A DNA stretch of 64,000 nucleotides from an uncultured Aquiluna sp. (GTDB taxonomy: Bacteria; Actinomycetota; Actinomycetes; Actinomycetales; Microbacteriaceae), in NCBI GenBank assembly GCA_913775595.1, contig CAJYLB010000001.1, forward strand, positions 806,001 to 870,000. The letters are read 5' to 3'. The first letter of the stretch is position 1. Each line of letters starts with the position of its first letter. The translations under genes and the position numbers were made by a program. Shown here in pieces: positions 1-64,000 of the stretch. Below the pieces are notes generated by a model, which was not told the origin of the DNA, ran no database searches, and saw nothing but the letters and a program-made list of their open reading frames with translations.

Positions 1-496
1 TCTCGTTTAGCTGCTCAACAGGCTTTGAATGAATCGCACAGACTTTTTGACCCTCGAACTCCCCGTCTCCAGGAATCAGGTCTGACTCGTTCTTGTATTC
101 CTCGCAGCCCACGCAGTAGTTGCCCTCAAAAGAGCCTTGGTAGATATGACCGGCGTCAAATAGCTGCTGCAAAAACTTTTGAACGGCAACCTTGTGGCGG
201 TCCTCGGTGGTGCGGATGAAGTCCTGATTTGAAACATCGATCGTCTCAAGCAGCGGAAGCCAGGAGTCTTTGACCAAGCGATCGGTCCAGGACTTGGGGT
301 CGGTGTTGTTTCCCAGGGCTGTCCTTAGGACCTTCTCACCGTGCTCATCAGTTCCAGTGAGCAAGAAGGATGACTCCCCGCGCTGCCGGTGCCAGCGAGT
401 GATGACATCCGCTGCAACCTCTGTGTAGGCGTGGCCAATGTGAGGCGCATCATTCACATAGAAGATGGGGGTTGTCACATAAAACGACTTGGGCAC
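1..496 (-). CDS. metG: methionine--tRNA ligase, N-terminal part (runs off window)
   Basis: Manual minus-strand translation from GTG 496: VPKSFYVTTPIFYVNDAPHIGHAY...LTGTDEHGEK (HIGH motif); not in ORF track because truncated. Confidence 0.95.
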   Translation of the reverse strand, partial: MPKSFYVTTPIFYVNDAPHIGHAYTEVAADVITRWHRQRGESSFLLTGTDEHGEKVLRTALGNNTDPKSWTDRLVKDSWLPLLETIDVSNQDFIRTTEDRHKVAVQKFLQQLFDAGHIYQGSFEGNYCVGCEEYKNESDLIPGDGEFEGQKVCAIHSKPVEQLNE

Positions 497-505
497 CGTG
501 ATATC

Positions 506-1324
506 TTAGGCTTTCAGCCGCAGGGCATGCTCGTAGATTACGCTCTTAGACGCGCCGGTTGCCTCCGCCACCTCTGCAGCGGCAGCCTTCATCCCAAGGC
601 CATCACCCGCTAACTCAAGCGCTTTCTTTGCAAGATCGTCGTAGTCAAACTGGTCGGGCTTGGCTCCCGCAATAACCAAGACCATTTCTCCCTTAGGTGC
701 ACCCTTAGCCCACTTGATCAGCTCCGAAAGGGTTCCACGTTCGACATGCTCAAACTTCTTGGTGAGTTCACGTGCCACGGAAGCCTGCCTATCCGGACCT
801 AGAACTGCCTGGGCATCCTCGAGGGCATCCAGAATGCGATGTGGAGCCTCAAAGAAGACCATGGTTCGCAATTCGCGCTCAAGGTTTTGAAAGAGCCTTC
901 TGCGCTCACCGCTTTTCCTGGGGAGGAAACCCTCAAAGCTAAATCGGTCTGTTGCCAGTCCCGAGACCGCAAGCGCCGAGATAACCGCAGACGGTCCAGG
1001 AATGACACTGACCTCCAGGCCCGCTTCCGCGCACTCACGAACAATGTTGTATCCAGGGTCAGAGATGGTTGGCATGCCGGCATCGCTCACCAGCAGTACC
1101 CGTTGCTCTTTTGCCAGCTCAACGATACGAGCGGCGCTCTCGCGCTCATTGTGGTCATGAAGGCTCAACAGCTTCCCCTTCAAGGTCACCCCTAGGGCCT
1201 TGGCTAGGTGGCTCAAGGTTCTGGTGTCCTCGCAGGCGATGACCTCACTTTCGGCCAGCGCCGCAAGCAACCTCGGCGAGGCATCCGAAAGGTTTCCGAT
1301 TGGGGTTGCGGCAAGAACTAGCAC
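506..1324 (-). CDS. rsmI: 16S rRNA C1402 2'-O-methyltransferase
   Basis: LAATPIGNLSDAS, ACEDTR, LVSDAGMPTISDPG, ARELTKKFE motifs; start moved to GTG 1324. Confidence 0.95.
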   Translation of the reverse strand: MLVLAATPIGNLSDASPRLLAALAESEVIACEDTRTLSHLAKALGVTLKGKLLSLHDHNERESAARIVELAKEQRVLLVSDAGMPTISDPGYNIVRECAEAGLEVSVIPGPSAVISALAVSGLATDRFSFEGFLPRKSGERRRLFQNLERELRTMVFFEAPHRILDALEDAQAVLGPDRQASVARELTKKFEHVERGTLSELIKWAKGAPKGEMVLVIAGAKPDQFDYDDLAKKALELAGDGLGMKAAAAEVAEATGASKSVIYEHALRLKA

Positions 1325-1380
1325 GCTTAGCAAACTAGCATCTAAGCGTGAATTCAGCTCTAGGTCGTCTTGCAGTGCGG

Positions 1381-2799
1381 ATGCACTCATCCCGCGGCTA
1401 CATGCTGCTCGCAAGCCTTGCCATAACGGCCCTCGGAGCTCTTCTAAGGTTTGGGAACATCGCAAACCCAGCCGCTCTGGTTTTTGACGAAACCTACTAC
1501 GTAAAAGACGCCTACACCCTCGGTCTTTTTGGCTCGGAGCGAGTCTGGCCAGAGGATGCAAACCTAGATTTTGAGGCTGGAAACACCGAAGTTTTCGAAT
1601 CCGCAGGCTCCTATGTCGTGCACCCTCCCTTTGGGAAGTGGCTCATATTTTTTGGCATCCAACTCTTTGGTCCAGACAGCCCAGTCGGGTGGAGATTCTC
1701 TGCAGCTCTACTGGGCACCCTGGTCATCCCGCTGGTTATCTTTATTGCCGCAAAGCTAATTGGTTCAAGACCCTTCGCACTCGCAGCAGGACTGTTCATA
1801 GCCCTAGAGGGGCAATCAATAGTGATGTCGCGAACCGCAATTCTCGACGGCATCCTCACCTTCATGGTTGTGCTCGGACTGGCCGTCCTGGTCGTCGCAG
1901 ACGCCTCCTGGCGGAGGCGGGTTGTTGACAGTGGCAAAGCCGGACTCACTGTTCAACCCTGGCTCGTGCTGCTAGGAGTTGTAATGGGCTTAGCAAGCTC
2001 GGTGAAATGGTCTGGTCTTTACTTCCTTGCTTTTTTTGGCATCTACACCTTCCTCGCTGACCTAAGGCTCAGAAGGCACCTAGGCCTGCCAGCAATTGGT
2101 GCCTGGTTTCAAGGCGTTATAAATGCCGCGACGCTATTGAGTTTTGGCATAGTCACCTACGTAGCAACCTGGCTGGGCTGGATCCAGGGAACCGACGGCT
2201 GGGGTAGGCAGGCACAGCCAACCTGGTGGGAATCACTTTGGGCCTATCACCAAAACGCCTACTCTTTCCACACCTCCCTGGAGAGCGAGCACCCCTACCA
2301 GGCCAACGCCTTTGAATGGCTCTTGGCGCTCAGGCCAACGGCGTTCTACTTCGAACGATTCGAGGATGCTGAGATTTGTGGGGCACTTGGCGACTGCACG
2401 GTTGCGATCACGGCCATCCCGAACCTGGTTGTTTTCTTTGGCGGCCTATTGGCGATCCTTTGGCTCATGCCAAGAATCTTCAAGAGTAGAACCGCTCTGC
2501 TACTGGTTCTCGGTTTCCTTGCTGGTTGGCTTCCCTGGGTCATCTACTTAGATCGAACTGTCTTCCAGTTCTACACCGTCGTGCTGATGCCGTTTTTTGC
2601 AATAGCTCTTGCATACGCCCTCCACCACTACCTTCGCATCGGGATAGTCAGGGGCTGGAGGTCAAAGCGGGAGCGCCGAGTTGGGTTCTTGCTAGGCGGA
2701 ACAGCTCTGGTGGCGATCTACTTCACAAGCATCTGGATGGGCCTTGCCACTCCCGACTGGGTGTGGCGGATTCAGATGCTGCTTCCGATTTGGATCTAG
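1381..2799 (+). CDS. pmt: polyprenol-phosphate-mannose protein O-mannosyltransferase
   Basis: VFDETYY, VHPPFGKWLI, many TM helices; typical divergent neighbour of rsmI; start uncertain (1348/1381/1402). Confidence 0.88.
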   Translation: MHSSRGYMLLASLAITALGALLRFGNIANPAALVFDETYYVKDAYTLGLFGSERVWPEDANLDFEAGNTEVFESAGSYVVHPPFGKWLIFFGIQLFGPDSPVGWRFSAALLGTLVIPLVIFIAAKLIGSRPFALAAGLFIALEGQSIVMSRTAILDGILTFMVVLGLAVLVVADASWRRRVVDSGKAGLTVQPWLVLLGVVMGLASSVKWSGLYFLAFFGIYTFLADLRLRRHLGLPAIGAWFQGVINAATLLSFGIVTYVATWLGWIQGTDGWGRQAQPTWWESLWAYHQNAYSFHTSLESEHPYQANAFEWLLALRPTAFYFERFEDAEICGALGDCTVAITAIPNLVVFFGGLLAILWLMPRIFKSRTALLLVLGFLAGWLPWVIYLDRTVFQFYTVVLMPFFAIALAYALHHYLRIGIVRGWRSKRERRVGFLLGGTALVAIYFTSIWMGLATPDWVWRIQMLLPIWI

Positions 2800-3794
2800 C
2801 TTTTCTTCTCGCGGTTCTTTGAGGTCGCAGCCAGTGACCAAATGGTCGTAATCAGCAGAGTGATAAGGATCACAAACAGCGAGAGCTCGGTGCCGATCTC
2901 TGGGATGAGAGTTACCTTGTCTCCCCCGTTGATGAAAGGTAATTCGTTTTTGTGGAGAGCGTGAACGACAAGCTTGATACCGATCCAGCCCAGAATGATG
3001 CTCAGACCAATTCCTAGGTACTTGAGCCTCTCCATGAGGCCTCCAAGGAGGAAGTAGAGCTGCCTAAGTCCAAGCAAGGCGAACACATTGGCAACAAATA
3101 CGATGTAGGGAACATCGGTGAGCCCATAGATTGCCGGAATACTATCTAGGGCGAAAAGCAGGTCAGTAAACCCAATCGCAATCATCACCATCAACAGCGG
3201 AGTTGCGAGGCGCTTGCCCGAAATTCTCACGAACCACTTATTTCCGTGGTACTCATCGGTAGATGGAATCACCTTTTGAATGGCGGCAATTAGCTTGCCG
3301 CCCGAGTATTCACTATGGCCATCATCTTTGAGACCGTCGTAGGTGTCTTTGAGAATTTTGAGAGCCGTGAACAGCAGGAAGGCGCCAAAGATGTAGAAGG
3401 CCCAGCTGAAGTTTTCGATAAAGGCAGCGCCCAACAGAATGAACACAAAGCGCAGCACCAGCGCCAGACCAACACCAATCAGAAGCGCCTGACTCCTCAG
3501 CTCCCGCGGAACTGCGAACTGGGTGAAGATCACCAAAAAGACGAATACGTTGTCGACCGAGAGCGACTTCTCGGTGATATAGCCCGCGAAGTACTCCTGG
3601 GCGAACTGCGGGCCCCAAATACCGCCTACGACGAAAGTGAAGAGCAGCGCCAAGATGATGTAGATGGCTGACTGAATTGCTGACTCTCGAAAGGTTGGCT
3701 CGTGAGGGTGTCTCACCTGATAAATAAAATCAACGGCCAAGACGGTAACTAGAACCACGATGGTCGCGATCCAGACCCAAATATCTACGTTCAT
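2796..3794 (-). CDS. TerC/Alx family metal-homeostasis membrane protein
   Basis: YITEKSLSVDNVFVF and DLLFALDSIPAI motifs; ATG 3794 after GGGAG. Confidence 0.92.
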   Translation of the reverse strand: MNVDIWVWIATIVVLVTVLAVDFIYQVRHPHEPTFRESAIQSAIYIILALLFTFVVGGIWGPQFAQEYFAGYITEKSLSVDNVFVFLVIFTQFAVPRELRSQALLIGVGLALVLRFVFILLGAAFIENFSWAFYIFGAFLLFTALKILKDTYDGLKDDGHSEYSGGKLIAAIQKVIPSTDEYHGNKWFVRISGKRLATPLLMVMIAIGFTDLLFALDSIPAIYGLTDVPYIVFVANVFALLGLRQLYFLLGGLMERLKYLGIGLSIILGWIGIKLVVHALHKNELPFINGGDKVTLIPEIGTELSLFVILITLLITTIWSLAATSKNREKKS

Positions 3795-3871
3795 TGCTCC
3801 CTTGGATTGGGCTTGGAATAAACCCTCTCCACCCATTGTAGATAGTGTTATCTCCCCTAAAGAGAGCGTTG

Positions 3872-4756
3872 ATGAAAGTACTCGTATCTGGTTCCAGTGG
3901 ACTCATTGGAACAGAGCTCATAAAGCAGCTTGAGGCCTCGGGCCACCAGCCAATTCGCCTCGTTAGGCGTGCTCCAAAGAATCCAAATGAATTGCAGTGG
4001 TCACCGGATCAGGGGGTTATACCCGCGGATGTAATGGAGCAGGTGGATGCCGTGGTGAATCTAAATGGCGCGACAACATCCAAGATTCCTTGGACTCCTG
4101 GGTATGTGAAGAAGCTCATCAGCTCCAGGATTGACTCGACGCGACTATTGGTGGAAACCATAAATAACTCCAAGAAGCCGCCGAAGGTCTTCGTCTCCGG
4201 CTCGGCCGAGGGCTTCTACGGAAATGGCGGGGACAAGGTTCTGACTGAGGACAGCCCCCTTGGCACCGGCTTCATGGCAGAGCTCTCAAACGCTTGGGAG
4301 CAAGAAGCCAAAAAAGCAAAAATCCGCACGGTCTTGCTCCGCACCACCCTTGCAATGAGCAAAAATGCAATCGCGCTCAAGCTAATCAAACTGATGATCA
4401 GCCTGCTATTCGTGAAATCCCTAGGCAGCGGCAAGCAGTGGTGGGCATGGATAACCGTCGAGGATCACGCCAGAGCAATCGTCCACCTCATCGAAAATGA
4501 AAAGGCAGAAGGCCCCTATAACCTCACCGCTCCTGAACCGGCCACCTGCGAAGAAATCTTCGCAGCCCTCGGCAAGGAGCTGAGGAGACCAAACCTAATT
4601 CGAATCCCCGCCTGGGCAATGCGGCTCACTGCAGGAGCCGCAGCCGATCAGATTCTTCTGACCTCACACAGGATGAGTGCGGAGAAACTGCTTGCGACAG
4701 GATTCGAGTTCAACCACCCAACTTTGAAGCAGGCGGCTAGCTACACCGTCCGCTAA
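3872..4756 (+). CDS. TIGR01777 family NAD-dependent epimerase/oxidoreductase
   Basis: VLVSGSSGLIG Rossmann motif, GSGKQWWAWI, GFEFNHPTL C-terminus. Confidence 0.9.
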   Translation: MKVLVSGSSGLIGTELIKQLEASGHQPIRLVRRAPKNPNELQWSPDQGVIPADVMEQVDAVVNLNGATTSKIPWTPGYVKKLISSRIDSTRLLVETINNSKKPPKVFVSGSAEGFYGNGGDKVLTEDSPLGTGFMAELSNAWEQEAKKAKIRTVLLRTTLAMSKNAIALKLIKLMISLLFVKSLGSGKQWWAWITVEDHARAIVHLIENEKAEGPYNLTAPEPATCEEIFAALGKELRRPNLIRIPAWAMRLTAGAAADQILLTSHRMSAEKLLATGFEFNHPTLKQAASYTVR

Positions 4757-5107
4757 CTACTTAGCGGCTGGCTTCTTAGCTGCTGGCTTTTTGGCTGCTG
4801 GCTTCTGAGCTGCGGGCTTGGCAGCAGTCTTCTTCGCTGGAGCTGCCTTGGTGGCAGTCTTGGCAGCTGGCTTCTTAGCTACTGGCTTCTTGGCTGCAGG
4901 CTTCTTGGCTGGTGCCGCTGGCTTTGCAGGTGAAGCGGCCTTCTTGGCCTTGCTAGCCTCGCTCGCTACCTTCTTAGCACCCTTCTCGACCTCGGTGAGT
5001 GCATCGTTTGCGAGGTCCTTTGCAGCAACCTTCACTTCAGCTGCAGACTGGCCAACAGCCTTAGCTGTGCGGCCGAAAAACTTTCTAATTGAATCGCCTA
5101 GACCCAT
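4757..5107 (-). CDS. Lys/Ala/Pro-rich histone-H1-like small basic protein
   Basis: repeated PAAKK/KPAAK units in C-terminal half. Confidence 0.7.
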   Translation of the reverse strand: MGLGDSIRKFFGRTAKAVGQSAAEVKVAAKDLANDALTEVEKGAKKVASEASKAKKAASPAKPAAPAKKPAAKKPVAKKPAAKTATKAAPAKKTAAKPAAQKPAAKKPAAKKPAAK

Positions 5108-5157
5108 TGTTGATTATCTCCATTCGAACAAACGAGTGAAGCTTATGTCAGTAGGGA

Positions 5158-5745
5158 CTAGATAGCCCTGCGGCGTGCCAGGATTTCGTCGATGTCCTTG
5201 CTCGCAAGCACTCGCCTTGGCTTTGAGATGTCAATTACCTCGGCAACCGGCTCCTGGCTAACAGGTGCTGATCTCTTGGCAAGTGGCTCAGGCAGTGGGT
5301 TTGGGCTCCACTCCCTGGTCTTTGCCCTGGCCCTTGCGGCATTTGACCTCACGTCTTGACGAGATTTGTGAAGCTTCTTTGCAATGCCCCTTGCCTGATT
5401 TGCTGCCGCCCTAGAAATGAACAGGCTCGACAGCGACAGGACACCCAGCAAGCCACCCAAGAACCAGAATGTTGAGTCGACAGCAGCCGAAACTGCCGCA
5501 GCAATTGAGCCAAGCAGAAATAAAGCGAAAAGTATCGAGAAGCCGCGCTGGGTGGCAAGGAGCCTGGCGAGCCTGTCATGCTCGGTCAGCACACGATTTC
5601 TATTAACTTCTCGAGCCTCTTTGCGCATCAGGCTGGTAGTTGCCTTGAGCTGAGCTCTCTGGGTGTAGCCGGGAACAAAAATGATGAGCCAAACGATTGC
5701 GGCTATTACGAGAGTGATACCACCTAAGCCAACCGGAGAACCCAT
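5158..5745 (-). CDS. membrane protein, GlpR/SepX-like position
   Basis: N-terminal TM, two central TMs, C-terminal 'EWSPNPLPEP' and 'DIDEILARRRA'; directly downstream of rimJ-like GNAT as in many actinobacteria. Confidence 0.6.
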   Translation of the reverse strand: MGSPVGLGGITLVIAAIVWLIIFVPGYTQRAQLKATTSLMRKEAREVNRNRVLTEHDRLARLLATQRGFSILFALFLLGSIAAAVSAAVDSTFWFLGGLLGVLSLSSLFISRAAANQARGIAKKLHKSRQDVRSNAARARAKTREWSPNPLPEPLAKRSAPVSQEPVAEVIDISKPRRVLASKDIDEILARRRAI

Positions 5746-5781
5746 GGCTATAAAGATATGGGTAGAGCAGGAATTCTCTCG

Positions 5782-6366
5782 CTATTGGTCAAGCGTGTTA
5801 TCGAGTCTGCCGAGCATTGAGCCCTTGCGCTCCTCTGAGGTGATGGCAAACACCCTGTGATCCCGCCATTGCCCGTCGATGTGGATGAAGCGCTCTTTGA
5901 GCCCTTCCTCGCGAAGTTTGAGCTTCTCGACAACACGGAGACTCGCTTCATTCTCAGGTCTGATGTCAATCTCTACACGGTGAAGCCCAAGCTCGTCGAA
6001 GAGATAGTCGATGGTGAGGGCAACAGCTATTGGCATAGCCCCTCTCCCTGCGAAGTCCTTGCCTATCCAGTAGCCGACCGTTGCAGATGAGACTGAGCCG
6101 TAAAGGATGTTTGCCACGTTTATCTGCCCTGCAAGCGTCCCATCTACCTCGATGATGAATGCAAGCCCCGTACCCTTGCGCTGTTGATAGAGCAGATTTC
6201 GAACCAGGTCCCTCGCGTCAACCGGATAGCGGATGCCGGGAGTCGTTGCCTCCCAAGGAGATAACCAGGCTCGGTCTTTGATTAGCAGCGCCTGCAGTTT
6301 TCTTGCATCGCTTTTCTTCAGTTGCCTCAGCTCGACAAGGTCAAACTTCAACGCGCCATCTCTCAC
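5782..6366 (-). CDS. RimJ/RimL family GNAT N-acetyltransferase
   Basis: VGYWIGKDFAGRG, LHRVEIDIRPENEASLRVVEKL, HIDGQWRDH; GTG 6366 start. Confidence 0.9.
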   Translation of the reverse strand: MRDGALKFDLVELRQLKKSDARKLQALLIKDRAWLSPWEATTPGIRYPVDARDLVRNLLYQQRKGTGLAFIIEVDGTLAGQINVANILYGSVSSATVGYWIGKDFAGRGAMPIAVALTIDYLFDELGLHRVEIDIRPENEASLRVVEKLKLREEGLKERFIHIDGQWRDHRVFAITSEERKGSMLGRLDNTLDQ

Positions 6367-6384
6367 GCTGGCAAGATTACCCCT

Positions 6385-6903
6385 ATGGATAGCAACGAGA
6401 AGCAGCTGCTGCGCAGACAATTGTCCGCCTCCAGGCCGCAACCCTCTGCGGGCCTCACTGAGCAACTTGTTGCGTTAGTCACCCAGCATGCTGCGAAGAC
6501 AGTAGCTAGCTATTCGCCTCTGCCCTCGGAGCCAGACGTTACCGAGTTCAACAGCTGGGCGGCTGAGAACCTAAACCTCGTGCTTCCAAGGGTTAGTGGC
6601 CACCACCTCGAATTTGCAGCCGGAAAGTTGCGCGAGGGAGCACTTGGGATAGCGGAGCCTCAAGGTACAGCCGTGCCAATTGCAGAAATCGACCTTATGA
6701 TCGTGCCTGCGCTTGCGGCAGATATGACGGGCAACCGACTCGGTAAAGGCAGGGGCTTCTATGACCGGGTGCTGGCAAATTACTCCGGAAAGCGCATTGC
6801 GGTCATTTTCGACAGCGAGCTTATTGACAGCGTTCCCAGTGAGCCCCACGACCAGCAAGTTCAGATAATCGTTACCCCTCTAAGAACCGTTGTTGTTGGC
6901 TAA
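6385..6903 (+). CDS. 5-formyltetrahydrofolate cyclo-ligase
   Basis: IVPALAAD..GNRLGKGRGFYDR, EPHD motifs. Confidence 0.92.
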   Translation: MDSNEKQLLRRQLSASRPQPSAGLTEQLVALVTQHAAKTVASYSPLPSEPDVTEFNSWAAENLNLVLPRVSGHHLEFAAGKLREGALGIAEPQGTAVPIAEIDLMIVPALAADMTGNRLGKGRGFYDRVLANYSGKRIAVIFDSELIDSVPSEPHDQQVQIIVTPLRTVVVG

Positions 6904-6915
6904 ACTTCTCTGGCT

Positions 6916-7134
6916 ATGCCTACCTACGCCTACTCCTGCAAGAGTTGCAATCACTCCTTTGAGATGCAGCTCAGCTTCAGCGACAAGGACCCCGCGAGCT
7001 GCCCAGAGTGCGGTGGAGATATCAAGAAGCTCTTTGGCAATCTAGGTGTGAGCTTCAAAGGCTCTGGCTTCTACAGAACAGATTCGGCAAGCAGTTCTTC
7101 AACGAAGAGCGAGTCTGCTCCGAGCAGCGACTAA
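6916..7134 (+). CDS. FmdB family zinc-ribbon protein
   Basis: MPTYAYSCKSC...CPECGG...FKGSGFYRTD. Confidence 0.92.
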   Translation: MPTYAYSCKSCNHSFEMQLSFSDKDPASCPECGGDIKKLFGNLGVSFKGSGFYRTDSASSSSTKSESAPSSD

Positions 7135-10100
7135 CCCCAGTGCGGGGGCTTGTCATCCCGGAGCCGATCGTCATTCGAGTCATCACCATCGCCCCAGGCC
7201 TCTGGTGTGTCCTCAAATGCAGGCTCATCAAACAACGGCTCTACTCTGCCTCTGAGATCTACCCCCAGCCTCATCGCAATTCGGTTGGCAACCTCTTGAG
7301 GCTGGGCAAAGATCTCAAAGGCGTGGACGCGGTGGTAGAGCCAGCCCATTGCTCTGAGTAGGCCGGGTCTAAGTCGCAACTTCTCCTCCCAGCTCTCGCC
7401 AGCTAGCGACCAGTCTGCGTCAATCACAATCGCACTCTTACCCCTCGACGCCACTAGCGCGATTCTGCCCGCAAAGTTCAGATTCACCTTCAGGCCAAGC
7501 TTTTCTAGACGCTTTGCAAGATCAGCTAGCAGCGGGTCCGGATCACCGTCCAGGACATCCGAGAGGAAGCTCGGAGCAATTAGGTCCTTGAGCCACTTTT
7601 GGTTCTCAGGAAGCGAGCCCCCGGCGAAATCTTCGAAGTTGTAGCAGGAGACCACCGTTAGCCGTTTTCTAGCGGAGACAATTTGATTGACCATCCAGCG
7701 TCCGGCATTTTCAGAGTTGAAATCACCAAGGGTTCCCGAGATGCGGCCCTCTGGTGTGCGGCCAAAGCCAACGGAGAAAATTACGCGATCTGCCAGTCGA
7801 TGGGTAAGTTCGCTCATCGTGACCGCCTCAAAACGCTCCCTGCCGTGGGCATCAAAGAACTCGGCAATCGCTGGCTGCTCGCGAACGGCCTCCGAAACCC
7901 TCTGGTCAATCCTCTCGGCGTGAGATCTGGAGGCTGTTACAACCATCAGGGAGTCCTCTGGATGCCAGCGGGCGTGGGAGACCACAAGCTCCACAACCTT
8001 GTCAACCTCGGCATCCATCGACTCGGTTGAACCCTCAATGGTCGATTCAGTCGTCGCACCCTCGGTGATTTCGATGTGCTCAAAGTTGTGCTCACCAAAT
8101 AGCTGGCCCACGGTTGGCTCCAGAATGATCTCTTCGTCATAGAAGTTCTGGTTCAGATACCGCCCGAGCACCTGCCCATTCATCCGGTAGCTACGGTTTA
8201 TGACCTCGTGGCCGAAACGGGACTCGACGAGCTCGTAGACAGAGGGCCTGTCGGACTCATGGCTGTCCTGGTTGGCTCTTGCCACGGTGTCAAAATTCTC
8301 TGGAGCCGCAATTGCAGGATCCCCAAAGGCAATCACCTGGTCCGCCTTGGTGAGAGCAAAGATGGTCTCAGCGGCACCCGCAGAGGCTGCGTCCAAGACC
8401 AATACCGTGTCGAAGTGATCGCTGGAGGCAAGCTCCCAGAGCCTGTAAGGGGAGAGCATGACAGCTGGCACTAATTGCTGCCATAGGTTGCCCCCAAGCA
8501 GTAGGCCATCCTTGAGGGTAATTGCGCGTTTTCTGAGCTGCTCCCGAAGCTTGTCGGCCGAGGCTGGCTGCTTCTGGATTCCGCTCTTCCAGCGCTCTGC
8601 CAGTGTGGCCCGAACCGTATTTGCGCCCTCTGCAACTACTTTTTGACCCGAGCTTTCAAATGCCTCCTCGAGGGCTGCTAAATGCTCTGCGTCATATTCC
8701 AGAATCTCTGGATTGCGCTGCACGATTGCCTCAAGTGCCGACTGCCACCAAGCAAGCTCGAACTCAAGCTGGACCTGAGCGCTGGATGGGTTTATCAGCG
8801 ACAGTTCCCTAGCAAGATGTCCAAGGCCTGCCCCCTCCAGTTCTTGCGAAATTGGCTTGCGGGCAAGGTAGTGATCGAGATACTCAGTCTCTTTGGCAAG
8901 GGACTCCAGTCGCGCACCAAAATCATCAAAACTCATGCGGGTCATCAGCGGCTGATCTGGATTAGGGTCCAGATGCTTTTCTAGCAGGGAGATTGTGTTG
9001 CTGATGGTCTCAAACTTTGCCTGGGTCTCAGCAAGTCCTAGCGGAACAGAAGGTGGGGCCTGGGTGGTGTTGTGCTTATCCCAGAGCTCACGCTGCTCCT
9101 GTGCATCTTTCAGGGCCTGGTGAAGATTGCTCACCGAGGTTCCAGGCCGTACAAATTCTTTTGCGAGCTTCTTGAACCTCCTTCGCTGAGCCCCCGAGAG
9201 ATCATTGCGTTCGTTGCGACCAGCCGTGGCTCTAATGAGATCGTGGAGGGGCCTGTCGAAGATACTTGGTAGGAACTTATCTAGGGTGTAGCGAATGCCG
9301 AGGAGCAGTCTGAGCTGCTCAGCCCACTGCTCGACGTTTTGACACTTTGCCAGCTCCAAGTCAGAGAGGTAGCGGTTGATTTGATAGCTGAGGGTTCGCC
9401 AGTTTTCTCCAGCCAGCTCTCGGACAGCCGCAAGTGCTTTTGAGATTTCCTCCTGATTTTCAAACCTCGCCCCATACCAAGGAGAGCTCTCTGGCCCATG
9501 CTGAAAAAGTCCTGCCTCGTGGGCCTTAGACAAAAGCTCGGGAGCGGTGGAACGTATGCTCGGCAAAAGCTCTGGCTTGATCCTCGCCGCATTAACCGGA
9601 GGATTATTCTCTCCCGCAAGCTTCGCAAGCTGCTCCAAAGCCTCGATCAAGGAGATGCTCAGCACCGAGTCGCTGGTTCCAACAGCAGCAAAGTAGTGCT
9701 CTATGGACTCCTGCGCCTTGCGGTGCTCTGCCTTCGCCTCTAAAAGTGCTCCAGTGCTTGCCTTCTCATTTCTGGAGATTGCAGCAACAACATCGCTCCA
9801 GGCATCATTTGCTCTGACCGCTAGGCCGCCGAGCTTGTGGCTCGAAAGGCGCTCTGCAAGCTCGTCGAGGGTCTGCTCTCTCGGGGCGACGATGAGAGTC
9901 CTTCGTCCCTCGAGAGCATTGTTGGCGAGGACATTCACCACTGTTTGCAAGTAGCCACAGCCGGGCAGGGTTCGAACCGCAAACGACTCTCCCTCATGGG
10001 CTCTTCGAAGAACGAGTCTTTGCGAGGTGTCTGCCTCCGCAACTAGGGTCACCGGGGAATCGGAAACTACCGGTGGCTTCCCCTCCTCACCCAGCAGGGA

Positions 10101-10730
10101 GGCAAGGGACTTAAGGTCCTCTGGCAGCTTGAGCTGAGATAGCCTGATTAGGTCGGGCACGAAGTTCCCGAGAACCAAAAGCTTTTCGATGTCCGCATCC
10201 GTATTCTGCAAATACTGCGAGACAAGAGCCAACGCCCCAACTGGAATCAAATCTGATTGCCCGGTAGCGACGGCAATCAGGTCAGTCTCCTTGAAGTCAG
10301 GGCGGTGTTTAGAAATCAACTCTGTGACAGCCGGATTCAGCTGCGGCGTTTCGCTGATGCGCAGCTCGTAATCATCGCCACGTGAAATAAGGTTTGCCCG
10401 CCAGAGCAAGATTGGAAGCTTCTTCGACTCATAGCTGATGAGACCGCCAGCAACAAAGAGTGCCTCCGCGCCAAAGGTGCCCTCGATGCGCTGAGCTTTT
10501 CTGAGGATCCTTCTTGTTGCGCTCTGGGCCCTTGCAAGCGCAACTCCGTCTCTAACAAGATTGCCAATGGTGGTGTTGCGAGCTGAAACTAACTGGGCAA
10601 GACCGCCTGGATGCGACCGCGCCAGATCCACTTGGCCAAAGCTGGAGGCTTCAAAGCTAATGAGTGGATTGGTGCCACCAATGGAAGCAAACTGCTCTCT
10701 CCAGAGCGCTAGCTGCTGCGAATGGTCCAC
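7131..10730 (-). CDS. large SF1 helicase-like protein (DUF4011-like N-terminus, C-terminal nuclease-like domain) with degenerate motifs
   Basis: WREQ..IGGTNPL N-terminus, helicase motif remnants, LRAMGWLYHRV domain, ends DDKPPHWG. Confidence 0.75.
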   Translation of the reverse strand: MDHSQQLALWREQFASIGGTNPLISFEASSFGQVDLARSHPGGLAQLVSARNTTIGNLVRDGVALARAQSATRRILRKAQRIEGTFGAEALFVAGGLISYESKKLPILLWRANLISRGDDYELRISETPQLNPAVTELISKHRPDFKETDLIAVATGQSDLIPVGALALVSQYLQNTDADIEKLLVLGNFVPDLIRLSQLKLPEDLKSLASLLGEEGKPPVVSDSPVTLVAEADTSQRLVLRRAHEGESFAVRTLPGCGYLQTVVNVLANNALEGRRTLIVAPREQTLDELAERLSSHKLGGLAVRANDAWSDVVAAISRNEKASTGALLEAKAEHRKAQESIEHYFAAVGTSDSVLSISLIEALEQLAKLAGENNPPVNAARIKPELLPSIRSTAPELLSKAHEAGLFQHGPESSPWYGARFENQEEISKALAAVRELAGENWRTLSYQINRYLSDLELAKCQNVEQWAEQLRLLLGIRYTLDKFLPSIFDRPLHDLIRATAGRNERNDLSGAQRRRFKKLAKEFVRPGTSVSNLHQALKDAQEQRELWDKHNTTQAPPSVPLGLAETQAKFETISNTISLLEKHLDPNPDQPLMTRMSFDDFGARLESLAKETEYLDHYLARKPISQELEGAGLGHLARELSLINPSSAQVQLEFELAWWQSALEAIVQRNPEILEYDAEHLAALEEAFESSGQKVVAEGANTVRATLAERWKSGIQKQPASADKLREQLRKRAITLKDGLLLGGNLWQQLVPAVMLSPYRLWELASSDHFDTVLVLDAASAGAAETIFALTKADQVIAFGDPAIAAPENFDTVARANQDSHESDRPSVYELVESRFGHEVINRSYRMNGQVLGRYLNQNFYDEEIILEPTVGQLFGEHNFEHIEITEGATTESTIEGSTESMDAEVDKVVELVVSHARWHPEDSLMVVTASRSHAERIDQRVSEAVREQPAIAEFFDAHGRERFEAVTMSELTHRLADRVIFSVGFGRTPEGRISGTLGDFNSENAGRWMVNQIVSARKRLTVVSCYNFEDFAGGSLPENQKWLKDLIAPSFLSDVLDGDPDPLLADLAKRLEKLGLKVNLNFAGRIALVASRGKSAIVIDADWSLAGESWEEKLRLRPGLLRAMGWLYHRVHAFEIFAQPQEVANRIAMRLGVDLRGRVEPLFDEPAFEDTPEAWGDGDDSNDDRLRDDKPPHWG

Positions 10731-10819
10731 TGCCCAAGCCTAAAACTCTCGGCGCTTTTCTCCCCTTAGCCTTGGCCGAGGAGAAACAGATCAAACTCCG
10801 CTAATCTAGAAGCTCTTTT

Positions 10820-10895
10820 GGCCTCGTAGCTCAGTGGATAGAGCAACGGTTTCCTAAACCGTGTGTCGGAAGTTCGATTCTTCTCGGGGCCACCA
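10820..10895 (+). tRNA. tRNA-Arg(CCT)
   Basis: GGCCTCG/CGGGGCC acceptor stem, ACGGT-TTCCTAA-ACCGT anticodon arm, GTTCGA T-loop, encoded CCA. Confidence 0.96.
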
Positions 10896-10987
10896 GGACA
10901 CACCAACTCGTCAATGGGTTAGGTTTGTTTTGTCCAGGGCTCGTAGTCGTGCCAAATCACCCTAATGAAATCCGGCACGGAGCCAAT

Positions 10988-12520
10988 TTGTTTTTATCTA
11001 AGATTCGTTCAATTTTTACCTCTTCGGACCCCCGCTACAAACCAAGACCATCGGTCCGTGAGGCGCTTACTGACCCCAAGCTACTTCTTAGAGAATCTCT
11101 GGCCGGATTGGTCGTTGCAATCGCCCTCATACCCGAGGCGATTGCCTTTTCTATCCTCGCTGGAGTAGATCCGAGGGTGGGGCTCTTCGCGAGCTTTGTA
11201 ATGGCGATCACAACAGCGGTCCTAGGTGGGCGGCCCGCGATGATTTCTGCGGCAACCGGTGCAGTCGCTCTGGTAATCGCCCCGGTCGCCAGGGACTACG
11301 GCATTGACTACTTCCTGGCGACCGTAATTCTCGCGGGTGTGTTTCAGCTCGTGCTGGGTGTCGCTGGAGCTGCGAAGTTGATGCGGTTTATCCCGCGCAG
11401 CGTGATGATTGGGTTTGTAAACTCCCTGGCAATCTTGATTTTCATAGCTCAGCTGCCCCACCTCATTGATGTGCCATTCGCGGTTTACCCATTGGTAGCA
11501 CTGGGGCTGGTTGTGATGGTTGTTCTTCCCCGCTTCACCAAAGTCATTCCGGCCCCACTAGTTGCAATCGTCCTTGTGATGGGAACTGTTTTGGTCATGG
11601 GCCTGAAGGTCCCAACCGTTGGCGACGAGGGTGAGTTGCCCCAATCCCTTCCGGAGCTGCTAACCCCAAACGTCCCGCTAACGATTGAAACTTTCAACAT
11701 AATTGCTCCGTTCGCTCTTGCCATGGCGCTGGTTGGTCTCCTGGAGTCGCTGCTTACAGCAAAGCTGGTTGACGAGATAACCGACACTCACTCACAAAAG
11801 ACCCGTGAGACACTCGCTCAAGGCGTTGGAAATATCATCAGCGGCTTCCTCGGCGGAATGGGAGGTTGCGCGATGATCGGCCAGACCATGATCAACGTCA
11901 AAGCCAGCGGCGCGCGAACACGAATCTCGACCTTTTTAGCCGGTGTCTTTCTACTGCTCCTCGTTGTCGCGCTTGGTGAGTTTGTGCAAGCGATTCCTAT
12001 GGCGGCGCTGGTGGCAGTGATGATCATGGTCAGCATTAGTACCTTCAATTTCCACTCCGTTGCTCTGGCAACCCTCAAGCGCATGCCCAAAAGCGAGACT
12101 CTAGTGATGGTCTCAACTGCTGCGGTCGTCGTCTGGACGCATAACCTTGCAATCGGAGTCATAGCGGGTGTCCTGGTGGCGATGGTGGCCTTCGCAAGGA
12201 GGGTGGCTCACTTCGCAAATGTGAAGCGGTCAGTTGGAGGAGATGATGAAATTCAAGCAGCTCTATACACCGTAGAAGGAGAGCTCTTCTTCGCCAGCAG
12301 TAACGATCTAACGACCCTGTTTGAATACACCGACGATCCTCACTATGTGGTCATCGACGTTTCGGCTTCACACATCTGGGACGCCTCGACTGTCGCCGCA
12401 CTTGATTCGATTGTTACAAAGTACGAGTCTCTAGGGAAAGAGGTCTACATCAAAGGCATGAACCAGGCCAGCGAAACACTGCATGCGAGGCTGGCCGGAA
12501 ACTTTGGTGACAACATCTAG
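10988..12520 (+). CDS. SulP family anion transporter with STAS domain
   Basis: [44 protein letters not shown] start after GGAG (tentative). Confidence 0.92.
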
Positions 12521-13023
12521 GCAGCTTGCTGCTGCAAAGCCAAGAACTCCTGCCACTGCGGCATAGGTTTTTCCGCTCCCCTAACACTCCAGACCATACC
12601 CGTTGGCATCTTGGGTGTTACCCGGAGCTCCCAACCCATTTCTTGCGGCGTCTTGTCGCTCTTTGCGTTGTTGCACCTCAGGCAACAGGCAACCAGGTTC
12701 TCCCAGCTGTCCTGTCCGCCCCTAGATTTGGGGATCACGTGGTCAATGGTGTTCGCGCTCTTGCCGCAGTAGCCACAGCGGTGACCATCTCTGCGCAGCA
12801 CGCCTCGTCTAGAGACCGGAACCCTCCGTGAATTTGGAATCCGAACGTAGCGCTGGAGCAAAATGACCGCGGGCATGTCGAACTCTTGGCTTGCGCTACG
12901 CACCACCTCGCCTCCGGTTCCGGCTAGCACGGTTGCTTTTTGATTGAGGACCAATACGAGTGCCCTCTTGAAGGAAACGACCGCCAGCGGTTCGTAGCCT
13001 GCATTCAGTACGAGTGTGCGCAA
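12517..13023 (-). CDS. HNH endonuclease (McrA-like)
   Basis: LVLNAGYEPL, RDGHRCGYCG..TIDHVIPKSRGG..WENLVACCLRCNNAK. Confidence 0.93.
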   Translation of the reverse strand: MRTLVLNAGYEPLAVVSFKRALVLVLNQKATVLAGTGGEVVRSASQEFDMPAVILLQRYVRIPNSRRVPVSRRGVLRRDGHRCGYCGKSANTIDHVIPKSRGGQDSWENLVACCLRCNNAKSDKTPQEMGWELRVTPKMPTGMVWSVRGAEKPMPQWQEFLALQQQAA

Positions 13024-13084
13024 GATGTTCTCCTATCGAATTCGCCCACACGGCTTGTGAGTATTCGGTATCGACCCCGGGAAC

Positions 13085-13112
13085 AAAAAACGCGCCGCAA
13101 AAATGCGACGCG
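13085..13112 (-). terminator. intrinsic terminator in 5' leader of the HNH gene
   Basis: minus strand CGCGTCGCA-TTTT-TGCGGCGCG followed by TTTTTT. Confidence 0.7.
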
Positions 13113-13246
13113 CGGTTTTCTCCGGCATGGGTATGCAGGGGTGTTGGTGGAGATGGATCCAGTTGCCATGCCTGGCTTGCATGTCTAGTGGCACTTCACC
13201 GCCCCTTCCCATGAAGGTCAATACTTGTAAAAGAGATTAAGTGGGT

Positions 13247-13275
13247 AAAAGCGAAACCCGCGTTAGAAACGCGGG
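13247..13275 (-). terminator. intrinsic terminator after NlpC/P60 gene
   Basis: CCCGCGTT..AACGCGGG stem followed by TTTCGCTTTT. Confidence 0.7.
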
Positions 13276-13298
13276 CCTTATTAGGTGAACTTTTGGGG

Positions 13299-14036
13299 TT
13301 AGTTTTGGATGTCAGCAAGCTTCACGATGTGGAAACGATCGGTGAAGATTGGCGCTAGCTTCACTCGGTCTCCCGGCTGTGGAGCGTGATAGAAATTGCC
13401 GTTACCCGCATAGATCCCGTTGTGGCTGTAGTCGTTGAATACGACAATGTCACCGGGGACCGCCTCCTCGATTGGCACCCGCTCGGCGTACCTTGCCTGC
13501 TGGTAAACGCTGTGTGGAAGCTCGATTCCAAACTGTGCGTAGACGAAAAGCACAAGCCCGGAGCAGTCAATGCCATTTGGAGTCTGGCCACCAAAGACGT
13601 ATGGAGTCCCGACCACCTCTGCAGTTGCCTTCATGATGTTGGCACTGGTGATCTCGGAGAATCTTGGGCTCTCTAGATAGTCCTTGGCCAGAGGTCCGCG
13701 GTAGCGCTGAGAAGAGCGCTTCACCTCAAACTCTGAGGCATCGGCCGGCTGGTACTCACCCCTGGTAAAGGAAACCGCCCTCACCGTAGCGACTGAGAGT
13801 CCCTGGGATGGGGCGGAGAGCTGGACCATTTCATTAGAGGTTGTAAGTCCCGAGATGGCGGTCGCCTCTGGAGAAAAACCGTAAGAGGGCAGCGCAAAGG
13901 TTGCCATCAGACCAGTTGCGGAAATCATGGTCCAGAAAGAGCGCAAGGTGCGACGAGCCGAGACCATGCTCTGGGCGCGCTCTGCTTTTCTTATCTCTTT
14001 GCGAGATGGCCTTGCATCAGCTGAAGCTGAACTCAA
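13299..14036 (-). CDS. NlpC/P60 (C40) cell-wall peptidase
   Basis: GTPYVFGG..GIDCSGLV, HNGIYAGNG..HAP; TTG start after GGAGGA. Confidence 0.9.
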   Translation of the reverse strand: MSSASADARPSRKEIRKAERAQSMVSARRTLRSFWTMISATGLMATFALPSYGFSPEATAISGLTTSNEMVQLSAPSQGLSVATVRAVSFTRGEYQPADASEFEVKRSSQRYRGPLAKDYLESPRFSEITSANIMKATAEVVGTPYVFGGQTPNGIDCSGLVLFVYAQFGIELPHSVYQQARYAERVPIEEAVPGDIVVFNDYSHNGIYAGNGNFYHAPQPGDRVKLAPIFTDRFHIVKLADIQN

Positions 14037-14085
14037 AAGGAATCCTCCGAGAAGTTTTTCCGAACTTCTAACCAAAAAAGTATAA

Positions 14086-14769
14086 CTAGATAGTGCCCTG
14101 TTCACACAAAAACAGATGCTGCCCTATCGAGTCGTCAACCAGCAGCCCTTCTTGACGCCCGGCGGCTGTCAGAAGCTTTTCCCCCGATCGAATTACCAGG
14201 CTCGTTGCCACCTTCGGCAACAGACCCAACTGCCTAAGCTGACCCAGAATACTGGGGTCTAGCTGAAGCGGCTCTCCAATGCGGCAAAGCTCGTACTCGC
14301 CTCCTGTTAGCTCGCTCAGCGGCCGGCAGCCCTTGACCTCGGGTGCTGGGAGACCAAGTAGCTCAAGGCCGGGAATCGGCATGCCAAAGGGCGAGTGTGT
14401 TGGGTTATCGAGAATCTCTAGCAACCTGCGCTCAACGGCTTCGCTCATCACGTGCTCCCAGCGGCAGGCCTCCTCATGCACAGACTCCCAGTCGAGGCCA
14501 ATAACCTCAACGAGCAGCAGCTCAGCAAGTCGATGCTTGCGCATTACCTCAATCGCTGTGAGGCGGCCCTCATCTGTGAAGTGGAGTTGGCGGTCCTGCT
14601 CGACTCTAAGGAGCCCATCGCGCTCCATCCGCGCAACTGTTTGGGAGACTGTGGGCCCGGAGTGGTCGAGGCGCTCGGCAATGCGAGCGCGCATGGGAGT
14701 GATGCCCTCCTCCTCAAGCTCCAAGATCGCCTTGAGATACATCTCGGTTGTGTCGATTAGGTCAGTCAT
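14086..14769 (-). CDS. ideR: DtxR/IdeR family metal-dependent repressor
   Basis: DLIDTTEMYL, SGPTVSQTVARMERDG, VHEEACRWEHVMS. Confidence 0.92.
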   Translation of the reverse strand: MTDLIDTTEMYLKAILELEEEGITPMRARIAERLDHSGPTVSQTVARMERDGLLRVEQDRQLHFTDEGRLTAIEVMRKHRLAELLLVEVIGLDWESVHEEACRWEHVMSEAVERRLLEILDNPTHSPFGMPIPGLELLGLPAPEVKGCRPLSELTGGEYELCRIGEPLQLDPSILGQLRQLGLLPKVATSLVIRSGEKLLTAAGRQEGLLVDDSIGQHLFLCEQGTI

Positions 14770-14826
14770 CTAATTTCCTGTGGCTATAGAAGAACACTAA
14801 TAAAGCCGGAGGCTAAACTTACCGCC

Positions 14827-15942
14827 ATGGCCCAGATTGTGATCCCAGAGAACCTAAAACCAAAGGACGGCAGGTTTGGCTGTGGTCCATCAAAGATGCG
14901 CCCCGAGCAGCTCAATAGCTTTGTGAAGTTTGCTGGCGAGCACATGGGCACCTCTCACCGCCAGATGCCGATTCGCAACCTGGTGGGCGAGCTCAAGGGC
15001 GGCCTTGTTGAACTATTTAGAGCTCCTGATGGCTATGAGGTGATCCTGGGTAACGGAGGAGCTTCCGCATTCTGGGATGCCGCCACCTACTCACTCGCGG
15101 AGCGCAAGGGTCAGGCCCTGGTGCACGGCGAGTTTGGAAGTAAGTTTGCAAAGATTCTTGGAGCTCCCTGGCTAGACAGCCCGACTGTGGTTTCGGCCGA
15201 ACCCGGCACCCGAGGAGAACTGGTTGCTGAGGCGGGGGTTGACATCTATGCCTACCCCCACAACGAAACTTCGGCGGGAGTCGTTGCTCCCGTGAAGCGG
15301 GTGGTTGGCGCGGACGAGGATGCCCTGATGCTGACTGACGCAACCAGTGCCGCTGGTGGTATTGACTTTGAGCTCAGTGAAACCGATGCCTATTACTTCG
15401 CCCCGCAGAAGAACTTCGCCTCAGACGGCGGGCTCTGGTTGGCAATGGTCTCGCCTAAGGCGATTGCTCGAATCGAGAAAGTTGCCGCCTCAGACAGGTA
15501 CGTCCCCAACATCCTCAGCTTGAAGCTTGCACTTGATAATTCGCGCGATAACTACACGCTCAACACCCCAGCGCTAGCGACCATCTTCTTCATGAACGAG
15601 CAGGTGAAGTGGATCAACCAAAACGGAGGGCTCAGGTGGGCGGACGCAAGGACCAAGCAGAGCTCCCAGCTGCTCTTTGATTGGGCCGAGCGCACAGAGA
15701 TAACTCATGCCTTTGTCGAGAATCCCGAGCACCGTTCTCAGGTAGTGGCGACAATCAACTTTGATAAAAGCGTCGATGCCCTAGAGGTCGCAGGGATTCT
15801 CAGAGAAAACGGCATCGTTGACACCGAGCCATATCGAAAGCTCGGGAAGAACCAGCTAAGAATCGCAACCTTTGTCTCAATCGAGCCGTCAGATATCGAG
15901 GCGCTTATCGAGTGCATAGATTACGTGCTGGAGAGAATGTGA
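14827..15942 (+). CDS. serC: phosphoserine aminotransferase (actinobacterial type)
   Basis: DGRFGCGPSK, YYFAPQKNFASDGGLW, DTEPYRKLGKNQLR. Confidence 0.95.
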   Translation: MAQIVIPENLKPKDGRFGCGPSKMRPEQLNSFVKFAGEHMGTSHRQMPIRNLVGELKGGLVELFRAPDGYEVILGNGGASAFWDAATYSLAERKGQALVHGEFGSKFAKILGAPWLDSPTVVSAEPGTRGELVAEAGVDIYAYPHNETSAGVVAPVKRVVGADEDALMLTDATSAAGGIDFELSETDAYYFAPQKNFASDGGLWLAMVSPKAIARIEKVAASDRYVPNILSLKLALDNSRDNYTLNTPALATIFFMNEQVKWINQNGGLRWADARTKQSSQLLFDWAERTEITHAFVENPEHRSQVVATINFDKSVDALEVAGILRENGIVDTEPYRKLGKNQLRIATFVSIEPSDIEALIECIDYVLERM

Positions 15943-16166
15943 AGCTTTTCGTCCGCCACGTGGAGCGCAAACCCGATCCTGAGCCGGTAAACGTAAATCA
16001 GAAACTAGTCGTTTTTGTCGGAACTGGCGTCTGGGTCGTCGTTCTTATCGTCCTGCTCGCGTTTTACCAGTCGCTTGCGGACGCGGGTCTTCTTTGGTGG
16101 CTCCACACCGCCATCGTTGGCATCCTGCTCGGCGGTGTCGCCTACCTCATGGTCAGAAACAACTGA
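15939..16166 (+). CDS. small membrane protein (DUF2530-like)
   Basis: PDPEP then two TM helices; GTG overlaps serC stop; usual neighbour of DUF3027. Confidence 0.65.
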   Translation: MKLFVRHVERKPDPEPVNVNQKLVVFVGTGVWVVVLIVLLAFYQSLADAGLLWWLHTAIVGILLGGVAYLMVRNN

Positions 16167-16526
16167 GCCCATCTCGCTAATCAAGGCATCAGCCTCTGCA
16201 TCAGTCTTTGCTCTGCCTTCTTCGCGGAGCTGGCGCCTGAATTCCTTCAGCCGCTCCGACCAGGGCACCCACTCGGGAGCGAGCTTGGCGTCGGGACCGG
16301 CGACCATATTGATCTCGGAGATGGTTGCGGCCTTGCGCTTGTCGGGCTGAGTGAGAGTAACGACCCAATGCCATCCTGAGTAGCCCTTGGCGGTCGATTC
16401 GAAGTGGAGCTCCACGACACCTTTGACTTCCTCACTCTGCGAGAGGAACTTCCCAAAGCTGCCCTCGGAAAAGTCATTCAGGGCAGACGTTGCCAGAGTT
16501 ACTAGCTTGTTATCCTTCGAGCTCAT
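16005..16526 (-). CDS. DUF3027 family protein
   Basis: GYSGWHWVVT, LAPEWVPWSERL motifs; follows cold-shock gene. Confidence 0.85.
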   Translation of the reverse strand: MSSKDNKLVTLATSALNDFSEGSFGKFLSQSEEVKGVVELHFESTAKGYSGWHWVVTLTQPDKRKAATISEINMVAGPDAKLAPEWVPWSERLKEFRRQLREEGRAKTDAEADALISEMGSVVSDHEVGDTAEQDANDGGVEPPKKTRVRKRLVKREQDDKNDDPDASSDKND

Positions 16527-16890
16527 CTGCCACTCGTCTCAGTAGCTGCGCTACCTTGCGTCCGTGGGTTTCCTCTGGATATTTGCCACGCTTTAGGTTT
16601 CCACCAACTTGATCCAACAGCCGGATCAGATCTTCAGTGATCACCGCGAGATCCTCAGCTGGCTTGCGGCTAGCCGAGGAAAGGGTTGGGACCTCAAGAA
16701 TTCTCAGGGAGAGCGCCTGCGCCCCTTTGCGGCCATCGACAATGCCGTACTCGACCCTCGTGCCGGGCCTGATGGTTGCGCTTCCCTGAGGAAGTGCGGA
16801 GGCATGCAGGAATACCTCGGTGCCATCATCGCCCGCAATGAAACCGAAGCCCTTGTCGTCGTCAAAAAACTTGACCTTGCCTGTTGGCAT
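16510..16890 (-). CDS. cold-shock domain protein with C-terminal extension
   Basis: MPTGKVKFFDDDKGFGFI..VFLHASAL. Confidence 0.92.
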   Translation of the reverse strand: MPTGKVKFFDDDKGFGFIAGDDGTEVFLHASALPQGSATIRPGTRVEYGIVDGRKGAQALSLRILEVPTLSSASRKPAEDLAVITEDLIRLLDQVGGNLKRGKYPEETHGRKVAQLLRRVADELEG

Positions 16891-16947
16891 TTTTCCCACT
16901 TTCAACTGAACCGAGGCAAGTGTAGCCGAAAGGCTTAGGCTTGTCTG

Positions 16948-17187
16948 ATGGCCAAAAACAACAATCCACGCCGCCTCGAGCAGGTGCTCGGCGCTATGGC
17001 CGTTGGTGTCATTGGCCTGTCAGTCATCTCAATTCTCACCACCCTGCTGATGGTTTTCTTTGGAGCCGAAAATCTGCCCGTGATTCTGGCTCAGCTGCCG
17101 CTCATTGGTTTGCCAGTTGGATTTCTCATAATCATTGCGATGCTCGTGGCAGCAATCATTCGGCGCTCGCGTGAGGCCAGGGACTAA
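16948..17187 (+). CDS. small two-TM membrane protein
   Basis: hydrophobic 79 aa, LPLIGLPVGF; TAGGCT -10 six nt upstream. Confidence 0.7.
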   Translation: MAKNNNPRRLEQVLGAMAVGVIGLSVISILTTLLMVFFGAENLPVILAQLPLIGLPVGFLIIIAMLVAAIIRRSREARD

Positions 17188-18786
17188 TTGAGTTCAATAC
17201 TCAGCCTCGCCGGCAAACTCAGGGAGCTCTCGCCGAGCGATCTCCAACAGGTCCTTGCAGACATGGTTGGTAACTCAGCAGGTTGTAAGGACCTCTTTGA
17301 TCTCTCCCGCCTTCTGCTGACAGGCCGTGAGCTGGAATCTCGCATCCGGAAACTGCCTGCCAAAGACCTAGAACTTCTTGCAGCAGGCAAGAGTTCAAAG
17401 AACCTTCAAGCTAGCTATCTCGCAGACAGCAAGCCATTCCCAGAGACCATCGAAGCGCTGGAGCGAATCGAGCCCGGGAAGAGGCCGAGACTGGATGTTG
17501 CAGGTGGCAACCTGTCCGCCTACGAAACCATGCTCTGTCTCACAGAAATTCACTACGCGCTCGAGCAACATTGGTTCGATGTAATGAAGACAGGTCTGCG
17601 GGCGCAGGATGCCAAGTTAGTCGCCGAGAAGCTCAAATGGCAAAGCAAGGATGTCCAGCTGCGATTCCGCCTTGGGATGCGCGCTGGCCACTTTGCCGAG
17701 CACCTTGGACGCTGGGTAACCACCGAGGTGGGTCAAAAGTGGCTAACCAAAACCAGGGAGCAGGCGCTCAGCCAGCTGATCGAGAGTATTTGGGATCTGC
17801 CTCCCGTCAAAATCTCTGAAGGCCCAATCATCGATCAACTCCTGGGGGCATTTCCGCTCATGGTTACGAGCAACCTTGCTGTCTTGGATTTCGGACCCAC
17901 CCTAGGACTGCTTGATGGCCAGGTCGCCCTCAAGCCAATGACACTGGGCTCGAAGGGGGCAGCAAAAGAGATTGCCGAGAATCTGCCAGTAGCAGAGGAT
18001 CGGCTGATTGTTCAGGGAGACCTTTCCATTGTTTGCCCGTCCCCACTCACCGCCAAGCTCCATAAGCAGCTCGACTCCTTTGCCGATAGTGAGGACCTCG
18101 GGCTGGCGTCTAGGTTCCGGCTCAGTGCGCTTTCCCTCTCGCACCACCTAGAGACAGGAGGCAGCCTAAAAGATGTTCGCAAGACACTGGCTGACCTAAG
18201 TGGCAAAAGCCTCCCTCAACCGGTTGAGTATCTGCTCAGCGAGGTCGAGGCCAAGTTCGGAAGGCTAACCATAGCCAGAAGCGCCGAGACGACAATTGTC
18301 AGCTCGACCGATGAGATCCTGCTGACCCAGATCAAGAACGAACGAGCGCTCAACCACCTAAGCCTCGCTGGTTCCTCAGGTGCTCTTCGTAGCCCTAGCT
18401 CAGTTGAGCTTTGCTATTTTTCACTTCGCGATGCCGGTTACGCAGCGGTAATGCTTGATGAAAATAAACGAATTGTCTCCCCCAGGTTCACAGCATCATT
18501 AGCCCACGAGGTTCAAAGCGACGATGAACTAGCAGCCCGGGCAAAGGGCCTGCTCAGCAGTGAGAAGACTGCAGCTGACCCATCGGATGTGCTGAGGCAA
18601 CTGGAGTTTGCTCTAAAGAACAAGCTAAAAGTTCAGCTCAAGATTGAACTACCAAATGGCATTGAAGAGGAATTCCTGCTGACTCCGCTTGGGCTTGGTG
18701 CAGGAAGGCTCAGAGGGCGAGACGAGGAGCGTCAGGCAGAGCGGACGCTACCGGTCTCAAGAATCAAATCAGTCGTGCTCAGTTAG
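17188..18786 (+). CDS. XPB-associated protein (Helicase_C_3-like domain, WYL-like C-terminus)
   Basis: LIVQGDLSI, LPQPVEYLL, ERTLPVSRI; upstream of XPB. Confidence 0.8.
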   Translation: MSSILSLAGKLRELSPSDLQQVLADMVGNSAGCKDLFDLSRLLLTGRELESRIRKLPAKDLELLAAGKSSKNLQASYLADSKPFPETIEALERIEPGKRPRLDVAGGNLSAYETMLCLTEIHYALEQHWFDVMKTGLRAQDAKLVAEKLKWQSKDVQLRFRLGMRAGHFAEHLGRWVTTEVGQKWLTKTREQALSQLIESIWDLPPVKISEGPIIDQLLGAFPLMVTSNLAVLDFGPTLGLLDGQVALKPMTLGSKGAAKEIAENLPVAEDRLIVQGDLSIVCPSPLTAKLHKQLDSFADSEDLGLASRFRLSALSLSHHLETGGSLKDVRKTLADLSGKSLPQPVEYLLSEVEAKFGRLTIARSAETTIVSSTDEILLTQIKNERALNHLSLAGSSGALRSPSSVELCYFSLRDAGYAAVMLDENKRIVSPRFTASLAHEVQSDDELAARAKGLLSSEKTAADPSDVLRQLEFALKNKLKVQLKIELPNGIEEEFLLTPLGLGAGRLRGRDEERQAERTLPVSRIKSVVLS

Positions 18787-18795
18787 GCTTAATCG

Positions 18796-20424
18796 ATGTC
18801 TCCAGGCCCCCTAATTGTCCAGTCCGATAGGACCGTGCTGCTTGAGACGGACCATCCAAATGCCGCTGATGCCAGGCACGAGCTTGCGATATTTGCTGAG
18901 CTGGAACGGGCACCTGAGCACATTCACACCTACAGAATCACCAGGCTCGGCCTATGGAACGCCAGAGCCGCTGGCCACGATGCAGACTTCATAATCGATT
19001 CACTAACTCGCTGGTCAAAGTTTGAGCTTCCCCAGGGAGTAGTGAACGAGATCCGTTCGACCATTGAGCGCTTTGGCAAGCTTGTGATCACTCGCGATGA
19101 CGAGGGTCTGTTACTGGTAACTGATTCGCAGGCAGTGATGGCTGAGGTGAGCAGCAATAGAAAGGTCTCGGAGCTATTGACCGAGCGAGTGGAATCTGGC
19201 TTTCGGATTCAACCCTGGGCTAGGGGTCAGCTCAAGCAGCAGCTTCTAAAGCTTGGTTGGCCGGCCGAGGACACCGCCGGCTTCACCCCAGGCACGCCCT
19301 ATGAAATCAGTCTTGCTGAATCAGATTGGGAGCTTAGGGATTATCAAAAACAGGCGGTTGAGAAGTTCCAAGCTGGAGGCTCTGGCGTGGTGGTTCTGCC
19401 CTGTGGGGCGGGGAAGACTCTAGTTGGTGCTGCAACCATGGCCGAGCTCAAGAGAAACACTCTGATTCTTGTAACCAACACTGTCGCAGCAAGGCAGTGG
19501 CGTGACGAGCTACTCGCCAGAACCACCCTCACTGAGCAGGACATTGCTGAATACTCGGGGTCCTCTAAAGAGCTCGCACCGGTAACGATTGCTACCTACC
19601 AAATTCTCACCACGAAGCGAAAAGGGGAGTTTGCCCACCTCGTGCTCTTGGATGCCCGTGACTGGGGCCTCATTATCTATGACGAGGTGCACCTGCTCCC
19701 CGCACCTATTTTCAAGATGACCGCTGATCTTCAGGCAAGACGAAGGCTTGGTCTCACTGCCACTCTGGTTCGAGAGGATGGTAGGGAATCTGATGTCTTC
19801 TCACTCATTGGTCCGAAGCGCTTCGACGCTCCCTGGAAAGAAATTGAGGCCCAGGGTTACATAGCTCCGGCCGAGTGCTTTGAGGTTAGGGTCGAGCTGC
19901 CGGACGAGGAGCGAATGGAATATGCGATAGCCGACGGAGACAACCGCTTCCGAATTGCGGCAACCGCAAAGGCCAAGATTCCTCTCATGAAAAAAATCTT
20001 GGAAAAACACGCTGGAGAGCCAACGCTAATCATTGGTCAGTATCTCGACCAGATAGATGAGGTTGCAGAGCTGCTTTCCATCCCCAAGCTAACTGGTCAA
20101 ACACCGGTCGACGAGCGTGAGCAGCTCTACAAAGACTTCCGGACGGGAAAGCTCAGTGCGCTGATTGTGAGCAAGGTTGCCAACTTTTCCGTAGACCTGC
20201 CAGAGGCTTCAGTTGCTATACAAATCTCAGGAGCATTTGGCTCAAGGCAAGAGGAGGCGCAGCGGCTGGGGAGGCTCCTCAGGCCAAAGCAAGATGGCAG
20301 AACTGCACAGTTCTACACATTGATTTCCAGGGACACCCTGGAGCAGGACTTTGCGCAAAACCGCCAGCGTTTTCTCGCGGAGCAGGGCTACTCCTATGAG
20401 ATTCTGGACAGCAGCTCGATTTAG
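18796..20424 (+). CDS. DNA repair helicase XPB
   Basis: GVVVLPCGAGKT, DEVH, GLTAT, QRLGRLLRPK. Confidence 0.95.
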   Translation: MSPGPLIVQSDRTVLLETDHPNAADARHELAIFAELERAPEHIHTYRITRLGLWNARAAGHDADFIIDSLTRWSKFELPQGVVNEIRSTIERFGKLVITRDDEGLLLVTDSQAVMAEVSSNRKVSELLTERVESGFRIQPWARGQLKQQLLKLGWPAEDTAGFTPGTPYEISLAESDWELRDYQKQAVEKFQAGGSGVVVLPCGAGKTLVGAATMAELKRNTLILVTNTVAARQWRDELLARTTLTEQDIAEYSGSSKELAPVTIATYQILTTKRKGEFAHLVLLDARDWGLIIYDEVHLLPAPIFKMTADLQARRRLGLTATLVREDGRESDVFSLIGPKRFDAPWKEIEAQGYIAPAECFEVRVELPDEERMEYAIADGDNRFRIAATAKAKIPLMKKILEKHAGEPTLIIGQYLDQIDEVAELLSIPKLTGQTPVDEREQLYKDFRTGKLSALIVSKVANFSVDLPEASVAIQISGAFGSRQEEAQRLGRLLRPKQDGRTAQFYTLISRDTLEQDFAQNRQRFLAEQGYSYEILDSSSI

Positions 20425-20434
20425 TCCAGACAAC

Positions 20435-20473
20435 TCTCAGAAAACTTCCAGCTAACAGGATAAGAATTCTCAG
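20435..20473 (+). promoter_or_regulatory. 11-bp-phased TCTCAG/TTCCAG repeats (OmpR-family binding-site-like)
   Basis: TCTCAG 20435, TTCCAG 20446, TCTCAG 20468 just upstream of the response regulator. Confidence 0.45.
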
Positions 20474-20474
20474 T

Positions 20475-21167
20475 ATGGAAAATCTCAGGGTATTAGTAGT
20501 AGATGACGAGCCAAACATTAGAGACCTGCTCTCGGCCAGTTTGAGATTTGCAGGGCACCAGGTTGCGACGAGCCCAAACGGTACCGACGCAATCACCAAG
20601 ATCGTTGACACCCAACCGGACATTGTTCTGCTGGACGTGATGCTTCCTGACATCTCTGGCTTCGGTGTCACCAAGAAGATTCGAGGCATGGGGATTGACG
20701 TGCCAATACTGTTCTTGACCGCGAGAGACGACACCGAGGACAAGATTGCCGGGCTCACGGTCGGCGGTGACGACTATGTAACCAAACCATTCAGCCTCGA
20801 CGAGATAATGGCTCGGATTAGCGCAATCATGCGCAGAACGGGGAAGGACGGCTCAAGCCCATCTCACATCCAGGTCGGCGAGCTTGAGATAAACGAGGAC
20901 GCGCACGAGGTAACCGTGAACGGGACGCCAGTGGAGCTCTCCCCCACGGAGTATCAGCTGCTGCGCTACCTAGCTACCAACCCAAATCGCGTTCTAACTA
21001 AGGCTCAGATTCTTGACCATGTTTGGGAGTATGACTTCAATGGAGAGATGGGCATCGTCGAAAGCTACGTCTCTTACCTTCGAAAGAAGCTCGATCCCAT
21101 TTCAACCGAGCCGCTCATCATCACCAAGCGTGGCGTTGGCTACATGATTCGAAGCCCCAAGGCGTAG
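20475..21167 (+). CDS. OmpR-family response regulator (PhoP/TcrX-like)
   Basis: VVDDE, LLDVMLPD, GGDDYVTKPFSL, winged helix. Confidence 0.93.
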   Translation: MENLRVLVVDDEPNIRDLLSASLRFAGHQVATSPNGTDAITKIVDTQPDIVLLDVMLPDISGFGVTKKIRGMGIDVPILFLTARDDTEDKIAGLTVGGDDYVTKPFSLDEIMARISAIMRRTGKDGSSPSHIQVGELEINEDAHEVTVNGTPVELSPTEYQLLRYLATNPNRVLTKAQILDHVWEYDFNGEMGIVESYVSYLRKKLDPISTEPLIITKRGVGYMIRSPKA

Positions 21168-21171
21168 GCAT

Positions 21172-22608
21172 TTGAAGAATCGACTCTTAGCAGCCTGGGA
21201 GCGCATCTCCCTCAGGGCCAAGCTCACCACCCTGAGTGTTGGGCTCATCGGCCTGCTGCTAAGCGTCTCTTCCGCCGGAACTGTGGCGCTACTTAGCACC
21301 TATCTCCAGCAGAACACCGACAACCTGCTCATTGCCACCGCCAACCAGCTTCGCGAGGAAAACCCGCTTCGTATCGAAATCCGGGTTGCAACCGGCGATC
21401 TCACGCTTCCGGCGCTGCCGAGCGATTACTACATCGCCATCCTGGACGCCGATGGCCAACAGTTCTTGGGGCTGGTGTCTTCTACGGGTGGTAACCGCAC
21501 GGTGCCAAATCTCACGAGCCTCGACATTGAGGCCGTACTTGAAACCGGAGGAGTCCCCTTCGATGCCGAGGTGGAGGATCCCAACGGTCGCGACCGCGAC
21601 TGGCGAATGATTGCACAGCCGCTACTTCGAGCAAACGGCTCTGTCGTCGTAGCGCTACCAACTAACACCAACCGTCAGATCATCGCGGAGTATGGAGTGA
21701 TTGGCGGCAGGTTTGGAATCTTCCTGCTGGTCCTGTCTGGACTCAGTATTTGGCTGACAATCACCGGAGCACTTCGTCCACTAAAGGAAGTGGAGAGGAC
21801 CGCTGAGTCAGTGCAGAGCGGTAAGTTCTCCTCGCGTCTTGTGCAGCGCCATGGGAAGACCGAGATTGGCAGGCTCAATAAAGCTCTCAACCTGATGCTC
21901 GACTCGATTGAGGGAGCAGTGAAGGGTAAAGACAAAACACTTGAGCAGATGCGCAGGTTTGTCTCCGATGCCAGCCACGAGCTCAGGACCCCTCTCGTCA
22001 CCGTTCGCGGCTATGCCGAGCTTTATCGCATGGGAGCCATCAAAAACAAAAAAGACCTCGCTGAGGCCATGAGCCGCATAGAGAGCGAAGCTGTCCGAAT
22101 GTCCGGTCTTGTCGAGTCGCTGCTAACGCTGACTCGCATGGACGAACTGGAAAATCTCAAGCGCAAAGATTGCGACCTTATCGAGATTGCCAGACAAAGC
22201 ATCAAAGATGTCTCTGTTACCAACCAGAAAGTCAGCTTCCGCCTGGCAACCACTGAAGATGAGCTAATCCACTCCCTGGATGAAGACCGCATCAAGCAGG
22301 TGCTGACAAATCTCCTTGCCAACGCCTCCCGCTTTGCCCCGGATTCCACAGAGGTCACTCTAGAAATTTCCAAGGGTGACGCCATAACCGTCAAGGTCAT
22401 TGACAGGGGTGAAGGCATCGATGATTCCCTCAAAGAGAAGGTATTCGACCGCTTTTACCGTGCTGACAACTCTCGCAACCGGGAGACCGGAGGCTCGGGT
22501 CTTGGGCTTGCGATTGCTAAGTCAATTGTCGAAGCTCACGATGGCAAGATCTGGGTTGAAGACACCCCGGGTGGTGGCGCAACATTCGTCGTTGAGCTAG
22601 GTAGCTAG
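21172..22608 (+). CDS. HAMP sensor histidine kinase
   Basis: two TMs, FVSDASHELRTPL, GGSGLGLAI. Confidence 0.93.
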   Translation: MKNRLLAAWERISLRAKLTTLSVGLIGLLLSVSSAGTVALLSTYLQQNTDNLLIATANQLREENPLRIEIRVATGDLTLPALPSDYYIAILDADGQQFLGLVSSTGGNRTVPNLTSLDIEAVLETGGVPFDAEVEDPNGRDRDWRMIAQPLLRANGSVVVALPTNTNRQIIAEYGVIGGRFGIFLLVLSGLSIWLTITGALRPLKEVERTAESVQSGKFSSRLVQRHGKTEIGRLNKALNLMLDSIEGAVKGKDKTLEQMRRFVSDASHELRTPLVTVRGYAELYRMGAIKNKKDLAEAMSRIESEAVRMSGLVESLLTLTRMDELENLKRKDCDLIEIARQSIKDVSVTNQKVSFRLATTEDELIHSLDEDRIKQVLTNLLANASRFAPDSTEVTLEISKGDAITVKVIDRGEGIDDSLKEKVFDRFYRADNSRNRETGGSGLGLAIAKSIVEAHDGKIWVEDTPGGGATFVVELGS

Positions 22609-22623
22609 GCCAGAAATAAGAAA

Positions 22624-22656
22624 CGGGGTGGCAATTGCCACCCCGCATCTTTTTTT
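22624..22656. terminator. probable bidirectional terminator between kinase and groEL
   Basis: perfect palindrome CGGGGTGGCAATTGCCACCCCG with T-rich flanks on both strands. Confidence 0.75.
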
Positions 22657-22662
22657 GAACTT

Positions 22663-24341
<1,679 letters not shown>

Positions 24342-24349
24342 CTAAAGTT

Positions 24350-24376
24350 TTAGCACTCTCGGGCTCAGAGTGCAAG
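24350..24376. promoter_or_regulatory. CIRCE element 2
   Basis: TTAGCACTC-N9-GAGTGCAAG. Confidence 0.88.
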
Positions 24377-24418
24377 CGGAAGAAAGGCGTGTTTTTGTGC
24401 GCCTATAGCCAAAGGGGC

Positions 24419-24619
24419 TTAGATGACTGTTACGTTCTCAGCCTGGAGGCCCTTGTCACCGGTCTTCACCTCAAACTCAACGCGCTGTTCCTCTTTGAGT
24501 TCGCGGTATCCGTCGGTCTGAATAGCTGAGAAGTGGACGAAGACGTCTGGTCCGTCGTCCTGAGTGATGAAACCAAAACCCTTCTCAGAGTTGAACCACT
24601 TAACGGTTCCTTGTGCCAT
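24419..24619 (-). CDS. cspA: cold-shock protein
   Basis: [24 protein letters not shown]. Confidence 0.95.
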
Positions 24620-24768
24620 TGTTGCTCCTGATGCTCATTCCACAGATGTAAGTCACCCGTGCATCGGGCTCAACCTTGGTTAAGTCTCGACACGCACAGC
24701 CTAACTGGGAAGTGCTTCGCAATGAAAGTAGTTATTCGAAGGTTATAGATTGCATGGAGAGCGGAAAG

Positions 24769-25170
24769 ATGAAGTACGAAGTATTCAAAACCGACGAGCA
24801 GTGGCGCCAGGAACTGAGTGACTTCGAATATCACGTGCTCCGAATGGCCGGCACGGAGCGCGCCTTTACCGGTGAGCTGCTCGAAGAAAAGCGCACCGGT
24901 AGCTACCACTGCCGCGGCTGCGATGCATTTTTATTTGAATCCGACACCAAGTTTGATTCGCACTGCGGCTGGCCAAGTTTTTATAAGCCGCAGGGAAATG
25001 AGGCTATCGAGTACATTGAGGACCGCTCACACGGCATGGTTCGCACAGAGGTGCGCTGCTCTAAGTGTGGCTCCCACCTAGGACACGTTTTCGATGATGC
25101 CCCACAGACCCCCACCGGAGATCGCTACTGCATCAACTCCGTGAGCATCACCTTCAAGCCGGCCAGCTAG
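24769..25170 (+). CDS. msrB: peptide-methionine (R)-S-oxide reductase
   Basis: GTERAFTG, two CxxC, GWPSF, RYCINS. Confidence 0.95.
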   Translation: MKYEVFKTDEQWRQELSDFEYHVLRMAGTERAFTGELLEEKRTGSYHCRGCDAFLFESDTKFDSHCGWPSFYKPQGNEAIEYIEDRSHGMVRTEVRCSKCGSHLGHVFDDAPQTPTGDRYCINSVSITFKPAS

Positions 25171-26357
25171 CGCCCGAGTCCTTTTCTCCAAGCCGTGAAG
25201 CTCCTTACAGTTCCAGCCTGCGGAATGGCAAGCCATGGATAGGGATGGACTTGTGCGAGCTTGCGGAACTTCCTAAAGGAAGGCACCGGTGCATAGGTAA
25301 CCGCAACCTCATGTGCCTCGGTGAACTCAACCGGGTCGCCGATGTACACCTTCAAGTCTCGTCGCCGGCTCAGATCCGCAAGTGTCTCTAGGTAGAAACC
25401 GATTCGACGAGAGCTCAGCTGGAGTTTTTTGAGCGCAGGCTCATTGAAGACGAATGCAACTGGCAGGTCAGGGTTTGCTGTCATGGCGGGGTCCGCGTCT
25501 CCAAGGGAGTCAATAGTCAAAAGCACCACCTCTGGCTTCCGAAGCTCGACGGGGGTAAGCGGGCCGGCAGTTCGCCTTGGATCTGGATCACGATTCAAAA
25601 GCGGATTGGCTTCTAGCTGCCTGGGAAAGGTCTCCTCAGGAAACTCTTGAATTGGACATGCGGTTCTGAGCTGGCATCCAGAGCAAAGACCAGGTGCTCG
25701 CTTTTCGACCTGCCATCGGGCAAAGCCGTATGGCTTTCCCGTTCCAGCCCCAACGGTCCACTGCCAACCGAGAAGATTTGCGGCTCTTGAGCCGTCAATT
25801 AGTTCACGGTGCATGCGCTCCTGGCCACTGAGCCAGCCCTGTCCGTTTCTCACGGTCCAGTGCGAAGCCAGCCACATTCTCGTTTGGTTTACCAGCCAGC
25901 CATCTGTTTCAAGCTCACTCACAACATGATCGACACATGCCATGTCGCGGTTCCAGCCATCCCCCTCAGACTTCCACTCCGCCTCGAAGCGGAGATTTTG
26001 AAAGAGCTCGGTCCCTACCCGGGCGTATAGGTGGCGAGCGTATTCCTGCCAGTAGAGCTCGTCCCTGAACTTCTCGCGGTCCTTATAAGGGGCCTTAGAA
26101 ACACGGTCATAGGCCTCAGCCAGAGTTATCAGGTTGTGGCGGATGTATGGCGAGAGGACAGTTGCACCCCTTGCAGCCCTGGGAAGAACTTCTGACCTAT
26201 TCGCTGCGTAGCCGGAAATATCGAGACTCTGTAGAGCCTCATTTGCAGCGGTTTGACCACCGCGAATACTGCTTAGACCAAGCTCTCCTGAGTACAGTCC
26301 AGAGAATTCGGACTTGATTGTTTGCTGAATGTCTTCCGAGATCGCAATTTCGCGCAT
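25167..26357 (-). CDS. photolyase/cryptochrome-family protein, FAD-binding domain first
   Basis: LSPYIRH, GWLVNQTRMWLAS, ELIDGSRAANLLGWQWTVG. Confidence 0.85.
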   Translation of the reverse strand: MREIAISEDIQQTIKSEFSGLYSGELGLSSIRGGQTAANEALQSLDISGYAANRSEVLPRAARGATVLSPYIRHNLITLAEAYDRVSKAPYKDREKFRDELYWQEYARHLYARVGTELFQNLRFEAEWKSEGDGWNRDMACVDHVVSELETDGWLVNQTRMWLASHWTVRNGQGWLSGQERMHRELIDGSRAANLLGWQWTVGAGTGKPYGFARWQVEKRAPGLCSGCQLRTACPIQEFPEETFPRQLEANPLLNRDPDPRRTAGPLTPVELRKPEVVLLTIDSLGDADPAMTANPDLPVAFVFNEPALKKLQLSSRRIGFYLETLADLSRRRDLKVYIGDPVEFTEAHEVAVTYAPVPSFRKFRKLAQVHPYPWLAIPQAGTVRSFTAWRKGLGR

Positions 26358-26366
26358 TGCTTGCTC

Positions 26367-26444
26367 AACCAAAGTCAGCGGTGAGGTGTTCCTAGAGAGC
26401 CGACTACGGGACTCGAACCCGTAACCCCCGCTTTACAAGAGCGG
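26367..26444. repeat. att direct repeat copy 1 (3' part of tRNA-Thr plus 31 nt downstream)
   Basis: 78 bp identical to 34389-34466. Confidence 0.95.
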
Positions 26445-26476
26445 GCCTTCATGCCCCAAGTCGCCTGACCCCTACC

Positions 26477-26596
26477 ACTGCAATCTTGGTATATCCCAGT
26501 ATTTACGGGGGTTTCTGCGAGCGCCGCAGCTAAGTCTCGTTGTTTAGTTTTGCTCAAGATTAATCGCCGCTAGGGACAATTTGCTACCTATTTGCT
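26477..26596. repeat. island arm region copy A
   Basis: gapless alignment to 30321-30440, ends ATTTGCTACCTATTTGCT. Confidence 0.85.
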
Positions 26597-26654
26597 ACCA
26601 GGTAGGTGGACCTAATCGTCAATTTGAATTAGGTTCCTAGTTGAAGGGGGGGTC

Positions 26655-28124
26655 GTGAGACGATTAATCGGATTTCTGGCATCACTAGTTTTGGTAGTTA
26701 CGTTCGCAACGCCTGCCCAGTCCGCTGGGGCAAAGTACACCGTCTACCAGAAAACCCTCGCCAGCTTCTCTTCAACCGCAACCGCCCTCACATCCCAGCA
26801 AAAGGCTCAGGTCAAGGCTGCAGTTGATGCAAACCCAACTGCTGAAAAATTCATCTGCACGGGTATCAGGTATTTCTCACAACCAATGAGCGTGAACATC
26901 AAGGTTAGAAAGCGTGCGAAGGCAGCTTGTGAGTATGCAAAGCAGCTAAACCCTGAGCTTTCTACCTGGTATCAAAACAAGCCGACTCAGGCTAGAAGTT
27001 ATGCGGGCAAGGTGTTATTGACTATAAAGAGCCCTTTGGATTTTCAGGAGCCTGAAGTGGATCCAATCGAAATACCCCCTCTGGTTTGGACCCAGGGTGC
27101 AGAGTATGGGTGGTCAAACCTAGTTGCGGGAGATATGGCATGGTTTACGATCGCACCTTTGCCTGCTGGATGGGAAATTGTTAGCACAGAATTCTTGGCC
27201 TGCGACACGCAGTCAATAGACGATACTTGTCTTTCACTCACATCGAATTTCTACGATGGGGCACTTCTGCCGATGGGCCTCATTGGTATGAAGCCTGTAG
27301 CCAGATTGAAGTTGAGATATGCGGGTCTGGAATATTCAGATAGATATTGGACCCACACGGGTATCAAGATACAAAACGCACCATTATGGGGTCGACTTCC
27401 GAAGCTTGTGGGAAGCAGGATTGTTGGCCAGCAAGTATCAATGGACGTTGATTTCTCGCCCCAAGATTACGAAGTATCCAAGGAATCGTCGATTTGGGCC
27501 TGTTTTGCAGGTTCAGCTGAGGCCGCTATTTCCGAATTTGCTACGCTCTTGACCTCTGGTCAGTGCGAATGGTTGGGAAACTTAGTGAGCCAGCCCGTAA
27601 CTATTGTTGAGTCTGCGGTGGGGAAGTATTTGGTTGGGAATGTGAGGCTCAAGAGCAACTTCACGGGCCTCGAATACGATCAAACTACTTGGATGGCGTG
27701 GTCAGTAATTCCATCCCAAATTAGTAGCCCCGAACCTCCGCCCAGCGCTGGGCCAACGCCAACACCTGCGCCCTCGCCTACGCCTACGCCTACGCCTACG
27801 CCTACGCCCGAGCCTGTGCTGCGATATCAAACCGTACAATTTGCATCAGGCTCAGGGTCTTGCAACAGCGTCGGGGACAACTCGGAGTTCGTCTCGGGCG
27901 CTGCAGTAATCCCCGCCCCAGACTGGCGAGGTTTAGCAACTTGGGTTTATTCGTCAGATTTTCGGCAAAGCGGTAATGGAGGTTACTCGGTGAACGGATC
28001 TAAGCAGTTCTGGGCACGAGAGACCTTCTTCTCATCGTGGAGAAATGTGACTTATGACTGGTATTTTGTCAATTCATTGGCTTGGAAAGCGTCTGTTGAA
28101 ATCACTTGTCGATGGTACGAGTAG
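26655..28124 (+). CDS. secreted surface protein (signal peptide, KFICTG domain, Ig-like segments, PT linker)
   Basis: MRRLIGFLASLVLVVTFATPAQSA signal; Pro/Thr linker; G-rich RBS. Confidence 0.8.
   Translation: MRRLIGFLASLVLVVTFATPAQSAGAKYTVYQKTLASFSSTATALTSQQKAQVKAAVDANPTAEKFICTGIRYFSQPMSVNIKVRKRAKAACEYAKQLNPELSTWYQNKPTQARSYAGKVLLTIKSPLDFQEPEVDPIEIPPLVWTQGAEYGWSNLVAGDMAWFTIAPLPAGWEIVSTEFLACDTQSIDDTCLSLTSNFYDGALLPMGLIGMKPVARLKLRYAGLEYSDRYWTHTGIKIQNAPLWGRLPKLVGSRIVGQQVSMDVDFSPQDYEVSKESSIWACFAGSAEAAISEFATLLTSGQCEWLGNLVSQPVTIVESAVGKYLVGNVRLKSNFTGLEYDQTTWMAWSVIPSQISSPEPPPSAGPTPTPAPSPTPTPTPTPTPEPVLRYQTVQFASGSGSCNSVGDNSEFVSGAAVIPAPDWRGLATWVYSSDFRQSGNGGYSVNGSKQFWARETFFSSWRNVTYDWYFVNSLAWKASVEITCRWYE
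27777..27806 (+). repeat. (CCTACG)5 tandem repeat encoding PT linker
   Basis: five exact hexamer copies. Confidence 0.9.
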
Positions 28125-28416
28125 AACCGTTAATTGACTAAGCGAACTTCATTATCGTCTGCCATGCAGAGGTGCGAGTGGGTCAGTTGTCTTTCAAGGG
28201 TGGCTTGAAACCTCAATTCGCCAATTGCTGCAAAATCTTTTGGCGCCTGTATTAGCCAGGACATGTGTGGGCGCCGAAGCTAAGCCCAACTTCGCGATTG
28301 AGATTGGTTGATGGCTGATCGCCTCGAGTGACAATCTCTCCCTAATGTCTAGTAAGCGTGGTTTGCCTGGCTCGTCGGAAAGGTCTAGTCTGATGAAGAG
28401 GTCCTGGGGGTGCAAG

Positions 28417-30315
28417 ATGAGAAGGCTCGCGTCGATTTTGGCGTCACTAGTAATCGTCCTTGGATTTGCCGCACCTTCGAGCGCAGAACTGTATAACGTT
28501 CAAAGCGTCTACGACAACAATGATTTCGGCTACATTTACTCAGGCGCCGACATCGAATATTTCTCAGTTTTTGAGTCAACTGACTTCCCTGGGGACCTTT
28601 TCGTGGTCACATACTTCAATGGTTGGGTTGGAAGCTCACGCGGCATGGGCAGTGACTACATGTTTGTCTACTTCGACATCGATGGCGACGGGACTGAAGA
28701 TTACTATCTGATTTCGCCAGATGCCTACCTGCCTGCAGGTGGCGAGGATGCTCTAATGTATAGGGCGTCGGACTATTCAATAGTTGCTGGTTGCGAGGCA
28801 ATAGCGTTTGTATCGGGCGGTTTCTCGAGCTACGACGACAATTACTACGGATTTTACTTCCAAAAAGACTGTCTACCGTTTAGCTCTTCAACAAACATTC
28901 AAGTTCTCTCAAACTATCTCGGCGATTTCGACTACACCCAGTATGGAACTTTCGAAACAGGGGCTTCACAGCAGCTAGCAGCAAACTTTGACAAGCCCTC
29001 AGCAAAACCACTCTTGGCCTTCAATACTGTCTCACCAGCAAAGGAGCCTGCTGACCTGGTCGCTCTTTCCCCCCAACTTCTTAAGTCTGTCGTTCAGGTT
29101 TACTGTGCAAACGGAGTTGGCTCGGGTTGGGTGGCGGACGTCTCAATGCCAGCCTCCGCTGAAAATTCGGGGTATAAGTCCGCGATAATTACAAATCATC
29201 ATGTGGTGGAAGATTGTCTCAGGAGCGGCGCTGTTTCCGTTGTGGACAGTGAAGGCACGACACACGCTGGCGTGGTTTTCGCAAGTGACTCACAAAATGA
29301 CCTTGCAGGCGTATTCATTCAAAATCCGCTGCCGAGCCTAAGGTGGCAGGGCGAAGAGCCTGCCCAAGGTTGGTGGGCTGGGGTGCTTGGATCACCCTCA
29401 CAAATCAGCGGATATCTAACAACTGGGATTATTGGGCTCGTCGAGAGATCCTCGGGGTTAATTAGTGTGACTGCCCCTATACGGCCTGGAAACTCGGGGG
29501 GTCCAGTATTCGACAGGGAGGGACGCGTTGTTGGAGTGGCAACGGCCTACCTGCCTGGTTACGAAAACATAAATGTCGCTGGCGGTGTGCACCTTCTCTG
29601 CGAGGAAATAATCTCCTGCTCGAGTTCCAACATGGTTTGGAGCAAGTCCCTGCAAGACGCCCCAGCTGAGGAAGCTTCCGTCGATGCGCCTCCAGCGGAG
29701 CTTGGAGACGAAACAGTTGATGGCGGAGTCCTTGTGCAGAGGGCGGGTAGCCAGGTTTTCATCACAAGTGCTGACCTCCAAGGTGATTTTGAGATTTATG
29801 AGGATGGGGAGCTAATTGACAGCTTTACCTTTGATGGTGTAGCCCAGGCATACATCGTCGAACAACGTGTGACTGGAGGCATACAAATCCGTCAGATTAT
29901 CAACGGGGTGGCCTCGTTGGTAGCTTATGACTTCACGAAGACTTTGCTCTGGTTTCAAAATGTAAACCTCGGCTCATTCTCTGAGACCGACCTCGGCTCG
30001 AGTGCCCGAGACAAGGTTTCTAACCTCGTCAACCACCGTTACTCAGACTCAGGCAATTGGAAACAGAGAGATTCTGAAGTTACAAAATTTATTTGCACTG
30101 GCATCTATCGAGAAGGCGGTTCTGCAGCCGAGAAGTTAAGCGCCCGAAAGAAAGCGAAGCTTGCCTGTGAGAGCGCAAAGGTTTTGGACAACGACCCAAA
30201 TTCGCAAGTGTCTTTCTTTTACCAAACTAAGCCGACTAAAGCTGCGTCCTACGTAGGGAAGGTTCTCGTCACCGTTAAAGGCATAGAGCCTTTTGTGGCA
30301 TCAAGAATCAACTAG
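28417..30315 (+). CDS. secreted trypsin-like (S1) serine protease with C-terminal KFICTG domain
   Basis: signal peptide; triad ITNHHVV / NDLAG / PGNSGGP. Confidence 0.85.
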   Translation: MRRLASILASLVIVLGFAAPSSAELYNVQSVYDNNDFGYIYSGADIEYFSVFESTDFPGDLFVVTYFNGWVGSSRGMGSDYMFVYFDIDGDGTEDYYLISPDAYLPAGGEDALMYRASDYSIVAGCEAIAFVSGGFSSYDDNYYGFYFQKDCLPFSSSTNIQVLSNYLGDFDYTQYGTFETGASQQLAANFDKPSAKPLLAFNTVSPAKEPADLVALSPQLLKSVVQVYCANGVGSGWVADVSMPASAENSGYKSAIITNHHVVEDCLRSGAVSVVDSEGTTHAGVVFASDSQNDLAGVFIQNPLPSLRWQGEEPAQGWWAGVLGSPSQISGYLTTGIIGLVERSSGLISVTAPIRPGNSGGPVFDREGRVVGVATAYLPGYENINVAGGVHLLCEEIISCSSSNMVWSKSLQDAPAEEASVDAPPAELGDETVDGGVLVQRAGSQVFITSADLQGDFEIYEDGELIDSFTFDGVAQAYIVEQRVTGGIQIRQIINGVASLVAYDFTKTLLWFQNVNLGSFSETDLGSSARDKVSNLVNHRYSDSGNWKQRDSEVTKFICTGIYREGGSAAEKLSARKKAKLACESAKVLDNDPNSQVSFFYQTKPTKAASYVGKVLVTVKGIEPFVASRIN

Positions 30316-30320
30316 CGACT

Positions 30321-30440
30321 ACTGCAATTCCTGCAAGTCTCTGCAATTACGGAAGAGCCTGAAAGCACCTCAGCTGAGTCTCGTTGTTCTGTTTTGCTAA
30401 AGATATTTCGTTCCTAGGGACCATTTGCTACCTATTTGCT
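30321..30440. repeat. island arm region copy B (internal)
   Basis: 89/120 identical to 26477-26596 by hand count, no gaps. Confidence 0.85.
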
Positions 30441-30534
30441 GACCAATTGTTACCTCCCGAGTGCTTTCGCGGGTTGCGTTGCGTGGGACAGTCACACTAA
30501 TCTCAAAGTTAGTTAGAGCTATTGGGGGGCCGAC

Positions 30535-31521
30535 ATGTCGCAACCGTTAATTAATCCGAATCAAAAGCAGCCCAAGGAAAAGAAGGCTGATTCTCGACAG
30601 TGGTATCAAAAGAAACGCTGGATGCTTCCAATTGGTTTTTTTGTCTTTGCGTCGCTGATGTCTGCAATCACGGGTGGTGGCGACTCCGACTCTGCTTCGA
30701 CAGAATCTGCTTCTCCCAGTGAAACTGCCTCCGAAACAGCTTCACCCACTGAAGAGGCAAGCGAAGAAGTGGAAATTGAAATTGTTTCGTTGGTCGTGCC
30801 TGACCTCGTGGGACAAAACGCTGCAGACGCTTCGGAAGAACTAGAAGCGATGGGCTTTCTCGAGGTAAACGTTCAGGATGCCACCCGAGAGGAGCGCATT
30901 CCGTTTTTGTACAGCAACTGGTTCGTCTGTGAGATGAGACCTGGCAGCGGCCAAACGCTAGATTCCGATAAAACAATTGTTCTCTTGTCTGTAAAGAATT
31001 CTGAGAGCTGCCCTGTGCCAGGGTCTTCAACGGAGGCTTCGCAGGGCTCGGATAGTTCTGCTGGCGGGAATTCATCGGCAGAAATCTCTGCAGGCACATA
31101 CGTTGTCGGGACTGAAGTCGAGCCAGGTTTGTACCGCTCCTCAAGGTATTGGAGCCGCCTAGATGCAAACCAGGAAATAATCGACAATGATTTGGTCTGG
31201 GGAAATGGCTGGTCCCTGGTGCAGATTCAGGATTCGGACAAATTTATTGAATTCTCTGGTGTTGCTTATGCTCTGGAAGACATGCCTCTTCTTGACCCAA
31301 TTGCCGAGGGCTTCACGGAAGGCACCTATCTTGTTGGAGTTGACATCCAGCCAGGCACATACCGTGTCAACGCTGAAGGTGATTCGATGGCTTATGGCTC
31401 GAGACTCGCGTGCGACCGAGACATTCTGGACAATGACCTCAACTCGGGCAGCGTTATCTTGACTGTGAAGTCAAGTGACTGCATGTTTGAATTCCGAGGG
31501 ATTTTGGAAAAACTCGACTAA
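30535..31521 (+). CDS. membrane-anchored PASTA-domain protein with two GTYxVGxD/ExxPG repeats
   Basis: WYQKKRW then TM; VPDLVGQNAADA..LEAMGF; GTYVVGTEVEPGLY and GTYLVGVDIQPGTY. Confidence 0.7.
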   Translation: MSQPLINPNQKQPKEKKADSRQWYQKKRWMLPIGFFVFASLMSAITGGGDSDSASTESASPSETASETASPTEEASEEVEIEIVSLVVPDLVGQNAADASEELEAMGFLEVNVQDATREERIPFLYSNWFVCEMRPGSGQTLDSDKTIVLLSVKNSESCPVPGSSTEASQGSDSSAGGNSSAEISAGTYVVGTEVEPGLYRSSRYWSRLDANQEIIDNDLVWGNGWSLVQIQDSDKFIEFSGVAYALEDMPLLDPIAEGFTEGTYLVGVDIQPGTYRVNAEGDSMAYGSRLACDRDILDNDLNSGSVILTVKSSDCMFEFRGILEKLD

Positions 31522-31536
31522 GAACACCTTTGGCCA

Positions 31537-32556
31537 ATGTTCATTCCACAGAGCAAGCTGTACAAACCAAACACCGCTGCGATTCCTAGCATTTTAGAGA
31601 ATGGCGAGGTTGCACTCGCCATGTTCCCAGTGGGACTAAATAACAAGGTGCTTACTAACAGGCGACTGCTCTTCATGGACGCACTTGATTCAAAAGTCAA
31701 GGAGTTTATCTCGCTTGAAAATGTTGAGAGTTTCAGCTTCGGAAGTTTCGCTGGCGCACCTCGAATAGACGCTGTGATGAAAGATGGAACAACGATAAAG
31801 ATTGGCTCGGTCGACCAAAAGTGGCTTCCCGATATCCAGCGAATACTGGATTCAGTCCTAGCTGGCGACCTTGACGAAGGTGTCGGACGAACCGCAGAGG
31901 ATAATGCCGCGAGCGCTGAGGCTAGCGAAACATCGAACTCCGACGGTCCCTTACCTCCAATGGTGCGAACGAACGCCCAAAAGGCGTTTCCGAAATGGCT
32001 ACAAAAGTCAATCCATGAACACAAGCGGTCAGATGAAGAGTTACTCATGTTGATAACAGAGCCCTACACAAACCACCAAGGTGCTCTGCTAGTTTTTGAA
32101 GACCGCTGCATGATCGTTAAGGGTGGATTCATCGGCGGATTTATGGCTGGCTCACTCGGTGGGGAGCGCGCCTCAACCTTCTATTTCAATCAAATAACTG
32201 GCATTGAATACAACAGCGGTTTTGTCAACGGTGTCCTAGAGATTCTCACTCCGTCCTACCAGGGAACCGCAAATAAGGACTTCTGGCGAGGAACCACCAA
32301 GTCGCGAAATGCCGATAGTAATGACCCATGGACCCTGAGTAATTGCCTACCGCTAACAAAAGATGGCTACAACTCAGCCAGAGACCTGATTGATGAATTG
32401 AAGCGAATGATTGCTAATTTCGGTAGGCCGAGTCAAAACTCCCAAGCAGGGTCATTCGACTTGGCGACTGAAATTGCAAAACTTTCGGACTTGCACGACA
32501 AAGGCATACTCAGTGAGGCTGAGTTTTCTCAGGCAAAATCCAAGCTTCTTGGCTGA
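31537..32556 (+). CDS. bacterial PH-like domain protein with C-terminal SHOCT domain
   Basis: VLTNRRLLF; EIAKLSDLHDKGILSEAEFSQAKSKLL. Confidence 0.75.
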   Translation: MFIPQSKLYKPNTAAIPSILENGEVALAMFPVGLNNKVLTNRRLLFMDALDSKVKEFISLENVESFSFGSFAGAPRIDAVMKDGTTIKIGSVDQKWLPDIQRILDSVLAGDLDEGVGRTAEDNAASAEASETSNSDGPLPPMVRTNAQKAFPKWLQKSIHEHKRSDEELLMLITEPYTNHQGALLVFEDRCMIVKGGFIGGFMAGSLGGERASTFYFNQITGIEYNSGFVNGVLEILTPSYQGTANKDFWRGTTKSRNADSNDPWTLSNCLPLTKDGYNSARDLIDELKRMIANFGRPSQNSQAGSFDLATEIAKLSDLHDKGILSEAEFSQAKSKLLG

Positions 32557-33038
32557 GGCAGCATTTGTTCCCAATCAGACTTGGCGTAGAGCCCAAAATC
32601 TGAGACCTCAAGGCTAAACATGTCAGTCTTTTTTCACTACATATCTACCACCTAGCCTCTTGGCGGTTCTGCTCCTCTTCCCTAGTCCCTATCGATGAAA
32701 TAGTAAAACGTCTATAACACTCACTGATAGGGGGAGATCCCCCTAAGACCCCCCAAATCAAAGGGCTAGTTGCCCTCACAAGGCCCTGCCAAATTTACCA
32801 ACGTCCCCCCCCAGCAATCCTGCAAAACTCTCTTGCCGTCTAGGCCGTGCTGAGAGCCTATGAGGGGTGCGTCTCGCCCGCTCTACCAAGGACTAAATAG
32901 CCCAATATCTCGAAGCCCTCAGATTCCTGTGTGCGGCCCGACAGTGGTGTGCTGATTTGTGGGCTACTGCCTCACTATTACCTACTAACTGCGCCTGACA
33001 CCAGCCCAACAGCCCCGTATTTGCGGGCAAACTGATAC

Positions 33039-34178
33039 CTACCCCTTTCCACTTTCAAGCTCACTGTTATTAGAAGCAGCCTGCAAACTTCCATGAAATT
33101 GGCCCCTGTGAGCTCCACTCTTATCAGATACCAAGCTTCTGAGGTCATCTACCTGGGGGTGGACATAGGTCGCCAGCGTATAGGCAGGTGACGAGTGCCC
33201 CAGCAACATCTGAACGGCCTTCGGATTAGCGCCACATGCCATCAAATGAGTTGCAACTGAGTGTCTTGCCGAATGCAAAGGCAAATAGCGAACACCGCTT
33301 GCTGCAACAAGTGCTCGCCAGCGCCTTTGGTCAACTGTGGCATCAATCGGCATGTGACCAGCCTCGGCATATAACCATCCGCAGGTTTTGCTCATCTGAC
33401 TAAGGAGCTGTATGACTTGCGAATCAATTGGCAGTTTGCGAGTGGAGTGCTTGGACTTGGTTGGCAGCGAAACTACCCCTTTTCCTGGCAATGAGTTGAC
33501 TGTGCGGGAAATCCTCAGGGTTTTTTCAAATAGGTCAAAATCCTCGAATCTAAGCCCTAAAACCTCCCCCTGACGCATTCCATATCTGAGCGCAAATAAC
33601 CACCTCAGATGCTCTCCTGGGGCCTTATAGGCCGAATTCTGCAGCAGTATCTGCATCTCCTGATAGCTATAGACCTCAGGGGGTTTTGGGGAGTACTTTG
33701 GCGGCTTGATTTTGGACATTGGATTGTGGGCAATTACGCCCTGCGCATGTGCCAATTCGAATGCGCTCACCAGTAGCGAATGCACCTTCCGAACCGTGCC
33801 TGAAGATAAACCCAGCTCCTTTTGCAGATAGCTGTATAGGTCCTGAATCTGAAAAGCCGCAATGGCATCGAGTTTCTGATTCCCAAGAAGCGGAACTAGA
33901 TAGTTATTAATGTGCGACTGAAAGCCCCAGGAGGTTGTTGGGCTTACTTCTAGCTGTTTCTTATCCAGCCAATAACCAAGCCAGCTTGAAAACTCAGGGG
34001 TTTCCTTGCTGGGTAGGTTCAAAAACCCCTGCTGCTGCCTGGCATGAATCTCGGCGAGCAATATGTGTGCCTGTTTGTAGCTTTCTGCGGTCTTGGTTCT
34101 GGTTCTGCCGAAAGAATCCAGGTATTGAATGCGAAATTTGCCCCTGTAGGGAAATACGCTTGCGCTTTTTCTTGGCAT
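33039..34178 (-). CDS. int: tyrosine recombinase/phage integrase
   Basis: YGMRQGEV (R), PTKSK (K), LHSARHS (HxxR), LLGHS (H), TLATYVH (Y). Confidence 0.95.
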   Translation of the reverse strand: MPRKSASVFPYRGKFRIQYLDSFGRTRTKTAESYKQAHILLAEIHARQQQGFLNLPSKETPEFSSWLGYWLDKKQLEVSPTTSWGFQSHINNYLVPLLGNQKLDAIAAFQIQDLYSYLQKELGLSSGTVRKVHSLLVSAFELAHAQGVIAHNPMSKIKPPKYSPKPPEVYSYQEMQILLQNSAYKAPGEHLRWLFALRYGMRQGEVLGLRFEDFDLFEKTLRISRTVNSLPGKGVVSLPTKSKHSTRKLPIDSQVIQLLSQMSKTCGWLYAEAGHMPIDATVDQRRWRALVAASGVRYLPLHSARHSVATHLMACGANPKAVQMLLGHSSPAYTLATYVHPQVDDLRSLVSDKSGAHRGQFHGSLQAASNNSELESGKG

Positions 34179-34388
34179 CTTCGTCCTCTCATTTCGAGAG
34201 ACTTAGCTGCTGGCAGAAGGCAATAAGGGCAAATGTGGCCAAGGCTTATAGGGCTTCTAGGGCTAACCCTGAAACGCCCCTGCAACCTGGCTTATGGGGA
34301 GCCTTGCTAGCGCCGAGCTACCAATTTGCTACCAATTAGCCTTTTTGCCTGCCGCTTTGCCGCATCGCAATTTACGTGCATGTCGGGG

Positions 34389-34466
34389 AACCAAAGTCAG
34401 CGGTGAGGTGTTCCTAGAGAGCCGACTACGGGACTCGAACCCGTAACCCCCGCTTTACAAGAGCGG
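34389..34466. repeat. att direct repeat copy 2
   Basis: identical to 26367-26444. Confidence 0.95.
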
Positions 34467-34492
34467 TGCGCTACCAATTGCGCCAAGTCGGC
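34420..34492 (-). tRNA. tRNA-Thr(TGT)
   Basis: GCCGACT/AGTCGGC acceptor stem, CCGCT-CTTGTAA-AGCGG anticodon arm, GTTCGAG T-loop. Confidence 0.96.
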
Positions 34493-34513
34493 TGGCGGCA
34501 TAAAGCCTAGCGG

Positions 34514-35359
34514 CTACTCTGCAGTAGCCACCTGAACGAACTGGGCAAAGCGCTCAGCCGAGACCAGCTCCTCGCCAGTAGCCCAGGTGTACTGAAGGCC
34601 GTTGACGAGAATGGTTGGTGTTCCAGTGACGCTAACGCCATCCTGTGGATTGTTCAGAACCTCTTGAGTGTGCTGAGCAACATAGTCTCCAAAGCTCTTT
34701 GCCTGGATGCAGCCCTTGATCTCCTCTGAGCCGGCTCCTGCCTCCTCGGCAAAGGCAAAGATTGCATTGTCATCGTGACCGTCACCACCCTCGCTTGACT
34801 GATTGAGCATCATGATTTCGTGGAAATCATAGAAAGCATCTGGCTCAAAGTTGGCGACACAGAATGCGGCATTAGCAACCCTTGAGGAGTACTGGTTGAG
34901 AGATGCTCTGTCGAGAAAGGAAATGGGCCTAATCTCAACAGTTGCTGCACCGGTGTCAACCCAAGAGCGGATCTGAGCTGAGTTCGGAACATCAAATGCC
35001 TGACAGATTGGGCACTGGTAGTCAACGTAGACAACAATCTCGGGCACATCCCCAGCTGCATCTGCGGTTGGGGTCTTGGTGTCAGTGAAAGCTTGCAGTC
35101 CAACACCAACCTTCAGGCCACCAAGCTCGGTTAGGTTGTTAGGAACCTCATCGACAACCGGGGCATCCGCACGGTTGGCGGCTTCGATTGCAATAACACC
35201 CGCAACACCTCCAACGATGCCGAGCGCGACAAGTACCACCGAAAGCTGAATGATGAGCTTGTTGCGCTTTTCCTTCTTGGCGCTTTTCTCCCTCAGTTCT
35301 CGGGCTTTGTTTCTTGCGGCCTCGCGCTGCTCGGACCTGGTTGGCTTGGGATTTGACAA
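34514..35359 (-). CDS. DsbA family membrane-anchored thioredoxin-fold protein
   Basis: YVDYQCPIC, GTPTILVNG. Confidence 0.9.
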   Translation of the reverse strand: MSNPKPTRSEQREAARNKARELREKSAKKEKRNKLIIQLSVVLVALGIVGGVAGVIAIEAANRADAPVVDEVPNNLTELGGLKVGVGLQAFTDTKTPTADAAGDVPEIVVYVDYQCPICQAFDVPNSAQIRSWVDTGAATVEIRPISFLDRASLNQYSSRVANAAFCVANFEPDAFYDFHEIMMLNQSSEGGDGHDDNAIFAFAEEAGAGSEEIKGCIQAKSFGDYVAQHTQEVLNNPQDGVSVTGTPTILVNGLQYTWATGEELVSAERFAQFVQVATAE

Positions 35360-35495
35360 GGTTGGTTCCTTTTCATCTCAGTTGGGTAAAACCGTCCCCC
35401 ATTCTAAGTTGAAGATGCGATACTTATGAAGCCTCAAACGGGGCACTCGTCACAACGGATCGTCCGGCACGTACCTGCCGGTGAAGGAGTAAGAA

Positions 35496-36569
35496 ATGGC
35501 ATCAGTATCTTTTAAGGGTGCAACCCGCCTCTATCCAGGCGGAACCAAGCCAGCTGTAGACAAGCTGGATCTCGAGGTAAAAGACGGAGAATTCCTAGTT
35601 CTCGTCGGACCCTCTGGTTGCGGTAAGTCAACCTCTCTCAGAATGCTCGCTGGCCTCGAAGAGGTAAACGAGGGTGGCATCTACATTGGCGACAGGGACG
35701 TCACCGATGTTCCACCAAAGGACAGGGACATCGCCATGGTGTTCCAGAACTACGCTCTCTACCCTCACATGACCGTGGCTGAGAACATGGGCTTTGCCCT
35801 CAAGATTGCGGGCGTAAGCAAGGAAGAGCGTGCGGAGCGAGTTTTGGAAGCAGCGAAGCTTCTCGACCTCGAGCCTTACCTAAACCGCAAGCCAAAAGCT
35901 CTCTCTGGTGGACAGCGTCAGCGTGTTGCCATGGGCCGCGCCATCGTGCGTAAGCCGCAGGTGTTCTTGATGGATGAGCCACTGTCGAACCTGGATGCGA
36001 AGCTTCGTGTTCAGACTCGTACCCAGATTGCCTCGCTGCAGCGCAGGTTGGGGGTAACCACCGTTTACGTTACCCACGACCAGGTTGAGGCCATGACAAT
36101 GGGTGACAGGGTTGCCGTTTTGAAGGACGGCCTCCTCCAGCAGGTCGACTCACCTCGCAACCTCTACGACAAGCCACAGAACGTCTTCGTTGCTGGCTTC
36201 ATTGGCTCCCCAGCCATGAACCTCGTGCAGCTTGAGATTGTCGAAGGCGGTGTCCAGTTTGGTGATGAGGTTCTTCCTGTCGACAAGGCGGTTCTTGCAA
36301 AGGCAACTGGCAAGAAGGTCGTCGTCGGTGTTCGTCCAGAGAAGCTAAGCCCAGCCCCACACGGCCTTGAGTGCCACATCGATGTTGTCGAGGAGCTTGG
36401 AAGCGATGGCTACCTCTACGGTCGTGTTCAGCTTGATGGCACAGAGCAGAACGTAGTTGTTCGCGTCGACCCCATCGACCACCCCAAGGCTGGCGAGAAG
36501 ATTCACCTGCACGCAGACAAGGACGCAGTCCACGTCTTCGATGCAGAGACTGGCGAGCGTCTGAACTAA
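35496..36569 (+). CDS. msiK: sugar ABC transporter ATP-binding subunit (MsiK/UgpC)
   Basis: [31 protein letters not shown] domain. Confidence 0.9.
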   Translation: MASVSFKGATRLYPGGTKPAVDKLDLEVKDGEFLVLVGPSGCGKSTSLRMLAGLEEVNEGGIYIGDRDVTDVPPKDRDIAMVFQNYALYPHMTVAENMGFALKIAGVSKEERAERVLEAAKLLDLEPYLNRKPKALSGGQRQRVAMGRAIVRKPQVFLMDEPLSNLDAKLRVQTRTQIASLQRRLGVTTVYVTHDQVEAMTMGDRVAVLKDGLLQQVDSPRNLYDKPQNVFVAGFIGSPAMNLVQLEIVEGGVQFGDEVLPVDKAVLAKATGKKVVVGVRPEKLSPAPHGLECHIDVVEELGSDGYLYGRVQLDGTEQNVVVRVDPIDHPKAGEKIHLHADKDAVHVFDAETGERLN

Positions 36570-36572
36570 TAG

Positions 36573-37886
36573 ATGCCCTCCAGCCTCAGTATTACGGCTG
36601 CCACGGCAGAACCAGCACTCCTGGATCTGCCGTGGCATTTGCCGTTAGAGGCATGGCCGCAAGAGACAATCGCGGCTCTTCCCAAGGGTCTATCTCGCCA
36701 CACGGTCCGCTTCGCACACCTTGGCGACCACGTCATAGCCATCAAAGAAACTTTGCTTGACCTCGCAAAGCGCGAGTATGAAGTTCTAAAGAGGCTAGAA
36801 AAACTAGACGTGCCTTGCGTAGAGCCATTTGCAATCATCTCTAACCGCAAGGACTTAGAGGGCAATGATCTTCCCGCGGTGCTCATCACGCGGCATCTAA
36901 AGTTTTCGCTTCCCTACAGAGCAATGTGGTCGCAGGGACTCAGAGATCAAACTGCAAACAGACTGGTGGATGCTCTCGCGCTGCTGTTAGTCAGACTCCA
37001 CCTCGCCGGCTTTTTCTGGGGAGATGTGTCTTTATCAAACACGCTGTTTAGACGAGATGCAGGGCGCTTTGCCGCCTATCTAGTCGATGCGGAAACGGGC
37101 CAGCTATTTGAGGGTCGGCTCTCAAATGGCCAGCGGGAAAATGACCTCGAGATAGCGCGGGTGAACATCGCAGGAGAGCTAATGGACCTGCTTGCCTCAG
37201 GCAAGGCAACCGATATTGAGCCAAATGCGGTGAGCCAGCGAATCGTCGACAAGTACCACGAGCTCTGGAAGGAGTTAACGGCAACCGAGGTATTCGACGA
37301 GTCTGAGCGTTGGCGGATTTCCAAACGCGTCAAGAAGCTCAACGAGCTTGGCTTCGATATTGAGGAGCTGAGCATAGTCAAAGATGACGAGGGCCACACC
37401 GTCAAGATTCAACCCAAGGTGGTTGACGCCGGTCACCACGCAAGACGCCTACTGCTACTAACTGGCTTGGATGTTGAAGAGAACCAGGCTCGAAGGCTTC
37501 TAAACGACATCGATCAATACCGGCTAGCAAACGCCAGGCCAGGCGCAGACGAGGAGGTCATGGCTCACGAGTGGCTCTCAAACGTCTACGAACCTGTGAT
37601 TGGTTCGATTCCGACCGAGTTCACGGGGCGCCTAGAACCCGCTGAACTATTTCACGAGGTGCTGGAGCACCGCTGGTACATCTCGGAGGAAAAGGGAGCC
37701 GATGTGCCGCTTGTTGAGGCTGTGAGGAGCTATGTGTCGGAGGTGCTCTCGAAGCGTCGCGATGAGGCCACCTACCTTGGCACCACAACCTTGACTGAGG
37801 ATCTCAACCTTATTGAACCAGTCCCCACGGGACTGATAGTTGTAGCCGACGATGATGAAGAAGGCGACTGGCGCGACAAGGTCTAA
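36573..37886 (+). CDS. DUF4032 protein with kinase-like N-terminal fold
   Basis: FFWGDVSLSNTLF, LVDAETG, FHEVLEHRWY. Confidence 0.8.
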   Translation: MPSSLSITAATAEPALLDLPWHLPLEAWPQETIAALPKGLSRHTVRFAHLGDHVIAIKETLLDLAKREYEVLKRLEKLDVPCVEPFAIISNRKDLEGNDLPAVLITRHLKFSLPYRAMWSQGLRDQTANRLVDALALLLVRLHLAGFFWGDVSLSNTLFRRDAGRFAAYLVDAETGQLFEGRLSNGQRENDLEIARVNIAGELMDLLASGKATDIEPNAVSQRIVDKYHELWKELTATEVFDESERWRISKRVKKLNELGFDIEELSIVKDDEGHTVKIQPKVVDAGHHARRLLLLTGLDVEENQARRLLNDIDQYRLANARPGADEEVMAHEWLSNVYEPVIGSIPTEFTGRLEPAELFHEVLEHRWYISEEKGADVPLVEAVRSYVSEVLSKRRDEATYLGTTTLTEDLNLIEPVPTGLIVVADDDEEGDWRDKV

Positions 37887-37889
37887 GAG

Positions 37890-38849
37890 TTATCTATTTG
37901 CAGCAATCTGATAAAGCGCAACCGAGGCTGCAATTCCAGCATTGAGTGACTCGGTGTCACTTGAGATTGGGATGCTCACAACCTGGTCGCAGTTCTCCTG
38001 GACCAATCTCGACAGCCCTTTGCCCTCGGATCCGACAATAACGAGAAGCGGCTTATCGTTTAGGTCAAAGTCCGGAAGCATCACATCGCCATCGGCGTCG
38101 AGCCCGACCACAAACAATCCTCTGCGCTGATACTCCTTGATTACTTGGTTCAAATTTGAAGCAAGAGCCACTGGAATCCTCGCGGCTGCTCCCGCGGATG
38201 TTTTCCAGGCCGAAGCCGTCACTCCAACACTTCTTCGCTGCGGCAGCACAATCCCGTGGGCGCCGAAGGCCGCGACAGAACGAATGATTGCCCCTAGGTT
38301 TCGCGGATCGGTAATGCCATCGAGCGCTACCAAGAGCGGCAGCTGGCTCTTCGACAGAGCCCGATCCAGTAGCTCATTTGGATCCACGTATTTATAAGGC
38401 GGGACCTGGAGCGCGATGCCTTGGTGAACAAAGTCACCTCCGGTCATCCTGTCTATCTCCGCCCTCGTGACTTCACTGACTGCGATCCCTCGGTGGTTTG
38501 CAAGGGCAATGGCCTCGCGCATGCGATCGTCCATTTCAACTCGCTGAGCAACATAAAGTGCGGTTGCCGGAATACGAGCTCTCAGTGCCTCAACCACCGC
38601 GTTGCGGCCCGAGAGGACTTCAGCTCCCCCGGCTTTTGCGGTTCCCCTCGAGCTCGCTACAAACTTCCCCTTTTTAGGCTTGGTGTTTTTCTCTGCGGCC
38701 TTGGCTGCGCGATAGGCCTTGTGATATGGGCGGTCCTCAGCCTTTGGCGTTGGGCCCCTTCCCTCCAGTGCCTTGCGGCCGTGTCCGCCGGTTCCCTTAG
38801 TTGGGCCCTTTTTCCCCTTAGCCGCTCCCGGCCTGCCCTGTTTTGCCAT
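37890..38849 (-). CDS. rlmB: 23S rRNA G2251 2'-O-methyltransferase
   Basis: DPRNLGAI, GSEGKG, ESLNAGIA (SpoU). Confidence 0.93.
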   Translation of the reverse strand: MAKQGRPGAAKGKKGPTKGTGGHGRKALEGRGPTPKAEDRPYHKAYRAAKAAEKNTKPKKGKFVASSRGTAKAGGAEVLSGRNAVVEALRARIPATALYVAQRVEMDDRMREAIALANHRGIAVSEVTRAEIDRMTGGDFVHQGIALQVPPYKYVDPNELLDRALSKSQLPLLVALDGITDPRNLGAIIRSVAAFGAHGIVLPQRRSVGVTASAWKTSAGAAARIPVALASNLNQVIKEYQRRGLFVVGLDADGDVMLPDFDLNDKPLLVIVGSEGKGLSRLVQENCDQVVSIPISSDTESLNAGIAASVALYQIAANR

Positions 38850-40243
38850 TAGCTCAGGCTCCAGTGGGTTCCGCTTGTGCCGTCAGAGAGCTCGATGCCT
38901 GCCTTATCAAGCTGATCCCTAATCTCATCGGCGGCCTCGTAGTCCTTGTTCTCTCTCGCCTGATCGCGACGAGCAATGAGGGCTGCAATCAACTTGTCGA
39001 GGGCAACATGCTCCTCGGACGCTCCGCTTGACCACTGGCTTGGCGCTAGGCCGAGAAGCTCTAGCATCTTGGCAACCTGGTCGCGGTGCTTGGCAGCCTC
39101 GCGAAGCTGCTGTTCATCAAGCTCGGTATTGCCGCTTGTTACCGCGTCGTGGATTACCGCGAGCGCCGCCGGGATATTGAGATCGTCATTCATCTCATCC
39201 ACAAACTCGCTGGGTAGCTCAGGACTCTCATCGAGCTGAGCAAACTGAGTCTCCCCCAGCTCCCGCTCGCAGCGCTCTAGAAAGCCGTGAAGCCGCTCCA
39301 GGGCACTTTCAGCTTCCTCTAGCACTGATGGCTGGAAGTCAAGAACGGAGCGATAGTGAGCGGTGCTGAGGTAGTAACGGATGACCACCGGCTCAGCCAT
39401 CTCGAACAGATCCTTTGAGTAGACGGAGTTGCCCAATGACTTTGACATCTTCTGGCCAGCCACGTTTACAAGCCCATTGTGGATCCAGTAGTTGGCGAAA
39501 CCGTCTCCAGCTGCGAGCGATTGTGCCAATTCGTTCTCATGGTGTGGGAAGCGCAGGTCTAGACCACCACCGTGAATGTCAAATTTGCTTCCCAAGAAGT
39601 GCGTGGACATTGCCGAGCACTCAATGTGCCAACCGGGTCTTCCTTTGCCCCATGGGGAATCCCAACTTGCTGAAGCCGGCTCATCTGACTTAGTTGCCTT
39701 CCAGAGCGCAAAGTCCTGGGTGTTTCTCTTATCACCCTTGTCACCCTCTGACTCCATGTCATCTGGGGATTGGTGGGTCAGTTCTCCGTAGGTGGGCCAG
39801 CTGAGAGTATCGAAATACACGTTTGCAGAACCCTCTGCCTGGTAGGCATGGCCCGACTCTATGAGCTTTGAGATAAGGCTTATCATCTGCGGAATGTGCC
39901 CGGTGGCTCTGGGCTCGCCAGAGGGCAACCTTATGGCCAAGGCCCGGTAGTCTGCCGCGAAGATGTTCTCATTTGCGTGAGCCAACTCCCACCAGTTCAC
40001 ACCGGTCTCTGCTGCCTTTTCCAGGACCTTGTCGTCGATGTCAGTGACGTTTCTGATCAACGTGACCTTATTGCCGAGGTGCTCTAGCCACCTAGTCAGC
40101 AGGTCATAAACCAGGGCGGAGCGCAGGTGTCCGATGTGAGGCTCGGACTGTACCGTTGGCCCGCACACGTATATACCGACCTCGCCCTTTGTGATTGGGA
40201 CAAAGTCTCTAAGCTCAGCAGCTTTGGTGTCATAGAGCTTCAT
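38849..40243 (-). CDS. cysS: cysteine--tRNA ligase
   Basis: CGPTVQ..HIGH, PGWHIECS, KMSKS. Confidence 0.97.
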   Translation of the reverse strand: MKLYDTKAAELRDFVPITKGEVGIYVCGPTVQSEPHIGHLRSALVYDLLTRWLEHLGNKVTLIRNVTDIDDKVLEKAAETGVNWWELAHANENIFAADYRALAIRLPSGEPRATGHIPQMISLISKLIESGHAYQAEGSANVYFDTLSWPTYGELTHQSPDDMESEGDKGDKRNTQDFALWKATKSDEPASASWDSPWGKGRPGWHIECSAMSTHFLGSKFDIHGGGLDLRFPHHENELAQSLAAGDGFANYWIHNGLVNVAGQKMSKSLGNSVYSKDLFEMAEPVVIRYYLSTAHYRSVLDFQPSVLEEAESALERLHGFLERCERELGETQFAQLDESPELPSEFVDEMNDDLNIPAALAVIHDAVTSGNTELDEQQLREAAKHRDQVAKMLELLGLAPSQWSSGASEEHVALDKLIAALIARRDQARENKDYEAADEIRDQLDKAGIELSDGTSGTHWSLS

Positions 40244-40253
40244 TGTCAAAAGC

Positions 40254-41372
40254 CTAGCTACGGCTTTGAACCAGGGCCGTTGCCACGGCCGCAACGCCAC
40301 GAGAATCCGAGAGGAAGCCAAGGCCGTCTGTGGTTGTGGCGAGAACCGAAACTGGAGCTCCAACAACCTCTGTCAGATGATGCTCGAGCTCGTGCCGGCG
40401 AGGACCAATCTTTGGCTCTTCCGCAACGATTTGGACGGCAACATTGGCAGGCTCATAGCCAGCATTTGCCAGCATCTTCAGAGTCTCTCCAATAAACAGC
40501 TCTCCCGAAGCCCCCGCATACTCCTGACGGCTGGTACCAAAGTTTGAACCGATGTCACCCAATGCCGCGGCGGATAGCAGTGCATCGACAATTGCGTGTG
40601 CTACCGAGTCTCCGTCCGAATGTCCGGCAAGCGCTGGGTAGCCCTCCCACTCCATGCAGCCGAGCATGAGCTTTCCACCCTCACCGAATTGGTGGGCGTC
40701 AACGCCAATACCGCTTCTGACGTCGGTGAAGATTGCTCTAGCCCGCTCCAGATCGCTTGGGGTTGTGACCTTGAAGCCATGCTCATGACCCAAAACAATT
40801 GCGGTTTTGATTCCCTGGGACTCCAGGAGTCCTGCTTCATCGGTGAAGTCACCGGTTGCGTTCTCGAAACCTTTGCGAAGGGTGTCTACGCGGAATCCCT
40901 GCGGGGTCTGCACCATGCGCAGTGTGCTGCGATCGATGGTTCGCTCTACCCAGTCGCTCGAGACCTGCTTCACCGTATCGGCTGGGTTCATTGCCGGCAC
41001 AACGCACTCTGCAAAGCCGAGGGCTGCATGCACCCGGTCAAAGACCTCTTTAGGGGTAAATGCACGAGCTGCATCGTGAACCAGTACCAGGTCCGTCTTC
41101 ACCTCTGCCATGCCATGCGACACCGACTGCTGCCTGGTCTCGCCGCCAACCACTACTTTGAACTCATCAAAGAACTTGGCCGTCAGCCTGGTGAACTCCC
41201 CAAGCAGCTCCTCGGGAGCGACAACGACAAGCTGGTCGGGCTTGAACTCAGAGATGTGCATGAGCGAGAGCTCGAGCAAAGACTTTCCGGCAACGTTGAT
41301 TGCCGCTTTTGGCTGGCCGGCTCCGAGTCTCTTACCCTTACCGGCGGCGACCAGCACCACCGCAACAGACAT
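40254..41372 (-). CDS. ispDF: bifunctional IspD/IspF
   Basis: AAGKGKRLG..PK, VHDAAR, GIGVDAH, GHSDGD. Confidence 0.93.
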   Translation of the reverse strand: MSVAVVLVAAGKGKRLGAGQPKAAINVAGKSLLELSLMHISEFKPDQLVVVAPEELLGEFTRLTAKFFDEFKVVVGGETRQQSVSHGMAEVKTDLVLVHDAARAFTPKEVFDRVHAALGFAECVVPAMNPADTVKQVSSDWVERTIDRSTLRMVQTPQGFRVDTLRKGFENATGDFTDEAGLLESQGIKTAIVLGHEHGFKVTTPSDLERARAIFTDVRSGIGVDAHQFGEGGKLMLGCMEWEGYPALAGHSDGDSVAHAIVDALLSAAALGDIGSNFGTSRQEYAGASGELFIGETLKMLANAGYEPANVAVQIVAEEPKIGPRRHELEHHLTEVVGAPVSVLATTTDGLGFLSDSRGVAAVATALVQSRS

Positions 41373-41374
41373 GG

Positions 41375-41857
41375 CTAGCTAGCCAGAACCTTGTCTAGCT
41401 CGGCCGAGGCTTTCTCCTCATCGACTTTTCTCGCTAGCGCAAGCTCGGAGATGAGAATCTGCCTTGCCTTGGCAAGCATGCGCTTTTCACCTGCGGAGAG
41501 ACCGCGATCCTGGTCCCTGCGCCAGAGATCGCGAACGACCTCGGAAACCTTGACAACATCGCCGGAGGCCAACTTCTCAAGGTTTGCCTTGTAACGACGT
41601 GACCAGTTGGTTGGCTCCTCGACAAACTCAGCCCTCAGCACGTCAAACACCTGCTTGACTCCCTTGCGGTCGATGACGTCGCGAACACCCACCATCTCAA
41701 CGTTTGCAGCAGGAACCTGAATGATCAGGTCTCCTTGTGCGACACGGAGTTTTAGGTACTTCTGCTTCTCACCACGAATCTTCTTATCAGAAACCTCGAT
41801 GATTTCTGCGGCTCCGTGGTGGGGATAGACGACAGTTTCGCCAACTTCAAACTTCAT
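41375..41857 (-). CDS. carD: CarD transcription factor
   Basis: [21 protein letters not shown]. Confidence 0.96.
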
Positions 41858-41949
41858 AAACAGCTTTCGGCTCTCAAAACTCCGATTTTACCACAGTTAG
41901 CCCAGTTTCCCTAGGGTAAACTGGGGTGGTTTAGGGGCCTGGAGGACCA

Positions 41950-42414
41950 TTGAAAGCCAAGAAATCTATTGCACTCATTGCCGCGATCGCAACCGTATTC
42001 GCCCTTGCTGGCTGCTCGCTGAGCCGAGAGGTTGCATCTTTAGATCCCTATGCCCCAAGCGATGGCGTTCAGATAGACACCGATGAGCTGAAGGCTCGAA
42101 ACGTCATGTTCGTCGTCGATGAAGAGGGTAATGCGGTGCTGATCGGCTCCTTCATCAACCCCGGCCAGAGTGCTGTGTCTGCGACGCTGGAAACCATGGA
42201 TTCAAACGGCACGGTAATCATGACCGAGATGACCGTTGATGCTGGAGCGAAGTTTGACCTCGGCTACAACGGCACCGAGGGTAAGTATCTTTACCTGACC
42301 GAAACCCCAGGCTCAATGCACCCTGTCTACATGCGGGTTACCGGTGACCCAACGAGGATGCTGGTTCCAATCCTGGACGGCTCCCTAGAGGAATACCGCG
42401 GCTTTATCGACTAG
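41950..42414 (+). CDS. lipoprotein (LpqE-like position)
   Basis: lipobox LAGC; YAPSDG. Confidence 0.75.
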   Translation: MKAKKSIALIAAIATVFALAGCSLSREVASLDPYAPSDGVQIDTDELKARNVMFVVDEEGNAVLIGSFINPGQSAVSATLETMDSNGTVIMTEMTVDAGAKFDLGYNGTEGKYLYLTETPGSMHPVYMRVTGDPTRMLVPILDGSLEEYRGFID

Positions 42415-43091
42415 ACCTCGAACTTGTAGCCAAGTCCTCGAACAGTCAGAAGATGTCTCGGGCGCGAAGGGTCATCCTCAATCTTTGACCTGACCCTCTT
42501 CACATGGACATCAAGTGTCTTAGTGTCGCCGAAGTAGTTTGAGCCCCAGACCCTGTCAATGATTTGGCCCCTGGTCAGAACACGATTGACGTTTTCCATC
42601 AAGAGCTCAAGAAGCTCGAACTCCTTCAGGGGCATTTGAATCTTCTCGCCGTGGACGCTGACGGTGTGGCGATCGAGGTCCATAACCACAGGACCCGCTT
42701 TCAAGACTCCACTGTCACCCTGCACCGGCTCTGCGCCACGACGCAGCACCGCCTTCATTCGGGCTAGCAGCTCGCGGGTGGAATAGGGCTTGGTCACGTA
42801 GTCATCTGCACCTATTTCTAGACCAACCACCTTGTCTATCTCGGTGTCCTTGGCGGTCAACATGATTATCGGTACCTGGCTCTCTGCTCGAATCACCCTG
42901 CACACCTCGTTGCCCGATAGACCGGGAAGCATGAGATCCAAGAGGATTAGGTCCGCACCAAGAGAATTGAAGTTCTCGATCGCGCTATTGCCATCTTCCG
43001 CCTCAATCACGTCGTAGCCCTCTTTTTGGAGGAGGTATACGAGAGGTTCGCGAAGGTTCTTCTCATCCTCGACAACTAGGACTCGGGTCAT
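42411..43091 (-). CDS. regX3: response regulator RegX3
   Basis: DTKTLDVHVKR; senX3/phoU context. Confidence 0.9.
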   Translation of the reverse strand: MTRVLVVEDEKNLREPLVYLLQKEGYDVIEAEDGNSAIENFNSLGADLILLDLMLPGLSGNEVCRVIRAESQVPIIMLTAKDTEIDKVVGLEIGADDYVTKPYSTRELLARMKAVLRRGAEPVQGDSGVLKAGPVVMDLDRHTVSVHGEKIQMPLKEFELLELLMENVNRVLTRGQIIDRVWGSNYFGDTKTLDVHVKRVRSKIEDDPSRPRHLLTVRGLGYKFEV

Positions 43092-44149
43092 TAGCTCTCC
43101 TGCTGGTCAATCGGTAGTCGAAGCGTGAAGGTCGAGCCTGTCCCGACCTTTGAAAACAGCTTGACCTCGCCACGGTGGTTGTAGGCGGCGTGCTTGACGA
43201 TGGCAAGCCCGAGGCCGGTGCCGCCGGTCTCGCGAGAGCGAGAGGGGTCAACCCGATAAAAGCGCTCGAAGATGCGCTCCTGCTCGCTCTCGGGGATGCC
43301 AATTCCGGAGTCTGTAACGGCGATCTCGGCTACGGAGTCGACCACGCGAAGCCCAACACCAACCTGGCCCCCAGGCTCTGAGTAGACAATTGCGTTTTCG
43401 ACCAGGTTCTTCACGGCCGTTGTGAGCATTTCGTAGTCGCCGAACATTTTCACCGGTCCGACCGCGCTGGATGCGAGCTTGATGGAGTGCTGCTCAGCGA
43501 GCACCATGTTTCTATCAACGGCGTCAGCAATAACGGTTGCTAGGTCAAGATCGCCGCTTGTTTCAGAGAGCTTTGCGCCCTGAACCCTGGAGAGCTCGAT
43601 GAGCTCCTGAACGATGTTTGCAAGCCGCTGCGACTCTCGCTGCAAAGACTCCGCAAACTTCTGAATGGTTTCTGGGTCGTCCGTGGCACCTGAGATGGCC
43701 TCGGTGAGCAGGCTTATCGCCCCGATCGGTGTCTTGAGTTCGTGGGAAACGTTGGCTACAAAGTCGCGTCTGGTTTCCTCAAGCTTTCGGGAGTCGGTGC
43801 GGTCGTCCACCAAAAGCATTACGTAGCGCTCGCCAAACTTTGCGGCCCTGGCGTGAACCCAAACGGCATCTCGCCTGAGTCCAGTCTCTAGCTCAATGTC
43901 CAACGACACAGCGCCCGATGCCTTCTTGGCATCCTCGGCTAGCTGAACGAGGGCGGCGTGGATGAGCCTTCGATTCTGAACCAAGCCAAATTGAACTGCA
44001 CCGGGCGAAGCCCTGACAACCTGATTTTGCTGATCTAAGACAACGCCAGCAGTGGCAATTACGTCCACAACCTGAGCCGCCACAACCTCGAATGCGTCAA
44101 ACTCAGTTTCGGCATTGCGCTCTGCACGCTTGGATGCCAAAAAGCCCAA
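43091..44149 (-). CDS. senX3: sensor histidine kinase SenX3
   Basis: RRDFVANVSHELKTP, FERFYRVDPSRSR; TTG start after GGGAG (tentative). Confidence 0.88.
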   Translation of the reverse strand: MGFLASKRAERNAETEFDAFEVVAAQVVDVIATAGVVLDQQNQVVRASPGAVQFGLVQNRRLIHAALVQLAEDAKKASGAVSLDIELETGLRRDAVWVHARAAKFGERYVMLLVDDRTDSRKLEETRRDFVANVSHELKTPIGAISLLTEAISGATDDPETIQKFAESLQRESQRLANIVQELIELSRVQGAKLSETSGDLDLATVIADAVDRNMVLAEQHSIKLASSAVGPVKMFGDYEMLTTAVKNLVENAIVYSEPGGQVGVGLRVVDSVAEIAVTDSGIGIPESEQERIFERFYRVDPSRSRETGGTGLGLAIVKHAAYNHRGEVKLFSKVGTGSTFTLRLPIDQQES

Positions 44150-44316
44150 TTTTGCTCCCTGTCTGGCGTAGTTCACTAGGTAAACAACTACTTGTTACAA
44201 GGTTAGGAGTAAATTGGGGTCATCATCGGTCAGTTTTCCGCTGGTTTGAATGGAATTAAGCCAATGTTTCATTGGTGCTGGTTGGCTTTGAGCCACGAGG
44301 CAAGGAGATTTATTTG

Positions 44317-44955
44317 ATGCGCGTAGTTTTCCAACAGGAGCTTTCCGAGGTTCAATCGAGGCTCGTCGAGCTCGCCGGTGGCGCAAAGACCATCATGCAG
44401 AAGGCCTCTGGAGCCTTTCTAAACTCTGATGTCTCTTTAGCAGACGAGGCTCTTGCTCTTGCCGACAGCCACGAGGAGAAGGCCCTCGACCTGGACGAGC
44501 TCGTAATCAAGATTCTTGCCACCCAGTCGCCAGTCGCTAAGGATTTGAGGATTGTGGTTTCAGCTCTGCGCATGAGCGCAAGCCTGGAGCGCATGGGATC
44601 TCTTGCCTCTCACATCGCGGCCATTGCCCGCTACCGCTACCCGGGAACAGCAATTCCTGAGGCACTGCGCGGAACCTTTGAGGAAATGAGCAAGCTGGAT
44701 GTCGAGCTAGCCGAAAAGGCAGTGGAGCTACTCAAGAACACCGACTTGGACCTCGCGAGAGAGATTCAGGCTCAGGACGAAGCGGTTGACCTTCTTCACC
44801 GAAGAGTCTTCGACACAGTACTGGCACCCGACTGGTCAGAGAATGCCATGTTCACAGTTGATGTGACTTTGGCCTCGCGCTACTTCGAGCGCTTCGCAGA
44901 TCACGTCGTGGACATCAGCGCCAAGGTCAGCTTTTTGCAGACCGGCGAGTGGTAA
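44317..44955 (+). CDS. phoU: phosphate signalling protein PhoU
   Basis: PVAKDLR, LERMG, RYFERFADH. Confidence 0.95.
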   Translation: MRVVFQQELSEVQSRLVELAGGAKTIMQKASGAFLNSDVSLADEALALADSHEEKALDLDELVIKILATQSPVAKDLRIVVSALRMSASLERMGSLASHIAAIARYRYPGTAIPEALRGTFEEMSKLDVELAEKAVELLKNTDLDLAREIQAQDEAVDLLHRRVFDTVLAPDWSENAMFTVDVTLASRYFERFADHVVDISAKVSFLQTGEW

Positions 44956-44958
44956 AAG

Positions 44959-45702
44959 CTACTTCTTACCCTGGCTAGCAACCGCTGCAGCACCAGCGGC
45001 AGCTGCCTCCGGATCTAGATACTCTCCACCCTTGACAATTGGCTTGAGATTCGCATCTAGCTTGTAGTGGAGCGGAATTCCGGTTGGTATGTTTAGCTCG
45101 GCGATCTCGTCATCGCCAATGTCGTCAAGGTGCTTCACAAGAGCCCTAAGCGAATTGCCGTGAGCCGTGATCAAAACTGTCTTCTCCGCTCTGAGCTCCT
45201 CCGAGATGTCGCTGTGCCAGTAGGGCAACATGCGAACCAGCACGTCCTTTAGGCACTCGGTTCTAGGAAGTGCGCTTCCAAGCCCCGCGTATCGCTCATC
45301 GCTCGCCTGCGAATACTCAGCGTCATCGGCAATCTCGGGTGGCGGGGTGTCATAGCTGCGCCTCCAGATTTGGAACTGCTCTGGACCAAACTTTTCAAGC
45401 GTCTCGGCCTTGTCTAGGCCCTGCAGGGCGCCGTAGTGGCGTTCGTTGAGTCTCCAGGAGCGCTTCGTGGGAATCCAGTTGCGGTCAATCTGGTCCAGTG
45501 CGATGTGGGCGGTGTTGATGGCCCGCTTCAGCACTGAAGTGAATAGTACGTCCGGCTTCAGGCCAGAAGAGCCGAGCAGCTCTCCCGCGCGCTTCGCCTC
45601 CTCTCGTCCCTGGTCGCTGAGGTCGACATCGACCCAACCGGTGAAGAGGTTCTTTTGGTTCCAGAGAGAGTTGCCGTGACGAAGAAGTACGAGATTGAAC
45701 AT
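44959..45702 (-). CDS. gpmA: 2,3-bisphosphoglycerate-dependent phosphoglycerate mutase
   Basis: [27 protein letters not shown]. Confidence 0.96.
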
Positions 45703-45712
45703 GTCAGAGAGC

Positions 45713-46672
45713 TTACTTGCCAGAGAGTTTGAAGGCTGATGGCCTCGGGAGATTTGCAGCCTTGCCGGCATCTGCCGGCACCAACACCTGCTGCGAGGCG
45801 GCATAGACACTTTCTCCCGAGTGAACCGAGAGATCCAGGTATGGCGTATTTCGGTTCAGCAGCACCAGCGCAATTGAGCCAAGTTCAAAATGCAGTGCGC
45901 CGGAAATGACCTTGCCGACTTTCTTGTCTTGGTAGTAGATCTCGTCATCTTTTCCACAATGAGCATCTCCGTGCTCGAGGTGCAAAATTGCAAGGCGCCT
46001 TGGCGGGTGCCCGAGGTTGTGTACCTTGGCAACGCTCTCCTGTCCCCGGTAGCAACCCTTAGTCAGGTGCACTGCAGAGGCGAGCCAGTCAAACTCGTGA
46101 GGCAGTGATCTCTCGTCAACATCAAGTATCTCTGGCCTGCCGGCTGCTATCCGAAGAGCTTGATAGGCCATCAGTCCAGCTTCCTCAAGTGCCGGAGGCT
46201 CATCAGCAATAATCTCTCGATAGGGAAAATCTGCGCGAGTATCTGCGTAACTAACAGAGCTCTTCGGCTCGAAAGAAAAACCATCCACCCAGACTGTGCC
46301 CGCAGCCTCAGAAAAGACTCCGAAGACCTTTAGCTCGGTTTCTGCAACCTCAACCTTTGCTCGGAAACGCATCTTGCTCAGCCAATCAACGAGTCCAGCC
46401 GAGCGTTCCCTGTTGGTTATTACCAGCAGCTTGTCACCTGCGTTGATGACCTTGAGCTGGTGCTCAATGTGGCCTTGGGGGTTCAAGAGCAGTGCCTCGG
46501 TGCTGGCGGCCTCAGCGAGGTTCATAATGTCTTGCGACACAAGTGCATGGAGCCAGCTCGCTCGCTCCTCGCCAGCAATAGATAGCACCACCTCATCGGT
46601 GCGCTCGACAAAAGCTTCGCCCGCTAGAAGCCTCCGTTGCTCCAGAAGCGGATTGCCAAAGTGCTCAGGCAT
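45713..46672 (-). CDS. ygfZ: YgfZ/GcvT folate-binding protein
   Basis: KGCYRGQE signature. Confidence 0.92.
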
Positions 46673-47261
46673 CGACTCTTTCCAGCCTTGCTGAGGCATG
46701 AGACTTGAGCGGGCTGCCAAGCGCCGCCATGTCCCAGGCCCAGAGCAGCGCCCCATCAACCAGTCCAAGCATGCGGTGAGCGGAGGAATACTCCTTTGCG
46801 TTTGGTGAGCGGAGCACGGCATCGGTTGCAATATCTACCCTCGCGCCTTTGATTTGGCCGAAGTAGAGCTCCGCAACACCTCCCGGGTGGATAATCAGGG
46901 CCTCAATGTCGAAACCACCTGACTTGTTTCGCCAGAGCTCTAGATCTTCGCGCACGGTTATGGCGCTCTCTCCGGTTGCAGGTAGGAGGCCTGGTCCGGC
47001 ATCAGACTCATTCGAGGGTCTCGAGATCATCCAGTAGCCGCGCTCTGATGAAATCTCCTTGCCGGACTCATCTCTAACTACAGCCGAATACTCGAGCCTA
47101 CCGGTGGTGAGAGGGGTGAAACTCAGCTCCTGAAAAAACTCAATCTCTTTTGGCTCGGCCTCGCCAACAGGGTAGGAAACTACGCCCGAACCCTTCCAAG
47201 AGCCGATGAGAAAGGCAAATGGAGTTAGCTCGATTGGGAGATCATCCGGAAGGACGAACAA
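46665..47261 (-). CDS. FABP-like/nitrobindin (DUF1794) protein
   Basis: LIGSWKGSG, ERGYW, LKSHASARL. Confidence 0.85.
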   Translation of the reverse strand: MFVLPDDLPIELTPFAFLIGSWKGSGVVSYPVGEAEPKEIEFFQELSFTPLTTGRLEYSAVVRDESGKEISSERGYWMISRPSNESDAGPGLLPATGESAITVREDLELWRNKSGGFDIEALIIHPGGVAELYFGQIKGARVDIATDAVLRSPNAKEYSSAHRMLGLVDGALLWAWDMAALGSPLKSHASARLERVDA

Positions 47262-47262
47262 A

Positions 47263-47373
47263 CTAGCGCTGCCCCTTGAAGAGTTTGTAAAGAACAAGTG
47301 CCGAAATACCGGCAATCGCAATAGCGGCGAGGATCAGAAGCCCGGTAAAGACAAGTTCAATTGCAAGCAGCAT
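47263..47373 (-). CDS. 36-aa single-TM small protein (below ORF-track cut-off)
   Basis: MLLAIELVFTGLLILAAIAIAGISALVLYKLFKGQR; fills gap between co-directional genes. Confidence 0.7.
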   Translation of the reverse strand: MLLAIELVFTGLLILAAIAIAGISALVLYKLFKGQR

Positions 47374-47382
47374 GGGGCAATT

Positions 47383-47637
47383 CTAACTTGCCAGAGTTGC
47401 GATGGTGAAAAGCCCGAGGATAAGCAGGGTTCCCGCCGACACATAGACCTGTTGCCTCACGGTGTTTTTACTCTTCGACGATATCAAGTGCTCGAGGCTC
47501 ACCAGGGCAATTGAGGCGGCGGCGATGGCGCTGAAGGCCGTGTAGCGGGAGTCGCCAGAAAGAAAGACCATTGAGAGCGCTGCTCCAAAGATGACTAAAA
47601 CCCAGATAGTCACTATCTGAAACCACTGCCTGCTCAC
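47383..47637 (-). CDS. small membrane protein
   Basis: three hydrophobic helices; TAGAGT -10 upstream of GTG. Confidence 0.65.
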   Translation of the reverse strand: MSRQWFQIVTIWVLVIFGAALSMVFLSGDSRYTAFSAIAAASIALVSLEHLISSKSKNTVRQQVYVSAGTLLILGLFTIATLAS

Positions 47638-47702
47638 ACCAAGCACTCTAGCCAACAGGCAGGTAAAGCTGGGTATCATTTGCTAAGGCGGGAGGCAGTT
47701 CT

Positions 47703-48362
47703 ATGGCAAACATTCTCTGCATCTCCCCCACGCCTGAAAACCCCCTGCCACCCCTAGAGGTGCTGGGCCACACCATTCACTTAGTTGACTTCGAACCGCA
47801 GTCCCTTGCGACCGCCCCAAGGCACGACATCGCAGTCCTGGACTGCCGGAACAACCTGGTGGCAGCCAAGGCTGTGACGAGAATCATCGGAGCTGCCGGC
47901 TGGCAAAAGCCGATGTTGATGGTGGTGACCGAGTCTGGCTTGCCGGCTGTGAGCCCGGAATGGCAAGCGAGTGACTTCATTCTCGATGGCGCATCCCTCG
48001 GAGAGGTCGATGCGAGGATTCGAATGCTGCTCGACAGCAAACCAAAGGCACAGGTCATTGATAACTCAACTGGACTCGTTATTGATCTGGGTACTTTTAC
48101 GGCAAAGATCAATGGCCGCGCGTTGGATCTAACCTTCAAAGAGTTTGAGCTCTTGAGGTATCTCAACGACAACCCCTCACAGGTCTTCTCCAGAGAGCAG
48201 CTGCTCAGCGAAGTCTGGGGCTATGACTACTTTGGTGGTACAAGAACCGTCGATGTACACATCAGGCGCCTCAGAGCAAAACTCGGCGAGCACGAGGGTC
48301 TCATTGGCACCGTGCGAAACGTCGGCTACCGGCTTGACCCAAGCGGCAGTTCAACGGATTAA
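47703..48362 (+). CDS. glnR: orphan OmpR-family regulator, GlnR-like
   Basis: LDLTFKEFELL, VWGYDYFGGTRTVDVHIRRLRAKLG. Confidence 0.8.
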   Translation: MANILCISPTPENPLPPLEVLGHTIHLVDFEPQSLATAPRHDIAVLDCRNNLVAAKAVTRIIGAAGWQKPMLMVVTESGLPAVSPEWQASDFILDGASLGEVDARIRMLLDSKPKAQVIDNSTGLVIDLGTFTAKINGRALDLTFKEFELLRYLNDNPSQVFSREQLLSEVWGYDYFGGTRTVDVHIRRLRAKLGEHEGLIGTVRNVGYRLDPSGSSTD

Positions 48363-48404
48363 CTGTTTATTGCTCGTTCACCAATAAGTGCAAAGATATC
48401 CCCT

Positions 48405-50516
48405 ATGTCAGAAGAGACCACGGCCATTTTCATTCCTCCAAGTGAGCATGAATTACCGGCCGACCGCTTCTTAGAGCGCGAGCTCAGCTGGCTAGATTTC
48501 AACCAGCGAGTGCTCGAGCTTGCAGAAGACGAGAGCATCCCGCTTCTCGAGCGCGTTAACTACCTCTCGATCTTTGCCTCGAATCTGGATGAGTTCTTCA
48601 TGGTTCGCGTGGCCTCGCTCAAGCGCAGGATTGCAACCGGCATTGCGGTGCCCTCACCGTCGGGGCTAAGTCCGCAAGAGGTGCTTCAGCAGATTGCGGA
48701 TCGCACCAGGGAACTCCAGACCCGTCACGCAGAACTCTTTGCCGGCAAGGTCTCTAAGGAGCTTGCGCAGCACGACATTCAAATAGTTCACTGGTCGACT
48801 CTTACCGCTGAGGAGCAGCAGGAGCTCCACTCATACTTCACATCGCAGGTTTTTCCTGTCTTGACTCCGCTAGCGGTCGACCCGGCACACCCCTTCCCCT
48901 ACATATCAGGTCTTTCGCTAAACCTTGCGGTGGTGCTTCGCAACCCGAAAACTCAGGCGGAGCACTTTGCGAGAGTAAAGGTTCCTCCGCTTTTGCCAAG
49001 GTTCGTCGTTGTCCCAGGATCAGCGTCAAGGTACGTGCCGCTAGAAGATGTGATGGGCGAGTTCATAGGCGAGCTTTTTCCAGGCATGGAGGTCCTCAAG
49101 CACCACACCTTTAGGGTGACCAGAAATGAAGACTTAGAGGTCGACGAGGACGAAGGTGAAAACCTGCTGGTCCAGCTGGAGAAAGAGCTCCTTCGCAGAC
49201 GCTTTGGTCCTCCTGTGAGGCTTGAGGTTGCAGAGGATATTGACCCTCAAGTGCTCTCGCTGTTGCAGCGTGAGCTCGACATGAACGAGCAGGATGTTTT
49301 CCCGCTTCCAGAGCCACTGGACCTAAAGAGCCTGAGCGCCTTCGCCTTCTTGCCAATTCCAGAGCTTCACTTTGACAAACATCAAATAACGACCAACCGC
49401 TACCTCGAAGCCGACGAGGACGAGGCGGCAGACATCTTTGCCTCCCTTCGTGAGCGGGAGGTATTGGTCCACCACCCCTACGAGTCTTTTGCCACGAGCG
49501 TGCAGGCGTTTCTGGAGCAGGCGGCCGATGACCCTCAGGTTTTGGCAATCAAGCAGACGCTATATCGAACCTCAGGTGACTCCCCGATCGTTGACGCCCT
49601 AATCGATGCCGCAGCAGCCGGCAAGCAGGTGCTGGCCCTGGTTGAGATCAAGGCAAGGTTCGATGAGCAGAACAACATTGGCTGGGCCAGAAAGTTAGAG
49701 AGTGCCGGTGTGCACGTGGTCTACGGATTGGTGGGCCTAAAGACCCACTGCAAGCTCTCGCTGGTGATTCGCCAGGAGGGTGACCAGCTACGCCGCTACT
49801 GCCACGTTGGCACCGGAAACTACAACCCAAAAACTGCAAGGTATTACGAGGACCTTGGGCTCCTCACTGCACGCCCTCAGGTTGGAGAGGATCTGACTCA
49901 GCTCTTTAACCTGCTCTCAGGTTATGCAAGCGAGCCGACCTACAAATCCCTCCTCACCTCCCCAGTTGGAGTGAGGGAGGGCCTCACCATGCGCATCAGG
50001 CGAGAGGCACAACTGTTTAGTGAGGGAAAGCCGGCTCGCATTGCCCTCAAACTGAACTCCCTGGTTGACGAGCAAATCATTGATGAGCTGTACCTGGCCG
50101 CGAAGTCGGGCGTGCCCATCGACATCCTGGTAAGGGGTATGTGTGCTCTAAAGCCAGGCGTTCCAGGTCTGAGTGAAAGCATTCGAGTGCACTCGGTGCT
50201 AGGGCGCTACCTCGAGCACTCACGGATCTTCTACTTCGAAAACGACGGGGACCCGGATGTCTTCATTGGCTCTGCCGACATGATGCATCGCAACCTGGAC
50301 AGGCGAGTCGAGACTCTGGTGAAACTTGTACAGACCGACCACATCAAAGACCTCAAGGACATCCTCGACCTTGGAATGAGCGAGCAGGTCGCAACTTGGG
50401 TCCTAGGACCCAAGGGCGATTGGCACCGCAGGTCCACGAATGACGAGGGCAACCACCTACCCGACATGCAGGATGAGCTGATGCAGCTAACGCTCAACAA
50501 AAAGAGGATTCGTTAG
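48405..50516 (+). CDS. ppk1: polyphosphate kinase 1
   Basis: [42 protein letters not shown]. Confidence 0.97.
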
Positions 50517-51448
50517 TGACCGTCCACGCAGCGGGTGTAGTTTGCTGGCGCGAAGCAGGTAGCGACATCGAGATTCTCCTGGTTCATCGCGAGCAATACG
50601 ACGACTGGGGTTTTGCCAAGGGGAAACAGGACAAGGGAGAGCTGCTGCAGGAAACTGCGGTCCGAGAGGTCGAAGAAGAAGCGGGCATCAGAGTTCGCCT
50701 GGGTCGAAAGCTCGATGTCATTCACTACAAAGTCGGCAAAGGCGAGGACAAGTACGTCAGCTATTGGGCAAGCAAGGTGCCGCATAAGGTCTACTCAAAG
50801 TCTCGTTTCAAGCCGAACAAAGAAATCGCACGGGTTGAATGGCATCCCGTTGAGACCGCCATGCGGATGCTCAGTTACGGCCACGATAGAGAAGTCCTCG
50901 AGAAGCTAATTGAATTTCATAAGCTCGGCCAGCTCGAAACCAGGTCGCTAATTGTGCTTCGCCATGCAAAGGCCACACCTCGAAGTGACTGGACAGACGG
51001 CGAGGCAACTAGGCCATTGCTACCAGAGGGTGAAGTACAGGCAAAGCGCTTAGTAAAGCTCCTCAAGAGCTACGGACCAAAACGGCTTGTTACTTCGCCG
51101 TGGCGCAGATGTCTAGACACGGTCAAGCCCTACTCGAAGAGTTGCAAGCGAAAGCTTGTGAAGCGCTCGCAGATCACAGAGTTCAAAAGCAAAAAGAATC
51201 CCAAGCAGGCAAGGCAACTTGTTGAGGACGTCTTCAAGGACACTAAGAATGCTCTCGTCTGCACGCACCGTCCCGCTCTGCCGGAAGTCCTTGAAGCTGT
51301 GTCGCAGCATGCCACAGGCGAGATGGCCGAACCGATTCGACAGGCTGCTGCTCTAGCCCCCTCAGACTTCTTGGTGGTGCGATTGAGCATGGCCAGTAAG
51401 CCAAAGGTTCTGGACTACGAGATGGTCAGCCTCAGCGAAGCAAAGTAA
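50516..51448 (+). CDS. NUDIX hydrolase with histidine-phosphatase domain (MutT1-like)
   Basis: KGKQDKGE..TAVREVEEEAG Nudix box; LRHAKA. Confidence 0.88.
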   Translation: MTVHAAGVVCWREAGSDIEILLVHREQYDDWGFAKGKQDKGELLQETAVREVEEEAGIRVRLGRKLDVIHYKVGKGEDKYVSYWASKVPHKVYSKSRFKPNKEIARVEWHPVETAMRMLSYGHDREVLEKLIEFHKLGQLETRSLIVLRHAKATPRSDWTDGEATRPLLPEGEVQAKRLVKLLKSYGPKRLVTSPWRRCLDTVKPYSKSCKRKLVKRSQITEFKSKKNPKQARQLVEDVFKDTKNALVCTHRPALPEVLEAVSQHATGEMAEPIRQAAALAPSDFLVVRLSMASKPKVLDYEMVSLSEAK

Positions 51449-51568
51449 AAACTCATATTTGTTTTCCATTTGTTTACCCAATTAATACTGGGCTTTCAAT
51501 CAACCTAAACAGACTTGCGACCGAGGCAGGCCCGCTGTCTTCCAAACAAAGTCTCAAGGAGAATCAAC

Positions 51569-52714
51569 TTGAAGAAAAAGCTACTTTCGCTTGCCGCAAT
51601 CACTTCGGCATCCGCGCTAGTGCTTGCTGGTTGCGCAACCAACGAAGCCGACCCAGCAGCTACCGTTACCGTTACCGAGTCTGCAGGTGGATCGACCACC
51701 GAGGAGTCAGCGGTTGTACTAGAGGGAACCCTTGACGGTTCCGGTGCTTCCTCAATGGCCGCTGGCCAGGAGGCATGGGTTGCAGGCTTCCAGCAGCTGA
51801 ACCCGGGAGTGACTGTCAACTACAACCCAACCGGTTCTGGAACTGGTCGTGACCAGTTCGAGCAGGGTCTTACCTTCTTCACCGGTTCGGACTCAGCTCT
51901 GAAGGATGAGGAGATCGCAACTCCACACCCAAACTGCTCCCCTGCTGACGGCCCAATGTTCGAGTTCCCAATCTGGATCTCGCCAATCGCCATCATCTTC
52001 AACCTCGACGGCATCAAGTCTCTCAACATGACTCCTGACACCGTTGCACAAATCTTCACTGGCGAGATCACCAACTGGAGTGACTCCAGAATCGCTGCTG
52101 ACAACCCAGGTGTTGACCTGCCAGATCTAGCTATCACCGCAGTTCACCGCTCTGACGAGTCAGGAACCACCGGAAACTTCACCGACACCATGGCAAAGGC
52201 TGCGCCTAACACCTGGTTGCTGAACGGTGAGAACGCCGGTGACTTCGAAGAGTGGCCAGCTGAGTGGGGCGGCGAGGGCGGCCAGGGTACCTCTGGTGTT
52301 ATCGCTGCTATTGCTGCCGGTAACGGAACCATTGGTTACGCTGACGCATCCCGCGCAGGTGACTTCGGCACCGTAGCCTTCGGTGTAGGCGACGAGTTCG
52401 TCCCTTACTCCGCTGAGGCTGCTGCAAAGATCGTGGACGTTTCGCCTCTGAAGTCTGGACGCCCAGACACCATGCTGACCTACGACCTAGACCGCGACAC
52501 CACTGAGTCAGGCGTTTACCCAGTAGTTCTAATCTCCTACCTACAGGGCTGCATGGACTACGCAGACGACGCAAAGGCTGAGCTTGTCAAGGCCTACGCC
52601 TCCTACATGCTCTCAGCTGAGGGTCAGGAGTACGCAGCTGCAGCTGCAGGTAACGCACCGATCTCCGACGAGCTTCGCAGGAAGGCACAGGCGATCATCG
52701 ACCAGGTGAAGTAA
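51569..52714 (+). CDS. pstS: phosphate ABC transporter substrate-binding lipoprotein
   Basis: LAGC lipobox, GSGASS, HRSDESGTT. Confidence 0.95.
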   Translation: MKKKLLSLAAITSASALVLAGCATNEADPAATVTVTESAGGSTTEESAVVLEGTLDGSGASSMAAGQEAWVAGFQQLNPGVTVNYNPTGSGTGRDQFEQGLTFFTGSDSALKDEEIATPHPNCSPADGPMFEFPIWISPIAIIFNLDGIKSLNMTPDTVAQIFTGEITNWSDSRIAADNPGVDLPDLAITAVHRSDESGTTGNFTDTMAKAAPNTWLLNGENAGDFEEWPAEWGGEGGQGTSGVIAAIAAGNGTIGYADASRAGDFGTVAFGVGDEFVPYSAEAAAKIVDVSPLKSGRPDTMLTYDLDRDTTESGVYPVVLISYLQGCMDYADDAKAELVKAYASYMLSAEGQEYAAAAAGNAPISDELRRKAQAIIDQVK

Positions 52715-52731
52715 ACATCTGGAAAACTAAT

Positions 52732-52773
52732 TAGATTGGCCCGGGCTCGGCCACCCGAGCTCGGGCTAATCTA
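52732..52773 (+). terminator. intercistronic stem-loop after pstS
   Basis: TAGATTGGCCCGGGCTCGG-CCAC-CCGAGCTCGGGCTAATCTA. Confidence 0.7.
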
Positions 52774-52806
52774 TTTCCCAACTCAAGCAACCGGCCGGGA
52801 GTTCTA

Positions 52807-53742
52807 GTGAGCGAACAAAGCATCAAAGGGAAAGGCAAGGTCCGCCTAGGTGACCTGGTTTTCTCTAGGGCCGCCACATTCGCAGGAGCAGGCATTCTGG
52901 CCATCCTCGCTGCCGTTGCAGTCTTTCTCTTTATTCAGGCGCTACCTGCTCTCAGTCCGAATGCAGACTTCGACGGGAAAGCAGAGGATCCCCTCAGCTA
53001 TGTTGCGCCCTACATCTTTGGAACCCTCTACGGTTCAGTTATAGCCCTCCTCATCGCGACCCCACTGGCGGTCGGAATCGCCCTATACATTTCTCACTTC
53101 GCGAGCCGCAGGTTCTCACAAGTGTTGGGCTACGTCATGGACCTACTCGCTGCCATCCCGTCGGTGGTTTATGGCTTATGGGGCATCTTGGTGCTAGCGC
53201 CATTTTTGAACCCCACCTACGTTTGGCTCAACGAGAACTTCGGTTGGATACCACTCTTCGAGGGGCAAGTTTCGGCGACCGGTAGAACCATGCTCACTGT
53301 TGGCATCGTTCTCGCCATCATGGTGCTGCCGATCATGGCGGCTCTAATCCGTGAGGTCTTCTTGCAAACCCCAAGACTTCACGAGGAGGCTGCTCTGGCG
53401 CTGGGTGCCACAAGGTGGGAAATGATCAAGATGGCCGTTATTCCTTTCGGTAGGCCAGGAATCATTTCTTCCATGATGCTCGGTCTTGGTAGGGCACTTG
53501 GCGAGACCATGGCCGTTGCACTTGTTCTCTCTCCAGCTTCGATTATCAACTTCGCACTGCTCACCTCACAGAACTCAAACACAATTGCAGCGAACATCGC
53601 GCTCGACTTCCCAGAGTCAGGAGGAGATCACAGATCCCTGTTGATAGCGACGGGTTTGATGCTGTTTTTCATCACCATGGTGATTAACCTCTTCGCGCGC
53701 TACATCATCAGCCGCCGAGCGGAATTCTCAGGAGCCAACTAA
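52807..53742 (+). CDS. pstC: phosphate ABC permease
   Basis: LAAIPSVVYGLWG, GRALGETMAV. Confidence 0.95.
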   Translation: MSEQSIKGKGKVRLGDLVFSRAATFAGAGILAILAAVAVFLFIQALPALSPNADFDGKAEDPLSYVAPYIFGTLYGSVIALLIATPLAVGIALYISHFASRRFSQVLGYVMDLLAAIPSVVYGLWGILVLAPFLNPTYVWLNENFGWIPLFEGQVSATGRTMLTVGIVLAIMVLPIMAALIREVFLQTPRLHEEAALALGATRWEMIKMAVIPFGRPGIISSMMLGLGRALGETMAVALVLSPASIINFALLTSQNSNTIAANIALDFPESGGDHRSLLIATGLMLFFITMVINLFARYIISRRAEFSGAN

Positions 53743-54806
53743 TGTCCGCCACCACCTCTGCTCTCAAGGCCTCGGCATCACTGCCGAGGTGGTACTCACC
53801 TGCGGCTCTGCTGATCGCGTTCTCCCTGGCACTGTCTTCATTGACCCTTTCCGGTCTTACAAATGAAGACGGCGCACCGAATCTGATTGCGGTAGGTGTA
53901 CTCGGTTTTACCCTCTACATGGTTGTTACTTATCTGATCTCCAGGAGCGTTGAAGGGCGACGCAAGGCTACAGACCGCATGGTCACAGGTTGGGTTACAG
54001 CCGCATTCTCGCTAGCGGTGATTCCGCTCGTGTCGTTGACCTGGACTGTGGTGGAAAAGGGTCTCAATAGGCTCGATGCTGACTTCTTCAGCCAGTCCAT
54101 GAGAAACGTTGTTGGAGCCGGTGGTGGGGCGCTACACGCAATCGTCGGAACCTTGGAGCTCACTGGAATTGCAACTGTGATCTCAGTGCCCCTTGGCATT
54201 ATGACAGCCATCTACCTCGTGGAATACGGTCGAGGAAAGCTCGCGAGAGCAGTCACGTTCTTCGTAGATGTTATGACGGGTATTCCATCCATCGTTGCTG
54301 GCCTCTTTGCCTTCTCACTGTTCTTGATCATTCTCGGGCCAGCCAGCGCCATCAACGGCTTTGCGGGAGCAATCTCGCTAGCAGTTCTAATGACTCCGGT
54401 CGTGGTAAGGGCCACCGAGGAAATGTTGAAGATTGTTCCAAATGAGCTTCGCGAGGCTTCTTATGCTCTCGGTGTTCCGAAGTGGCTGACTATTTTGAAG
54501 GTAGTGATTCCAACCGCTCTGGCCGGAATTGCGACGGGTGTCATCATCGCCATCGCTCGAATCATCGGCGAGACGGCTCCTCTACTTCTTGCGGCCGGCT
54601 TCACCACCTCCATGAACTACAACCCGTTCGCAGAAAAGATGATGACTCTTCCGGTCTTCGTCTACACCTCATACGCAATTCAGGGAACCGACTTCCAGTC
54701 CTACATTGACAGGGCCTGGGCAGGTGCTCTAACCCTGATGATCATCGTGATGGTTTTGAACCTGATTGCCCGAATCATTTCCAAGATTTTCTCACCGAAG
54801 GGATAG
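53742..54806 (+). CDS. pstA: phosphate ABC permease
   Basis: GIPSIVAGLF, ARIIGETAPL. Confidence 0.95.
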   Translation: MSATTSALKASASLPRWYSPAALLIAFSLALSSLTLSGLTNEDGAPNLIAVGVLGFTLYMVVTYLISRSVEGRRKATDRMVTGWVTAAFSLAVIPLVSLTWTVVEKGLNRLDADFFSQSMRNVVGAGGGALHAIVGTLELTGIATVISVPLGIMTAIYLVEYGRGKLARAVTFFVDVMTGIPSIVAGLFAFSLFLIILGPASAINGFAGAISLAVLMTPVVVRATEEMLKIVPNELREASYALGVPKWLTILKVVIPTALAGIATGVIIAIARIIGETAPLLLAAGFTTSMNYNPFAEKMMTLPVFVYTSYAIQGTDFQSYIDRAWAGALTLMIIVMVLNLIARIISKIFSPKG

Positions 54807-54809
54807 CCG

Positions 54810-55589
54810 TTGTCTAAGAGAATCGAACTCAACTCACTGAACGTCTACTACGGCAGCTTTCTAGCTGTCGAAGACATCAACATGGTCATTGAGCCGAAGG
54901 CAATCACGGCCTTCATCGGTCCATCGGGTTGTGGAAAGTCAACTCTGATCAGGACCCTGAATCGCATGCACGAGGTAATCCCGGGGGCATATGTGACCGG
55001 GTCCATGAAGATGGACGGTGAGGACATTTACGCCCCAGATGTTGACCCTGTAAAGGTGAGGCGTCAGGTCGGCATGGTCTTCCAGAGGCCAAACCCATTC
55101 CCAACGATGTCAATTAGAGACAACGTCCTTTCTGGCTACAAGCTGAACAACTCCCGAATGACCAAGTCGGAAGGTGACGAACTAGCGGAGAAGGCATTAG
55201 TAGGAGCGAACCTCTGGAATGAGGTTAAAGACCGTCTGAACCTCCCTGGTTCATCTCTGTCCGGTGGCCAGCAGCAGCGCCTTTGCATCGCAAGAGCAAT
55301 TGCGGTGGAGCCGGATGTGATTTTGATGGACGAGCCAACCTCAGCTCTCGACCCCATTTCTACGGCCGCCATTGAGGACCTTGCGGTAGAGCTAAAAGAG
55401 AAGTTCACGGTGGTTATCGTTACTCACAACATGCAGCAGGCATCTCGTATCTCTGACATGACAGCGTTTTTCAACATTGCAGGGACCGGAATGCCTGGCA
55501 AGCTCATCGAATACGACAAGACCGAAAAGATTTTCTCCAATCCAACCGAGAAGCAGACTGAGGACTACGTCTCAGGTCGATTCGGCTAG
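54810..55589 (+). CDS. pstB: phosphate ABC ATPase
   Basis: [29 protein letters not shown]. Confidence 0.96.
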
Positions 55590-55623
55590 AAACAAAACCG
55601 TCTAGTTCTCGGTTAGCCCTCTC

Positions 55624-57150
55624 ATGATTGAGACGGTGACCTCAGATCTCAAAACTCTGAAGTCAAAGGATAAGAAGCCAGCCAGGGTGTTGGTCACCGG
55701 TGCCACGGGTTACGTCGGAGGCAGGCTGGTCAGGGAGCTGCTCGCCCACAATTACCGCGTGCGGGTCTTGGTAAGGGATGCTCATAGGCTCCAGGACTAT
55801 CCCTGGCGCGATCAGGTAGAGATCATCGAGGGTGATGCCCTAAATCCCGAGTCTTTGAATCTTGCGCTACAGGAGATTGACCTCGCCTACTACATGCTTC
55901 ACGCGCTGATGGTCTCAAAGAACTTCGAGCAAATGGAAGAAGACCTGGCCCGCTCCTTTGGAAAGCTTGCAAAGCAAAATGGGGTCAGGAGAATCGTTTA
56001 CCTAGGCGGTATCACCTCGTCAGACGATTCGCTCTCTCCCCACATGTCAGCGCGGGCAAAGACTGGAGAGATTCTTCGATCTAGCGGTGTGCCGACCATT
56101 GAGCTGAGGGCTGGGGTGGTGATTGGTTCTGGCTCGGCGTCCTTTGAAATGCTCCGCCACCTAACCGAGCGACTTCCAATCATGGTCACTCCGAAATGGC
56201 TCAAAAACCGCATCCAGCCAATTGCAGTCCGAGACGTGCTGCGTTTTCTCGTTGGCTCGGCAACCATTGACCCGAAGATCAATGACGTCTTCGACATTGG
56301 CGGGCCAGATGTCTTCACTTACATGGAGATGATGCAGATCTATGCGGAGGTGGCGGGCCTAAGACGACGAATAATTCTCCCCTTGCCCGTGCTCACCCCA
56401 AGGCTCGCCTCGGGCTGGATCGGTCTGGTCACCCCGGTACCAGTAACCCTCGCAAAGCGGCTGGTTGCCTCATTGAAGCACGAGGTGGTGGCCAGGGATG
56501 ACCGAATTCGTGAGCTGGTCACGGATCACAAGGATGGGCTCACAGACTTCCGTAAAGCGGTATCGCTTGCGCTAACCCGCATCAAAGAGCTCGATGTTGA
56601 GACCCGTTGGTCTAACGCGATGACGCCTGGTACGCACTCCGAACCACTGCCCACAGACCCAGACTGGGCAGGTGGTTCGCTCTATGTCGATCTTCGGCAG
56701 TATGAGTCGGAGGACGAGCAGTCTGAGATCTGGAAGAGAATCGAATCAATTGGAGGAGCTAATGGCTACTCCACGGCAACCTGGGCCTGGGAGCTAAGGG
56801 GGCTAATGGACCGCTTCGTAGGTGGTGTGGGTTTACGACGAGGAAGGCGCGATCCAAACAAGCTGCGTGAAGGAGAGGCACTGGACTTTTGGAGAGTGGA
56901 GCAGCTTCAAAGGCCAAAGCTTCTGAGGCTTCGAGCTGAGATGAAACTGCCCGGGCTTGCCTGGTTGGAATTTAGAGTCAGCCAAACCCCCGAGGGGAAG
57001 TCGCTCGTGACACAGCGGGCGCTGTATCACCCGAGGGGACTGTTTGGGCACCTCTACTGGTGGATGGTCCTCCCGATGCACGGCATCGTGTTTCCATCCA
57101 TGGCAACAAAAATGGCTGGTGCGAGTGCCAAAAAATACGCTAAACACTAG
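55624..57150 (+). CDS. SDR/NAD(P)-binding protein with DUF2867 (YbjT-like)
   Basis: VTGATGYVGG, LRAEMKLPGLAWL. Confidence 0.88.
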   Translation: MIETVTSDLKTLKSKDKKPARVLVTGATGYVGGRLVRELLAHNYRVRVLVRDAHRLQDYPWRDQVEIIEGDALNPESLNLALQEIDLAYYMLHALMVSKNFEQMEEDLARSFGKLAKQNGVRRIVYLGGITSSDDSLSPHMSARAKTGEILRSSGVPTIELRAGVVIGSGSASFEMLRHLTERLPIMVTPKWLKNRIQPIAVRDVLRFLVGSATIDPKINDVFDIGGPDVFTYMEMMQIYAEVAGLRRRIILPLPVLTPRLASGWIGLVTPVPVTLAKRLVASLKHEVVARDDRIRELVTDHKDGLTDFRKAVSLALTRIKELDVETRWSNAMTPGTHSEPLPTDPDWAGGSLYVDLRQYESEDEQSEIWKRIESIGGANGYSTATWAWELRGLMDRFVGGVGLRRGRRDPNKLREGEALDFWRVEQLQRPKLLRLRAEMKLPGLAWLEFRVSQTPEGKSLVTQRALYHPRGLFGHLYWWMVLPMHGIVFPSMATKMAGASAKKYAKH

Positions 57151-57159
57151 TCTTTCTCA

Positions 57160-58047
57160 GTGACCAAAACCCGCCTGGCTGTCTTTGCGCTGCTGGGCGT
57201 TGGTTTTGTCTGGGGGGCGGCTTTTGTTCTGATGAAGGACGCTATAGTCCAGCAGCCCTACATGGACTTTCTGGCAACCAGATTTTCAATCGCAGCCATC
57301 GCCATGGTGCTGCTTAGGCCAAGGGTTGCCCTAAATTTCAAAACTGGCGATTTCCGGTTTGGCGGGCTAATCGGGGTCGTGCTGGCATTTGGCTACATCA
57401 CTCAGACAATCGGCCTAGAGCTCACCACGGCAGCAACCAGCGGCTTCCTGACCGGCCTCTATGTGATCCTCACACCGCTAATTGCATGGTTATTTGTGAG
57501 GCAGAGAGTGAGCAAGCGGGTAGTTCTCGGGCTAACCATGGCAATGGTTGGGCTCGGCATTTTCTCGGGGGCCGCAACCAACATCGAGTTTCAGGTCGGC
57601 CAGATTTGGCTTGTGGTATGCGCGGTCTTGTATGCGGTTCACATCCTGCTTCTTGGCCACTACGGCAAGGGAAGGTCTTCCTACCGCTTTGCGATGCTAC
57701 AGATCGCCTTTGCCGCGATTGTGACCTGGGGATTTGCGCTCCTGGATGGCTACCAACCTCCCCCAAATGCTGAGGTGTGGTTCGCAATTCTGTTTACGGC
57801 ATTGCTTTCAACCGTTCTGGCGTTCTGGGTTCAAACCTGGGCACAGACCTTGATTGAACCTTCCAGGGTTGCGCTGCTGATCACCAGTGAGGTTATCTTC
57901 ACGGCCATCATTGCCGTCTTTGTCGGGCAGGAGCCCCTCACCTACGCAATCATCTTTGGTGGTGGGTTGCTGTTCGCTGCAATGCTGGTGGTCGAGTGGC
58001 CCTCGAAACGTCCAGAGACGCCTCTAGAGGCCCAGCTCCACGAGTAG
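57160..58047 (+). CDS. EamA/DMT transporter
   Basis: about ten TMs, VWGAAF, TTAATSGFLTGL. Confidence 0.9.
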   Translation: MTKTRLAVFALLGVGFVWGAAFVLMKDAIVQQPYMDFLATRFSIAAIAMVLLRPRVALNFKTGDFRFGGLIGVVLAFGYITQTIGLELTTAATSGFLTGLYVILTPLIAWLFVRQRVSKRVVLGLTMAMVGLGIFSGAATNIEFQVGQIWLVVCAVLYAVHILLLGHYGKGRSSYRFAMLQIAFAAIVTWGFALLDGYQPPPNAEVWFAILFTALLSTVLAFWVQTWAQTLIEPSRVALLITSEVIFTAIIAVFVGQEPLTYAIIFGGGLLFAAMLVVEWPSKRPETPLEAQLHE

Positions 58048-59538
58048 TTTCTGGAGCTTTTTATTTGCAGCCAGCTCCTTCTCTCCCCTAGCCATCATCA
58101 CAGGAAGCCTTCTGCGCAAAAGATCCTCACGAGTGGTCACATCCTCGTTCTCGGCGACATACCTAAGCTCCTGAGCGGTGATTCCGAGTCCGTCAAAGAG
58201 ATCCTCAAGTTTTTCCTTGCCAATGACATCGAAGGCTCTGTGGCCATGGCGACGCCACAGCCCCTCGGCAATCAGATCGGCATTGCCCTTGGTCTGTGAG
58301 GCGACCTTGGCGTAGAACTCGGTCTTGCGCTCTTGCGAACCCTCCCCGAACCAGGTGCCGGGATCATCAAGCTTCACGCCAAAGCCCTTTAGTTCGTCGA
58401 TTACTTCCTCGCCCACATTTAGACAGTCCGTGAGTTTGCCTCCGAGAATTGTCACCACTCTTTTGTCTCTGTTGGCTTCGATTGCGTGCTTTCGACTTAG
58501 TGCATGCCAATCCTGATTGTTGCCACTCTCACCGTTCTCGACAACCAATGGCCTCACGCCAGAACGATTCGAAACGATCTGGTCTTCTGTGATGGGCTCT
58601 GCAAGCTCGAGCTGAGCATTTATCTGTCGCAGCACAAAGTCGATATCGTCCTTATTGGTTTGTGTCTCTGGCTTCTCAACCCTGGTGTCGGTGGTTCCGA
58701 TCATGGATCGGTCACCCATGGGAAGAACGTAGAAAAGCCTGCCCTCCTCATCCCAAAATGCCAACACCTGATACTTCTCGGTGAGCTTGCGGTTGAGGAT
58801 TAGGTGTATGCCCTTGGAGAAAACAAGGCCGGCCTTGGTCTTTGAACCAAGTAGCTTCGAGACATTCTGCGCATAGGGCCCAGCGGCATTGATGACGCTC
58901 TTCGCGGTAACGTTTGTGGTCTTTCTGCCTGCCTTCAAAGTCAGTGACCAGTCGCCCTTGAAACTTGCCTCAGTCAGTTCTGTGTAGTTGCGGACGTCAG
59001 CCCCACGGGCCTTGGCATGACGAATGAAGTCATATACGAATCGGCTGTCGTTATCGGGCAGCTGAGCATCGAAGTATTTGACGGCCTTGCGACCGGTAAT
59101 CAGGTTTGGCTCGAGCTCCTTTGCCTTCTTCGCGGAGAAGGTCGAGGGAGGGGTTGTTCCAAAGAGACCGATGAACCAGTAAAACAGGGTTCCAAAAGCA
59201 CCCAGCACCCTTCCGAAGGGGGCCGTTGGCCCGAGCGAGGCCAAGAAACCGATCTCTTTGATTTGGTTTGGATACGCCTTCATCAGCTTGTTTCTTGCGA
59301 GGCAGAGCTTGAACACCAGCCAAAACTCATAGGTCTGGAGGTATTTGATACCGCCCCAGACAAGGTTTGAAGACTCTTGTGAGGTGAAGCCCGCAAAGTC
59401 GCCCTTGTCGACAAGTAGAACCTTCTGGCCGGCAGCACTCAGCGCCGCTGCCGCTACCGCTCCGTTGATTCCGGCGCCGATAATGGCAACGTCAAACTGT
59501 TCGATTTTGTTCGATTTGGTTTGATTTTGTTTGGCCAC
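58024..59538 (-). CDS. glpD: FAD-dependent glycerol-3-phosphate dehydrogenase
   Basis: IIGAGING, TSQESSNLVWGG, GGKLT; divergent from glpK. Confidence 0.85.
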   Translation of the reverse strand: MAKQNQTKSNKIEQFDVAIIGAGINGAVAAAALSAAGQKVLLVDKGDFAGFTSQESSNLVWGGIKYLQTYEFWLVFKLCLARNKLMKAYPNQIKEIGFLASLGPTAPFGRVLGAFGTLFYWFIGLFGTTPPSTFSAKKAKELEPNLITGRKAVKYFDAQLPDNDSRFVYDFIRHAKARGADVRNYTELTEASFKGDWSLTLKAGRKTTNVTAKSVINAAGPYAQNVSKLLGSKTKAGLVFSKGIHLILNRKLTEKYQVLAFWDEEGRLFYVLPMGDRSMIGTTDTRVEKPETQTNKDDIDFVLRQINAQLELAEPITEDQIVSNRSGVRPLVVENGESGNNQDWHALSRKHAIEANRDKRVVTILGGKLTDCLNVGEEVIDELKGFGVKLDDPGTWFGEGSQERKTEFYAKVASQTKGNADLIAEGLWRRHGHRAFDVIGKEKLEDLFDGLGITAQELRYVAENEDVTTREDLLRRRLPVMMARGEKELAANKKLQKLLVELGL

Positions 59539-59600
59539 AGTGAAAGCATAAACGCCAAAGATTTAGTTTTTGTTCCGCACACATTTCAAGGAGGAAATAG

Positions 59601-61067
59601 ATGTCGATTCTTTCCATAGATGCGGGCACCACCGGCGTCACAGCCCTAATCATTTCCCCCAGTGGCGAGATACTCTCTCGTGGCTACACAGAATTTGAAC
59701 AGCACTTCCCAGAGCCTGGCTGGGTCGAGCACGACCCAGAGCAGATTTGGCAGGCGACTCTCAGCTCAGTGAAGAGCGCTGTCCAGGGCCACAGCGAAAA
59801 ACCGACCTGCATCGGCATCACCAACCAGCGCGAGACAGCTGTGATCTGGGACCGCGAGAACCTGAGCTCCCCAACCAAAGCCATCGTCTGGCAAGACCGC
59901 AGAACTTCTGTTTTCACCGAGGAGCTCCAAGAGAAAAACAAAGGCGACTGGATAAGAAAGCGCACCGGACTCAACATTGACCCCTATTTCACCGCCAGTA
60001 AGTTTTTGTGGTGGCAGAGAAAGCATCCAGAGATTTGGTCGGGAGTTGAAGCGGGCAAGTATGCCCTCGGAACCATTGACAGCTACCTAGTGGCTCGCAT
60101 CTCGGGTGGCAAGCGTCACATCACCGATGCCTCGAACGCTTCGAGGACTCAGCTAATGAGCCTGCAAACTGGCGACTGGGACGAAGAGCTACTTTCAACC
60201 TTTGGTATTCCGAGGTCTGCACTGCCTGAAATCACCCCTTGCTGGGGAGAGCTAGCGCAGAGTAGCCCTGATCACTTTCTTGGTCTCGATCTCCCGATCA
60301 CCGGCATGGCTGGAGATCAACAGGCGGCGCTCTTTGGTCAGACCGGCTTTGACCTTGGGGCATCAAAATGCACCTACGGAACCGGTGCCTTCATCCTGAC
60401 CAACACAGAGGACGAGATTGTCATTAGTGACCACGGACTTCTTGCAACCGTAGCCTGGATGAGTCCCGAAAGAAAGATCACCTACGCCTCAGAGGGCTCG
60501 GTGTTCGTTGCGGGTGCTGCTGTTCAGTGGCTCAGAGACAAGCTACGGATCATAGATAGCGCCCCCGCTGTTGAGGACCTAGCAAAGAAGGCAGGCAGCA
60601 GCGACGGCGTGGTATTCGTTCCGGCTCTTACCGGCCTAGGCGCACCCTTTTGGAACGCAGATGTTCGCGGCAGCCTGCTAGGTATCACACGAGGCTCGAC
60701 CGATGCCAACCTGGCCTATGCCACCCTTGAGGCGATTGCTTTTCAGGTGAAGGCCGTGGTCGACGCGATGGCTGAGGATGCAGGAAAGAGCGTCGCAGAG
60801 CTTAGGGTCGATGGCGGTGCGGCGGCAAATGACACCATGATGCAAATCCAGGCTGACCTTATTGGGGCAAAGGTTGTGAGAGCGAAGAACCTTGAGTCAA
60901 CCGGATTTGGTGCAGGGCTCCTCGCCGGTTTAGGTTCTGGCATCTGGGGATCAATGGATGAGCTCCGCCAGCTCAATCCTGCAAGGCAAGAATTCGCCCC
61001 TGCAACTAACCGCAGCGCATCCTTTGAGCGTTGGCTCGAAGCGGTTGAGGTGACCACCAAGTTCTAA
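59601..61067 (+). CDS. glpK: glycerol kinase
   Basis: IDAGTTG, GITNQRET, GDQQAALFGQ, KCTYGTG. Confidence 0.95.
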   Translation: MSILSIDAGTTGVTALIISPSGEILSRGYTEFEQHFPEPGWVEHDPEQIWQATLSSVKSAVQGHSEKPTCIGITNQRETAVIWDRENLSSPTKAIVWQDRRTSVFTEELQEKNKGDWIRKRTGLNIDPYFTASKFLWWQRKHPEIWSGVEAGKYALGTIDSYLVARISGGKRHITDASNASRTQLMSLQTGDWDEELLSTFGIPRSALPEITPCWGELAQSSPDHFLGLDLPITGMAGDQQAALFGQTGFDLGASKCTYGTGAFILTNTEDEIVISDHGLLATVAWMSPERKITYASEGSVFVAGAAVQWLRDKLRIIDSAPAVEDLAKKAGSSDGVVFVPALTGLGAPFWNADVRGSLLGITRGSTDANLAYATLEAIAFQVKAVVDAMAEDAGKSVAELRVDGGAAANDTMMQIQADLIGAKVVRAKNLESTGFGAGLLAGLGSGIWGSMDELRQLNPARQEFAPATNRSASFERWLEAVEVTTKF

Positions 61068-61076
61068 GCTGGTCTC

Positions 61077-61871
61077 ATGTATGACCCGGAGTCAAAGCTT
61101 GCCGCTCAATCCCTGAGTGCTGGCTATTCGGCGGATGCGGTCATCAAGAACCTTGACCTCGAATTGCCTGGTGGTTCAATCACGGCGGTCGTCGGCGCTA
61201 ATGGAGCAGGTAAGAGCTCGCTGCTAAAGGCGCTGGCCAGAAAGATCAAGGCAAAGAGCGGAGCGGTCCTGCTGGATGGAGTATCAATCAGCTCCCTAAC
61301 GAAGGCCCAGATCGAGGGCAACATTGGTTTCCTGGGCACGATTCCGGCGACGAAGAATAATGAGAGCGTTTTTGACCTGATTGCCAGGAGCGCGATGCTG
61401 GCCAATCAAATCTCTAGGGTGAGCCCCCGGGTAAAAGGAGAGATTGACCAGATTCTGGAGAGAACCTCGCTAACACCTCACTCAAAGAAAAAGATTGGTG
61501 AGCTCTCCTCCGGATGGAGGCAGGTCGCGGTGATTGCAGCGGCCCTAGTCAAGAATCCCCAGGTTTTGCTGTTGGACGAACCAACCAACTCGCTTGACTA
61601 CTCCCATCAGCTTCAGGTGATAAACCTGCTGTCCTCGCTGAAGCGTGAGCGAGGCATGACGATCGTCGCAGTCATCCACGACCTTAATCTTGCAGCCCGC
61701 TTTGCAGACCAAATAGTGGTGCTGAGAGACGGAGAGATAATCGCCCAGGGAGCCCCAAACGATGTCATTAACCCAAATAATCTTGCGGCTGCCTTCAATA
61801 TCCTGGCCAGAGTTATAGAAGATCCAGTTGCAAAGACGCCGGTCGTGGTGCCGATAAGACAACTTGGCTAG
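61077..61871 (+). CDS. orphan FecE/FhuC-like ABC ATP-binding protein
   Basis: GANGAGKS, LLDEPT, VIHDLNLAARF. Confidence 0.8.
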   Translation: MYDPESKLAAQSLSAGYSADAVIKNLDLELPGGSITAVVGANGAGKSSLLKALARKIKAKSGAVLLDGVSISSLTKAQIEGNIGFLGTIPATKNNESVFDLIARSAMLANQISRVSPRVKGEIDQILERTSLTPHSKKKIGELSSGWRQVAVIAAALVKNPQVLLLDEPTNSLDYSHQLQVINLLSSLKRERGMTIVAVIHDLNLAARFADQIVVLRDGEIIAQGAPNDVINPNNLAAAFNILARVIEDPVAKTPVVVPIRQLG

Positions 61872-61910
61872 TAGGCATTTCCGGGGTTTGGGGTAATAAT
61901 AAGAACGTAG

Positions 61911-61972
61911 TTCACTAAGTGAAGGCGCAGTTACTAGCAGTGACGCCAAAGAGGCTTGCGCCTACTTGTGAA
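61911..61972 (+). ncRNA. candidate structured leader RNA (three-way junction)
   Basis: TTCAC..AAGT..AGGCGCA pairs with TGCGCCT-ACTT-GTGAA, enclosing two hairpins. Confidence 0.35.
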
Positions 61973-62030
61973 TGAGGGCAAGGACTGGGCCCGCTATCAA
62001 AATCGGTCAACTCGTTTGGTTGTGAAACTA

Positions 62031-63323
62031 ATGCGTATCTTGCTCATTGGAGCAGGCGGGGTTGGCGATGCAATCGTCAAAATCGCCTCTGAACGTAACT
62101 TCTTTGAAAAGCTAATCGTCTCCGACTACGAGCTCGCAAGAGCTCAGCGGAGCGTTGACTGGGTTGCCCAGTGGCACCCAGATCTTCCGGTGGACAAGTT
62201 TGAAGCGGCACAGATTGACGCCTCAGACTCTGCCCAAGTTGCAGCTCTCGCGAAAGCGCACGGCGCAACTCACATTGTCAATGCCGTAGAACCAAGGTTC
62301 GTGCAGAGCATCTTCCAGGGTGCCCTCGATGCCGGGGCCAACTACATGGACATGGCTATGAGTCTCTCTCATCCTGACAAAGACGACCCCTTTACCAAGC
62401 CCGCGGAGAAACTCGGGGACTGGCAGTATGCCAAGCACGAAGAGTTTGAAAAGGCAGGTCTTCTCGCACTTGTTGGTACTGGTGCGGAGCCAGGCATTTC
62501 CAACATATTTGCCCGCTACGCAGCAGACCACCTATTCAGTGAGATAGATGAGATCACAATTTTGGATGGTGGAAACCTCGTGGTTGAAAACGACGAGGGT
62601 GAAGAAATCTTTGCCCCCTCGTTCTCAATCTGGACCGTCATTGAGGAATGCCTAAACCCTCCGCTGATTTGGGAAAAGGATCGCGGCTGGTTTACCACCA
62701 AGCCATTCTCGGAGCCTGAACTATTTGAGTTCCCGGGCGGTATTGGGCCGATTAAATGCGTAAACGTGGAACACGAGGAAGTAAACATGCTTCCGAGGAC
62801 CATGGAGGCCAAGAGGGTCAACTTCAAATATGGCCTAGGTTCCGAGTTCATAAACGTGCTCAAGACCCTGCATGCCCTTGGGCTAGACAAGGTGAATCCC
62901 ATTTGGGTGCGATCGAAGTCGGGTCGCGCTCAAGTCGCGCCACGTGATTTGGTAGCAGCTGTGCTGCCGGACCCCGCATCACTGGTTGAGCGCATGACCG
63001 GAAAGACCTGCGCGGGAACCCTCGTTACCGGTAAGGACAAAGAGGGTAAGCCACGTGCCTCTTACCTCTACCACATCGCTGACACCGAGTGGACGGCTGA
63101 GGAGTTTGATGCTCAGGCCGTGGTGTGGCAGACGGCATTGGTGCCCGTAATTGCCTTGGAGCTTCTAGAGCGAGGCGACTGGCAGGCGACAGGCGTTCGC
63201 GGTCCAGAGGAGTTCGATGCCAAGGTTTTCCTTGACACCATGGCGACTGAATACAAACAGGGCTGGGAGATTCAGGACAGAAACCCTGAGAACCCGAGCG
63301 TCATAGACGACGACTGGGAATAG
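62031..63323 (+). CDS. saccharopine dehydrogenase-like oxidoreductase
   Basis: LIGAGGVG, NYMDMA, GAEPG, VEHEEV. Confidence 0.85.
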   Translation: MRILLIGAGGVGDAIVKIASERNFFEKLIVSDYELARAQRSVDWVAQWHPDLPVDKFEAAQIDASDSAQVAALAKAHGATHIVNAVEPRFVQSIFQGALDAGANYMDMAMSLSHPDKDDPFTKPAEKLGDWQYAKHEEFEKAGLLALVGTGAEPGISNIFARYAADHLFSEIDEITILDGGNLVVENDEGEEIFAPSFSIWTVIEECLNPPLIWEKDRGWFTTKPFSEPELFEFPGGIGPIKCVNVEHEEVNMLPRTMEAKRVNFKYGLGSEFINVLKTLHALGLDKVNPIWVRSKSGRAQVAPRDLVAAVLPDPASLVERMTGKTCAGTLVTGKDKEGKPRASYLYHIADTEWTAEEFDAQAVVWQTALVPVIALELLERGDWQATGVRGPEEFDAKVFLDTMATEYKQGWEIQDRNPENPSVIDDDWE

Positions 63324-63382
63324 GAGTCTGATCCCCAGGGTTTTATGGGATAAAATGTCATAAATAACCCTGGGGATGACTC
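63324..63382. other. long intergenic hairpin
   Basis: GAGTC/GACTC, ATCCCCAGGGTT/AACCCTGGGGAT, TTATG/CATAA. Confidence 0.7.
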
Positions 63383-63437
63383 TCAGCCAATATTCAGTTG
63401 TATTTCTTAGGGTTAGAGCTCTAAGAAGGAGAACTAA

Positions 63438-64000
63438 ATGAAGCTTTCGAAGCGTTGGATGCCAGCCGTTGTGACTCCCGCGGTGATCGCGGCGATTTCG
63501 CTGGTGCCGCTTCAGGCGAATGCGGTCGACCTCCCAGACATGAGCGCAGAAGAGCTCATGGTCATGATGATGGACGCCCAGCCAACTGAGTTCTCCGGCA
63601 CAATCTTGAAAACCAGCAATCTCGGCCTCCCAGCTCTCGAGCTGAGCTCGATGGTGTCCGAGGAGGACGCCGAGCGCATGCGCGAGAAGATGCCCGAAGA
63701 GTTTGCTGACTTTGCTCCTGAGGTTATCGAGCAAAACCTCTTAACTGAGGCCATGGAACTAGTCACCGGCGAGCACAGGGTAAGGGTCTATGTTGGCGAA
63801 ACCGGCATGCGTGCACAGATTTTGGACATGATGGCGCAGCGCGACCTGATTGTCTCGGGTAACACGGTTTGGACCTATGACTCACGCGAGCAGGTGGCAA
63901 TGTACGGCGAGCTTGACGAAGAGAAGCTGGCCGAGGGCAAGGTTGAGGCAGAAGCTGAGATCAGTGCATACATTGCTGAGATTGGGCTTGATCTGACAGA
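63438..64000 (+). CDS. exported LolA-like (DUF2092-type) protein, N-terminal part
   Basis: AAGGAG RBS, MKLSKRWMPA signal, FSGT..TSNLGLP, VWTYDS; runs off window. Confidence 0.7.
   Translation, partial: MKLSKRWMPAVVTPAVIAAISLVPLQANAVDLPDMSAEELMVMMMDAQPTEFSGTILKTSNLGLPALELSSMVSEEDAERMREKMPEEFADFAPEVIEQNLLTEAMELVTGEHRVRVYVGETGMRAQILDMMAQRDLIVSGNTVWTYDSREQVAMYGELDEEKLAEGKVEAEAEISAYIAEIGLDLT

Follow-up and report, generated by a model that had tools for sequence, protein, structure and literature searches.

Judged from sequence comparison, a 120-bp unit that occurs twice in an island of an uncultured Aquiluna sp. represents the attachment-site arm that lies distal to the integrase, and its second, inner copy is probably (roughly 70%, in our estimate) a decaying arm relic of two related islands that fused in tandem, after which the inner core and the second integrase were deleted. 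The stretch analysed, here called the window, comprises 64,000 nt (GCA_913775595.1, contig CAJYLB010000001.1, positions 806,001-870,000).

A small island in a tRNA-Thr gene

The island occupies a tRNA-Thr(TGT) gene, measures 8,022 bp (region 26367-34466), and has its ends marked by an exact 78-nt repeat, the intact tRNA-Thr gene and a pseudo-tRNA (Table 1). The left core copy consists of the displaced 3' 48 nt of tRNA-Thr and 30 nt of downstream sequence, and in the pseudo-tRNA the true 3' part is fused to island sequence that provides a degenerate 5' part; a looser, 133-nt repeat (86% identity; 26341-26467 vs 34364-34494) surrounds both island ends. The site is empty in three congeneric genomes (G213, G216 and G208), where a photolyase-like gene, tRNA-Thr and a DsbA-like gene are contiguous and the island is absent; the flanking proteins of G213 are 96.7% and 99.6% identical to those of the window. 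The locus thus shows the features by which a tRNA-integrated island is recognized, i.e., a tyrosine recombinase inside, a tRNA gene with a displaced fragment repeat, and an empty site in relatives. No conjugation or mobilization gene was recognized among the ORFs of the 8-kb island, the integrase family was present in two of 61 other genomes of the genus, and literature searches found no paper on this tRNA-Thr integrase island family.

The integrase context implied in a first-pass annotation of this DNA needed correction, as the ORF located next to the pseudo-tRNA (25167-26372) has its match in the photolyase FAD-binding domain and not in an integrase, leaving the minus-strand gene at 33039-34178 as the only integrase gene of the island. 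The structural model of its product shows a core-binding and a catalytic domain besides an N-terminal domain of three strands and a helix, and matches the Tn1549 and lambda integrases (343-363 columns aligned to full-length lambda integrase chains by Foldseek). At the modelled N-terminus, strands span residues 7-11, 14-20 and 26-31 and a helix spans residues 34-50 (mean pLDDT of 10-residue blocks, 65-87 for residues 1-50); Pfam gave no match for residues 1-71. The model suggests that a lambda-type (heterobivalent) tyrosine integrase runs the island. Passages of PMC10865867 describe such an N-terminal domain in lambda-like actinobacteriophage integrases, together with paired putative arm-type sites that flank the attP core. 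A locus search of genome contigs with the integrase alone returned one irrelevant locus (28% identity), which was discarded.

Table 1. Features of the island and its target gene (positions in the window)
Feature	Position	Strand	Basis or description
Island end, att core copy	26367..26444	.	Exact 78-nt direct repeat of 34389-34466
Pseudo-tRNA-Thr	26397..26465	-	ARAGORN, 69 nt; Rfam tRNA, 31.7 bits
Unit 1, integrase-distal attachment arm	26477..26609	-	Motif blocks; arm profile R1
Unit 1 block GCGGCGCTCGC	26517-26527	-	Arm block 3
Unit 1 block AACTAAACA	26541-26549	-	Arm block 2
Unit 1 paired GGTAGCA sites	26583-26599	-	Arm block 1
Cargo gene A, 489 aa	26655..28124	+	Signal-peptide-like N-terminus; no Pfam family
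Cargo gene B, 656 aa	28345..30315	+	Trypsin-like serine peptidase domain
Unit 2, arm relic without core	30321..30449	-	Motif blocks; profile R1
Cargo gene C, 328 aa	30535..31521	+	PASTA and Rv1352/Rv1906c-type domains
Cargo gene D, 339 aa	31537..32556	+	SHOCT domain; weak match to a bacterial PH domain
Conserved non-coding stretch downstream of int	32696..33038	-	Common to L038 and L052; G5/C5 hairpin
Tyrosine integrase, 379 aa, sole one in island	33039..34178	-	Pfam Phage_integrase, E 1.9e-21; SAM-like domains
Integrase-proximal (P') arm, paired GGTAGCA sites	34317..34333	-	
Island end, att core copy	34389..34466	.	Inside and just past the intact tRNA gene
Intact tRNA-Thr(TGT), integration target	34419..34492	-	ARAGORN; Rfam, 71.5 bits

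The repeated unit as an attachment-site arm

Positions 26477-26596 and 30321-30440 align without gaps at 89 of 120 positions, the same figure as the hand count of the first-pass annotation, and the match is best in the distal, gene-proximal part, as it had also reported (59/70 over the last 70 positions vs 30/50 over the first 50). The next best offset of unit 1 reached 52/120 (mean 29.8, sd 4.75; all offsets on both strands of the window), and a repeat search of the window returned the pair as 123 nt at 74% identity. Three further observations of the annotation were likewise reproduced, i.e., that each copy heads a module of two co-oriented ORFs (A and B after unit 1, C and D after unit 2), that the inner copy begins 5 nt past a stop codon (that of B, at 30313-30315), and that it carries no tRNA core (ARAGORN and Rfam gave 26397-26465 and 34419-34492 only). 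The BLASTN comparison it had proposed was productive in part: in the 1,245,344-bp genome to which the window belongs, the unit was found at two places only (the second with 83% identity over approx. 81 nt, E 4e-17), and unit 1 had no match at E <= 0.001 in 200 other genomes of the family. The unit is too diverged for BLASTN, and the arm in relatives was recovered only through motifs and profile R1, with which unit 1, itself one of the training sequences, scores 64.9 bits.

A GGTAGCA-N3/4-GGTAGC pair was found upstream of int in all 20 close relatives compared (the window, G111, G220 and 17 metagenome loci; exact in 17 and with one mismatch in 3), and a second GGTAGCA pair lies approx. 110-200 nt from the distal repeat in each of the six complete islands (those of the window, G111, G220, L039, L040 and L048). 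Both AACTAAACA and GCGGCGCTCGC are present after the distal pair in L038, G111, G220 and L039, as they are in the window; L040 has one change in each block and L048 has kept only AACTAAACA. In the 1.245-Mb genome the pair occurs exactly twice, as it does in G111, each time at the island arms only. Across the family, the arm blocks hold a fixed distance to the att core whatever the cargo gene, in keeping with the earlier description of the unit as an island arm. Repeated sites that are distinct from the core are thus present in both arms, as in a lambda-type attP, and we infer that the GGTAGCA pairs are putative arm-type integrase-binding sites. In lambda nomenclature, the distal and proximal arms are the P and P' arms. 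At many loci, a stretch of 10-12 nt in the arm site matches the D-arm of the target tRNA-Thr exactly.

A near-perfect candidate pair in L043 (at 9029) was not counted, as there was no core in the next 450 nt, blocks 2 and 3 were absent and no profile match was obtained at E <= 1. Six stretches of viral contigs that contain the 17-mer of the paired site were also set aside, since by a rough estimate chance could give a comparable number. Four of the six represent one type of prophage, with the 17-mer close to a tRNA fragment and to an integrase that shares only approx. 23% identity with that of the window.

We also considered that the unit may be chiefly a promoter or operator module, duplicated to drive or co-regulate A-B and C-D, with its position at the island end incidental. 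In six of seven terminal arms and in both inner arms, the start of an ORF is found 56-110 nt further inward. This geometry is also what a promoter module would predict, and it lends some support to the arm/promoter unit of the first-pass annotation. The arm-adjacent ORF of G111 points toward the arm. Both units are located upstream of co-oriented two-gene modules, yet the spacing of their blocks is kept relative to the att core and not to any particular cargo gene, and the same pairs occur in the proximal arm of 20/20 relatives and nowhere else in two complete genomes. The better conservation of the gene-proximal 70 nt of unit 2 could reflect retained function rather than neutral decay. A scan for sigma-70-type consensus sequences, which is weak for such organisms, found none in or next to the units; the promoter and terminator scan of 26300-34600 gave one promoter-like site, away from both units. 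The units have no conserved RNA fold, and Rfam detected only the tRNA and the pseudo-tRNA over the region. Overall, we regard a primarily regulatory unit as unlikely.

The inner copy and its counterparts in relatives

Unit 2 has retained one intact site of its GGTAGCA pair (30427-30444), the other reading GGTCAGCA, and mutations have turned its blocks 2 and 3 into AACAGAACA and GAGGTGCTTTC. With profile R1 it scores 21.6 bits, as compared to 56-78 bits for the seven intact training arms; a non-training arm, truncated at the end of contig L038, scores 46 bits. ARAGORN and Rfam found no tRNA core at 30250-30450.

The closest counterpart is that in L038, whose integrase is 71% identical to that of the window and in which inner cargo, an arm, a B homologue and a further arm follow each other in the same way. 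The inner arm of L038 is intact. Next to it, at 3 nt from the stop of the B homologue, the pseudo-5' tRNA half and, from the core, the anticodon-stem part have been preserved; the inner cargo of L038 consists of methylase and restriction-type genes, as opposed to C and D in the window. The terminal arm copy of L038 is exactly 77 nt long and lies at the contig end, as is typical of an assembler k-mer overlap. Over these shared 77 nt, identity is 73% between units 1 and 2, 75% between unit 1 and L038, and 58% between unit 2 and L038, and the two L038 copies are identical. No single simple history accounts for these distances, which call for either gene conversion or an independent event, of recent date, in L038. 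The island is moreover a mosaic, with nucleotide identity to L038 of 80% over the last 600 nt of B and 69% over int. In X5 record 18, a contig from run X5, the core and unit 1 are connected through 1,515 other letters with the 3' end of B and the first 18 nt of unit 2; it supports the order independently, although as a contig only. The outer module has three variants: the window has A and B, and L038 and X5 record 18 each have only a B homologue.

Among the seven islands in which the distal arm was seen, an inner arm is present in two, i.e., those of the window and L038 (one each), and both belong to a sublineage with at least 71% integrase identity; G111, G220, L039, L040 and L048 have none, and no source among the islands compared had more than one. 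No direct joint of unit 1 to gene C was found in four runs, which were represented by contigs only. Nor did these contigs contain a joint such as excision of the whole island or of 26445-30320 would leave, which carries no weight in either direction as they break at the 78-nt repeat; differences in depth between the island and its flanks were likewise given no weight. B homologues adjoin the arms in L038 (50% amino acid identity) and L040 (33%), and a short stretch of gene A resembles the C-terminal region of B. Of 61 other genomes of the genus, 12 contain B homologues (33-46% identity, mostly 36-38%), which were rejected as island-linked, as their loci, which reach at most approx. 1.5 kb to either side, contain neither a paired site nor a tRNA-Thr 3' fragment.

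We propose that two related islands came to sit in tandem at the tRNA gene through site-specific integration. A deletion that ended just past the stop of B would then have taken the proximal arm and the integrase of the second island and, with them, the inner core in whole or for the most part, so that the arm, A, B, the relic arm, C, D and int now follow each other. As a relic without a core cannot recombine, the composite would move only as one piece, via the outer cores, and the relic would now be decaying. Both the tandem stage and the deletion are reconstructions, since the island of the window contains no second integrase, proximal-arm relic or core fragment. An att origin of unit 2 is suggested by its homology to unit 1 and by relatives that are metagenome contigs; as a tandem composite would predict, an apparently att-derived arm relic lies between B and C, and its equivalent in L038 keeps the arm and a partial core. 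We infer this order of events; a residual promoter role of unit 2 for C and D would be conceivable at most. Decay followed by tandem site-specific accretion is a route described in section 2.3 of PMC5704250, in the passages of that source considered here, and its reference list includes Pavlovic 2004 and Bellanger 2011.

An ordinary rearrangement inside one island or between related ones that was not site-specific (such as unequal homologous exchange between two islands that share the arm, or segmental duplication) could have duplicated the arm with no tandem integration stage. The duplication in the window is confined to the arm and includes no relic of a core or integrase, the L038 copies show no difference over at least 77 nt, as would be expected soon after a duplication or conversion, and the mosaic identities given above would also agree with such an event. 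Conversely, the pseudo-5' tRNA half and the anticodon-stem core in L038 look like leftovers of an att junction for which an arm duplication has no need, and the junction falls directly after the stop of B in the window, L038 and X5 record 18. Rearrangement of this kind is therefore, in our view, quite improbable.

Comparison with known systems

The first-pass annotation had proposed that the integrase adds unit-plus-cargo modules serially at the tRNA in an integron-like manner, each module bringing an arm/promoter unit, and had seen in this a candidate for an undescribed system; in such a system, each unit would still be a working recombination site. The part that finds support is addition in tandem of a second related island at the tRNA, to which the core remnant of L038 points. 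As in integrons, a tyrosine recombinase is combined with a repeated non-coding unit ahead of cargo genes of the same orientation; two unit-headed modules are present in the window, the outer module varies among the three variants, and the inner arm of L038 is intact and has part of a core. However, the integrase is not of the IntI type (38.8 bits vs a cut-off of 265, and 23.3 vs 435, with NCBIfam integron integrase models), there is no attI beside int, and the repeat, as an att arm, lies at the end away from the integrase, with at most one inner copy per island. No attC-like folded site was found (the unit consensus fold has -7 kcal/mol and no covariation support), and the inner unit of the window lacks a core and has all three blocks degraded. 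Modules in variable numbers, which the annotation had named as supporting evidence, were not observed beyond the counts of zero or one inner arm given above. Four runs contained no unit 1-gene C joint or module circle, which is weak evidence as they comprised contigs only. Taken together, these data make an integron-like array hardly credible.

The likeness to a lambda-type attP includes the predicted three-domain integrase with its small N-terminal domain and the presence of one arm at each end after integration; as in the tRNA-targeting actinobacteriophage attachment sites covered by passages of PMC10865867, short direct-repeat pairs flank a core in a tRNA gene. The island family differs in its GGTAGCA site (spaced 10-11 nt) and in the two extra blocks of the distal arm. 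The identity between arm site and D-arm is without description in the passages of PMC10865867 and PMC5704250 considered.

Tandem accretion and CIMEs, as treated in section 2.3 of PMC5704250 (in the passages considered), resemble the island in having two related modules in tandem at a tRNA 3' end, with one integrase, att-derived sequence between the modules, and retention of the module that has no integrase. The island differs in its size of only 8 kb and in having no recognized conjugation or mobilization gene. A strict CIME moreover keeps a working attL and attR, whereas the inner site of the island has lost its core (in the window, where the arm blocks are also degraded) or most of it (in L038), and for this reason the outer module is locked to the composite. 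Tandem accretion is a known route of island growth, and for annotation in practice the inner repeat is best treated as a scar rather than as a new mobile system.

It is conceivable, if very unlikely, that an inner arm still binds the integrase (that of L038 might) and serves as a secondary synapsis or recombination site, so that arm-bounded modules are swapped between, or captured from, related islands. If true, cargo turnover would be modular and arm-guided, as in a protease module with or without gene A. Linked to this is the possibility that the arm-binding domain of the integrase also reads the D-arm of the tRNA gene, given the identity of the two over 10-12 bases; if so, an arm-type site would lie within the chromosomal target.

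Conclusions

These analyses define how the attachment site is built in a tRNA-Thr integrase family that had not been characterised before, i.e., the core, both arms, the putative GGTAGCA pairs and two distal-arm blocks. Such integrases carry small, flexible islands in aquatic bacteria with streamlined genomes, and the island of the window would represent a clean, small example of growth by tandem accretion, followed by locking of the added module through loss of the inner core. The arm profile can be used to locate the borders of related islands, and the match between arm site and tRNA D-arm provides a small, testable lead on how these integrases may recognize their target.

Borders and content of the island

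The borders of the island at the tRNA-Thr gene are firm, as an exact direct repeat, a tRNA/pseudo-tRNA pair and empty sites in relatives all delimit it (see table). The two copies of the 78-nt repeat are separated by 8,022 bp, which hold one tyrosine integrase gene and four plus-strand cargo open reading frames (ORFs), A to D. In three genomes of the same genus the photolyase-like gene, tRNA-Thr and a DsbA-like gene adjoin without an island, and the flanking proteins of the related genome G213 are 96.7% and 99.6% identical to those of the window. The ORF directly left of the pseudo-tRNA is chromosomal and matches a photolyase domain; it is not a second integrase.

Features of the island at tRNA-Thr and of its borders, in window coordinates
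Feature	Position	Strand	Assignment or extent	Source
ORF directly left of pseudo-tRNA	25167-26372		photolyase FAD-binding domain match	
Exact 78-nt direct repeat	26367-26444 and 34389-34466		tRNA 3' 48 nt and 30 nt downstream	repeat search
Pseudo-tRNA-Thr, 69 nt	26397-26465	minus		ARAGORN
Unit 1	26477-26596		outer copy of 120-nt repeat	
Cargo A	26655-28124	plus	no family assigned	
Cargo B	28345-30315	plus	trypsin-like peptidase	
Unit 2	30321-30440		inner copy of 120-nt repeat	
Cargo C	30535-31521	plus	PASTA and Rv1352/Rv1906c-type domains	
Cargo D	31537-32556	plus	SHOCT; weak match to bacterial PH domain	
Tyrosine integrase	33039-34178	minus	Phage_integrase	Pfam
tRNA-Thr(TGT), intact	34419-34492	minus		ARAGORN

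Elsewhere in the window, two inverted-repeat copies of the TTAGCACTC-N9-GAGTGCTAA type, which we take to be an ordinary CIRCE heat-shock operator, lie at 24303-24382, just upstream of a chaperonin (Cpn60) gene (22663-24321). At 4745-4926, a repeat with a 15-nt period occurs in eight overlapping copies, probably a low-complexity coding repeat.

The repeated unit as an attachment arm

The first-pass annotation had reported that a 120-nt sequence at the island end (unit 1) recurs inside the island (unit 2), and this was borne out: the copies are identical, ungapped, at 89 of 120 positions, and the distal half is indeed best matched (59/70 over the last 70 positions as compared to 30/50 over the first 50). 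When unit 1 was slid across all offsets on both strands of the window, the next-best score was 52 (mean 29.8, sd 4.75). The pair was also recovered by a repeat search of the window, and BLASTN of the unit against its own genome (a single contig of 1,245,344 bp), as proposed in that annotation, found two places only (second E 4e-17). Its further descriptions also held, i.e., two co-oriented ORFs follow each unit, unit 2 begins 5 nt past the stop codon of B, and the tRNA core is missing at unit 2, with no tRNA-like sequence beside it.

Relatives of the integrase were obtained from 200 genomes of the family (G111, 58% identity), from 61 other genomes of the genus (G111 and G220) and from metagenomes (17 loci with 51-73% identity and two distant loci). 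A GGTAGCA-N3/4-GGTAGC pair was present upstream of the integrase start (in tRNA orientation) in 20/20 close relatives, exact in 17 and with one mismatch in the loci L036, L038 and L052. All six islands with the far end present (the window, G111, G220, L039, L040 and L048) have a further, equally oriented pair approx. 110-200 nt before the distal repeat. The pattern occurs exactly twice per whole genome in the window's organism and in G111, in island arms only. Beyond the distal pair come two further blocks with constant spacing, AACTAAACA and GCGGCGCTCGC; both are present in unit 1, L038, G111, G220 and L039, L040 shows one change in each, and L048 keeps only AACTAAACA. As pair and blocks are conserved beside the distal repeat across islands, sequence comparison identifies unit 1 as the integrase-distal attachment arm of an island family, corresponding to the P arm of lambda.

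Also conserved is a stretch of approx. 340 nt that follows the integrase stop codon (window 32696-33038, minus strand; L038 1470-1812; L052). No convincing ORF was found in it. Its G5/C5 hairpin resembles one in the distal arm of G111 (L034, ~19141-19175). The locus L053, with a distant integrase (34% identity), carries an approx. 10.7-kb island at tRNA-Ala(CGC), bounded by a 69-nt repeat (5309-5377 and 16008-16076). Inside this island, long coding repeats are arranged in tandem, and upstream of the integrase gene there is a GGTACC-type pair.

The first-pass annotation had read the units, each heading a two-gene module, as an integron-like cassette array. This reading failed every test run. 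Unlike that of an integron, the integrase is below the integron-integrase cut-off (38.8 bits as compared to 265), the units lie on the integrase-distal side, and no attC-like fold was found in them. More than one inner arm was seen in no source and none at all in five of the seven islands with a distal arm seen; among the contigs of four sequencing runs, none joins unit 1 to gene C.

State of the inner copy

All blocks conserved in the family are damaged in unit 2, where one site of the GGTAGCA pair has become GGTCAGCA and the two following blocks AACAGAACA and GAGGTGCTTTC, respectively. An arm profile built from seven intact arms gave 56-78 bits for these training arms, 46 for the truncated arm with which contig L038 ends, not used for training, and 21.6 for unit 2. 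The last value falls within the range of proximal arms (14-23), which have only the pair in common with the profile. No more arm copies were found by the profile in 283,550 bases (the window and related loci). Most likely, unit 2 of the window is a core-less scar undergoing decay. Against a plain scar, its gene-proximal part is better kept than the remainder (59/70 as compared to 30/50). For 6/7 terminal arms and both inner arms, the start of an ORF lies 56-110 nt inward, and a signal-peptide-like start is frequent among arm-adjacent proteins; a consensus scan found no promoter at the units. The arm region could also contain, or lie next to, the promoter for the first cargo gene, and unit 2 may therefore still serve C and D.

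Relatives with an inner arm and probable history of the island

The closest relative, metagenome contig L038 (integrase 71% identical), is arranged like the window's island, i.e., integrase, inner cargo, arm, B homologue, and an arm at the contig end. The B homologue shows 50% amino acid identity overall and 80% nucleotide identity across the last 600 nt. The inner cargo differs: in place of the window's C and D, L038 has an EcoRI-like methylase and GmrSD/HNH, Mrr-like and HIRAN proteins. In L038 the inner arm is intact. Next to it come the pseudo-5' tRNA half and, from the core, the anticodon-stem part, a remnant that stops 3 nt short of the B homologue's stop codon; this site looks like a former att junction from which the rest of the core was deleted. 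A 2,190-nt contig of sequencing run X5 (record 18) is a third variant, with order unchanged and without gene A: it joins core and unit 1 (26415-26602) through 1,515 other letters to 29852-30338, i.e., the 3' end of B and the first 18 nt of unit 2. The terminal arm thus continues into the core in an island without A, which L038 lacks likewise.

Residues 65-125 of A share 49% identity with the C-terminal region of the L038 B homologue, and 26961-26993 (in A) resembles 30211-30243 (in B); A and B thus share a domain. A near-perfect GGTAGCA-type pair deep in contig L043 (9029-9044) is followed by neither a core nor arm blocks and is a candidate for a further core-less relic of an arm. Sequencing run X3, the one most like the source, contains contigs that are minor variants of unit 1 and of the integrase (window 26555-26569, 30404 and 33303-33621; 22 differences in 319 nt for the integrase); a second, related island variant thus coexists in that sample.

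The most likely history is tandem accretion followed by deletion. Two related islands would have been placed in tandem at tRNA-Thr via site-specific integration; a deletion ending just past B would then have removed the inner core together with the proximal arm and integrase of the outer element. The composite would retain one integrase and two outer cores, and so be mobile only as one piece, with the core-less inner arm left as a decaying scar in the window. The tandem stage is a reconstruction, and neither an integrase nor a core has left a relic within the window's island. The serial addition of modules proposed in the first-pass annotation is hence kept as tandem accretion of related islands, to which the L038 core remnant points, and its integron-like manner is dropped.

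Over 77 shared nt, identity is 73% for unit 1/unit 2, 75% for unit 1/L038 and 58% for unit 2/L038, and the two L038 copies are identical to each other; the terminal one is exactly 77 nt long at the contig end, as an assembler overlap would give. Given these distances and the identical L038 copies, one ancestral accretion would need gene conversion in L038; otherwise, accretion would have occurred more than once. The shared junction directly after the B stop codon favours a single origin.

It has been described for integrative elements that one of them decays and another is then accreted in tandem (PMC5704250, in its section 2.3). The window's island does not qualify as a cis-mobilizable element in the strict sense, which calls for working attL and attR sites, because its inner core is gone. 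Architecture and way of arising are textbook for tRNA islands, and the earlier suggestion of an undescribed system is not supported for them. What does seem undescribed is the family of the integrase, together with its arm sites; nothing specific to either was found in the portions of the literature available to us.

Arm sites and the target tRNA

A structure model of the integrase (mean pLDDT 77) shows an N-terminal three-strand-plus-helix domain followed by core-binding and catalytic domains; full-length lambda integrase chains align to the model over 343-363 columns (Foldseek). The N-terminal 71 residues have no Pfam match. Lambda-like integrases of actinobacteriophages are described as possessing an N-terminal domain of this kind, with putative arm-type sites in pairs on either side of the attP core (PMC10865867). 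Based on the model and this description, we infer that the GGTAGCA pairs are putative arm-type sites.

The first site of the integrase-proximal pair (window 34317-34343) reads AATTGGTAGC, of which 10 nt are identical to the D-arm of the target tRNA-Thr (window 34467-34486). Identity of 10-12 nt is found in many loci (also L037, L039, L042-L046 and L048-L051; 12 nt in L048), a length seldom reached by random windows of the same locus (0-9/2000). The arm sites may have originated from tRNA fragments or mimic the target, and the integrase could, judging from this likeness, also read the target's D-arm. This match of arm site and tRNA-Thr D-arm is the one less ordinary observation on the island.
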